Part shown: piece by piece, positions 1 through 12,550 of the stretch
How positions within the stretch are numbered: the stretch's first letter is position 1
Layout of the letters: each line of letters begins with the position of its first letter
IMG/VR virus record: IMGVR_UViG_2609459803_000003
Span: 1-12,550 of that record
DNA length: 12,550 nt
Direction: 5' to 3' (one strand)
Source: a virus
Lineage: Duplodnaviria; Heunggongvirae; Uroviricota; Caudoviricetes
Translations under genes and position numbers: made by a program
Notes under the pieces: model-generated
Told to the model about the DNA's origin: nothing
Database searches by the model: none
The model's input: the letters and a program-made list of their open reading frames with translations, nothing else

Positions 1-327
1 GGCGGTGTTATCTGCGTGACCTGGTTCATCAATAGTACCCAGGTTAAGCACACTGACGGCACGCATATTATCAGCATCGATAAAGCAGCGGGTGCCTTCA
101 TCTGCAAGATCTTTAGAATAACGGGTAAAGTCATCGATGCTGGCAGTGGAAAGCGCACCACGGAAACGGAAGCGATTTAAATTAAATTTTTCCAGATCAT
201 GAATGCGGAAATTCTCAGGCAATGCCACAGCATCGGCACCAATCTTACTGATAATTTCATTAACACTCTGAGCAGAAATAAGGGCATGGATTTGATTAAT
301 TGCGGTTGCGTCTAAGTTCTGAGACAT
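1..327 (-). CDS. Conserved prophage early-region protein, N-terminal 109 codons only (gene continues beyond window start); tentatively YfdQ/DUF2303-like
   Basis: Minus-strand ATG at 327..325 preceded by GAGGA Shine-Dalgarno (revcomp of 333-339); open frame to window edge translating [67 protein letters not shown]... Not in ORF track because truncated by the window. Family assignment is from memory of prophage gene neighbourhoods, not a search. Confidence 0.7.
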
Positions 328-392
328 AATAAGTCCTCACTATATAAAGATATTCAGTGATGAGATAAATAATCAGTTAATTAAGAACGATA

Positions 393-755
393 TTAATGAC
401 CTGCTGCGCGGAGTTTTCCGTCAGGTTCACCGGCAAGAGTCAGTAACTGTCCCTGGTCTTCCTGCAGAATAGTCAGGCGACCACCGCGATTGACATACAT
501 CGGCGTTTCGGTGGTGTCTTCTTCGGAAATTTTCCCGCGGTTAGTCGGGCGAACATATGAGAGTTTGTGTTTGATTTTCACACGGTTCTCATCAAATGGT
601 TCGATTTCCAGGTTGAGTGAGACCTTACCTTTGGTTTTCGTGTTCATCACACCGGAAGCGACTTCACTGAGAACTGCGCCGATTTTGGTTTCAAATACGC
701 CGCCGTCCAGCTCCCCGATAAATGCCTGCACATCAGTACTGCGTTCGCTAGCCAT
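393..755 (-). CDS. Small conserved prophage protein (120 aa), function unknown (possibly YfdP-like)
   Basis: Internal start of the 226-aa track ORF: ATG at 755 has a GAGGAG Shine-Dalgarno 7 nt upstream, whereas the upstream 105 codons are Arg/Cys-rich junk (MRLSARGLRLRL...). Product MASERSTDVQAFIGELDGGVFETKIGAVLSEV... Stop TAA at 393-395. Sits 65 bp upstream of the next leftward gene, operon-like. Confidence 0.75.
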   Translation of the reverse strand: MASERSTDVQAFIGELDGGVFETKIGAVLSEVASGVMNTKTKGKVSLNLEIEPFDENRVKIKHKLSYVRPTNRGKISEEDTTETPMYVNRGGRLTILQEDQGQLLTLAGEPDGKLRAAGH

Positions 756-1354
756 TTTGCTGCTCCTCATCATATCGACCCTGCAAGGCCGATTAGTTTC
801 TCCACAAAACAGAGAAGAACACCTGCGGTGGCAGCCGCCCGGATGGATTGGTTTATGAGCCCGTCGTCCGGTGATGCTCTTCTCTGTTTTGTAAAAAGAG
901 CGGTACCAGCCGGAAGCAAGGGTACAAACTGGTACCGCCAGGACTACACACAGCATAAAGTTGTGGTGCCGGGTGCCTCCCGGTGCCTGGCGAAGGTTGC
1001 ACACCAGGCGGGTGGGTATCCACAGAAGGTCGACTGTCAGCCTCAACCTTAACCCGCGTGCGCTGAGCCGCATTCACCACAACGCTAAGGATTCTCTTTG
1101 GTTGAAAATACTTAGCTGTTATGTGCCTGTCTTTTCACCACTTCAGGCTCGGTGGTATCCTTTTAAGCCCGTATACATAAAAGGAAAATCAAATGACTTT
1201 TGATGAAAAAGAACTTGATAATGCATTAATAAAATCATCGTAACGTCGCTCTTTTCCTGTCTCAGCGACACTCAGCAGAAACAGTTCTACGAATCGGCTT
1301 TCAACATGATCGAGCGTTGTTGTTTCTGCGATGCCGACGAGTTACCTGAAAAAA

Positions 1355-1630
1355 TCAGGAAACAGTTGGCTGATGCTCTTCGAGTGCGACTTTCTGACCA
1401 ATTTTCTGAAATGTACTCTCCGAATTTGGACAAATAGAAAAAGGCCATTTCCATTCAGGGTCTGATGGAAATACTTCAGCCTGTTCCAAAGCACGGCGTA
1501 AAGAGAACACAACTCCAGCCATAATCTGATGTTTCCCATTGGTCCAGCTATCGCCGCTCTGATCTACAGGGGCGGCTATGTCGTATGACCAAACGACTTC
1601 ACAGTTATTGTTTAAAATCTGGACTTTCAT
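1355..1630 (-). CDS. Hypothetical protein (91 aa) occupying the first leftward (N-gene) position; not N-like
   Basis: ORF-track ORF 1355..1651; I prefer the internal ATG at 1630 because AGGTG lies 6 nt upstream, while the 1651 ATG has no SD and abuts a GTGCC/GGCAC hairpin (1653-1666). Product MKVQILNNNCEVVWSYDIAAPVDQSGDSWTNGKHQ... has protein-like composition and no arginine-rich motif. AT-richer than flanks. Overlapped antisense by a 43-codon plus-strand ORF (1306..1437), so the call is uncertain. Confidence 0.45.
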   Translation of the reverse strand: MKVQILNNNCEVVWSYDIAAPVDQSGDSWTNGKHQIMAGVVFSLRRALEQAEVFPSDPEWKWPFSICPNSESTFQKIGQKVALEEHQPTVS

Positions 1631-1837
1631 TTCATACACCTGCTTTAACATGAGTGCCTAGTGGCACAACATGACTCAACGAATCATCCTGGACTTCATA
1701 TGCCCCAGGCGGCTACTTCGTGGGCGTCCTGCCTGTTCGTTTTTGACATTTACTGACTGCTTACGACACATGCACCGTGTTGCAACCAGATTTTGTTGTA
1801 ATCCTGTAGTTGGTCTGGAACAAAAGATAAAATTAAA

Positions 1838-1874
1838 TTGCGAGATATGCAAGTGATATTTGCGGAATATGCAA
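1838..1874. promoter_or_regulatory. OL-like operator pair: two 15-bp sites TTGCGAGATATGCAA (1838-1852) and TTGCGGAATATGCAA (1860-1874), with a candidate leftward promoter overlapping them
   Basis: Both sites have TTGC-N7-GCAA dyad symmetry and match the 15-mer TTGCGTGATAAGCAA at 2641-2655 on the other side of the repressor gene. Centres are 22 bp apart. On the minus strand TTGCAT, a 17-nt spacer and TATCTT form a plausible sigma70 promoter pointing left. Confidence 0.5.
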
Positions 1875-1881
1875 ATTGATA

Positions 1882-1908
1882 GGTAATAAAAAGCCACCTT
1901 TCGGTGGC
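1882..1908 (-). terminator. Rho-independent terminator downstream of the repressor gene
   Basis: Minus-strand reading: GCCACC-GAAA-GGTGGC perfect 6-bp GC-rich stem with tetraloop, followed immediately by TTTTTATTACC. Located 20 bp after the repressor stop (1928). Confidence 0.7.
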
Positions 1909-1927
1909 CGATGGAAGGATATTGAGG

Positions 1928-2620
1928 TTAATTATGTCTCTTAAGGGTTTGCGACTGACTGATTAAGACCTTTCCAAAGACCATGAATCGGTGTTCGTTT
2001 TCGCTAGTAATTCCCCATTCACGGTAAATCTGGTTATCAGAAATCACCAGCAGTTTGTCAGGAATCATTTGAAGTCTTTTAACGTATATTTTGTCATCAA
2101 AACCAAAGACATATATACCATCACCATCAAACTGATTGATGCTGACATCAACGAAGATGAGATCTCCTGGCTCAATGGTTGGACACATACTGTCCCCACG
2201 AACGTTGATAACTTTGATGTGATTGGCTGGTCGTCCGCCGAACATTGATACAGCATTATCAGTTCTGTATTCGATGGCATGAATCACATCAATGACATCA
2301 CCGCCCTGGATAAGGCCATTTCCCGCACTGGCACTGATATCCAGCATTTCAATACGGAACACATCCTTCACCTGCGCAACATCCTCATCATTACTGTTTT
2401 TATATACAGTATTACTTTTGTGGGCAGAGGTAAAGAGATCAGCAATATCAACACCTAAGCTCTTGGCAATATTACTCAGTGTTTGTTCGGTAAATTGTTT
2501 TTGCTTACCCGTTTCTAAGCGCGAGATGTTCGCCGCATCTACTCCTATTGCTTCAGCGAGATCGGCGATTTTCATGTTCTTCGCTTGGCGAAGTTGTCTG
2601 ACTCGGTTTCCTATGTTCAT
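1928..2620 (-). CDS. cI: cI-like prophage repressor (N-terminal HTH_XRE, C-terminal S24 LexA-like autopeptidase domain)
   Basis: 230-aa ORF. N-terminus MNIGNRVRQLRQAKNMKIADLAEAIGVDAANISRLETGKQ is a classic XRE helix-turn-helix. C-terminal half carries the Ser/Lys dyad context of S24 peptidases (VRGDSMCPTIEPGDLIFVD ... IYVKRLQ). Divergent from a cro-like gene across an operator-bearing intergenic region. No Shine-Dalgarno before the ATG, compatible with a leaderless transcript as for lambda cI. Confidence 0.9.
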   Translation of the reverse strand: MNIGNRVRQLRQAKNMKIADLAEAIGVDAANISRLETGKQKQFTEQTLSNIAKSLGVDIADLFTSAHKSNTVYKNSNDEDVAQVKDVFRIEMLDISASAGNGLIQGGDVIDVIHAIEYRTDNAVSMFGGRPANHIKVINVRGDSMCPTIEPGDLIFVDVSINQFDGDGIYVFGFDDKIYVKRLQMIPDKLLVISDNQIYREWGITSENEHRFMVFGKVLISQSQTLKRHN

Positions 2621-2640
2621 GCGTTTATTACATTTCTTTA

Positions 2641-2717
2641 TTGCGTGATAAGCAAATCAACTTGCGCAAAATAATTGCGTGAAATAACATGCATAACGCG
2701 CAATATTTGGAGGGCGT
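2641..2717. promoter_or_regulatory. OR-like operator/promoter region between divergent repressor and cro-like genes
   Basis: Contains the 15-mer TTGCGTGATAAGCAA (2641-2655), the perfect palindrome TTGCGCAA (2662-2669), and further TTGCG / CGCAA half-sites (2675-2679, 2699-2703). Candidate rightward promoter: TTGCGC (2662-2667), 17-nt spacer, TAACAT (2685-2690), followed by GGAGG (2708-2712) and the cro-like ATG at 2718. Confidence 0.55.
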
Positions 2718-2978
2718 ATGCAATCACCATTACGAAATGTGCGTAAGGCGCATGGTTTCACTTTGCAGCATGTTGCTGCGGGTGTTCAAGTCAATCCAGC
2801 GACGTTGAGTCGTATTGAGAGGCTGGAGCAGATTCCATCTATCGAGCTTGCAGAACGTTTAGCCAATTTTTTTAAGGGTGAAGTCAGCGAAATGCAGATT
2901 CTTTATCCGGCACGTTTTCAATCTAGCCAAAACCAGAATGGGTTTAAACCACAGGAACAGGAGGTGAACCGTGGGTAA
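2718..2978 (+). CDS. cro: Cro-like HTH transcriptional regulator
   Basis: 86-aa ORF with GGAGG 6 nt upstream. N-terminal HTH signature HGFTLQHVAAGVQVNPATLSRIERLEQ. First rightward gene, divergent from the repressor. Confidence 0.8.
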   Translation: MQSPLRNVRKAHGFTLQHVAAGVQVNPATLSRIERLEQIPSIELAERLANFFKGEVSEMQILYPARFQSSQNQNGFKPQEQEVNRG

Positions 2979-3522
2979 GCATCACTGGAAAGTAGAAAAA
3001 CAGCCTGAGTGGTACGTGAAAGCTGTCAGAAAAACTATCGCAGCGTTGCCGGGGGGTTACGCTGAAGCAGCTGACTGGCTGGATGTAACAGAGAACGCAT
3101 TATTTAATCGCCTTCGTGCCGATGGCGATCAAATTTTCCCGCTGGGATGGGCAATGATTTTACAACGTGCTGGTGGAACTCACTTCATTGCTGACGCTGT
3201 GGCGCAGTCTGCAAATGGCGTCTTTGTGTCTCTTCCTGATGTCGAGGATGTGGACAACGCCGATATCAACCAACGTCTGCTGGAAGTCATTGAACAGATC
3301 GGCAGTTATTCAAAACAGATTCGTTCAGCAATTGAAGACGGTGTAGTGGAACCGCATGAGAAGACAGCAATTAACGATGAGCTGTACCTCTCAATTTCGA
3401 AGCTGCAGGAGCATGCAGCACTGGTCTACAAAATTTTTTGCATTTCAGAAAGTAATGACGCCCGCGAGTGTGCAGCTCCGGGCGCCGTGGCGTGTCGTGA
3501 CTGTGGAGAAACTAACGCATGA
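2971..3522 (+). CDS. Early regulatory protein at the cII position (183 aa; cII/YdaT-like by position, not confirmed by sequence)
   Basis: GTG start at 2971 (ORF track shows M) with GGAGGTGA SD 6 nt upstream; overlaps the cro-like stop by 8 nt. Product begins [48 protein letters not shown] and ends in a Cys-rich tail [17 protein letters not shown]. Function inferred from synteny only. Confidence 0.65.
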
Positions 3523-3857
3523 ACAGTTTAACAACACACTACCGTCGCTCGCAACTGATTGCGCTTCCTGTACCGGGTGGAAAAGCGAAGGTGGAGTATT
3601 GCTATGCAGTGAATGTACCAGGTGACAGGGAAATTGTAACCCACAGCTTTGCAGAGTGGGCTGTGGGGGATTTCAACCGGCAGAAGGAGACAGTCCTTTG
3701 CGACAAGTTAACCGCTGGTTCAAAGATCACTACGGAGTGCCCGTCAGAGTCATTCGTTGGGAGCCGGAAACACAACGGGTTATCTACCTCCGCGAAGGCT
3801 ATGAGCATGAGTGCTTCAGCCCGCTCGAACAGTTTCGTCGTAAATTCAGGGAAATAG
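3519..3857 (+). CDS. Hypothetical early protein; the 5' part is well supported, the 3' half of this frame looks non-protein-like (probable frameshift, see findings)
   Basis: ATG at 3519 overlaps the upstream stop (ATGA) and has GGAGAA 8 nt upstream. N-terminal translation [52 protein letters not shown] is protein-like; the remainder (…[22 protein letters not shown]) is Ser-rich low complexity. Confidence 0.5.
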
Positions 3858-3877
3858 AGGTCGGTCATGAGCACTAA
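3626..3877 (+). CDS. Alternative-frame ORF overlapping the 3' half of 3519..3857; probably the true C-terminal reading frame of the same gene
   Basis: Frame open from 3626 (ORF track lists it from a GTG at 3656). Translation ...[58 protein letters not shown] is protein-like. Stop TAA 3875-3877 overlaps the next gene start by 11 nt. No convincing SD of its own. Confidence 0.4.
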
Positions 3878-4484
3878 ATTAACCGGCTATGTATGGGATG
3901 GTTGCGCTGCATCAGGCATGAAATTATCCAGCGTGGCAGTTATGGCCCGCCTGGCTGATTTCAGTAATGACGAAGGTGTGTGCTGGCCATCAATTGAAAC
4001 CATTGCCCGCCAGATTGGCGCGGGGATGAGTACCGTCAGAACGGCTATCGCACGGCTGGAAGCAGAAGGCTGGTTAACGCGTAAGGCGCGTCGCCAGGGT
4101 AACCGCAATGCGTCGAATGTTTATCAGCTTAACGTTGCGAAGCTTCAGGCAGCGGCATTTTCTCAACTGTCAGATTCTGACCCGTCAAAATCTGACGCAT
4201 CAAAATCTGACCCGTCAAAATTTGATGCGTCGAAATCTGGCAAAAAAGCGGGTTTTCACCCGTCAGAATCTGGCGGGGATCCGTCAGTAAAATCAAAACA
4301 TGATCCGTCAGATAAAAAAACTTCTCGTCCGGACGCTTCGCAACCGGACACGCAGACGGATGAACAGGATTTTTTAACTCGCCATCCTGATGCGGTTGTA
4401 TTCAGCCCTAAAAAGCGCCAGTGGGGAACGCAGGATGATTTGACCTGCGCACAGTGGCTCTGGAAAAAAATCATCGCCCTGTAA
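3867..4484 (+). CDS. Replication initiator, lambda O-like (N-terminal HTH DNA-binding domain plus iteron-encoding linker); C-terminal domain apparently missing
   Basis: 205-aa ORF with GAGG 9 nt upstream. N-terminus [70 protein letters not shown] is a winged-HTH replication-initiator type. Middle encodes SDPSKSDASKSDPSKFDASKS from a tandem DNA repeat, as the lambda O gene carries ori iterons internally. Only about 45 codons follow the repeat region before the stop, abutting a rusA remnant. Confidence 0.8.
   Translation: MSTKLTGYVWDGCAASGMKLSSVAVMARLADFSNDEGVCWPSIETIARQIGAGMSTVRTAIARLEAEGWLTRKARRQGNRNASNVYQLNVAKLQAAAFSQLSDSDPSKSDASKSDPSKFDASKSGKKAGFHPSESGGDPSVKSKHDPSDKKTSRPDASQPDTQTDEQDFLTRHPDAVVFSPKKRQWGTQDDLTCAQWLWKKIIAL
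4171..4320. repeat. Iteron array / candidate origin of replication embedded in the O-like gene
   Basis: Four tandem 15-bp units (TCTGACCCGTCAAAA 4176-4190, TCTGACGCATCAAAA 4191-4205, TCTGACCCGTCAAAA 4206-4220, TTTGATGCGTCGAAA 4221-4235), then further CCGTCAG motifs at 4260, 4281 and 4305, and an A-run (4311-4320). GACGCATCA (4194-4202) and TGATGCGTC (4224-4232) are exact inverse complements. Confidence 0.65.
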
Positions 4485-4485
4485 C

Positions 4486-4665
4486 CGGATCCGCGATCTG
4501 GACAACTATAACAAGGCGCTGTTTGACGCCCTGACCCACGCGGGTGTGTGGGAAGACGACAGTCAGGTGAAAAGAATGCTGGTGGAGTGGGGACCGGTTA
4601 TCCCGGAAGGGAAGGTCGAGATCACTATCAGTAAGTACGAGAAACCGGCGGGTGCAGCCGCCTGA
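4486..4665 (+). pseudogene. rusA: rusA (Holliday-junction resolvase) 3' remnant lacking start codon and N-terminal half
   Basis: Frame open only from the stop at 4441-4443, with no start codon before the internal Met. Translation RIRDLDNYNKALFDALTHAGVWEDDSQVKRMLVEWGPVIPEGKVEITISKYEKPAGAAA resembles the C-terminal part of E. coli RusA as I recall it (…[28 protein letters not shown]…). Stop TGA 4663-4665. Confidence 0.7.
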
Positions 4666-4684
4666 TTAAGAGGAGAAACGAAGT

Positions 4685-5482
4685 ATGAATAATCTGATGG
4701 TTATTGATGGTATTGAAGTTCGTCGTGATGCTTATGGGCGTTACAGCCTGAACGATCTGCACAGGGCTGCCGGTTCTCTGGATAAGCATAAGCCTGCATT
4801 CTGGCTCCGCAATGAGCAAACTGAACGTTTAATAAGCGAGTTGCAAATTTGCAACTCGGTCAATATAGAGCCAGTTAACGTTATTCGTGGCGGAAATAAC
4901 CAGGGGACGTATGTCTGCAAAGAACTGGTGTATGCCTATGCAATGTGGATCAGCCCGTCATTCCATCTGAAGGTGATCCGTACTTTCGATATGGTAACCA
5001 GCACACCTGAAAAATTATCCGGGCAGGCTGCTGACAAGATGCAGGCTGGCGTGATCCTGCTGGACTTTATGCGCCGGGAATTAAACCTGTCTAACTCATC
5101 AGTGCTTGGAGCCTGTCAGAAGCTTCAGGAGGCTGTTGGCTTACCGAATCTGGCACCGCGCTATGCCATTGATGCTCCTGCTGATGCACACGATGGCTCA
5201 AGTCGCCCGACACTGTCACTGAGTGCACTGCTGAAACAGTATGGTATCCGCCTGACGGCTAATCAGGCATATCACCAGATGGTGAAGCTGGGGATCGTCG
5301 AGCAGCGCGAACGATACAGCCGTACCGCGATTAACAACATCAAAAAATTCTGGTCGCTGACAGCGAAAGGCTGCATGTTCGGCAAGAACATCACCAGTCC
5401 CGCAAATCCGCGCGAGACGCAGCCGCATTTCTTCGAGTCCCGATTCCCTGAGCTGTTAAAGCTGCTCGATACCGTTCATTGA
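4685..5482 (+). CDS. KilA-N domain protein (antirepressor-like), C-terminal domain of unknown function
   Basis: 265-aa ORF with AAGAGGAGAAA SD before the ATG. N-terminal 100 aa (…YGRYSLNDLHRAAG…KPAFWLRNEQTERLI…VIRGGNNQGTYVCKELVYAYAMWISPSFHLKVIRTFD) matches the KilA-N signature from memory. Confidence 0.8.
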   Translation: MNNLMVIDGIEVRRDAYGRYSLNDLHRAAGSLDKHKPAFWLRNEQTERLISELQICNSVNIEPVNVIRGGNNQGTYVCKELVYAYAMWISPSFHLKVIRTFDMVTSTPEKLSGQAADKMQAGVILLDFMRRELNLSNSSVLGACQKLQEAVGLPNLAPRYAIDAPADAHDGSSRPTLSLSALLKQYGIRLTANQAYHQMVKLGIVEQRERYSRTAINNIKKFWSLTAKGCMFGKNITSPANPRETQPHFFESRFPELLKLLDTVH

Positions 5483-5483
5483 G

Positions 5484-6479
5484 GTGACCGTGAGAGCACT
5501 ACTGACCCCTGAAATTGCCCCGCGTATGGGGATCGTTTTGTTCAGACCAGGTTCAGAGCTGATGCCCCTGTTTATGCAGGGGCGTGTCCTGCTGGAGCCT
5601 GAGCCGGAACGTTATTCATCTTTCGCCAGTGGTGCCGTTCCGGCGGCATCACAACCGCTGGCGGATGATCCTGCCGTTCGGGCCGTGTTCCGCAATGAGG
5701 CAGTGATCCGTCGTGCTGGTGGCGTGGAATGTCTTGAAAGCTGGTTACTTCGTGAAAAAGGCTGCCAGTGGCCTCATTCCGACTGGCACAGCGAGAACAT
5801 GACCACAATGCGACACGCTCCGGGCGCAATCCGTCTGTGCTGGCACTGCGATAACCAGCTGCGCGATCAGTTCACGGAACGGCTGGAATCAATGGCAACG
5901 GATAACTGTGCCCGCTGGGTGTTGTCTGTTGTGCGTCGGGATCTTGGTTTTGATGACAGTCACGTTGTGACAATGCCGGAACTGTGCTGGTGGCTGGTTC
6001 GTAATGATCTGGCGGATGCCTTACCGGAAAGCGCAGCCCGTAAGGCACTGAGATTACCGAAGCCTGTTGTGCAGGCGGTCACCCGGGAAAGTGACCTTGT
6101 ACCTTCGGTTCCTGCCACCAGCATTATCCAGGATAAAGCGAAAAAGGTGCTGGCGCTGAAAGTGGATCCGGAGTCGCCGGAGTCTTTTATGTTACGCCCA
6201 AAACGCCGCCGCTGGGTTAATGAAAAGTACACGCGCTGGGTTAAGACACAGCCGTGTGCATGTTGTGGAAAGCCTGCTGATGATCCCCACCACCTGATAG
6301 GTCACGGTCAGGGTGGAATGGGTACAAAAGCGCATGACCTCTTTGTGTTGCCTTTGTGCAGAAAGCATCACGACGAGCTGCATGCGGATACCGTGGCATT
6401 TGAAGAGAAGTATGGCTCCCAACTGGAGCTGATATTTCGTTTTATCGATCGCGCGCTGGCGATTGGTGTGTTGGCCTGA
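5484..6479 (+). CDS. DUF968-like protein (YdfU family) with C-terminal HNH-like Cys/His motif
   Basis: 331-aa ORF. C-terminus …WVKTQPCACCGKPADDPHHLIGHGQGGMGTKAHDLFVLPLCRKHHDELHAD has a C-x-CC…HH…H…C…HH…H zinc-finger/HNH-like pattern. Start is GTG at 5484 (track shows M), 1 nt after the upstream stop with no clear SD, so the start is uncertain (translational coupling or a downstream ATG at 5526). Sits immediately upstream of Q, as ydfU does in Qin-type prophages. Confidence 0.65.
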   Translation: MTVRALLTPEIAPRMGIVLFRPGSELMPLFMQGRVLLEPEPERYSSFASGAVPAASQPLADDPAVRAVFRNEAVIRRAGGVECLESWLLREKGCQWPHSDWHSENMTTMRHAPGAIRLCWHCDNQLRDQFTERLESMATDNCARWVLSVVRRDLGFDDSHVVTMPELCWWLVRNDLADALPESAARKALRLPKPVVQAVTRESDLVPSVPATSIIQDKAKKVLALKVDPESPESFMLRPKRRRWVNEKYTRWVKTQPCACCGKPADDPHHLIGHGQGGMGTKAHDLFVLPLCRKHHDELHADTVAFEEKYGSQLELIFRFIDRALAIGVLA

Positions 6480-6496
6480 TTTGGTGGAGAAAGTTG

Positions 6497-6862
6497 ATGC
6501 GTGATATTCAGATGGTTCTGGAGCGTTGGGGAGCATGGGCGGCGAGTGATAGTTCTGGAGTAGACTATTCGCCTATAGCTGCTGGGTTTAAGGGGCTTCT
6601 TCCCTACACAAGCAAAACACGTCAGGCTTGTTCAGATAGTGATGCATTAATTATTGAAGGTTGTCTTGCTCGTCTAAAGCAAAAAAAGCCAGATGAGCAC
6701 TCGCTGCTTGTGGCACATTATTTATACAGAATATCCAAGCGTAAGATTGCAAAGGTGCGTGGAAAGGATGAAAAATTGGTACGCATAGAAATACAACTAG
6801 CCGAAGGATTTATTGATGGTTGCCTTTCAATGTTGGATGTTAACCTTGAAATGGACGCTTAG
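6497..6862 (+). CDS. Q: Late-gene antiterminator Q
   Basis: ATG at 6497 with GGAG 7 nt upstream (the track ORF begins 3 nt earlier at a TTG). Product MRDIQMVLERWGAWAASDSSGVDYSPIAAGFKGL…CLARLKQKKPDEHSLLVAHYLY…IQLAEGFIDGCLSMLDVNLEMDA closely resembles the Qin-type Q (QuuQ) as I recall it. Lies upstream of the lysis cassette. Confidence 0.75.
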   Translation: MRDIQMVLERWGAWAASDSSGVDYSPIAAGFKGLLPYTSKTRQACSDSDALIIEGCLARLKQKKPDEHSLLVAHYLYRISKRKIAKVRGKDEKLVRIEIQLAEGFIDGCLSMLDVNLEMDA

Positions 6863-6869
6863 GGTTGCA

Positions 6870-6897
6870 CAGGTTGGCCCCATATGAGGCCAACCTG
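6870..6897. terminator. Perfect 10-bp inverted repeat hairpin between convergent Q and cargo cassette (bidirectional terminator-like, no U-tract)
   Basis: CAGGTTGGCC (6870-6879), loop CCATATGA, GGCCAACCTG (6888-6897). Sits exactly between the Q stop (6860-6862) and the minus-strand stop at 6898-6900. No T-run on either side, so function as an intrinsic terminator is uncertain. Confidence 0.4.
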
Positions 6898-7347
6898 TCA
6901 CAAGTGGGGGAAGATTTTTCGTAACACTAACCAACACCTTCCGAAGGTATATAGCGAAATTATAAGGGAGGATAAGCCTAACAGTATGAATAGGAAATCA
7001 ATAGGTTTGCCCGCAACAATAACATCATCAGGTAGAAACATCGCTATCAATGGAAATATACATGCGACGATGAGAGTTAACCCTGTTGAAAGTAATCTAT
7101 TTACCAGAGTTGGTAACACGTTGTTTTGCTTAAGGGCATTAATTGCTCCTTCCTTATCGCTGTTTGCACTACTAAATATAGATATTGCAGCCAGAACAAA
7201 ACCAAACAGGATGCCTGATATAGTCGAGAGCACCCCCGCTGTTGTGAGTACGTCAGCATGCTTCATCGGTTTAAACAGTTTTGTCGCTGCATAGGTCAAC
7301 AGAATCCAGAGGACGCATTTCCAGAGAAAAGTGGCTAATTCTCTCAT
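6898..7347 (-). CDS. Small inner-membrane protein with four predicted transmembrane helices (RexB-like topology); second gene of the cargo cassette
   Basis: Track ORF 6898..7359; the ATG at 7347 has GGAGGA 4-5 nt upstream, the ATG at 7359 has none. Hydrophobic segments by eye: LATFLWKCVLWILLTYAATKLF, VLTTAGVLSTISGILFGFVLAAISIFS, LSTGLTLIVACIFPLIAMFL, IDFLFILLGLSSLIISLYTF. AT-rich. Starts 10-22 nt after the stop of the upstream 313-aa gene. Confidence 0.7.
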   Translation of the reverse strand: MRELATFLWKCVLWILLTYAATKLFKPMKHADVLTTAGVLSTISGILFGFVLAAISIFSSANSDKEGAINALKQNNVLPTLVNRLLSTGLTLIVACIFPLIAMFLPDDVIVAGKPIDFLFILLGLSSLIISLYTFGRCWLVLRKIFPHL

Positions 7348-7368
7348 TGTGTCCTCCATGCTTGGTTA

Positions 7369-8310
7369 TTAGTCTCTGCTAGCGAGCTCATACTGTGCAA
7401 GATAGTTCGCGTTATCAATTTTAGCAGATATCATCGCCGTTCTGATATCAGAATCGGATGGATAACCGCTTTTGACAATGATTGTCTTTGTACTGACCAA
7501 TACTTGGTCAAGTAGACTTTTGGGCGTTCTATTGGATGGCTCTGTTACATCAATTTTTTTAATTTTTAGACCTCCAGAACCTTTTGGAAAAAGTTCAAGT
7601 AGTTCCTTAATAGCATCGGTGACAGAAGTTTTTAGATAGTTAAACCCTTGTTTTTTCGGGCGAATCCGACCTCGCATATTTAATCTTAGATGCGACCCGC
7701 CCATACCAACAACCATGTCAATAATTTCATTAGCTAAAGGGTTTTTAATCTTATAATTAGCTTTGTTAAAGTTTCTTGGAGCAGCAACTATAAGATCGAA
7801 ACTACGTAGGATATTTCCGTCCTCAAGCAGTTCCTTCATGCTCTCTTGTTTCCAAATGGCTTCAAAAGTGACGCTTTTTAAATCAGTTTTGTTATACAAA
7901 ATGAATGCCAGATCATTTACTTTGGGCCCTATATGGTTGAGGGTCATAGCTAATAAGTCCGTTTCGTAGTAATAGATAAAATATGTTCTTTCAACTACAG
8001 AATCTTTATCATTTAAAGGAATTGTTCTCTCACTACCTGTAGCATCCTCGATGAACGGTAGTAGGCATTCCCTTCTCCACGATACGTAACCAAAGTAACA
8101 TTGCAGTGTGGTATCTTTTTGAAGAATAACTAACTTTAACCCTCGATTTGGGGTGTCTGTTGTGTAAGTTATTGGAAAAGTTACAGTATCTGCTGTGGTC
8201 ATTTGCTCAAAGGCTAGTTTTGCAGCAGATGTGCCATCTTTTTTGCTTCCATTACCAGTGAAAAAACCAACTCTCACTCGCCTGGTTTTATTCTTATTTT
8301 CTGTACTCAT
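7369..8310 (-). CDS. Hypothetical soluble protein (313 aa), first gene of the antisense cargo cassette; no recognisable catalytic motif
   Basis: Long minus-strand ORF with protein-like composition: MSTENKNKTRRVRVGFFTGNGSKKDGTSAAKLAFEQM…ERTYFIYYYETDLLAMTLNHIGPKVNDLAFILYNKTD…IIDMVVGMGGSHLRLNMRGRIRPKK… No Walker A, HNH, DEDD or similar motif seen by eye. Double stop TAATAA. AT-rich against GC-richer phage flanks. Weak SD (GGA) before the ATG at 8310. Confidence 0.75.
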   Translation of the reverse strand: MSTENKNKTRRVRVGFFTGNGSKKDGTSAAKLAFEQMTTADTVTFPITYTTDTPNRGLKLVILQKDTTLQCYFGYVSWRRECLLPFIEDATGSERTIPLNDKDSVVERTYFIYYYETDLLAMTLNHIGPKVNDLAFILYNKTDLKSVTFEAIWKQESMKELLEDGNILRSFDLIVAAPRNFNKANYKIKNPLANEIIDMVVGMGGSHLRLNMRGRIRPKKQGFNYLKTSVTDAIKELLELFPKGSGGLKIKKIDVTEPSNRTPKSLLDQVLVSTKTIIVKSGYPSDSDIRTAMISAKIDNANYLAQYELASRD

Positions 8311-8433
8311 TATCGATCCGAAATAATTTTAGCAACCGTGTGAAAAATACAACAAAAAAAAGAGGAAATCATTAGCGCGGTCCGCAAAAAACATTGTAAT
8401 CTGTTAAGAGTGGTTACTTCGCCACACAGCTTA

Positions 8434-8460
8434 AACCCGCCGTCGAGCGGGTTTTGTCGT
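8434..8460 (+). terminator. Rho-independent terminator upstream of the lysis genes (tR'-like)
   Basis: AACCCGC (8434-8440), loop CGTCGA, GCGGGTT (8447-8453), then TTTTGTCGTTTCTG. Plus-strand orientation, about 150 bp upstream of the holin start, as lambda tR' precedes S. Confidence 0.6.
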
Positions 8461-8606
8461 TTCTGTGGCTGGGGATTCGTTGGTCCTGGCCTATTCCGCA
8501 GTTCTCCATCGGTTCGGCTTCTTTGATGTTTCCGCTTCTGATTTGCGGTACATGATGTTCCCTCAATTTGCACCTGCTGTATCAGCGAGGTGAGAGATAA
8601 CTACAA

Positions 8607-8933
8607 ATGCCTCATAACCCAAATACCTGGCTGGAGTTGGTCCAGAGCTGGTGGCGTGGAGACACACCGCTGGGCGCAGTGATTATGTCGATCGTTATGG
8701 CTGGCTTGCGCATTGCCTATTTTGGCGGTGGTGGTGGCTGGAAACGAAAAACGCTCGAGATTTTGCTCTGTGGTGCTCTGACGCTGACTTTTGCATCCGC
8801 TCTTGAGTATGTCGGATGGCCTAAATCTCTTTCTGTTGCCATTGGTGGCGGCGTTGGGCTGATCGGGGTCGATGCTATTCGTGGGGCTGCAATGAGAGTA
8901 ATCGGTAATAAGTTTGGTGGCTCTAAGGAGTAA
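8607..8933 (+). CDS. S: Holin (lambda S-like class I, three predicted TM segments)
   Basis: 108-aa ORF immediately upstream of the endolysin. Three hydrophobic segments (LGAVIMSIVMAGLRIAYF; TLEILLCGALTLTFASAL; LSVAIGGGVGLIGVDAI) and a charged C-terminus, same length class as lambda S. Confidence 0.8.
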   Translation: MPHNPNTWLELVQSWWRGDTPLGAVIMSIVMAGLRIAYFGGGGGWKRKTLEILLCGALTLTFASALEYVGWPKSLSVAIGGGVGLIGVDAIRGAAMRVIGNKFGGSKE

Positions 8934-8936
8934 TTT

Positions 8937-9413
8937 ATGCAGGTACTAAATTCCCAGCGTAAAGCTTTCCTGGATATGGTGGCATGGTCAGAAGGAACGG
9001 ATAACGGGCGACAACCGACACGTAACCACGGTTATGACGTTATTGTCGGTGGCGAACTCTTCACTGATTACTCCGATCACCCTCGCAAACTTGTCACGCT
9101 AAACCCGAAACTCAAATCAACAGCTGCAGGCCGTTATCAACTTCTTTCACGTTGGTGGGATGCTTACCGCAAGCAGCTTGGGCTGAAAGACTTCTCTCCC
9201 AGAAGCCAGGACTCAGTGGCATTACAGCAGATTAAAGAGCGTGGCGCTTTACCGATGATTGATCGCGGCAATATTCGTCAGGCAATCGACCGTTGCAGCA
9301 ATATCTGGGCGTCTTTACCTGGTGCAGGTTACGGTCAGTATGAACATAAAATTGGCGACCTGATTTCCCGGTTTAAAGAGGCTGGTGGGGTGGTAAATGA
9401 AGCTGAGATATAA
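8937..9413 (+). CDS. R: Endolysin, lambda R-type lytic transglycosylase
   Basis: 158-aa product MQVLNSQRKAFLDMVAWSEGTDNGRQPTRNHGYDVIVGGELFTDYSDHPRKLVTLNPKLKSTAAGRYQLLSRWWDAYRKQLGLKDFSP… is near-identical over most of its length to lambda R as I recall it, including the catalytic-Glu context WSEGTD. Confidence 0.95.
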   Translation: MQVLNSQRKAFLDMVAWSEGTDNGRQPTRNHGYDVIVGGELFTDYSDHPRKLVTLNPKLKSTAAGRYQLLSRWWDAYRKQLGLKDFSPRSQDSVALQQIKERGALPMIDRGNIRQAIDRCSNIWASLPGAGYGQYEHKIGDLISRFKEAGGVVNEAEI

Positions 9414-9789
9414 GCTGGTTATTGTTGCCTTCTTTGTTACCGTCATTGGTTCCTTCATCTGGTCTGCCGGGCATTACTACAGCAAATATCTGCACGAAAA
9501 GGAGCGTGCTGATGAGGCTATACGAAATGCTGAATCAGCAACTGCCATTACCCGTAACGTTCTGCAATCACTGCAAATCATCAATACAGTTATAGAGGCT
9601 AACCAGCATGCAAAACAGCAGATTGCACTGGAGTCACAGAAAACCCAGGAAGATATCAAAGTGGCTGTTGCGGATGATGATTGTGCTTCACGTCCTGTGC
9701 CTGCTGCCGCTGCTGACCGGTTGCGGAAGTACGCGGACAGTTTACGTGAACACTCCGGCGGTACCACTGCCAGCCAGCTTGACTTCTGA
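9397..9789 (+). CDS. Rz: Rz-type i-spanin (inner-membrane spanin subunit)
   Basis: ATG at 9397 overlaps the endolysin 3' end. N-terminal signal-anchor MKLRYKLVIVAFFVTVIGSFIW followed by a charged, helix-prone periplasmic region. Position and architecture are typical; at 130 aa it is shorter than lambda Rz (153 aa). Confidence 0.8.
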   Translation: MKLRYKLVIVAFFVTVIGSFIWSAGHYYSKYLHEKERADEAIRNAESATAITRNVLQSLQIINTVIEANQHAKQQIALESQKTQEDIKVAVADDDCASRPVPAAAADRLRKYADSLREHSGGTTASQLDF

Positions 9790-9922
9790 TACACCTGTAC
9801 CGTTTATACCCAACCCACTGACGTATGGTGCAAGTCTTGATTTGAATGTAAGTTTGTTATCCGCGTTGGCTCAATGTAATAGGGATAAGTCTGATATCAG
9901 AATCATTGATAATCAAAATTGA
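9674..9922 (+). CDS. Rz1: Rz1-type o-spanin lipoprotein, starting inside Rz in the +1 frame and extending beyond the Rz stop
   Basis: Within track ORF 9608..9922; start placed at ATG 9674 (or 9677), giving MMIVLHVLCLLPLLTGCGS… with lipobox LLTG|C. Mature part is Pro-rich (TPAVPLPASLTSDTPVPFIPNPLTY) like lambda Rz1. The ORF continues 133 nt past the Rz stop into AT-rich sequence. Confidence 0.65.
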   Translation: MMIVLHVLCLLPLLTGCGSTRTVYVNTPAVPLPASLTSDTPVPFIPNPLTYGASLDLNVSLLSALAQCNRDKSDIRIIDNQN

Positions 9923-10125
9923 TGTATATTTTTATCGTCATGTAGATAACGAACAAGGTATTCCTCTGATACGTTTCGTTGAATACAGGTCATGGGTAGG
10001 CATTGCAATATCGCTTCGAAATTATCTGTGATAATGCTCTTAATTTTGAATGTATGTATTTGGGAAAAGAGATAAAGTAATAGTCTAATTAATGGAGATA
10101 TCCACAAAACACAAAAGGGACTATT

Positions 10126-10632
10126 ATGCGACCAGATCAATTTTTCTATCCAGATACTTTTACCTTTAATTCATCCACCTATTATGGTCAACGTGACTCA
10201 TCTAAAGGTCGATTGTATATTCCTATTGAAAGTGACTTATGTCCATTTAATATCGGCGATATCATTGTGCAAAAAATGGTCGACAGGGAAAGACTATTTG
10301 AAGTGCTTGATTACGAGGTGCAAATTAGTCTCGAGGCTGGTTGCCCTGGCTACTCACATTTGGCGGTATTGATAGTGAATGCATTGGATGTAAAAGAGAA
10401 GCCGAAGCAGATTACGACCCATTTGACGTTTAACGGTGCTATTAATGCTGGTGGTGATTTTCAAGCCGGTAATGACAATTCGATCACAAAGAATATAACC
10501 ATTCAACAACTACATGATGCTATAGAGCATTGCAATGATCCAGAGGTTAAAAGCCTTTGGCAAAAGCTATTGGAAAATCCGACGTTTGCTTCAATTGCTT
10601 CAATATTGGCAAAAAGTGCTTTAGGACAGTAA
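10126..10632 (+). CDS. Hypothetical protein (168 aa), AT-rich orphan cargo gene between lysis and packaging modules
   Basis: ORF with AAAGGGA before the ATG. Product MRPDQFFYPDTFTFNSSTYYGQRDSSKGRLYIPIESDLCPFNIGDIIVQKMVDRERLFEVLDYEVQ… has no TM segments and no motif I recognise. Preceded by about 200 bp of AT-rich non-coding DNA and followed by its own terminator. Confidence 0.7.
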   Translation: MRPDQFFYPDTFTFNSSTYYGQRDSSKGRLYIPIESDLCPFNIGDIIVQKMVDRERLFEVLDYEVQISLEAGCPGYSHLAVLIVNALDVKEKPKQITTHLTFNGAINAGGDFQAGNDNSITKNITIQQLHDAIEHCNDPEVKSLWQKLLENPTFASIASILAKSALGQ

Positions 10633-10640
10633 TTCATCAA

Positions 10641-10666
10641 GCCCCATTCAATATGGGGTTTTTATG
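10641..10666 (+). terminator. Rho-independent terminator after the 168-aa cargo gene
   Basis: CCCCAT (10642-10647), loop TCAAT, ATGGGG (10653-10658), then TTTTTTAT; 9 nt after the stop at 10630-10632. Confidence 0.7.
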
Positions 10667-10689
10667 CTTATTACAAAGAGTTTTCTTCA

Positions 10690-11040
10690 ATGCCACCACG
10701 AACTCCAAAAGCCTGCCGTGTTCGCGGGTGCCGCCGTACCACCACTGACCCGTCAGGTTATTGCGAAAGCCACAAAAGCGAAGGCTGGAAGCAATACAAG
10801 CCAGGACAATCCCGTCATCAGCGCGGCTACGGTTCGAAGTGGGACGTTATCCGCGCGCGTGTGCTGAAACGTGACAAAGGTTTATGTCAGTTATGTCTGC
10901 GCGCTGGTGTGGTGCGTGAGGCGAAAACTGTTGACCACATCATCCCTAAAGCGCATGGCGGCACTGATGCCGACTGTAATCTGCAGAGTCTGTGCTGGCC
11001 GTGTCATAAGGCGAAGACGGCCCGTGAACGGCTTAAGTGA
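10690..11040 (+). CDS. HNH endonuclease (packaging-associated, adjacent to small terminase)
   Basis: 116-aa product with HNH motif …CQLCLRAGVVREAKTVDHIIPKAHGGTDADCNLQSLCWPCHKAKT… Placement next to the terminase small subunit is typical of HK97-like cos phages. Confidence 0.9.
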   Translation: MPPRTPKACRVRGCRRTTTDPSGYCESHKSEGWKQYKPGQSRHQRGYGSKWDVIRARVLKRDKGLCQLCLRAGVVREAKTVDHIIPKAHGGTDADCNLQSLCWPCHKAKTARERLK

Positions 11041-11066
11041 TAATAATTCTCAACTGTCTGAGGGGA

Positions 11067-11127
11067 GGGGCGGGTCAAATCTCTGCGGCCTGACGTCTTC
11101 AGGACTGCCCGCCCCATCGTTTTTTTA
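11067..11127 (+). other. GC-rich compound hairpin followed by a T7 run: terminator after the HNH gene and/or candidate cos/packaging site
   Basis: GGGGCGGG (11067-11074) pairs with CCCGCCCC (11108-11115), enclosing a nested CCTGA/TCAGG hairpin (11089-11103), followed by TTTTTTT (11120-11127). Located between the HNH and small terminase genes, where HK97-like genomes place their ends. Confidence 0.45.
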
Positions 11128-11165
11128 TACCCGCGAAAAATGAAATTTAACCAGGAGTGCCGCAT

Positions 11166-11486
11166 ATGGCTGGAACGGCGGGGCGTTCCGGGCGTCGCCC
11201 TAAGCCAACGGCGCGCAAGGCGCTGGCCGGAAACCCCGGCAAGCGAGCCCTGAACAAAGATGAACCTGTTTTTACGCCCATCAAAGGTGTTGAGCCACCG
11301 GAGTGGTTCGCTGAAGAAGAGCTTCCTCTCCCCGAACAGAAAAAAATCGAAAGAGTCCTGCGTGATGTCGGACTCTCCCGCACCCAGGCCAAAGCATTCA
11401 TGGCCGGGGGCTATAGCGCACTGTCCCTGCGCGACGCTGAGGATGTGGGCTCTGCACTGAATGCACTGAAAAATCTGAACTTCTAA
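11166..11486 (+). CDS. Terminase small subunit, P27 family
   Basis: ATG at 11166 with AGGAG 8 nt upstream (track ORF starts at a GTG at 11157). Product MAGTAGRSGRRPKPTARKALAGNPGKRALNKDEPVFTPIKGVEPPEWF… matches the P27-family N-terminal signature from memory. Confidence 0.85.
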   Translation: MAGTAGRSGRRPKPTARKALAGNPGKRALNKDEPVFTPIKGVEPPEWFAEEELPLPEQKKIERVLRDVGLSRTQAKAFMAGGYSALSLRDAEDVGSALNALKNLNF

Positions 11487-11500
11487 TCAGGAGAAATACG

Positions 11501-12550
11501 ATGGCGGTTGATATTAAAGATGTCGAACAGGTCGCGCAGGAGCTGCAGCAGAAGTTTGACGACTTCAAAGCAAAGAACGACAAGCGCGTGGATGCGATTG
11601 AGCAGGAAAAAGGCAAGCTTGCCGGGCAGGTGGAAACCCTGAACGGGAAACTCAGCGAGCTGGAAAATCTCAAAAGCGACCTTGAAAAAGAGCTGCTTGA
11701 GCTGAAACGTCCGGCTGGTGGAGCGCAAAATAAACTGGCCACCGAGCATAAAGAGGCGTTTGTGGGCTTCCTGCGTAAAGGCCGTGAAGACGGTCTGCGC
11801 GATCTGGAGCGTAAGGCATTGCAGGTGGGTACCGATGAAGACGGTGGCTACGCCGTGCCGGAAGAACTGGATCGCAACATTCTTAACCTGCTGAAAGATG
11901 AAGTGGTGATGCGTCAGGAAGCCACGGTGATCACCGTTGGCGGTTCCGACTACAAAAAACTGGTGAATCTGGGCGGTACGGCTTCCGGATGGGTGGGGGA
12001 AACGGATACGCGATCCCAGACTGCCACCTCCAGACTGGAGCTGATTGAACCTCTCATGGGGGAAATTTACGGCAACCCGCAGGCTACCCAGAAAATGCTG
12101 GACGATGCCTTCTTCAACGTGGAGGCCTGGATCAACAGCGAGCTGGCAACCGAATTTGCCGAACAGGAAGAAATTGCCTTTACCTCAGGCGATGGCACCA
12201 AGAAGCCGAAAGGGTTCCTGGCGTATGAATCCACTGATGAAACCGACAAGGTCCGGGCGTTCGGCAAACTTCAGCATATTGTATCCGGCGAAGCGACCGC
12301 GGTGACCGCAGACGCCATTATCAAACTGATTTACACGCTGCGTAAGGCACACCGCACTGGCGCGAAGTTCATGATGAACAACAACAGCCTGTTTGCCATC
12401 CGTCTGCTTAAAGACAGCGAGGGTATTCGCCTTGGTTGCTCATACCAGGCCTCCGGTATTCTAAAGGGGAAAATAAGAGTGCGTTGCGAGAGTGCTGATG
12501 CTTTTTTAAACGTTAAGCATAGTCGGCGACAGCAGGAGGATTATTCTTAA
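11501..12550 (+). CDS. Major capsid protein, HK97 family (with N-terminal coiled-coil delta domain); 3' end aberrant, probably truncated or disrupted
   Basis: AGGAGA SD 7 nt before the ATG. N-terminal 100 aa is coiled-coil-like (MAVDIKDVEQVAQELQQKFDDFKAKNDKRVDAIEQEKGKLAGQVETLNGKLSELENLKSDLEKELLEL). The body contains …GAKFMMNNNSLFAIRLLKDSEG…, resembling the HK97 gp5 segment …HNIALLKDNEGRYIFGG… After about position 12435 the translation (CSYQASGILKGKIRVRCESADAFLNVKHSRRQQEDYS) no longer resembles capsid and stops at the window end. Confidence 0.75.
   Translation: MAVDIKDVEQVAQELQQKFDDFKAKNDKRVDAIEQEKGKLAGQVETLNGKLSELENLKSDLEKELLELKRPAGGAQNKLATEHKEAFVGFLRKGREDGLRDLERKALQVGTDEDGGYAVPEELDRNILNLLKDEVVMRQEATVITVGGSDYKKLVNLGGTASGWVGETDTRSQTATSRLELIEPLMGEIYGNPQATQKMLDDAFFNVEAWINSELATEFAEQEEIAFTSGDGTKKPKGFLAYESTDETDKVRAFGKLQHIVSGEATAVTADAIIKLIYTLRKAHRTGAKFMMNNNSLFAIRLLKDSEGIRLGCSYQASGILKGKIRVRCESADAFLNVKHSRRQQEDYS

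Follow-up and report, generated by a model that had tools for sequence, protein, structure and literature searches.

The locus

The element considered here lies in the early-left (pL) operon of the window (the whole stretch of viral DNA that was analysed, 12,550 nt), between the first pL gene (1355-1651) and yfdP. The gene order repressor, small gene, element and early-left genes is found in SfV, ST64B, phiES15, a Klebsiella phage and e14 of E. coli K-12, so that five phage lineages have the element at the same place of the operon. None of these copies lies at the late-region moron site (stx, nanS, lysis genes), which is downstream of Q/PR'. At a coverage of at least 80% the element is present in 1,829 of 5,426 complete E. 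coli genomes, and in 40 records sampled across the ranking it was labelled 'hypothetical protein' or 'ymfH' or carried no label, and was never called an RNA. The e14 and window versions are 88% identical over the conserved block, core, terminator and hairpin described below; YmfI and YmfJ of e14 are not homologous to the ORFs that flank the element in the window. CPS-53 of K-12 has no element, since its homology with the window reaches no further than about 22 nt upstream of the yfdP start codon. The features of the region are:

756-796, minus strand: proximal part of the yfdP 5' UTR, with a small hairpin (793-774) and the Shine-Dalgarno sequence GAGGAG (769-764); ATG at 755
797-893, minus strand: leader hairpin, its stem (arms 892-868 and 828-804) about 25 bp long
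893-1105, minus strand: probable structured small RNA of the STnc100/PasD family (ymfH type) with linker and terminator; Rfam match from 1105 to 891, 3' end presumably at about 893
893-938, minus strand: intrinsic terminator, in which GCGGUACCAG (938-929) pairs with CUGGUACCGC (909-900), followed by CUCUUUUU
939-959, minus strand: single-stranded linker UUUAUGCUGUGUGUAGUCCUG, a candidate seed or processing region
960-968, minus strand: P1 3' strand CACCACAAC, containing the third GGTGCC copy
969-983, minus strand: P5 hairpin CCGGG-AGGCA-CCCGG, abutting the P1 3' strand and containing two of the three GGTGCC copies
986-1008, minus strand: P4 hairpin CCUGGUG-UGCAACCUU-CGCCAGG, whose loop bears the pseudoknot 3' strand (999-993)
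1044-1050, minus strand: predicted pseudoknot 5' strand AAGGUUG, complementary to CAACCUU of the P4 loop (999-993)
1056-1071, minus strand: P2 hairpin GCGGCUCAGCGCACGC (5 bp, one bulged A, 5-nt loop UNNGC)
1075-1083, minus strand: P1 5' strand GUUGUGGUG, pairing with 968-960 and followed by J1/2 AAU at 1074-1072
1117-1160, no strand assigned: conserved 44-nt block, 95-100% identical in Klebsiella phages and Rac-SA53 despite differing flanks
1173-1205, minus strand: weak AT-rich hairpin and U-run, a putative rho-independent terminator transferred by alignment from the SfV record
1193-1437, plus strand: small ORF (phrog_3311), 81 aa in relatives and 16 aa (1193-1243) here

Composition and repeats

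A preliminary description of this DNA had taken 756-1354 for GC-rich, non-coding DNA with clustered direct repeats. The GC content is indeed 0.51-0.56 from 756 to about 1100; it is 0.43 for 1051-1350, similar to that of the flanks. Likewise, a coding frame is lacking in 756-1190, and 1193-1354 falls inside the plus-strand ORF that is intact in close relatives. The motifs themselves were located correctly (GGTACC at 902-907 and 931-936, GGTACA at 921-926, GGTGCC at 965-970, 972-977 and 982-987), with the inverted repeat CCGGA/TCCGG (839-843 / 867-871) shifted by one base. On both strands of the window there are 16 GGTACM sites where 6.2 were expected, a number reached in none of 200 shuffles, and 5 of these 16 fall in 35 bp; GGTGCC occurs at nine sites, three of them inside 24 bp. 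The clustering of both motifs is far above chance. The copies are not direct repeats, being arms of inverted repeats and hairpins of the opposite strand: a perfect 10-bp inverted repeat (900-909 / 929-938) contains both GGTACC copies, and the GGTGCC copies read GGCACC on the minus strand, within CACCGGGAGGCACCCGGCACC.

A probable divergent member of the STnc100 family

At gathering threshold an Rfam scan gave no match in the window, and STnc100 (RF02076) surfaced in the E-value scan alone. The covariance-model search that the preliminary description had proposed thus yielded a match of 44.0 bits (E 6.7e-8 in a 1.4-kb search, E 6e-7 for the whole window), 3 bits short of the curated gathering score of 47 bits, with an alignment that covers model positions 1-206 of 206. 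The 19-mer CACCGGGAGGCACCCGGCA (985-967), which comprises the invariant P5 hairpin and the junction, is present exactly as in the Rfam STnc100 consensus and was found in at least 120 IMG/VR viral contigs, and GGUGAAU, the sequence of STnc100 on the 5' side, is present at 1078-1072. Homologues in a like position also matched STnc100, with 40.6 bits in phiES15, 39.5 in SfV, 38.4 in SfIV, 37.5 in sal3, 35.1 in ST64B, 35.0 in a Klebsiella phage and 29.2 in K-12 e14. A family model of our own (R1) gave 76.6 bits for the window element, which was part of its training set; the interior variant of cdtI was unmatched by this model and mEp460 was matched weakly. ARAGORN found no tRNA or tmRNA gene over the window. 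A tRNA-like reading was also considered, as the stack of a 7-bp P1 and a 5-bp P5 resembles an acceptor-T minihelix; the loops argue against it.

Conservation of the fold

A structure alignment was made of 46 dereplicated diverse relatives, including the window. In this alignment 85.3% of the cells were paired, against 76.6% in shuffles, and the covariation score was 0.287 against 0.131, a value reached in none of 500 shuffles (slid controls gave 0.05-0.15). Double changes were found at 13 of the 22 pairs. RNAalifold independently recovered P1, P2 and P5 from the 46 relatives, and for P2 it concurred with the structures drawn by hand. One pair of P1 is GC in 27 and AU in 15 of the 46 sequences and the next is UA in 18 and CG in 12, three pairs of P2 that are C-G in the canonical subtype (CCCC...GGGG) are G-C in the window subtype (GCGG...CGC), and the P4 stem stays paired despite sequence change (UCUGG/CCAGA in ST64B, CCUGG/CCAGG in the window).

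A further finding was the complementarity between the P4 loop and the strand past P2. It amounts to at least 6 bp in 38 of the 46 relatives, mostly 2-5 nt past P2, and comes in at least 14 different complementary sequence versions. In the minimum free energy fold of the window AAGGUUG pairs locally with UCGACCUU and not with the P4 loop. The search for compensatory changes, likewise proposed in the preliminary description, turned out positive: P1 and P2 covary and the pseudoknot strands stay complementary, which supports the fold and its conservation. We found no mention of a pseudoknot in the STnc100 family in the literature searched; the predicted pairing adds to the structure model of the family and renders a partner-binding function testable.

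Linker, terminator and transcript ends

The linker keeps UGCUGUGUG(U/A)AG(U/A)C in the window, ST64B, sal3 and phiES15, and three unrelated terminators occupy the place behind it in these four. In the window all three GGTAC(C/A) copies fall within the terminator (893-938), whose stem is 11 bp in the minimum free energy fold and a 10-bp perfect inverted repeat in the sequence; ST64B and phiES15 have terminator hairpins unrelated to the GGTACC hairpin at this place. A consensus promoter and terminator scan missed the terminator at 900-938 because its loop is longer than 8 nt, and the sole promoter-like site that it found is on the plus strand. A search within the window for targets of the linker gave none beyond chance. 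For CGCUCUUUUUACAA, located past the terminator, a boxA/nut function was considered and dropped, since it is not kept in SfV and SfIV, which carry GUCCUUUUU there.

Experimental RNA ends are available for the e14 homologue. Term-seq placed RNA 3' ends of K-12 at 1201195, 1201257 and 1201423 (PMC7815308 supplements). One 3' end in e14 lies at the last U of the terminator tract, ...CUGGUACCGCCCUUUUU, and another after ...CACCACAACUUUA, 4 nt past the core and at about 956 in window numbering; the 3' end at 1201423, a strong 'orphan' found in all three conditions, corresponds to about 1123. The e14 copy has a mutated P5. With Reg-Seq an active start upstream of ymfH was seen with gentamicin only, in one replicate (PMC12133099). 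For STnc100 itself, copies are transcribed in EDL933, one of them confirmed by Northern blot (PMC5331693), and STnc100 overlaps the Hfq-bound sRNA EcOnc27 (PMC12711010, PMC4104026).

We found no convincing promoter belonging to the window element itself. The best minus-strand candidate (AAGACA, 17 nt, TATTTT at 1133-1105) reaches 8.5 of 12, and the Klebsiella phage does not share its -10; about 18 relatives have TTGACA or TTGAAA, 17-18 nt and TAAATT at a fixed distance.

The leader hairpin and the conserved block

Downstream of the terminator, the region 750-900 folds with -62.7 kcal/mol (z -5.7), and none of 200 shuffles was equally stable. The leader hairpin encloses inner CCGGA/UCCGG and GCGG/CCGC hairpins, and its 5' arm includes the U-tract of the terminator. 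It is nearly invariant in SfV, SfIV, mEp460 and cdtI, and has 83% identity and one compensatory change from G-C to A-U in ST64B; e14 carries it too, in front of xisE.

On the other side of the core the 44-nt block, which is identical in e14, has features on both strands. On the minus strand it contains the hairpin ACCACCGAGCCUGAAGUGGU (1156-1137) and the equivalent of the K-12 RNA 3' end at about 1123. On the plus strand it contains a predicted promoter (TTCACC at 1134-1139, 16 nt, TGgTATCCT with the -10 at 1156-1161; 9 of 12 plus TG), and unrelated plus-strand small genes begin 33-36 nt from the block in window/SfV, e14 (ymfI) and the Klebsiella phage. It is thus probable from the sequence that the block holds a rightward promoter. 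An inverted repeat ACCAC-N10-GTGGT lies inside it.

The plus-strand ORF next to the block is a putative protein gene that is frameshifted in the window. RM10466, SfV and three IMG/VR loci have it intact, with 81 aa; it is broken in the window alone, by a 1-bp deletion at 1225/1226 that leaves a frame at 1306-1437. Its PHROG match has an E-value of 1e-55. A protein search with the 81-aa ORF returned near-identical E. coli entries only (two 'divergent' matches were indel variants), and a coding test based on divergence was therefore impossible. The putative terminator at 1173-1205 was undetected by the consensus scan.

Interpretation

Most of the GC-rich stretch is probably a minus-strand RNA gene, encoding a divergent, ymfH-type prophage sRNA of the STnc100/PasD family in the early-left operon. 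The structured non-coding RNA that the preliminary description had listed among its candidates is borne out by the full-length Rfam match, the covariation of P1 and P2, the compensating pseudoknot and the 3' ends in K-12; its observation and its interpretation are thus each upheld in part. The predicted core consists of the closing helix P1 (7-9 bp), J1/2 AAU, hairpin P2, a variable middle and hairpin P4, whose loop would form the pseudoknot with the strand right after P2, and of P5, which would stack on P1; the conserved single-stranded linker and then the intrinsic terminator follow downstream. Transcripts that arrive from upstream (from pL or a promoter active in the lysogen), or that start at a weak promoter of the element, would end at the terminator, and termination at 893-938 would release an RNA of about 200 nt. 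The terminator may in this way keep yfdP...xis-int silent unless termination is overcome during induction. Homology with STnc100, EcOnc27 and PasD suggests that the released RNA would act in trans, with the linker and terminator as the Hfq-binding and base-pairing part and the core as a stability or protein-binding domain. RNA that reads through would fold into the 25-bp hairpin (893-797), a plausible processing site of the RNase III type in front of yfdP.

If this reading is true, ymfH of K-12 becomes an RNA element with a terminator that guards xis/int, and the very abundant STnc100 family gains a second conserved location within lambdoid prophages. The ymfH entry in the retron-Sen2 trigger screen would then merit re-reading.

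Alternative explanations

In the databases the element figures as a protein-coding gene, ymfH, or as a broken one and not as an RNA, and the preliminary description had also considered a decayed gene. Such a reading would make 770-1080 on the minus strand a twice-frameshifted copy of ymfH, with incidental RNA-like features. It has a nominal basis: the translated ORF 853-1080 matches the 103-aa YmfH of K-12 e14 and similar entries, RefSeq/PGAP calls the equivalent stretch of RM10466 'hypothetical protein, frameshifted', ymfH is a named K-12 gene, and an over-expressed ymfH clone triggered retron-Sen2. The translated search, which the preliminary description had named as a way to refute a functional region, thus nominally points to a known gene, that is to e14 YmfH and the RefSeq pseudogene. 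The DNA is that of b1142, with two frame changes in the window relative to the K-12 reading frame. The ORF is, however, not conserved among relatives. From the shared GTG its length varies between 16 and 103 aa among 27 homologous loci, with 103 aa in three and 75 aa in 16 of them, and divergent relatives that keep the RNA fold have ORFs of 16-57 aa (19 aa in ST64B, 27 aa in phiES15); the 103-aa versions that were compared (e14 and locus L102) reach this length via different internal frames. The GTG lies within helix P1, the 14 nt before it contain no Shine-Dalgarno sequence, an intrinsic terminator that is used in vivo sits within the 'ORF', a Pfam search with the ymfH-type ORF gave no match, and every homologue is enterobacterial prophage DNA of the same element. 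Different annotators placed ORFs over the element on both strands and in varying frames, and the PHROG matches to such ORFs, again on both strands, were set aside as inconsistent annotation and not real families. Since the ORF is unconserved, starts in P1 without a Shine-Dalgarno sequence and contains a terminator, it is most likely spurious and laid over the RNA, and with the substitutions compensating RNA helices we consider a decayed protein gene improbable. The evidence argues that the K-12 YmfH ORF itself is an annotation artefact.

It is somewhat less improbable, though still unlikely, that the core is a cis-acting leader and not a trans-acting sRNA, either an attenuator that senses a ligand or protein or a put-like antitermination RNA, gating read-through at 900-938 towards yfdP...xis-int. 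The core always precedes the terminator by 20-50 nt, with genes of an antiterminated operon behind it, it is the core rather than the tail that is conserved, and its pseudoknot and invariant loops are aptamer-like; moreover, AAGGUUG of the window can pair with either of two partners but not with both, phages of the SfV type have no annotated N-like protein, and the YmfT iModulon contains ymfH, xisE and intE as co-regulated genes. Against this, many relatives are free-standing, with a strong promoter that starts at P1 and a terminator of their own, some are arranged in tandem arrays with a spacing of about 253 nt and no intervening genes, and lysogens accumulate the canonical copies as discrete RNAs associated with Hfq. 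No obvious antiterminator pairing was found between the core and the 5' arm of the terminator. The published architecture of put of HK022, a two-stem RNA of about 70 nt directly downstream of PL/PR (PMC9378689), sets it apart from the five-helix core of about 125 nt in the window, some 750 nt downstream of the operator region (~1830-1890). That the repeats are DNA sites, i.e. operators bound by a phage regulator, or a signal for recombination or packaging, is very improbable. The short repeats do cluster, and the 44-nt block alone, with ACCAC-N10-GTGGT in its predicted promoter, might be an operator, but the GGTGCC and GGTACC copies coincide exactly with both sides of covarying RNA helices, their spacing is unlike the helical repeat, and unrelated terminators can take the place of the GGTACC hairpin. 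The cluster of protein-binding sites that the preliminary description had suggested is therefore unsupported, as RNA helices with covarying partners explain the repeats.

Within the sRNA reading, a bolder idea is that RNAs of the STnc100 and ymfH types are not ordinary base-pairing sRNAs: the compact pseudoknotted fold with its invariant P2 and P5 loops would bind a conserved cellular or phage partner, the variable tail being secondary, and ymfH as such an RNA would trigger the retron-Sen2 toxin RcaT as RNA and not as protein. We regard this as a speculation that is rather unlikely to hold.

Relation to known systems

STnc100 (overlapping EcOnc27/sRNA103 of E. coli O157) shares with the window element the layout P1, AAU, P2, P4, P5, linker and intrinsic terminator, the P4-loop pseudoknot and the occurrence in lambdoid prophages. 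Apart from the score below cut-off and the compensatory swap in P2, the two differ in location, the canonical copies lying at the late 'moron' site downstream of Q/stx and the window element in the early-left operon adjoining the immunity region, and in the promoter, for which the best candidate of the window element is weak. PasD1 and PasD2 of EPEC are prophage-encoded and Hfq-dependent (PMC8550237) and reportedly have structure and ancestry in common with STnc100 (bioRxiv 10.64898/2026.05.13.724894), and they therefore belong to the same broad family as the window element. Compared by their published description, they differ in their late-region location close to Q and lpxR, and they have RIL-seq targets and CsrA-associated chimeras.

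The pL transcript of lambda likewise has tL-type terminators and a long hairpin (the RNase III hairpin of the N leader) before the delayed-early, xis and int genes. The window element is not similar to these in sequence and lacks nut/boxA-boxB; its hairpin may be cleaved by RNase III. DicF is a small RNA of Qin, a defective lambdoid prophage, where it is embedded in the early operon close to the repressor and precedes a gene for host killing or division; it derives from a polycistronic transcript and has a terminator-type 3' end. DicF is, however, 53 nt long, lacks a structured core and is not homologous (RF00039: 15.7 bits in the window and 28.5 in e14, with a cut-off of 48); the match in the window (898-952) covers the terminator hairpin only.

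Identification of the element as an STnc100 family RNA

The element on the minus strand at 893-1105 is a genuine structured RNA of a known family. A structured RNA was the first candidate of the preliminary description, which had proposed an Rfam/Infernal scan, and it is borne out by the family match, the covariation and the conserved fold. An E-value scan with Rfam matched STnc100 (RF02076) over its full length, from 1105 to 891 on the minus strand, with 44.0 bits (E 6.7e-8 when 1.4 kb was searched and 6e-7 for the entire window). The default gathering scan was silent, since this score lies under the RF02076 cut-off of 47 bits. SfV, SfIV, ST64B, 118970_sal3, Cronobacter phiES15, a Klebsiella prophage and the e14 prophage of K-12 have this sub-threshold match at the corresponding place, flanked in all cases by the repressor module on one side and the early-left genes on the other.

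The window belongs to an SfV/e14-like lambdoid prophage of E. coli and covers its immunity and early region. Over the 751 bases surrounding the element, identity is 99.6% with E. coli RM10466 and 99.2% with phage SfV.

Features around the element
393-755: yfdP, followed by yfdQ
893-1105, minus strand: STnc100-family RNA with linker and terminator
1355-1651: first leftward gene
1830-1890: two copies of the operator-like TTGCATAT(T/C)(C/T)CGCAA, directly left of the repressor terminator (1909-1892)
1928-2620, minus strand: cI-type repressor
2718-2978: cro

Judged by sequence, the TTGCATAT..CGCAA copies look like oL operators and a pL promoter region, which would drive the operon of the element. 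Rfam matches above threshold were those of isrK in SfV (L002 6043-6231), cdtI (L005 5140-5216) and ST64B (L006 19-95), and SfV additionally has a C4 antisense RNA match; the isrK/C4 sites lie near an antirepressor-like gene, right of ymfL. Rfam gave no isrK or C4 match in the window, the right arm of which is thus unlike that of SfV there.

In EDL933, 11 copies of STnc100 are transcribed, one of them with Northern blot confirmation (PMC5331693). STnc100 overlaps the Hfq-bound EcOnc27 located 3' of stx2B (PMC12711010, PMC4104026), and was reported to be related to the Hfq-dependent PasD sRNAs (bioRxiv 10.64898/2026.05.13.724894, PMC8550237), of which PasD2 is abundant also in CsrA-associated chimeras (bioRxiv 10.64898/2026.08.12.744399). 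The copies described so far all lie in the late region, whereas the element in the window is early-left; we found neither this position nor this subtype described in the literature, and the location is therefore the new aspect.

Conservation of the fold

At least 120 IMG/VR contigs contain the 19-mer of hairpin P5, and from these and the phage loci 46 k-mer-dereplicated cores were drawn. RNAalifold and a hand-drawn model agreed on a consensus with a 7-bp closing helix P1, an AAU junction J1/2, a P2 hairpin of 5 bp (one bulge, UNNGC loop), and P5 directly next to P1. Over the 46 cores 85.3% of the cells were paired (76.6% when shuffled), and the covariation score was 0.287 versus 0.131 for shuffled alignments, a value reached by 0/500 shuffles (slid controls 0.05-0.15). 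At one position of P1, 27 sequences have a GC pair and 15 an AU pair; three pairs of P2 are C-G in the canonical subtype and G-C in that of the window, and the P4 stem varies in sequence with pairing retained. The fold includes a conserved pseudoknot: in 38/46 sequences the P4 loop is complementary over at least 6 bp to a strand mostly 2-5 nt 3' of P2, with at least 14 distinct sequence pairs (AAGGUUG 1050-1044 with CAACCUU 999-993 in the window) and a mean of 6.4 bp versus 4.4 bp for shuffled loops. A covariance model of the 46 cores scored 73.5 bits in ST64B, 72.1 in sal3 and 58.5 in e14.

In mEp460 (L003 2746-2893) and cdtI (L005 about 2740-2870) the equivalents of 940-1090 retain the yfdP leader, the long hairpin, the terminator and the P1 strands (GUUGUGGUG / CACCACAAC) around an unrelated interior, which matches the model weakly in mEp460 (23.5 bits) and not in cdtI. 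P1 seems to frame an RNA core that can be exchanged as a cassette. STnc100-type units, each with its own terminator, also occur in tandem with ~253-nt spacing in three IMG/VR contigs (L028 366-996, L041 1811-2335 and L078 4464-5453). In L028 every unit is preceded by TACTGAATAAATAAACAGATA, a LexA-box-like CTG-N10-CAG motif, which suggests arrays of STnc100-type RNAs under SOS control.

Termination and transcription

The window, ST64B, sal3 and phiES15 have the linker UGCUGUGUG(U/A)AG(U/A)C in common. After this constant linker come three unrelated terminators (hairpin and U-tract), which argues for selection on the linker and on termination at that spot. For the e14 homologue, three minus-strand 3' ends are given in the supplements of a K-12 Term-seq study (PMC7815308).

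Minus-strand 3' ends in e14 (K-12 position, sequence, reads, window equivalent)
1201195: ...CUGGUACCGCCCUUUUU, last U of the terminator tract; 34,193 reads; ~893
1201257: ...CACCACAACUUUA, 4 nt past P1; 29,484 reads; ~956
1201423: ...GUGGUGAAAAGACAGGCAC; 109,099-285,136 reads, all three conditions; ~1123

These ends indicate that in the K-12 homologue the minus strand is transcribed in the lysogen, that the terminator is functional and that an RNA of the core alone is present. The last two were scored as not Rho-dependent, 1201423 being a strong 'orphan' end. Beyond ymfI, K-12 also shows 3' ends on the plus strand and a region of Rho termination (PMC7815308). In about 18 other members of the family, strong promoters are placed for a transcription start at P1; the candidate promoter of the window (AAGACA, 17 nt, TATTTT) is weak, which fits the Reg-Seq start site upstream of ymfH, seen only with gentamicin and in one replicate (PMC12133099).

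The ymfH reading frame and alternative explanations

A true pseudogene, the decayed gene considered earlier, has in its favor that RefSeq labels 770-1080 (minus) a frameshifted hypothetical protein and that the translated ORF 853-1080 matches the 103-aa YmfH of e14, where the DNA is 88% identical across block 1117-1160, core, terminator and hairpin, with xisE-intE directly after. The ORF, however, is not conserved. From the shared GTG, which lies inside P1 without a Shine-Dalgarno sequence, it runs to 103 aa in 3/27 loci and 75 aa in 16/27, the 103-aa versions compared (e14 and locus L102) use different internal frames, and divergent relatives that keep the RNA fold have just 16-57 aa. Pfam gave no support for the ORF, PHROG matches fall on overlapping ORFs of both strands, and annotators are discordant on strand and frame. 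Our conclusion is that the RNA element has been overlaid with an artefactual ORF, annotated as ymfH or as its 'pseudogene' copies. The element is present at ≥80% coverage in 1,829/5,426 complete E. coli genomes, and 0/40 records sampled across the ranking annotate an RNA. The finding brings to light a widespread annotation error. In e14, ymfH (b1142; L133 5070-5381) covers the RNA element, terminator and hairpin, with P5 mutated to CCGGG-GGCA-CCCGA. A ymfH clone was reported to trigger the retron-Sen2 toxin RcaT (bioRxiv 10.1101/2020.06.22.160242); this might stem from the RNA and not from a protein.

DNA binding sites would account for the GGTAC(C/A) and GGTGCC motifs, which do occur where first described and cluster far above chance. 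Functionally, they are not direct repeats: the outer copies of GGTACC lie in a perfect 10-bp inverted repeat (900-909 with 929-938) and read on the minus strand as the terminator hairpin arms, then CUCUUUUU, and the three GGTGCC copies read as CACCGGGAGGCACCCGGCACC, giving the invariant P5 hairpin and the P1 3' strand. The sole rival with real weight is a cis-acting attenuator. The minimum free energy fold of the window (-85.8 kcal/mol, z -2.7) pairs AAGGUUGA locally and not in the pseudoknot, so that an alternative to the pseudoknot exists; the pseudoknot itself is the conserved pairing. In the favored reading, that of a released RNA, the RNA would be set free at the terminator from pL or read-through transcripts, yfdP...xis-int downstream would be insulated in the lysogen, and the RNA may have Hfq-dependent trans activity via linker and terminator.

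Flanking sequences

Of the ~600 bp first described as GC-rich, this holds for 756 to about 1100 but not for the remainder. A 25-nt inverted repeat pairs 804-828 with 868-892, and a leader hairpin spans 893-797 (minus) with a ~25-bp stem (-62.7 kcal/mol for 750-900, z -5.7). It can form solely in read-through RNA, because its 5' arm includes the terminator U-tract, and may be an RNase III-type processing site. The hairpin is near-invariant in five phages, also lies upstream of xisE in e14, and is 83% identical in ST64B with one compensatory change.

Block 1117-1160 is 95-100% identical in Klebsiella phages with unrelated flanks. It holds the equivalent of K-12 end 1201423 and a plausible predicted plus-strand extended -10 promoter (TTCACC, 16 nt, TGgTATCCT), and unrelated rightward small genes begin 33-36 nt from it in the window/SfV, e14 (ymfI) and a Klebsiella phage. 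RM10466, SfV and three viral contigs have an intact copy of the plus-strand candidate ORF 1193-1437 (81 aa; homologues are near-identical E. coli ones only). Relative to all seven close relatives examined, the window lacks 1 bp at 1225/1226, a private deletion that shortens this ORF to 16 aa; the loss may be genuine or may reflect a sequencing error within a short A/T run.

Further right, 3454-3479 (minus), within the ymfL-like ORF 2971-3522, has no Rfam match and is identical to the e14 sequence ending at Term-seq 3' end 1203751 (minus, antisense to ymfL). In read number this 3' end far exceeds all others of the e14 region (14.5-50.5 million reads, three conditions), so that an antisense RNA of very high abundance with its end near 3454 is probably encoded in the window.

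Follow-up and report, generated by a model that had tools for sequence, protein, structure and literature searches.

The 12,550 nt stretch of DNA analysed here (the window) contains an O-like replication initiator gene that breaks off within its coding sequence and is joined directly to the 3′ part of a rusA gene. Very probably this arrangement is the scar of a single deletion reaching from O to rusA in an SfIV/SfII/CPS-53-type lambdoid prophage. The deletion would have taken the C-terminal part of the initiator, the genes between O and rusA and the N-terminal part of RusA, and would have left an initiator unable to start replication and an inert piece of rusA in a dead prophage remnant. The O-rusA scar is ordinary prophage decay, an already known phenomenon.

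Junction and deleted segment

The features that meet at the junction are as follows.
3867..4484, plus strand: truncated O-like replication initiator gene, 205/313 codons, stop TAA at 4482–4484 (open reading frame list and identity to the intact gene)
4482..4483, no strand: deletion junction, a 2-bp TA present in both parents; O is matched up to 4483 and rusA from 4482 on
4482..4665, plus strand: rusA 3′ remnant, codons N70–A129 and stop, in the +1 frame relative to O, without its own start codon or RBS

At the breakpoint the parental O sequence reads ...atcatcgccctgTA and continues with cgagcagg, the parental rusA sequence reads ...tttcctccagaTA and continues with accggatcc, and the window reads ...atcatcgccctgTAaccggatcc. 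The TAA stop of the truncated O is created by the join, from the TA of O codon Tyr206 and the A of rusA codon Asn70. There are no inserted bases, and rusA follows the O stop with a spacing of 0 bp instead of the approximately 10 bp given in an earlier note on this DNA.

By BLAST of the window, both flanks are colinear and co-oriented with phage SfIV, E. coli SCEC020023 and E. coli R12, and the identity to SfIV/SfII/SfV-type alleles is 98.5–99.8% on both sides of the junction. The ends display no mobile element, att site or long direct repeat, which together with the colinear flanks is the pattern of a simple deletion scar. Compared with SfIV and E. coli SCEC020023 the window is short of 1,346 bp; against E. 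coli R12, which has a Dam methylase gene, the difference is 1,996 bp. The deletion took O residues 206–313, RusA residues 1–69 and, between them, a PerC-family gene and a LexA-DNA-binding-domain gene; the Dam methylase gene is possibly among the deleted genes as well. The deleted length is either 1.35 or 2.0 kb because the ancestral allele may have been without or with dam. A megablast search of 50,697 phage records and 5,426 complete E. coli genomes found no record with the two parts adjacent. The earlier note had proposed a single deletion that runs from the middle of O into the middle of rusA and spares the origin, with a breakpoint around 4475–4491. The colinear flanks in SfIV, SCEC020023 and R12 bear out the deletion, position 4482/4483 falls inside the proposed interval, and the alignment to intact lambdoid relatives that the note had called for narrows the breakpoint to the 2-bp TA.

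A 2-bp overlap is expected at ~16% of random joins, from (k+1)(1/4)^k(3/4)^2, and microhomology this common by chance says little on mechanism. The sequence at the breakpoint indicates a homology-independent, illegitimate join. One deletion by illegitimate recombination would connect O codon 206 to rusA codon 69/70 at the common TA. A longer microhomology was considered, but the rusA of Lys8385Vzw aligns 4 nt further left only by way of a 1-nt gap and this candidate was rejected. A BamHI site (GGATCC, 4487–4492) was likewise considered as a cloning scar and rejected, since every intact relative has GGATCC here in its native rusA.

The truncated O-like gene

Three elements within the O-like gene are retained in the window.
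3930..4076, plus strand: winged-helix DNA-binding domain HTH_36, O residues 22–70 (Pfam PF13730, E-value = 1.8e-11)
4169..4316, no strand: iteron array within the O coding sequence, the putative origin (repeat search families D1–D3)
4464..4470, plus strand: A7 homopolymer run, 12 nt upstream of the junction (from the sequence)

Positions 3867–4483 correspond to nt 1–617 of a 942-nt O-like gene, with 99.8% identity in E. coli SCEC020023 and 99.0% in SfIV orf41. In a megablast search with positions 3867–4700, the same segment shows 99.0–99.4% identity in phages SfIV, vB_EcoS-569R4 and Kati. The intact 942-nt gene, annotated as 'helix-turn-helix domain / replication protein O', is carried by phages SfIV and SfII, and at least 80% of the full-length allele is present in ~1,576 of 5,426 complete E. 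coli genomes. PHROG matches were obtained with a full-length relative (313 aa) as the query. This relative matches phrog_391, 'replication initiation O-like', end to end (E-value = 1.3e-135), and phrog_11896 aligns to it at residues 1–203 only, which is the part kept in the window.

The iterons consist of five to six GTCAAAATCTGAC-like 13-mer units at an exact 15-bp spacing in positions 4169–4244, with related copies near 4260, at 4278–4292 and at 4292–4316. That the gene is O-like, with an HTH domain and iterons, had been recognised in the earlier note and is confirmed by the HTH_36 match and by the 15-bp-spaced array at 4169–4244 and beyond. In the AlphaFold2 (AF2) model of the 313-aa O, the iteron stretch encodes a disordered linker, residues 100–161, which follows a helical N-terminal domain (residues 1–97) and precedes a confidently predicted C-terminal domain. 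Past the last iteron ~55 O codons remain, where the earlier note had counted about 45. Codon 25 of the window O (3939–3941), within the DNA-binding domain, encodes Val, where 11 aligned close homologues have Ile, a lineage-specific substitution.

The conserved C-terminal domain occupies residues ~162–304 of 313, and the protein encoded in the window ends at residue 205. The pLDDT values are 85–92 across O residues 190–280, and the truncation cuts through the middle of a predicted helix at residues 189–213. Of the C-terminal domain, the 205-aa O keeps no more than the first beta-hairpin plus one half of the first long helix. The lost part comprises 108 residues of a 313-aa protein and not the approximately 140 aa first suggested by comparison with lambda O. 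Residues 206–313 match phrog_391, phrog_2357, phrog_2514, phrog_277 and phrog_4880 with E-values of about 1e-12 to 1e-48, and annotations of these families are replication initiation O-like, DnaD-like helicase loader and replisome organizer. Foldseek comparison of the full-length O model with the PDB gave only weak winged-helix matches (best E-value = 0.25), with no match for the C-terminal domain. Because the conserved C-terminal domain is incomplete, the window copy is to be regarded as a gene fragment and not as a full member of the O-like initiators.

In phage lambda, O binds the iterons through its N-terminal domain and recruits the P-DnaB helicase complex through its C-terminal domain. 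By analogy with these domain roles, the window O would be origin-binding but initiation-incompetent: the 205-aa protein may still bind the iterons but would not build a replisome, and the origin, although kept, would be unusable by its own initiator. Given the loss of the C-terminal domain, a loss of replication function is a reasonable inference.

The rusA remnant and downstream genes

The rusA remnant shows 99.5% nucleotide identity to the rusA 3′ end of phages mEp460_4F5 and 2H10 and of Stx2a phages, and positions 4482–4700 match the rusA 3′ end together with the start of the KilA-N gene at 99.5% (megablast, E-value = 7e-109). Identities this high, for O as for rusA, lie well outside what chance would give. 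Directly past the O stop the +1 frame reads RIRDLDNYNKALFDALTHAGVWEDDSQV...AAA and then a stop, which is the last 60 residues of the 129-aa RusA; the translation of the remnant begins RIRDLDNYNKALFDAL. The remnant retains 60/129 codons (47%) of rusA, more than the C-terminal third assigned to it before. A full-length 129-aa RusA relative matches PF05866 at residues 6–118, and of the fold of ~120–130 aa that characterises a full-length RusA, residues 1–69 are absent. The conserved RxRDxDN and DD motifs of RusA are recognisable in the reading frame of the remnant.

This frame is open only from 4441 and contains no ATG, GTG or TTG before the GTG at 4546. The earlier note had described the remnant as lacking a start codon, a Shine-Dalgarno sequence and the N-terminal half, and had allowed for a missed upstream start; the description holds and there is no such start before GTG 4546. 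The start codon and RBS of a translatable open reading frame are both missing, and the rusA piece is presumably inert since residues 1–69 are missing as well.

Two open reading frames are annotated or predicted from this point on.
4546..4665, plus strand: 39-aa GTG open reading frame within the rusA remnant (open reading frame list), in GenBank as KDT73135.1 and KDU12533.1, 'endodeoxyribonuclease RusA family protein'
4670..5482, plus strand: intact KilA-N gene, RBS GAGGAG at 4670–4675, ATG at 4685 (Pfam KilA-N, E-value = 2.1e-26)

The 39-aa open reading frame carries neither the RDLDN acidic motif nor the N-terminal 90 residues of RusA, and is probably no real gene. The spacing from the rusA stop to the KilA-N gene equals that in intact relatives. 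The KilA-N, DUF968 and Q genes would keep their own signals and stay in one rightward transcription unit. A promoter and terminator scan of positions 3700–4900 yielded no plus-strand terminator and one weak promoter-like site that does not rise above shuffled controls; there is no sign that the junction creates new regulatory signals.

The O fragment is annotated in GenBank (KDT73201.1/KDU12700.1) as 'bacterial regulatory s, gntR family protein' and not as a pseudogene. Both GenBank coding sequences, of 205 aa and 39 aa, are fragments of an initiator and a resolvase gene and deserve a pseudogene flag.

Intact relatives and known systems

The gene order in intact relatives is O (313 aa), a PerC-family gene (164 aa), in some a Dam methylase gene, a LexA-DNA-binding-domain gene (108 aa), rusA (129 aa), KilA-N, DUF968 and Q. 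The PerC-family gene is yfdN-like, and its start overlaps the O stop, an arrangement of translational coupling; it displays an uncharacterised N-terminal domain of ~100 aa (phrog_23071). No recognisable P, DnaC or DnaB-type loader gene is found from cro to Q in intact SfIV, SCEC020023 and R12. The absence of P, DnaC and nin genes from the window, pointed out in the earlier note, is thus real, but its reading as deletion damage does not stand, because intact relatives including the plaque-forming SfIV are also without them. The matter touched on here, helicase loading in P-less lambdoid phages and the partner of the initiator C-terminus, concerns the intact relatives and not the scar.

The SfIV, SfII and SfV modules share alleles, gene order and the iteron-bearing O gene with the window and represent the intact parent architecture. 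SfIV is UV-inducible, forms plaques and lysogenises, and its replication module consists of orf41–45; the methylase gene is carried by SfII and SfV but not by SfIV (PMC3851460). The module includes the O-like orf41, the PerC-like orf42 and orf43, with the LexA DNA-binding domain. In comparison with SfIV the window is without the 1,346 bp from O codon 206 to rusA codon 69, and without terL, the portal gene and the right end.

The cryptic prophage CPS-53 (KpLE1) of E. coli K-12, from which the yfd gene names in the relatives derive, belongs to the same family and is the nearest case described so far; its copy of this O allele is degraded. In K-12-type genomes the match to the O gene is confined to nt 234–942 and is followed by yfdN. 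The two degraded copies are reciprocal: K-12 retains the 3′ part of O and yfdN, whereas the window retains the 5′ HTH domain and the iterons and has no yfdN. The K-12 yfdO is taken here to be a defective O pseudogene.

Lambda O resembles the window family in that the initiator gene lies downstream of cro/cII-like genes, encodes an N-terminal DNA-binding domain and contains the iterons. It differs in having a Phage_rep_O domain where the window family has HTH_36, and the intact relatives of the window have no P homologue. Another RusA-family gene located in a defective lambdoid prophage is the silent Holliday-junction resolvase gene rusA of DLP12 in K-12. Upstream insertions can switch on this full-length gene, whereas the window rusA, with codons 70–129 only, out of frame and startless, would not be activatable.

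Distribution of the junction

The window is identical to positions 3–12552 of JNMQ01000004.1 (GCA_000700425.1), and the identical 205-aa O is also encoded in JNMH01000015.1 (GCA_000700245.1). Of these two junction-bearing genomes, at least one bears the name Escherichia coli 3-373-03_S3_C3. In an independent Logan assembly of run SRR1186636, a 965-bp contig also spans the junction and encodes the 205-aa O. The junction-spanning exact 30-mer AAATCATCGCCCTGTAACCGGATCCGCGAT has one match in IMG/VR, which is the GCA_000700245.1 contig, and none in the GTDB species-representative genomes or the JGI metagenome contigs; in these three collections the O-rusA scar is not found beyond the two isolates.

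The second isolate (GCA_000700245.1) is identical to the window from ~1250 to ~4800, junction included, and differs by 2–5% from ~4800 on, through KilA-N, DUF968 and Q. The change in identity marks a homologous-recombination breakpoint within the KilA-N gene of an already damaged prophage. It shows recombination with other lambdoid sequences after, or around, the O-rusA deletion. A lesion common to two isolates with different neighbouring alleles implies that recombination acts on a prophage that is already dead.

Alternative explanations of the junction and the short O

An artefact in which fragments were misjoined in a short-read draft containing several lambdoid prophages would fit a source that is a draft assembly, and E. 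coli genomes contain multiple rusA copies (median 2, up to 8 matching places); the Logan contig, moreover, stops 24 bp past the junction. However, that contig is a third, independent read assembly with the same junction, and the flanks are colinear for kilobases on both sides. Because the junction is present in two separately assembled genomes with differing downstream alleles, mis-assembly is for practical purposes ruled out. A real junction might instead stem from illegitimate recombination between two co-resident lambdoid prophages, as part of a larger rearrangement or a hybrid prophage. Tandem prophage material is found in the source genomes (two integrases, a Dit-like tail gene in L005), and the switch of KilA-N, DUF968 and Q alleles in the second isolate, ~270–320 bp to the right of the junction, is an example of nearby lambdoid recombination. 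That switch is not at the junction itself, however, and in E. coli R12 a single intact prophage matches the two flanks, at 99.1% and 98.6%, with order and orientation kept. Since both flanks match one R12 prophage, an internal deletion needs no extra assumption, and an origin from two prophages is very unlikely. The deletion may also have had a two-step history, e.g. a smaller early lesion that was enlarged later.

The other question is whether the short O is a product of decay or a natural functional variant, with the initiator ending at this point in some phages and the rusA-like piece a normal part of the module. Several short forms (228–232 aa) are present in the databases, and the alignment of phrog_11896 ends at residue 203. 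Full-length close homologues are 285–347 aa long, with a dominant cluster of 5,414 members at 313 aa; they do not end at this point, a possibility that the earlier note had raised against its own reading, and the junction occurs in 0/50,697 phage records. The known short forms are independent lesions with no conserved alternative C-terminus. The homologues P0009, P0012 and P0018 (232–246 aa) are frameshifted exactly at the A7 run, after WLWKK, and P0008 has a 13-bp deletion just downstream of the run; P0006 is an in-frame fusion of O to an antiterminator. As the truncation also lies mid-helix in a confidently folded, conserved domain and the neighbouring rusA piece is a startless, out-of-frame half gene, a natural short O is extremely improbable. 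There is a very slim chance that the 205-aa O serves as an origin-binding decoy, or dominant-negative protein, against superinfecting SfII/SfIV-type phages, or that an O(1–201)-RusA(70–129) chimera is made through slippage at the A7 run. If the decoy were true, the independent truncations of O at codons 200–232 elsewhere would reflect selection and not a mutational hotspot. Among the aligned close homologues no evidence was seen of selection behind the independent lesions, which may reflect a mutable homopolymer run and frequent module loss. Loss of one A from the A7 run in the window would fuse O(1–201) to the +1-frame rusA remnant.

Further deletion scars and state of the prophage

The O-rusA deletion is accompanied by two more scars.
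11329/11330, second scar: terS runs, at about codon 55, into the 3′ end of the prohead-protease gene
11157–11486: hybrid terS-protease open reading frame, 109 aa, the product of the second scar
12421–12425, third junction: 5-bp overlap, GGGTA, at which the major capsid gene (from 11501) passes into chromosomal DNA

With E. coli R12 as the reference, the second scar lacks 3,965 bp, comprising terL, ymfR, the portal gene and most of the protease gene, and its two sides overlap by 2 bp; other terS alleles match to 11338, which suggests an overlap of up to 10 bp. The second scar is absent from all complete E. coli genomes searched and from IMG/VR. At the third junction, the chromosomal side is the start of paoA, with yagU, ykgJ and ecpE as neighbours (continued in L006, 12553–14486). 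Here all tail genes, the right prophage end and adjacent chromosomal genes are deleted. As the capsid gene is fused to the paoA-yagU region and the right end is gone, attR has presumably been lost as well.

Essential lytic functions and the ability to excise are lost, as in cryptic prophages. Whatever the state of its replication gene, the prophage is predicted to be unable to package or excise. With two more deletion scars beside the O-rusA junction it is a dead remnant, and the O-rusA deletion would be one of at least three scars in a non-inducible element. With its three deletion scars within 12.5 kb, the locus illustrates at base resolution how a prophage decays step by step. Its value lies mostly in annotation; no long-standing question arises from it.

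Between Q and the holin gene the window also carries genes on the opposite strand.
6898–8573, minus strand: two or three antisense genes, encoding 153 aa (phrog_8552), 313 aa (phrog_7651) and possibly an 87-aa open reading frame

Pfam and PADLOC searches gave no match for these genes, which are situated at the usual cargo (moron) position. In the second isolate, an SDH-protease gene is found between Q and the holin gene and replaces the two antisense genes of the window.

What the first reader, a model, noticed from the sequence alone, without database searches (positions are those of the whole stretch)
6863..8433. Two-gene AT-rich antisense cargo cassette in the Q-to-lysis hotspot: candidate novel phage-exclusion module with RexA/RexB-like architecture
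Between Q (ends 6862) and the late/lysis region sits a 1.45-kb insert on the opposite strand, visibly more AT-rich than the phage backbone. It encodes a 313-aa soluble protein (8310..7369) with no motif I recognise, followed 10-22 nt later by a roughly 150-aa protein with four predicted TM helices (7347..6898). This is the position where lambdoid phages carry host-benefiting cargo (stx in Stx phages, nmpC or csp genes in K-12 cryptic prophages). A roughly 300-aa soluble protein plus a roughly 145-aa 4-TM partner is the architecture of lambda RexA/RexB and other two-gene abortive-infection systems; the second TM helix region (GVLSTISGILFGFVLAAISIF) loosely resembles the RexB segment I recall (GATLSSYAGTMIAILIAALTF), but I cannot establish homology by eye. 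The cassette is convergent with Q, bounded on the Q side by a perfect 10-bp inverted repeat (6870-6897), and separates Q from the presumptive late terminator at 8434-8460, so it would be expressed in the lysogen from its own promoter.
Basis: partly seen in the sequence, partly recalled or inferred. Interest (0 to 1): 0.85.

Follow-up and report, generated by a model that had tools for sequence, protein, structure and literature searches.

The report
Distant RexAB-like two-gene prophage cassette
A 1.5-kb foreign insert wedged between a prophage's late-gene activator Q and its target promoter encodes a distant relative of phage lambda's RexA protein plus a four-helix membrane partner, so it is most likely a new member of the classic Rex phage-exclusion systems, of which only five have been described.

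The parts
6494..6862 (+). Late antiterminator Q gene (backbone; convergent neighbour of the cassette)
   Evidence: PF06530 Phage_antitermQ, E 7.7e-52. A Q homolog lies 16-44 nt from the end of the pair in 38/48 viral loci.
6863..8350 (-). The inserted cassette as a whole (about 1.49 kb, AT-rich)
   Evidence: In E. coli KC-Dl-1 (L019), a Q gene that is 81% identical is followed within about 10 nt by the block that starts at window position about 8350. GC is 0.36-0.39 against about 0.5 for the backbone.
6870..6897 (.). 10-bp perfect inverted repeat with an 8-nt loop, directly after the small gene's stop codon; likely terminator or insulator of the cassette transcript. No T-run in this allele.
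   Evidence: Sequence. Folding gives -27.3 kcal/mol (z -6.1) on the minus strand and -21.4 (z -3.7) on the plus strand. It is absent from the empty site. A hairpin at the same place, with an unrelated sequence, occurs in 11/12 Q-convergent alleles; two loci have canonical T-run terminators (L056, and L088 in a non-Q context).
6898..7347 (-). Small gene: 149-aa four-helix inner-membrane protein (RexB-like partner, putative effector); phrog_8552
   Evidence: ORF. Homologs are 145-150 aa. AF2 pLDDT 81.3 with four long helices. Hydropathy shows 2+2 TM segments with a polar central loop at 63-83, as in RexB and Sbash gp31. BFVD rank 2 is Sbash gp31. No Pfam RexB hit and hhalign is not significant.
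7352..7357 (-). GGAGGA Shine-Dalgarno for the 7347 start codon
   Evidence: Read from the sequence; consistent with the 149-aa homologs and the PGAP call.
7369..8310 (-). Large gene: 313-aa soluble protein with the RexA/RdgC fold, an outlying DUF6731 member (putative sensor); phrog_7651
8326..8355 (-). Best candidate promoter of the cassette: TTGTTG, 18-nt spacer, extended -10 TGcTAAAAT. Unverified.
   Evidence: Read from the sequence and from my own scan. The tool's stricter scan did not report it. It would leave a leader of only about 9 nt, and no motif is conserved across contexts.
8372..8400 (+). pR'-like late promoter (TTAGCG, 17-nt spacer, TGTAAT) with a palindromic GCGGTCCGC in the spacer; backbone, not cassette
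   Evidence: Sequence. The block is conserved and lies directly next to Q in the empty site. It is homologous to the region just downstream of Q in many lambdoid phages.
8433..8464 (+). tR'-like intrinsic terminator of the short late leader transcript; backbone
   Evidence: Terminator scan: 8-bp stem, 5 GC pairs, T-run. Fold. Conserved in the empty site.
8607..8933 (+). Lambda-family holin S, first gene of the late/lysis operon (context)
   Evidence: PF05106, E 5.7e-25; annotation in L001.

Best explanation
The cassette is a RexAB-type two-component phage-exclusion (abortive-infection-like) module carried as a self-contained antisense accessory insert (moron) between Q and pR' of an e14/HK97-like lambdoid prophage.

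The 313-aa protein is a cytoplasmic RexA-superfamily protein from a divergent branch of DUF6731. Like RexA, it probably forms a DNA-binding dimer. The 149-aa protein is a four-helix inner-membrane protein with the same 2+2 layout and polar central loop as RexB and Sbash gp31.

Proposed mechanism, by analogy with lambda RexAB, Sbash gp30/31, CarolAnn gp44/43 and P. putida RexABpp: both proteins are made in the lysogen. Infection by an unrelated phage produces a trigger, either a phage protein or a replication/recombination DNA-protein intermediate. The RexA-like protein senses it and engages the cytoplasmic face of the membrane partner. The partner then opens as an ion channel or pore. The membrane depolarises, ATP falls, growth stops, and the infection aborts.

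Shown here: fold and profile homology of the large protein to RexA; the four-TM architecture of the partner; strict adjacency, co-divergence and purifying selection of the pair; horizontal mobility of the pair between accessory slots; the insertion relative to an empty site; and a terminator-like hairpin closing the unit.

Inferred: expression in the lysogen, dimerisation and DNA binding, interaction between the two proteins, channel activity, and any defence phenotype.

For: Sequence: the window branch matches classic DUF6731 at E 5.6e-38. DUF6731 (141 sequences) matches the RexA family (25 sequences) at Prob 91%, E 1.1e-6, over 255 co-linear columns. Twelve reversed or shuffled decoys give E 0.14-0.6. 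The result is unchanged after removing the seven most RexA-like members (E 2.5e-6). One DUF6731 member hits Pfam RexA at E 2e-4.

Partner: four TM helices. BFVD rank 2 is Sbash gp31 (prob 1.0, TM 0.52).

Pairing: 48/48 viral loci have the partner 9-31 nt downstream. Identities co-vary with r 0.97 from 84% to 30%. pN is far below pS.

Mobility: the pair is found at the Q|pR' junction, beside a P4-like primase and a superinfection-immunity gene, beside the tape-measure gene, and beside int/CI of P2-like phages. A bona fide RexAB pair also sits beside a P4-like primase.

Defence context: distant relatives of both proteins hit the two halves of PADLOC candidate PDC-M67 (A: 20 members, best E 1.6e-8; B: 4 members, best E 0.005). 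PDCs were derived from cassettes embedded in BREX, DISARM or type I RM loci.
Against: There is no experimental or expression evidence of any kind.

Neither window protein hits Pfam RexA/RexB, PADLOC or NCBIfam directly. The shallow family profile alone is not significant against RexA. A plain HMM search of the PDB does not recover RexA. The link therefore rests on profile-profile comparison through DUF6731 plus a predicted structure.

The small protein has no detectable similarity to RexB. Lambda RexB is not among its top 50 viral structural hits. The Sbash gp31 match has a marginal E-value (0.03), and four-helix bundles are common.

The location differs from lambda's immunity region.

No convincing promoter was found.

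The Rex field itself is unsure whether exclusion is RexA's primary role. The Butters system also shows that the roles of the two components can be reversed.
Confidence: 0.6

Rival explanations
1. The pair is a prophage developmental modulator rather than a defence system. The RexA-like DNA-binding protein tunes the prophage's own lysogeny-to-lysis transition or late transcription, for example by acting at the adjacent pR'/Q-binding region, and the membrane partner antagonises or sequesters it. Any exclusion would be a by-product.
For: [quoted passage not shown] The cassette sits exactly between the Q stop codon and the -35 of pR' in 38/48 loci, even though Q alleles and cassette alleles are shuffled relative to each other. 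Its 5' end is only about 55-75 nt from the conserved pR' spacer palindrome.
Against: The same pair also occurs without any Q gene: beside a P4-like primase, beside the tape-measure gene, and beside int/CI of P2-like phages. Distant relatives (PDC-M67) are embedded in BREX, DISARM or RM loci. The membrane partner is retained in 48/48 loci, which a pure DNA-level regulator would not need.
Confidence: 0.15
2. The pair is a two-component system with reversed or different roles. One option is a Butters-type arrangement, in which the soluble protein is the toxic effector and the membrane protein sequesters it. Another is a superinfection-exclusion or toxin-antitoxin-like addiction pair acting at the membrane by blocking DNA entry rather than by abortive infection.
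For: In mycobacteriophage Butters the RexA-like gp30 is the effector and the RexB-like gp31 is dispensable for defence (PMC12894663). In L092 the pair is next to a superinfection-immunity gene. The pair is strictly linked and co-diverging, as expected for a cognate neutralising pair.
Against: Four of the five described Rex-like systems use the membrane protein as effector. The best viral structural matches include Sbash gp31, a proposed ion-channel effector. Nothing in the large protein's model resembles a nuclease or any other toxic enzyme.
Confidence: 0.15
3. The pair is a Kiwa-like system, with a KwaA-type four-TM sensor and a KwaB-type soluble effector.
For: The size classes are similar (a protein of about 300 aa plus a four-TM protein). 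One member of the small-protein family hits PADLOC KwaA at E 0.0016.
Confidence: 0.02
4. The pair is lysis-related: the small protein is a holin, antiholin or lysis regulator, given its membrane character and its proximity to the lysis genes.
For: It lies next to the lysis cassette. A few family members give sub-threshold hits to holin families (Phage_holin_5_2 at E 0.006, Hol_Tox at E 0.07).
Against: It is on the opposite strand, upstream of pR', and so outside the late operon. A complete S/R/Rz set already follows. The pair also occurs far from lysis genes in other elements. It is always coupled to a RexA-fold protein.
Confidence: 0.03

Closest known systems
Bacteriophage lambda RexA/RexB exclusion system (Pfam PF15969/PF15968; RexA structure PDB 8TWQ)
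   Different: Neither protein meets the Pfam RexA or RexB models. The partner shows no detectable RexB sequence similarity. The cassette sits between Q and pR' on the opposite strand, not downstream of cI in the immunity region, so it cannot be co-transcribed with the repressor from pRM. It is 34 residues longer than RexA.
P. putida prophage P1 RexABpp (PP_5643/PP_5644; Sci Rep 2026, PMC12894663)
   Different: The host and prophage type differ. RexABpp lies near a CI-like repressor. I could not obtain the PP_5643 sequence, so whether it belongs to DUF6731 is unknown. The window cassette has no experimental data.
Mycobacteriophage Sbash gp30/gp31 and Gordonia phage CarolAnn gp44/gp43 Rex-like systems
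   Same: Each is a soluble sensor plus a four-TM effector with an essential central cytoplasmic loop. Sbash gp31 is the second-best viral structural match of the window's small protein. Like the window cassette, the Sbash pair lies away from the repressor.
   Different: The hosts are actinobacterial. gp30 is 372 aa and is not detectable with either the RexA or the DUF6731 profile (E 0.89 and 0.28). The sequences are unrelated.
Pfam DUF6731 (PF20505) and PADLOC candidate PDC-M67 (A>>B), untested
   Same: The window's large protein is an outlying member of this superfamily (profile E 5.6e-38). Close homologs at 61% identity and below hit PF20505, and PGAP names the cdtI-type allele 'DUF6731 family protein'. 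PDC-M67 is a two-gene A>>B cassette. Relatives of both window proteins hit its A and B models respectively.
   Different: The window proteins themselves score below every threshold for PF20505 and PDC-M67, so current tools do not flag this cassette. No paper in the searched library mentions DUF6731, and none connects it or PDC-M67 with RexA.
RdgC (recombination-associated DNA-binding ring; PDB 2OWL)
   Different: RdgC is a chromosomal, stand-alone gene with no membrane partner, and it is a weaker structural match than RexA.

Membership tests
RexAB-type exclusion system (lambda Rex) | [quoted passage not shown] | tested here: met
RexAB-type exclusion system (lambda Rex) | Sequence homology of the soluble component to RexA | tested here: met
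   The homology is remote and profile-level only. DUF6731 (including the window branch) against the RexA family gives Prob 91%, E 1.1e-6, over 255 columns, with decoys at E>0.1, and the result is robust to pruning. It is not seen with the narrow family profile or with a plain HMM search against the PDB.
RexAB-type exclusion system (lambda Rex) | Match to the curated Pfam models RexA (PF15969) and RexB (PF15968) | tested here: not met
   There are no hits at E<=1 for either window protein. One of 141 superfamily members hits RexA at E 2e-4. None of 32 small-family members hits RexB.
RexAB-type exclusion system (lambda Rex) | Partner is a four-TM inner-membrane protein of about 145 aa encoded immediately downstream on the same strand | tested here: met
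   The partner is 149 aa with a 21-nt gap, four long helices and a hydropathy layout like RexB and gp31. It is present in 48/48 related loci.
RexAB-type exclusion system (lambda Rex) | Sequence homology of the membrane partner to RexB | tested here: not met
   hhalign of A2 against the RexB family gives Prob 0.8%. The accepted RexB-like proteins gp31 and PP_5644 also fail this test.
RexAB-type exclusion system (lambda Rex) | Located in the immunity region next to the cI-type repressor and co-expressed with it in the lysogen | tested here: not met
   In the window it lies between Q and pR', antisense. The repressor-like gene is at 1928-2620, about 4.3 kb away. Sbash, Butters and Rubeelu also break this rule. 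In the distant allele L099 the pair does sit beside int and a CI-type repressor.
RexAB-type exclusion system (lambda Rex) | Soluble component dimerises and binds DNA non-specifically | not testable with these tools
   No multimer or DNA-complex prediction was available. EMSA and SEC-MALS would be needed, as in PMC11077077.
RexAB-type exclusion system (lambda Rex) | Both genes confer exclusion of other phages, with membrane depolarisation or growth arrest on triggering | not testable with these tools
   This needs plaque and liquid-infection assays and membrane-potential dyes.
Pfam DUF6731 (PF20505) | Score above the Pfam gathering threshold | tested here: not met
   The window protein gives 0 hits at E<=1. 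Homologs at 61% identity and below do hit (P0022, E 7e-8, 32.7 bits against a cut-off of 27), as do 124/141 superfamily members. The window branch against classic DUF6731 by hhalign gives E 5.6e-38. The protein is therefore an outlying member that the current model misses.
PADLOC PDC-M67 (untested two-gene defence candidate) | HMM hits to both the PDC-M67A and PDC-M67B models on adjacent genes | tested here: not met
   The window proteins give no PADLOC hit at E<=1. Of 141 large-family relatives, 20 hit M67A (best E 1.6e-8). Of 32 small-family members, 4 hit M67B weakly (E 0.005). The nearest intermediates do not hit.
Kiwa (KwaA/KwaB) | Soluble component carries DUF4868 (KwaB); the membrane gene comes first | tested here: not met
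   No DUF4868 or KwaB hit was found. The gene order is soluble first, then membrane. The top structural hit is RexA.
Late-operon cargo of lambdoid phages (stx-type morons between pR'/tR' and S) | Located downstream of pR'/tR', on the late strand, and transcribed by Q-modified RNA polymerase | tested here: not met
   The cassette lies upstream of pR' and on the opposite strand. The classical slot (8465-8606) is essentially empty in this window, whereas in L019 it holds a tRNA-Ile.

The most novel reading that the evidence does not exclude
The cassette is a Rex-type module that is wired into the late-gene switch. It has been selected to sit exactly between Q and Q's target promoter. Early rightward transcription running through Q would then collide with and silence it when its own prophage is induced, giving self-immunity by transcriptional interference. 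In addition, or alternatively, the RexA-like DNA-binding protein acts at the abutting pR'/Q-binding element. Exclusion of foreign phages and control of Q-dependent late transcription would then be coupled. More broadly, DUF6731/PDC-M67 as a whole would be a large RexAB superfamily that also operates outside phages, embedded in BREX and RM loci.
Probability: 0.12. Interest if true: 0.75.

Novelty: new member of a known kind. Interest (0 to 1): 0.58.

Why it matters
RexAB is the oldest known phage-exclusion system, yet its trigger and mechanism are still unresolved. A 2026 paper counts only five Rex-like systems (PMC12894663).

This finding would add a sixth, sequence-divergent family. It lives in E. 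coli and other Enterobacterales, in about 2% of complete E. coli genomes for the two alleles counted. These are hosts where large coliphage panels, T4 rII mutants and lambda genetics are immediately available.

It also links the uncharacterised Pfam family DUF6731 and the untested PADLOC candidate PDC-M67 to RexA. That would turn a 'domain of unknown function' with at least 171 clusters at 50% identity into a testable Rex superfamily, and it shows that current defence finders miss this branch.

The precise, recurrent placement between Q and pR' identifies an accessory slot distinct from the classical stx slot.

Tried and rejected
- Direct scans of both proteins against Pfam, PADLOC and NCBIfam: nothing usable. 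PHROGs gave only unknown-function families 7651 and 8552.
- phmmer of both proteins against PDB sequences: nothing.
- phmmer of lambda RexA and RexB against all collected homologs: nothing.
- hhalign of the shallow family alignment A1 against RexA (single sequence or family): not significant. Only the broad DUF6731 alignment works.
- hmmsearch of the DUF6731 profile against the PDB: does not find RexA, only sub-threshold eIF2-alpha noise.
- Lambda RexB has no solved structure and is absent from the top 50 BFVD hits.
- Literature searches for DUF6731, PF20505 and PDC-M67 returned no papers. The PDC supplement gives only family codes.
- The search for related loci with the 141-sequence alignment failed because the alignment is too diverse. 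A narrower alignment worked.
- Sigma-70 promoter scan: 0 sites in 6700-8700. My looser scan found no motif conserved across contexts.
- Rfam and tRNA scans of the region: nothing.
- I recalled the accession for phage Sbash wrongly at first; KP027195 is phage Cosmo, and the correct record is KP027201.
- I could not obtain the P. putida PP_5643 sequence, so I could not test whether the characterised RexApp is a DUF6731 member. The ten cluster look-ups returned Aeromonas, Pseudoalteromonas and Serratia proteins, or unnamed ones.
- dN/dS could not be estimated properly because synonymous sites are saturated. Only pN and pS are reported.
- The Kiwa, holin and stx-slot readings were considered and rejected (see rivals and membership test).
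Full report
**1. Observation**

The window carries a lambdoid (e14/HK97-like) prophage segment: a repressor region, replication and Nin-like genes, KilA-N, DUF968, Q (6494-6862; PF06530, E 8e-52), then holin (8607-8933), endolysin, Rz, HNH, terminase, portal and onward.

Two minus-strand ORFs lie between Q and the holin: 8310..7369 (313 aa) and 7359/7347..6898. The small gene starts at 7347. Its homologs are 145-150 aa, PGAP aa, and a GGAGGA Shine-Dalgarno sits at 7357-7352.

GC falls to 0.36-0.39 across the large gene, against roughly 0.5 in the flanks. The 10-bp perfect inverted repeat at 6870-6897 and the terminator-like hairpin at 8433-8454 are both present.

**2. The cassette is an insertion, and its borders**

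I searched 5,426 complete E. coli genomes with a synthetic query joining the 3' end of Q to the sequence from 8340 onward. This found prophages in which a Q gene that is 81% identical runs, in a single aligned piece, straight into the block that begins at window position about 8350. In strain KC-Dl-1 only about 10 nt separate the Q stop codon from that block.

The block contains a promoter-like TTAGCG-17-TGTAAT with a palindromic spacer (GCGGTCCGC), a conserved downstream segment and the terminator. It has the anatomy of a Q-dependent late promoter with its short terminated leader, and it is homologous to the region just downstream of Q in many lambdoid phages.

The insert is therefore about 6863-8350. 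The hairpin at 6870-6897 belongs to the insert, and 8350-8465 is backbone.

The cassette thus sits upstream of pR' and antisense to it. That differs from the classical cargo slot between tR' and S where stx lies. In this window that slot is almost empty, while in KC-Dl-1 it holds a tRNA-Ile.

**3. What the large protein is**

Direct Pfam, PADLOC, NCBIfam and PDB-sequence searches found nothing. PHROGs place it in unknown family 7651.

Homologs occur across the Enterobacterales. From about 61% identity downward they carry Pfam DUF6731. A profile search of 1.84 billion representatives found 171 clusters, and 124 of the 141 aligned sequences hit DUF6731. The window branch aligns with classic DUF6731 at E 5.6e-38.

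An AlphaFold2 model (pLDDT 79.5, pTM 0.77) was searched against solved structures.
- Foldseek's only hit below E 0.001 is RdgC.

This is the structural neighbourhood that Adams et al. reported for RexA (PMC11077077).

Profile-profile comparison of the 141-sequence DUF6731 alignment with a 25-sequence RexA family alignment gives Prob 91%, E 1.1e-6, over 255 co-linear columns: RexA residues 2-274 against query residues 13-310.
- Twelve reversed or column-shuffled decoys score 12-17, with E 0.14-0.6.
- Removing the seven most RexA-like sequences, or the whole window branch, leaves E at about 2e-6.
- Two motif anchors are shared: an N-terminal GF[FY], and GPxxxDLxxxL (window G128-P129...D133-L134 against RexA G-P...D-L). 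Both are invariant or nearly so within each family.

Negative results:
- The shallow family profile alone is not significant.
- A plain HMM search of the PDB does not recover RexA.

I conclude with fairly high confidence that the large protein belongs to a RexA superfamily that includes DUF6731.

**4. What the small protein is**

It is a four-helix membrane bundle. The AF2 model has pLDDT 81 with helices 2-24, 30-60, 77-104 and 116-145, plus a short helix in the central loop. Its hydropathy layout is 2+2 TM segments around a polar loop (63-83), the same plan as RexB (144 aa) and Sbash gp31 (165 aa). The most conserved parts of the family are TM2 and an A-L-K motif in the central loop.

There is no detectable sequence similarity to RexB: hhalign gives Prob 0.8%, and no Pfam RexB hit appears in any of 32 family members. 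The accepted RexB-like proteins gp31 and PP_5644 also lack such similarity.

A Foldseek search of predicted viral structures ranks a 165-aa Sbash protein second (E 0.03, prob 1.0, TM 0.52). Gene 31 is the only 165-aa CDS in the Sbash genome, so this hit is gp31, the validated RexB-like effector whose central loop is essential (PMC6426596).

This is suggestive rather than decisive. Four-helix bundles are common, the E-value is marginal, and lambda RexB itself is not in the top 50.

**5. The pair as a unit**

In 48 of 48 viral-contig loci analysed (large-protein identity from 100% down to 29%), a homolog of the small protein follows 9-31 nt downstream on the same strand. The identities of the two proteins to the window copies co-vary with r = 0.97 and a slope near one. 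Non-synonymous divergence is 0.09-0.24 while synonymous sites are saturated.

A GC-rich hairpin follows the small gene's stop codon in 11 of 12 Q-convergent alleles. The stem sequences are unrelated, and two loci have canonical T-run terminators: L056, and L088 in a non-Q context. The pair therefore looks like a closed transcription unit.

Its promoter is not established. The best candidate in the window is an extended -10 (TGcTAAAAT, 8334-8326), which would leave almost no leader, and nothing is conserved across contexts.

**6. Where the pair lives**

In 38 of the 48 loci a Q homolog is convergent 16-44 nt from the end of the pair, and the pR' spacer palindrome lies about 55-120 nt upstream of the large gene. 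Q alleles and cassette alleles are shuffled relative to each other.

The remaining loci place the same pair in three other settings:
- beside a P4-like primase and a superinfection-immunity gene;
- beside the tape-measure gene;
- beside the integrase and CI repressor of P2-like phages.

All of these are typical accessory slots of temperate phages and satellites. A bona fide RexA/RexB pair in Erwinia also sits beside a P4-like primase.

In E. coli the window allele is nearly clonal, at >=99% identity in 73 of 5,426 genomes, including one plasmid-borne copy of the prophage. The cdtI-phage allele, which PGAP annotates 'DUF6731 family protein', occurs in 25 more.

**7. Defence context of the superfamily**

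Twenty of 141 large-family relatives hit PADLOC PDC-M67A (best E 1.6e-8). The top PADLOC family for the small-protein family is PDC-M67B (4 members, E 0.005).

PDC-M67 is a two-gene A>>B cassette. It is one of 145 untested 'phage defence candidates' derived from cassettes first found embedded in BREX, DISARM or type I RM loci. Weak hits to both halves of the same candidate are independent, context-based support for a defence role. The window proteins themselves fall below every PADLOC threshold.

**8. Mechanism**

By homology and architecture, the best-supported model is a Rex-type sensor-effector pair. A cytoplasmic RexA-like protein, probably a DNA-binding dimer, senses an infection cue. It then activates a four-TM channel or pore, which depolarises the membrane and arrests growth, aborting the infection. 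This has been proposed or shown for lambda RexAB, Sbash, CarolAnn and P. putida RexABpp. Every functional step is inferred.

Rivals:
- a role in the prophage's own lysis-lysogeny or late-gene control, which is a documented RexA activity and is made plausible by the Q|pR' placement;
- a Butters-type reversal of roles;
- Kiwa-like and lysis-related readings, which are poorly supported.

**9. Novelty and verdict**

No paper in the searched library mentions DUF6731 or PDC-M67, and none describes this pair. A 2026 paper counts five Rex-like systems.

This is a new, sequence-divergent member of a known kind, in a new genomic slot. It also yields a new superfamily link (DUF6731/PDC-M67 to RexA).

Interest is moderate (0.58). 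The finding is not conceptually surprising, but it offers an experimentally tractable E. coli Rex-like family that current defence finders miss.

Noticed in passing
window 9750-10650 (ORF 10126-10632, +): A second AT-rich patch (GC 0.32-0.40) lies between the Rz-like lysis gene and the HNH endonuclease. It encodes a 168-aa protein of PHROG 5789 (unknown function) with no Pfam, PADLOC or NCBIfam hit, and may be another accessory insert (moron). In the otherwise matching E. coli LD22-1 prophage the equivalent stretch is annotated as a single 252-aa hypothetical protein.
   Followed up: partly
window 8378-8386 (+), within the pR'-like promoter spacer: The palindrome GCGGTCCGC lies between the -35 and -10 of the late promoter. 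It is conserved in the empty-site prophage and in most diverged Q-linked loci (as GCGGACCGC or GCGTACGC on the other strand). It is a candidate Q-binding element.
   Followed up: partly
loci L034-L088, just after the small gene's stop codon: A hairpin closes the cassette in 11/12 Q-convergent alleles. The stem sequences are entirely different from one another, so the structure is conserved and the sequence is not. L056 and L088 have canonical T-run terminators.
   Followed up: yes
L013 (Erwinia sp. S38) and L092: A bona fide RexA/RexB pair (PF15969/PF15968) and a DUF6731-type pair each sit next to a P4-like primase (Zn_Ribbon_Prim, Toprim, DUF927). This suggests that both families use the same satellite accessory slot.
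   Followed up: no
L008 and L009 (Yersinia enterocolitica CP016940): One genome carries two different lambdoid prophages, each with an identical RexA/RexB pair downstream of a different repressor/Cro module.
   Followed up: no
L100 (E. coli plasmid pHNAH212872-2, 100.8 kb): The same cassette-bearing prophage segment, from the repressor through to the head genes, is present on a plasmid record at 99.9% identity.
   Followed up: partly
window 3867-4484 (+), especially about 4108-4300: The 205-aa ORF contains a low-complexity run of PSKSD/ASKSD-type repeats. The same DNA gives repeat-like ORFs in other frames on both strands (QNLT/QILT-type repeats).
   Followed up: no
L019 3881-3956 (E. coli KC-Dl-1): In the empty-site prophage the classical cargo slot between tR' and the holin holds a tRNA-Ile. 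That slot is only about 140 nt long in the window.
   Followed up: no

Follow-up and report, generated by a model that had tools for sequence, protein, structure and literature searches.

In animals and fungi, regulated cell death is under the control of amyloid signaling motifs (RHIM, PP, and BASS). To our knowledge, bacterial amyloid signaling motifs have been described almost exclusively from filamentous, multicellular lineages, where they are paired with NLR-like receptors, and in the literature that we found, phage defense by an amyloid motif is so far represented by one E. coli system, Bab/Agp. Bab/Agp, the BASS11 system of E. coli ECOR25, is an amyloid-triggered abortive infection (Abi) system located in a prophage hotspot, and I87-G88-S89-V90, Q92, D99, and N100 are its key residues (10.1101/2024.11.07.622273). 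It consists of two genes, with the motif present in the C terminus of the effector and in the N terminus of a large TPR-GreA/B-PIN sensor. In HET-S of Podospora anserina (HeLo domain plus prion-forming motif), amyloid folding remodels the adjacent helical domain and directs a hydrophobic helix to the membrane, with templating provided by a separate NLR or prion. RHIM, fungal PP, and bacterial BASS3 share the published signature G-phi-Q-phi-G (10.1101/2020.01.06.895854). BASS3 has been reported from Actinobacteria and Cyanobacteria, where NLR-type receptors and Bell domains accompany it, and not as a lone gene of enterobacterial phages. With respect to genomic location, the closest described genes are lambda bor and E. 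coli iss, which are encoded antisense in a moron slot between lysis and packaging genes and specify outer-membrane lipoproteins of ∼97 aa.

The window, i.e., the whole stretch of 12,550 nucleotides that was analyzed, belongs to a partly decayed E. coli prophage, in which TerL, portal, and protease are missing and the ORF studied here is intact. A first-pass annotation of the window had placed a 168-aa ORF between the lysis cassette and the packaging genes, and it was indeed found there, preceded by genes for a holin, a GH24 lysozyme, and Rz/Rz1 and followed by genes for an HNH endonuclease and the small terminase. The features of the locus are as follows (the promoter-like and Shine-Dalgarno-like elements are readings of the sequence):

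9882-10689, no strand: variable cargo segment (moron cassette), reaching from the conserved part of Rz/Rz1 to the start of the HNH endonuclease gene
9922: stop of an alternative Rz1 3' end, inside the cargo segment
9923-10125, plus strand: AT-rich leader 5' of the ORF, 203 bp
10027-10035, plus strand: extended -10-like element TGTGATAAT, the sole promoter candidate in the leader, without a good -35 element
10115-10119, plus strand: Shine-Dalgarno-like AAGGG, with the ATG 6 nt downstream
10126-10632, plus strand: coding sequence with ATG start, 168 aa plus stop, member of PHROG 5789
10126-10395, plus strand: N-terminal six-stranded beta-barrel, residues 1-90, proposed sensor or binding domain, confident AlphaFold model
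10423-10506, plus strand: Q/N/G-rich conserved motif LTFNGAINAGGDFQAGNDNSITKNITIQ, residues 100-127 (28 residues), with a diverged F-Q-A-G core
10507-10629, plus strand: C-terminal three-helix module with a hydrophobic, small-residue-rich tail NPTFASIASILAKSALGQ
10639-10666, plus strand: intrinsic-terminator-like hairpin (AAGCCCCAT-TCAAT-ATGGGGTTT) followed by a T-run

To delimit the cargo, the junction between Rz1 and HNH genes was compared among related E. coli prophages. In one of them (L040), this junction is empty, with a gap of 26 bp. Homology between the window and L040 ends at 9881 and restarts at 10690, and ∼9882-10689 therefore represents an inserted block. In other relatives, the same junction holds the bor homologue iss, encoded on the other strand (L041), a gene for an S1 peptidase (L042), or different cargo, including a GrlR-family regulator. 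Since the junction is either empty or occupied by iss or a peptidase gene in related prophages, it constitutes a true moron slot. The comparison of this junction, which the first-pass annotation had proposed, thus upheld its view of the site as the second classic moron location of lambdoid phages. The limits of the insert also agreed with base composition: GC content is 0.32 to 0.40 over ∼9750-10650, compared to 0.49 upstream and 0.52 to 0.60 downstream, matching the AT-rich block that had been reported for ∼9840-10640, and the AT-rich DNA before the ORF, estimated there at about 200 bp, is the leader listed above. In all four further loci in which it was measured, the gene had a GC content of 0.39 to 0.41, versus 0.50 to 0.56 in the carrier. 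Located between genes that are adjacent in relatives, deviating in base composition, and followed by a terminator-like hairpin of its own, the ORF is supported by these sequence comparisons as a moron in the bor/iss slot of an E. coli prophage. With lambda bor and E. coli iss, it shares the slot and the moron anatomy (foreign composition, own putative terminator, and patchy presence), but no sequence or structural relation: the window protein is longer, is encoded on the sense strand, and has neither a signal peptide nor a lipobox, and no match to the Bor family was obtained with Pfam or NCBIfam.

The hairpin downstream of the ORF starts 7 nt past the stop codon and consists of a 9-bp stem (10639-10661; -13.3 kcal/mol) followed by TTTTAT. 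A terminator scan of the window yielded 1 hit versus 0.8 expected, a count that is by itself not above chance. Hairpins with T-runs were found 3' of the gene in six of nine divergent homologous loci, and terminator-like hairpins of this kind lie downstream of the homologue in L025, L027, L002, L006, and L010. The intrinsic terminator that had been claimed for 10641-10666 was retained as a predicted element with slightly shifted limits. Upstream of the ORF, two scans of the plus strand of the window found no consensus sigma-70 promoter, and an Rfam search of the window gave zero matches. The ORF is codirectional with the late operon in the window, and it could therefore simply be a late gene. 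At other loci, the orientation is different. In L010 and L028, the gene lies antisense between the TerL and portal genes, and in Serratia prophages it lies antisense between virion genes and the primase gene. Members of a sister clade are found in capsid-encoding, satellite-like islands of E. coli and Klebsiella, where they are placed between replication and capsid modules and, in many cases, antisense to the structural genes. Genes in antisense placement are not read within the structural-gene transcript and therefore need a promoter of their own at those loci. For the ORF in the window, we infer both an own promoter and expression in the lysogen.

The first-pass annotation had considered the ORF an orphan of unrecognized sequence, which did not hold. 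The window protein matched the full-length profile of PHROG 5789 (function unknown) end to end with an E value of 7e-79, a sister-clade protein (P0173) also matched this PHROG, and more than 100 homologue clusters were found. PHROG 5789 carries no annotation, and its dissection into domains and a motif is new in the present analysis. No match to the window protein was obtained with Pfam or NCBIfam, nor with the defense models of PADLOC (PADLOC-DB v2) at E≤1; sister-clade proteins gave noise-level PADLOC matches only. Likewise, a full-length profile retrieved only noise from PDB sequences (designed helical repeat proteins). Literature searches returned no paper that deals with the PHROG 5789 family or describes phage proteins with RHIM-like motifs. 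Of 5426 complete E. coli genomes, 30 contain an identical or near-identical gene, which is annotated as a hypothetical protein every time, while a family member was found in only 3 of 50,697 sequenced phage records. As judged from a dN/dS of 0.086, which was determined for the one pair with unsaturated synonymous sites, the gene is under strong purifying selection. Neither frameshifts nor a match to a structural or lysis protein, findings that the first-pass annotation had set against its own reading, were observed.

Family members were found at several positions in unrelated temperate phages, and most carriers of the family are temperate phages and phage satellites. Distant members adjoin a KilA-N/BstA_C gene plus a YoeB/Phd pair, AIPR, HipA, and DUF2971 genes, or HEPN-like and subtilase genes beside a P2-like prophage. 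This association with defense genes is drawn from a handful of neighborhoods. Assignment of a Pseudomonas locus to the P2 hotspot of Rousset et al. was rejected: the hotspot is located between gpA and gpQ, and the locus adjoins gpD.

AlphaFold modeling indicated a three-part architecture. The N-terminal barrel is followed by a stretch (residues 92-122) with a pLDDT below 50 even with an alignment of 97 sequences, and by three C-terminal helices (residues 126-134, 139-149, and 152-166) with a pLDDT of 64 to 80. In 94% of 84 diverse members, no 15-mer is more hydrophobic than the C-terminal tail, which has a median Kyte-Doolittle value of 1.85 across the wider family. In the window's clade, the median is 1.2, and the tail is weakly hydrophobic and too short for a standard transmembrane helix. 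In agreement with the earlier statement that the protein has no transmembrane segment, no part of the window protein was hydrophobic enough for a transmembrane helix (top 15-mer, 1.3), and no signal sequence was found at its N terminus (MRPDQFFYPD). In other members, the motif and the C-terminal module follow unrelated small N-terminal domains, among them another barrel, a zinc ribbon, and winged-helix-like domains. Homologue searches with the C-terminal module returned fragments only and zero new domain fusions, and a structural search with Foldseek gave no significant match. PilZ receptors of c-di-GMP are characterized by the motifs RxxxR and (D/N)xSxxG; the window protein has no Pfam match to PilZ and lacks this motif pair. 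It also has no Pfam match to HeLo or Hell domains, and no HeLo, Hell, or Bell homology was detected. Weak matches to EAD10, all below threshold, were seen in 4 of the 84 members.

Though disordered in the AlphaFold model, the motif is the most conserved part of the protein. Nonsynonymous divergence is lowest in the motif region (pN of 0.233 versus 0.388 and 0.284 in the other two regions), and Q113 and G115 are present in all of the 84 members and N118 in at least 90% of them. A pLDDT below 50 despite the alignment of 97 sequences is as expected if folding occurs only on assembly. In the sister clade, the motif (NTFNIGSVSGEQVQIGESNHMLVNISIT) has the consensus NIGSxSGxQVQ[IV]GxxN, with VQVG, VQIG, IQIG, or IQLG as core tetrads. 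Common to this clade and to RHIM (PF12721), fungal PP, and bacterial BASS3 are the succession phi-Q-phi-G and x-x-N and flanks of alternating polar and hydrophobic residues. Compared to the published G-phi-Q-phi-G, the preceding G is located one or two residues further upstream in the family (G-x-x-V-Q-I-G or G-D-F-Q-A-G). The core of the window protein, F112-Q113-A114-G115, deviates from the RHIM tetrad (I/V)-Q-(I/V/L/C)-G by F and A at the hydrophobic positions.

Of all Pfam families, RHIM was the one matched by the largest number of members (16 of 84), always over the motif. One protein, P0098, exceeded the gathering threshold of 20 bits (24.9 bits, E = 1.4e-5, residues 101-116); it was the sole member to do so, and the matches of the 15 others remained below threshold, at 10 to 17 bits among the eight matches listed. 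In the reverse direction, a family motif profile of 28 columns was searched against 177,635 PDB sequences and gave 5 matches at E≤10, all of which were chains of RIPK1/RIPK3 RHIM fibrils (best E value, 0.027). A second short Pfam model, HET-S, matches the same motif stretch. The window protein itself had no match to Pfam RHIM even at E≤10, which was true for its whole clade, and a motif profile of the window clade alone retrieved no RHIM from the PDB. The RHIM likeness of the window clade rests on homology to the sister clade. At the level of sequence, the family motif shows significant similarity to RHIM, and the earlier statement that the product contains no nameable motif had to be revised in favor of a RHIM-like phi-Q-phi-G-x-x-N stretch that is recognizable via the sister clade.

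The conserved RHIM-like stretch suggests an amyloid-triggered antiphage function. We tentatively propose that the window protein is a single-chain, prophage-borne abortive infection or exclusion protein with an amyloid-like switch, which we regard as possible, though short of probable. Segment 9882-10689 is a self-contained moron cassette that encodes a cytoplasmic three-part protein, which would be an all-in-one agent of inter-phage conflict acting via abortive infection or exclusion. Its N-terminal beta-barrel would bind a cue produced while another phage infects. Several copies would then cluster, and the phi-Q-phi-G-x-x-N motif, which is predicted to be disordered in the resting monomer, would undergo cooperative amyloid-like stacking of the RHIM/BASS type. 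This conversion would release the C-terminal helical module and hydrophobic tail for an attack on the inner membrane, and the infected cell would be halted before the cycle of the invader ends.

Such a scheme would be the single-chain mirror image of HET-S or Bab. The principle would be that of HET-S with reversed domain order, and the protein would be triggered intramolecularly or homotypically, where HET-S relies on a separate NLR or prion as template. In common with Bab/Agp, the window protein is small, its gene occupies a variable cargo position within an E. coli prophage, and a short Q/N/G-rich motif, predicted to be disordered in the monomer, is joined to a helical module that carries a terminal hydrophobic helix; the proposed logic, in which amyloid conversion unleashes a membrane-acting module, would also be the same. 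In contrast to the two genes of Bab/Agp, however, there is one gene without a motif-bearing partner, and the motif lies inside the protein. The window protein has its helical module and hydrophobic helix at the C terminus, and Bab/Agp has them at the N terminus, and the beta-barrel stands where Bab/Agp has a separate sensor. The motif consensus also differs between the family and Bab, as judged from the published key residues of the latter.

A search with the motif HMM against all ORFs of the window and of 38 related loci matched only the gene itself, except in L026, whose other moron slot, ∼2 kb away, contains a second family member. An obligate two-gene system was rejected: of the neighbors considered (a 255-aa gene in Klebsiella, a 200-aa HEPN-like gene in Pseudomonas, and the downstream genes of L004, L025, and L026), not one had a family or motif in common with the gene or recurred from locus to locus. 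Thus, neither the two-component arrangement of BASS and fungal systems (motif in the products of two adjacent genes; Dyrka et al. 2020) nor the layout of BASS effectors was observed: these have a Bell/HeLo-like domain at the N terminus and the motif at the extreme C terminus, whereas here a barrel is N-terminal and the motif is internal.

Alternatively, the gene may be an ordinary moron that acts by a nonamyloid mechanism. The Q/N/G stretch would then be a flexible linker or a conventional strand for oligomerization or partner binding, its likeness to RHIM would be a short-motif coincidence, and the protein would still benefit the lysogen (e.g., by superinfection exclusion or host fitness) via its barrel or helices. 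We consider this alternative somewhat unlikely. In its favor are the missing direct RHIM signal in the window protein and its clade, the sister-clade RHIM matches, which are mostly below the Pfam threshold (10 to 17 bits versus a cutoff of 20), the lack of an adjacent gene that shares the motif, unlike in every characterized BASS or fungal system, and a slot that also holds functionally unrelated cargo (iss, peptidases, and a GrlR-family regulator). Further observations that count against an amyloid switch are the shortness of the RHIM matches, the internal position of the motif, the short, weakly hydrophobic tail of the window clade, the missing PADLOC match, the missing consensus promoter upstream of a gene that runs in the direction of the late operon, and the small number of neighborhoods behind the association with defense genes. 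On the other hand, the match is reciprocal and specific, with RHIM as the top Pfam family by number of members and only RIPK1/RIPK3 RHIM retrieved from the PDB. Moreover, no other part of the protein is as constrained as the presumed linker, in which Q and G are invariant and N is nearly so, and this stretch remained unmodeled despite a deep alignment, a behavior uncommon among plain linkers and strands of stable folds.

By analogy to herpesvirus RHIM proteins that block necroptosis, the protein might instead be an anti-defense decoy that coassembles with and poisons a host amyloid-signaling Abi system, thereby shielding the element or its helper phage. We regard this as improbable. Anti-defense genes usually reside in early operons, whereas the gene occupies late or antisense cargo slots. 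No motif-matching host protein was found near the gene, and the 80 family matches of an exhaustive profile search comprised only proteins of the same architecture and two repeat artifacts. In addition, a conserved C-terminal module and tail combined with variable N-terminal domains better fit an effector with interchangeable sensors, and some members are located in nonphage islands beside Abi-type genes. Consistent with a decoy are the carriage of the family by phages and satellites, the existence of an amyloid-based Abi system in E. coli (10.1101/2024.11.07.622273), and viral RHIM decoys, which are an established strategy in animals (PMC7375649). Finally, it is very improbable that the product is expressed late as an accessory in head assembly, packaging, or lysis, perhaps with a part in virion maturation: although the barrel bears some likeness to head-tail adaptor/stopper proteins and packaging or head genes are always nearby, the resemblance came without a significant Foldseek match or a Pfam match of the window protein to head-tail families, family members are rare among sequenced phages, many loci have the gene antisense to the structural operon, the gene persists intact in a prophage that lost TerL, portal, and protease, and it is absent from or replaced by unrelated cargo in closely related prophages and hence dispensable for morphogenesis.

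If the amyloid-switch reading is correct, the family would offer a minimal model of ∼170 aa for the coupling of an amyloid switch to a sensor and an effector, as well as a data point on the age of the RHIM lineage and on whether bacterial viruses trade such motifs, and it would be a new candidate class of prophage- and satellite-borne defense genes missed by current catalogues (PADLOC). In its widest form, which we consider unlikely, the proposal would hold that PHROG 5789 and its relatives are an unrecognized class of single-chain RHIM-type amyloid-switch proteins for cell death or exclusion, distributed over temperate phages, capsid-encoding satellites, and defense islands of Enterobacterales, Vibrio, and Pseudomonas, in which a swappable N-terminal sensor nucleates the internal motif and the C-terminal membrane-active tail is freed. 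RHIM/BASS3-type signaling, so far associated with animals, fungi, and multicellular bacteria, would then also operate in unicellular Proteobacteria and their viruses, without any need for a separate receptor. Should the RHIM reading fail, the gene would still be a cleanly delimited, conserved moron in the bor/iss slot. The prophages with an empty site or alternative cargo are natural comparators for experiments.

Two apparent homologues, P0025 (4708 aa) and P0097 (1793 aa), were discarded: they contain Big_9/cadherin repeats, and their summed weak matches are artifacts. In one further protein (P0079), the family protein is fused to an acetyltransferase (GNAT). A GNAT gene is also located two genes downstream of the family member in L044, so that read-through of adjacent cassettes is possible.

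The 168-aa ORF noted by the first-pass annotation was confirmed at 10126-10632 on the plus strand. Its flanks, a lysis cassette on one side and HNH and terminase genes on the other, were as claimed; gene identities were compared with those that RefSeq annotates in a near-identical prophage. The features of the region are as follows.

8607-8933, holin, upstream flank
8937-9413, GH24 lysozyme, upstream flank
9397-9789, Rz, upstream flank
9608-9922, Rz1/LysC, embedded, upstream flank
10126-10632, plus strand, cargo ORF of 168 aa with ATG start
6 nt 5' of this ATG, AAGGG ribosome-binding site, from sequence reading
10639-10661, 9-bp G+C-rich hairpin, then TTTTAT, starting 7 nt past the stop codon of the cargo gene
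10690-11040, HNH endonuclease, downstream flank, with small terminase

The AT richness described for this block was borne out by a GC content of 0.32 to 0.40 over about 9750-10650, versus 0.49 just upstream and 0.52 to 0.60 downstream, and the hairpin with its T-run corresponds to the terminator proposed to follow the ORF. Two scans of the 203-bp leader found no consensus sigma-70 site, and its sole promoter candidate was the extended -10-like TGTGATAAT at 10027-10035.

Window positions 9000-11300 were compared by megablast with all complete E. coli genomes, in which the lysis and packaging flanks were common and the middle between them was variable. In strain UID2309220027 only 26 bp separate Rz1 and HNH; homology to the window ends at 9881 and restarts exactly at 10690, which delimits the inserted block to 9882-10689, in agreement with the extent of the AT-rich stretch. 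In strain PSS-08-2 this slot is taken by iss, the homologue of bor, encoded on the opposite strand, and in strain TW10828 by an S1 peptidase; this upholds the earlier view of a moron in the second classic lambdoid location. Gene names under the megablast match in other genomes included ClpP, a GrlR-family regulator and other hypothetical proteins. The gene itself had a GC content of 0.39 to 0.41 in four further loci with an overall GC of 0.50 to 0.56, and a hairpin with T-run lay 3' of it in six of nine divergent loci. The variable segment starts within Rz1/LysC (window 9882-9922), and the last ~13 o-spanin codons therefore vary with the cargo; relatives with other cargo have Rz annotated as partial or a LysC of different size.

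The ORF is not the orphan of unrecognised sequence that it had been taken for. PHROG 5789 (function unknown) matched the protein end to end (E=7e-79), and 80 relatives came up when 1.84 billion representative proteins were searched exhaustively with a profile. A first homologue search had yielded 22 clusters with 49-98% identity, 18 of them full length (165-171 aa) and 4 shorter fragments, with 30 invariant columns in the alignment. A second profile search revealed a sister clade, ~30% identical to the window protein, likewise assigned to PHROG 5789 and named "hypothetical" throughout, in Escherichia, Klebsiella, Serratia, Yersinia, Salmonella, Pseudomonas, Halomonas, Alcanivorax, Vibrio and others. 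In most pairs synonymous sites were saturated (pS about 0.8; pN 0.23-0.45), and the one unsaturated pair gave a dN/dS of 0.086, the purifying selection that had been looked for.

Members of the close clade, to which the window protein belongs, occupy positions of four kinds.

Between Rz/Rz1 upstream and the packaging genes downstream, in four distinct lambdoid backbones (the window and loci L004, L025 and L026)
Antisense, in the interval from large terminase to portal, in podovirus-like elements L010 and L028
Antisense in Serratia prophages, flanked by virion genes and a DUF927 primase, with a spacer of 600 bp upstream
Behind a tail-region gene (locus L027)

The cargo gene thus moves on its own, and it is firmly established as a conserved, selected and mobile occupant of the bor/iss slot. 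The sister-clade version, present in at least 51 complete E. coli genomes including strain 042, is encoded antisense in islands of E. coli and Klebsiella, where it separates the replication module from the capsid gene. Genes for integrase, AlpA, primase, capsid, protease, portal, HNH, TerS and TerL are present in these islands, with no tail gene in the examined stretch, a layout known from capsid-forming PICI satellites. Only 3 of 50,697 deposited phage records contained family members, and one of the three showed such a satellite-like layout. In this 106-kb record, "Klebsiella phage P12620-1" (PQ569648.1, 97.5-106 kb), portal, protease and capsid are followed by the antisense sister-clade gene and then primase; the segment may be a co-assembled or co-packaged satellite. 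Directly 5' of the gene, three antisense insertions (L002 at about 5945-5975, L006 and L010 at about 5930-5960) have a G+C-rich hairpin and T-run (e.g., AGCCCGCCTTGAGCGGGCATTTTTTT) and then a -10-like element, TG-n-TAAAGT or TAAGTT; the cassette therefore seems to carry a predicted upstream insulator besides its downstream terminator.

The window is a prophage of E. coli; its early and lysis region is lambdoid, its head HK97-type and its tail contractile. A 901-bp block around the cargo gene occurred in 30 of 5426 complete E. coli genomes (24 at ≥99% identity), always labelled "hypothetical protein," as well as in one deposited phage, vB_EcoM-689R6, and 13 IMG/VR viral contigs. Compared with the intact relative L001, ~4 kb is missing at 11329/11330, where window 11330 joins L001 13531 to 17497, so that TerL and portal are gone entirely, and TerS and protease for the most part. 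At 4482/4483, ~2 kb of the early region is absent (L001 4770-6763: part of a replication gene, PerC, N6-adenine methylase, a LexA-like gene and part of RusA). The window prophage is defective because of these losses, although its cargo gene is intact.

Two AlphaFold2 runs (19 and 97 sequences) agreed on a six-stranded beta-barrel at residues 1-90 (pLDDT about 75-93), an unmodelled stretch at 92-122 (pLDDT<50) and three short helices at 126-166 (pLDDT 64-80). Among 84 diverse members, the last 16 to 18 residues were the most hydrophobic segment in 94%; this tail, rich in small residues and shorter than a standard transmembrane helix, had a median Kyte-Doolittle value of 1.85 across the wider family, versus 1.2 for the window's clade. 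Motif, C-terminal helices and tail recurred after unrelated N-terminal regions, among them a zinc ribbon, another small domain (PHROG 16834), and domains that matched winged-helix families weakly and below threshold. Two relatives, P0079 (326 aa) and P0147 (328 aa), are about double the usual length; P0079 has a GNAT acetyltransferase domain at its C-terminus, behind a degenerate motif, which could reflect genuine fusion or read-through of adjacent cassettes.

Q113 and G115 were the sole invariant columns across the 84 members, with N118, K142 and N151 at least 90% conserved, and pN was lowest in the motif region (0.233, versus 0.388 in the barrel and 0.284 in the helices). The protein is firmly a three-part one; constraint is strongest in an unstructured stretch, which in the sister clade is RHIM-like. 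In that clade and in more distant ones the stretch reads x-N-I-G-S-[VI]-S-G-x-Q-V-Q-[IV]-G-x-x-N-x-x-x-x-N-I-S-I, and several independent sequence comparisons point to a link with RHIM. RHIM (PF12721) was the Pfam family matched by the largest number of members (16/84; best E-value 1.4e-5); the displayed matches all mapped to the motif stretch, that of P0098 scoring 24.9 bits, over the 20-bit gathering score, and the others 10-17 bits. A 28-column motif profile searched against all 177,635 distinct PDB sequences gave five matches at E<=10, all RIPK1 or RIPK3 RHIM amyloid-fibril chains (8ib0 and 9m6m, E about 0.03; 7dac, 12kl and 7da4). Below threshold, the HET-S model (PF17108, 23 positions) matched the stretch in P0056, and EAD10 weakly matched 4 of the 84 members. 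G-phi-Q-phi-G is the signature common to RHIM, fungal PP and bacterial BASS3 (10.1101/2020.01.06.895854), from which the family differs in having the preceding G displaced upstream by one or two residues.

In the window's clade the motif is LTFNGAINAGGDFQAGNDNSITKNITIQ, with F and A, respectively, in the two hydrophobic core positions. The window protein did not match Pfam RHIM even at E<=10, and a profile of its clade alone retrieved no RHIM chain from the PDB, so its RHIM-likeness would be inherited via clear homology to the sister clade. The remark that it has no nameable motif is corrected by this RHIM-like stretch, which the sister clade makes recognisable.

We tentatively favor a single-chain conflict protein, in which the N-terminal barrel would sense an infection cue, the motif would make the protein assemble cooperatively in an amyloid-like manner, and the C-terminal module would act on the membrane together with its hydrophobic tail. 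This would mirror HET-S and Bab, here in one polypeptide with reversed domain order. Experiments showed Bab/Agp (BASS11), an E. coli system located in a prophage hotspot, to act by amyloid-triggered abortive infection (10.1101/2024.11.07.622273). The BASS1-10 motifs, of which BASS3 is RHIM-like, are reported from Actinobacteria and Cyanobacteria, where NLR-like receptors are their partners (10.1101/2020.01.06.895854), and a 2026 review still confines bacterial RHIM-like signalling to filamentous bacteria. Our literature search for PHROG 5789 or RHIM-like motifs in phage or satellite proteins found no paper, and such a motif seems not to have been described so far in a single-gene family borne by phages and satellites; it yields a specific, directly testable hypothesis.

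A moron with a non-amyloid mechanism is somewhat less probable. BASS and fungal systems are defined by an adjacent receptor-effector pair, whereas no other ORF of the window and 38 related loci carried the motif, a second member in viral contig L026 excepted, and these loci therefore lack such a pair. The two L026 members have different N-terminal domains, one per lambdoid moron slot.

5001-5504, plus strand, Rz-to-terminase slot, FQAG motif
2623-3114, minus strand (antisense), 163 aa, Q-to-holin slot, VQVG core

A RHIM-type decoy aimed at host amyloid defences is improbable, and a late accessory of morphogenesis or lysis more improbable still. 

Neighborhoods of distant members are defence-type: one adjoins KilA-N/BstA_C and GNAT genes as well as a YoeB/Phd pair, another shares a Vibrio island with resolvase, DUF2971, HipA and AIPR genes, and a third, beside a P2-like prophage, adjoins HEPN-like and subtilase genes.

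In a Klebsiella satellite-like island (L035), a 255-aa gene (6230-6997, plus strand) without Pfam, PADLOC or PHROG match ends 3 nt 5' of the sister-clade gene, which suggests a two-gene operon in the Klebsiella lineage only. The window has a second AT-rich cargo block (6898-8310, minus strand; GC 0.36-0.39) that occupies the other classic slot for morons, with antiterminator Q (6494-6862) on one side and holin on the other. Its two antisense genes, of 313 aa (PHROG 7651) and 153 aa (PHROG 8552; weak DUF4064 match), had no above-threshold Pfam or PADLOC match and may form a two-gene defence or exclusion cassette. At this slot, the near-identical prophage L001 instead carries an SDH-family Clp-fold serine protease.

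Follow-up and report, generated by a model that had tools for sequence, protein, structure and literature searches.

An ORF listing and Pfam searches of the window (the whole stretch of 12,550 nucleotides analysed here) gave a lambdoid layout, with the following features from left to right.

First in window order: early-left genes of the yfdQ/yfdP type
1928-2620, minus strand: CI-like repressor of the S24 family, full length
After the repressor: Cro-like gene, full length
After the Cro-like gene: ymfL
After ymfL: HTH_36 replication-type gene, truncated, ending at junction A
4482-4484: deletion junction A, truncated HTH_36 gene joined to rusA codon 70; 1,996 bp lost, exchange at TA
Further on: KilA-N gene, then DUF968 gene, then antiterminator Q (Q full length)
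6898-8310, minus strand, after Q: two cargo (moron) genes
After the cargo genes: holin, endolysin and spanin lysis genes, full length
Between spanin and HNH gene: ORF of 168 aa
10690-11040, plus strand: intact HNH endonuclease gene (PF01844, E=5e-15), packaging-associated, upstream of cos and terS
11106-11115, plus strand: intact cos cohesive end TGCCCGCCCC, the same as the 10-nt cohesive end of SfI
11157 or 11166 to 11486, plus strand: ORF of 109 or 106 aa with two possible starts
11166-11486, plus strand: the 106-aa version of this ORF, a chimera of TerS residues 1-55 fused in frame to prohead-protease residues 166-216
11329-11333: deletion junction B, where terS codon 55/56 meets codon 165/166 of the protease gene
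11501-12550, plus strand: ORF of 349 aa with a Phage_capsid match
11501-12425, plus strand: 5' part of an HK97-family major capsid gene (925 nt, codons 1-308)
12421-12425: deletion junction C, where capsid codon 308 meets codon 7/8 of host paoA; 5-bp microhomology GGGTA
12421-12443, minus strand: paoA stub, the first 23 nt of the gene, with its ATG at 12443 (paoA CDS start, position 6023 of the host locus L003), 100% identical to the E. coli chromosome
12444-12550: paoA-yagU intergenic DNA, which supplies most of the 41 foreign residues and the TAA in the capsid frame

The HNH gene (351 nt) has the same length in intact relatives. The two cargo genes and the 168-aa ORF gave nothing in searches with PADLOC, Pfam and NCBIfam, and matched only PHROGs of unknown function.

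From position 1166 to 12550, the window is 100% identical to contig JNMQ01000004.1 from the draft assembly of E. coli 3-373-03_S3_C3 (GCA_000700425.1). Intact prophages cover 88% of the window at 98% identity. One of these intact relatives, in NZ_CM142674.1 (locus L002), is bounded by tRNA-Thr (thrW, beside proA) on one side and by an attR repeat of 48 bp on the other, and its late genes are ordered HNH, terS, terL, ymfR, portal, protease, capsid, connectors, Mu-like tail and pinE. A look-up with a 98-aa protein of the window returned only other prophages, mostly next to proA in the thrW-type arrangement. The viable phage SfI also integrates at thrW next to proA and is packaged from cos, and its 10-nt cohesive end was determined experimentally (PMC3636060). 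The ends of the SfI genome align at the window cos; the region with the HNH gene, cos and terS is 92% identical to SfI, with an identical cohesive end, and the protease-capsid segment is 99.5% identical. The intact relatives share the gene order of SfI and sit at the same place in the chromosome.

By homology, synteny and the shared cos, the element groups with the SfI/SfV-like thrW lambdoid prophages (also SfII and SfIV), which have a lambdoid early region, an HK97/phiP27-type head, a Mu-like contractile tail, thrW integration and cos packaging. The window is very probably the right-hand part of a defective ('grounded') member of this group in the E. coli chromosome. Integration of this element at thrW is likely, judging from where its relatives sit and from how near paoA-yagU lies to thrW. 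The left end, with int, attL and thrW, lies outside the window, about at whose start the source contig also begins.

We compared window positions 10600-12550 with 5,426 complete E. coli genomes by megablast, which split this region into three blocks with breaks at 11329 and 12425. The block at 10100-11330 was 100% identical, with zero mismatches, to genes annotated as hypothetical, HNH and terminase small subunit P27 family in the NZ_CM142674.1 prophage. The block at 11329-12425 was 100% identical to the genes for 'HK97 family prohead protease' and 'phage major capsid protein' of intact prophages. Junction B was placed from the block boundaries and a three-way alignment with L002. Compared with this relative, which is 100% identical on both flanks, 3,967 bp have been lost (L002 16009-19975), comprising the 3' part of terS, terL, ymfR, the portal gene and the 5' part of the protease gene. 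An earlier sequence-only reading had put the loss of essential genes from the packaging and head module at about 4 kb, which agrees well with this length. The canonical order on which it relied (small terminase, large terminase, portal, protease, capsid) is likewise seen in SfI and in the intact E. coli prophages, as terS-terL-(ymfR)-portal-protease-capsid. However, the first junction does not start at 11486, as that reading had it. The true scar lies approximately 155 nt further left, inside the upstream ORF. Its parents are ...GAGCTTCCTCTC/GCCACG on the terS side and ...GGGGAAATC/CCCGAAC on the protease side (the slash marks the crossover), and the window reads ...CTTCCTCTCCCCGAAC, with the exact microhomology TC (imperfect TCsCC).

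The ORF that spans junction B starts at the native terS ATG (11166) and ends at the native protease stop, as its prefix and suffix are identical to the intact proteins. The 14-nt gap between this stop (11486) and the capsid ATG (11501) is the native protease-capsid spacer and contains no junction. An ORF thus does end directly before the capsid gene, as had been noticed, but it is a chimera with the protease and not an intact small terminase. Intact TerS carries Terminase_4 (PF05119) at residues 57-147 and TIGR01558 at 44-158, and the intact protease of 216 aa carries Peptidase_S78 (PF04586) at residues 14-159. Neither the 106-aa nor the 109-aa version of the ORF had any match in Pfam or NCBIfam searches, because Terminase_4 and Peptidase_S78 were both deleted. 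With only residues 1-55 kept, the chimera falls outside the P27 TerS family (PF05119, TIGR01558), and with only residues 166-216 kept, it lacks the catalytic domain of the prohead proteases (PF04586, TIGR01543). The joining of a TerS half to a protease half also explains its split PHROG matches, with PHROG 83 (terminase small subunit) matching residues 1-50 and PHROG 22327 matching residues 55-106. Given the missing domains, the chimera is probably the non-functional product of a pseudogene. In HK97, the C-terminal tail of the protease may serve to target it to the capsid, an idea that carries no evidential weight here.

The 349-aa ORF is an HK97-family capsid protein by profile match, as the sequence-only reading had proposed. 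It matches PF05065 (E=6.2e-45) at model positions 1-189 of 280 only and TIGR01554 (E=7e-74) at positions 2-293 of 385 only, and does not contain a complete, fold-spanning domain. The capsid protein of the intact relative covers both models in full (Pfam 1-280 and TIGRFAM 2-385). Residues 1-308 are identical to those of the intact 401-aa capsid proteins of NZ_CM142674.1 and NZ_CP075472.1, and the divergence begins exactly after LKDSEG (residue 308, nt 12424), with the 93 C-terminal residues (309-401) missing. The break after LKDSEG and the shortfall of about 90 residues had thus been read correctly from the letters, whereas the position given for it, about 12435, was slightly too far right. Solved HK97-fold capsids align with the intact capsid protein along its whole length (6TB9, E=4e-76, residues 31-400), and the lost residues 309-401 match the conserved residues 294-385 of the RcGTA capsid 6TB9 and Pfam model positions 190-280. 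The truncated protein is probably non-functional, as part of its domain is missing.

A three-way alignment with the intact capsid gene (L002) and the host locus (L003) defined junction C in the window. The capsid parent is ...GACAGCGAGGGTA/ACTATC and the host parent ...CTTCGGGGTA/TTCGCC, and GGGTA (12421-12425) is common to both. After residue 308, the capsid frame continues for 41 unrelated residues, from antisense paoA and intergenic DNA, to a chance TAA stop at 12548-12550. In the opposite direction, the paoA stub now reads MSNQGEYPRCL* into antisense capsid DNA. More than 3,000 genomes match positions 12421-12550 at 100% identity, with the 5' end of paoA and the adjoining spacer before yagU. 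The source contig continues downstream with yagU, ykgJ, the ecp operon and ykgM/O. No IS element was found at junctions B and C or in the downstream flank of the source contig, and neither a transposon end nor a target-site duplication was found at either junction. An att site at the right end was considered and rejected: no match of at least 14 nt to the 3' half of thrW, and hence no copy of the thrW core, was found in the window or in 9 kb downstream, and host genes follow directly. The element is accordingly not flanked by a pair of thrW att sites: the 48-bp attR of the intact relative has no counterpart here, and attL and int fall outside the window. As the last 125-130 bp are 100% host DNA, they mark a deletion junction and, at the same time, today's boundary between phage and host. 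The sequence-only reading had offered these as alternatives for the replaced 3' end of the capsid gene, and both are true.

In the intact relative, the genes lost at junction C (all connector and tail genes, together with attR) occupy approximately 18.2 kb. On the host side, at least the 4.8-kb paoABCD operon is gone. Deletion C is therefore estimated at approximately 23 kb or more, a figure that does not include the ancestral stretch between attR and paoD in this lineage. A tblastn search with 12 head and tail proteins against the window and 9 kb downstream found only three fragments, and no homology to terL, portal, connector, sheath, tube or tape-measure proteins was detected there; the large terminase and portal genes are thus not encoded elsewhere within this range. 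Compared with SfI and SfV, the element is without TerS residues 56-164, TerL, YmfR, the portal protein, protease residues 1-165, capsid residues 309-401, the connector and tail genes and attR, and no gtr genes were seen; no particles should be possible. By length and sequence, the CI-like repressor, Cro, Q, the holin, endolysin and spanin, the HNH endonuclease and cos have all been retained intact. A phage backbone without particle genes and attR is characteristic of a cryptic or grounded prophage. From its gene content, the remnant would be unable to package DNA, to build heads or tails, or to excise, as attR is gone. It matches the published picture of grounded prophages, in which att sites are resected and genes are progressively deleted (PMC6379469).

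With high confidence, we regard this arrangement as the outcome of ordinary prophage decay by illegitimate recombination and not as a new packaging design. Independent deletions at microhomologies of 2-5 bp very probably shortened the prophage. Each deletion was probably a single microhomology-mediated event, for which slipped mispairing or alternative end joining would fit: the microhomology is short and there are no mobile-element ends or att sites. Deletion B, from terS codon 56 to protease codon 165, removed the functional domain of TerS, terL, ymfR, the portal gene and the catalytic domain of the protease, and by chance left an in-frame chimera of 106 aa upstream of the native spacer. Deletion C would have run rightward from capsid codon 309 through the remaining head genes, the entire Mu-like tail module, attR and host DNA to paoA codon 7/8.

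The exact chimera and the exact 349-aa ORF occur together in GCA_000700425.1, GCA_000700245.1 and GCA_016676935.1, and junctions B and C also recur base for base in three or more Logan read sets that were assembled independently. The contiguous arrangement of B and C was absent from the 5,426 complete E. coli genomes searched by megablast. No full-length capsid homologue with this exact C-terminus turned up, which would have spoken against a truncation; the 349-aa protein is confined to the assemblies of one lineage. The variant in GCA_016676935.1 (ERR3328832) has both B and C and, rightward of window position 8585, differs by 1 base over approximately 12.9 kb. To the left, the region corresponding to window 1742-8584 has largely been replaced, partly by sequence of 95-96% identity and partly by unrelated sequence, and a cluster of mismatches at 8438-8584 marks the exchange boundary. 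The shared junctions and the exchanged left arm indicate that the remnant has been passed down within a single narrow lineage, where its recombination with other prophages continues. In IMG/VR, no alternative partners were found for the terS site (B) or the capsid site (C), and B and C therefore appear to be one-off events.

Junction A differs from this pattern. It reads ...CCCTGTA/ACCGGATCC, and the rusA TA at which it formed is a recurrent, fixed breakpoint in many unrelated prophages. Among unrelated complete genomes and contigs of IMG/VR, at least 10 different left partners meet rusA at this same base, and each of these partners has TA at the crossover in its native sequence. The complementary half, ...CCTCCGGATA/, was joined to six right partners, which represent rightward deletions into KilA-N, endolysin and tail genes. 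Two neighbouring control positions had no variant partners. In an unbiased sample, rusA was intact at the hotspot position in 115 of 117 loci. Matches to the rusA junction variants numbered zero in the GTDB representative genomes, and a metagenome scan yielded no new rusA partners. The site is an imperfect, TA-centred dyad, TCCGGA-TA-aCCGGA. A secondary site of the Pin invertase is not supported, as the pix sites of the intact relative (TTCTCCCAAACCAAGGTTT) are unlike the rusA site. The hotspot may point to a specific activity that breaks or recombines DNA and thereby influences how prophages decay. As junction A lies at a recurrent TA breakpoint, not all decay in the element is random.

The question is then whether junctions B and/or C arose by the same TA-centred, site-specific activity as the rusA junction, or through a transposable element that has since departed. 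The range of partners at the fixed rusA TA, set against none at the two control positions, lends some weight to this, as does the crossover at ...GGGTA in both parents of junction C. We nevertheless consider such directed breakage unlikely. Junction B has no TA, the capsid and terS sites lack any alternative partner in IMG/VR, and the joins carry neither an IS or transposon end nor a target-site duplication. For junction C a directed event is conceivable, but recurrence lends it no support. It is similarly very unlikely that the scars are non-neutral, whether through helper-dependent packaging or interference from the orphan cos or through TA-centred directed deletion in this prophage family. 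If they were, a superinfecting SfI/SfV-like phage whose terminase has matching specificity could package from the orphan cos into yagU and the ecp fimbrial operon. This would amount to lateral or specialised transduction, with host DNA beginning only 1.4 kb away from cos and the HNH gene. Alternatively, the N-terminal TerS peptide and the capsid fragment with its N-terminal scaffolding region could poison helper assembly.

A related proposal is that the remnant is a functional reduced module, either a satellite resembling PICIs or capsid-forming PICIs (cf-PICIs), or an anti-phage decoy against SfI/SfV-like helpers. The cos, the HNH endonuclease, the N-terminal TerS peptide and a capsid fragment with its scaffolding (delta) region would then hijack or poison helper assembly, a scheme that we regard as highly improbable. 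The element does have a surface likeness to these satellites in its short head and packaging set (HNH, 'TerS' and 'capsid') without tail genes. The cos, the HNH gene and good ribosome-binding sites were kept, the chimera is in frame, and the remnant has survived in a lineage in which recombination later exchanged the left arm. However, unlike in PICIs, the genes of the window are truncated fragments of a full prophage: both ORFs are plain truncations with 100% DNA identity to a complete prophage and with no divergence or adaptation, and the tail of the capsid ORF comes from reading through into antisense host DNA. The terL, portal and protease genes are missing, and in place of satellite hallmarks the element has a lambdoid backbone of CI, Cro, ymfL, KilA-N, DUF968, Q and lysis genes. 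An in-frame fusion is expected by chance in one of three cases, and the arrangement occurs in few assemblies only and in 0 of the 5,426 complete genomes.

That the joins at 11329-11333 and 12421-12425 are false, formed when prophage repeats collapsed in a short-read assembly, is scarcely credible: the source is a draft whose contig begins about at the window start, a sibling assembly breaks at window position 4547 and a single genome can carry related prophage DNA in as many as 8 places, but identical junctions recur in three NCBI assemblies and at least three independent Logan read sets, at junction C the phage DNA meets host sequence that is unique and not a second repeat, and microhomologies of 2-5 bp are far too short to collapse an assembly graph.

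As a product of ordinary decay, the element resembles the K-12 prophages e14, CPS-53/KplE1 and CP4-6, which are defective remnants that kept regulatory and lysis genes and lost morphogenesis genes and att sites. Homologous genes carry names from e14 and CPS-53 (ymfL, ymfR, yfdN-T and pinE), and CP4-6 presumably occupies the thrW locus next to the pao operon. Unlike the K-12 cryptic prophages, the element has lineage-specific deletion end points, and one of its deletions exits into the host and removes paoABCD. Prophage decay of this kind is already well known; the present locus adds an example of grounding and whittling that is resolved to the base and includes host gene loss. The rusA TA hotspot may be worth a dedicated survey. 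The locus also contains two annotation traps: the 106-aa chimera is recorded in GenBank as 'phage major capsid, HK97 family domain protein', and the 349-aa read-through from capsid gene into host DNA is named as a normal capsid protein.

Three deletion scars mark this decayed prophage, and one of them lies at a position where other prophages have also recombined.

4482-4484: junction A, the third deletion scar, which joins the HTH_36 gene to rusA codon 70; 1,996 bp lost

The lost segment comprised the 3' third of the HTH_36 replication-type gene, PerC/yfdN, a Dam methylase gene, a LexA-like gene and rusA codons 1-69. The position of junction A is a fixed breakpoint that was used repeatedly, as also seen in sequence records L005, L026, L027, L073, L100 and L148-L162. 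In unrelated prophages, the TA within the rusA dyad TCCGGA-TA-ACCGGA has at least 10 distinct left partners and 6 distinct right partners, and a TA is present at the exchange point in 11 of the 12 partners with readable native sequence. No variant partners were seen at two control positions near the breakpoint. Within the truncated HTH_36 protein, upstream of the scar, there is a tandem SDPSKSDASKSDPSKFDASKS-type repeat (4170-4290), and the DNA repeats that encode it may be the origin iterons of a replication module that is now disabled.

The other two scars, junction B (terS start to prohead-protease end, 11329-11333) and junction C (capsid gene to host paoA, 12421-12425), are also found in a sister variant of this remnant (L005/L010; GCA_016676935.1, ERR3328832). 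This variant is nearly identical to the window right of 8585, and its left arm is mostly exchanged relative to 1742-8584: the immunity region there is of the P22_Cro type, and the cargo is an SDH-family protease. In this variant, ymfL is joined to rusA (CTTCCTGTA|ACCGGATCC) at the rusA base that junction A uses. CCTGTA occurs twice in the window (3568-3573 and 4478-4483), and the sister junction could be derived from the window type via this repeat. The left arm of the sister variant recurs in IMG/VR contig L150, whose late-region deletion differs and extends from terL to the tail fibre genes.

In the window, the interval between Q and the holin gene is occupied by two cargo genes:

6898-7359, minus strand: cargo gene 1, encoding a 153-aa putative membrane protein
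7369-8310, minus strand: cargo gene 2, encoding a 313-aa protein

These genes match PHROGs 8552 and 7651, both without an assigned function. Neither gene yielded anything from PADLOC or NCBIfam, or a Pfam match above the curated cut-off; the sole Pfam match of the 153-aa protein is a weak, sub-threshold one to DUF4064. Relatives fill this slot with an SDH-family protease, a KAP NTPase, DUF262, an MBL-fold hydrolase or methyltransferases. Given these differing contents, the slot appears to be a variable hotspot for accessory or defence genes.

Two further features lie towards the right end of the window:

11041-11165: cos region, intact, with the cos 10-mer at 11106-11115
12410-12443, minus strand: paoA remnant, with the promoter region, ribosome-binding site and first 7 codons kept

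The cos region contains the cohesive end of Shigella flexneri phage SfI, TGCCCGCCCC, shows 0 mismatches to the intact prophage (NZ_CM142674.1) and adjoins an intact HNH gene. Host DNA (yagU-ecp) lies ~1.4 kb from this orphan cos, which a related helper phage might exploit. This E. coli lineage has lost the host periplasmic aldehyde oxidoreductase operon, paoABCD, from this locus, and the paoA stub now encodes MSNQGEYPRCL*, running into antisense capsid DNA.

The GenBank names of the two fused ORFs (HAW2039272.1, KDT75528.1, KDU12673.1) are misleading. The TerS'-'protease chimera (11166-11486) is labelled 'phage major capsid, HK97 family domain protein', and the capsid-host read-through ORF (11501-12550) is labelled 'phage major capsid protein, HK97 family', with its truncation unflagged.
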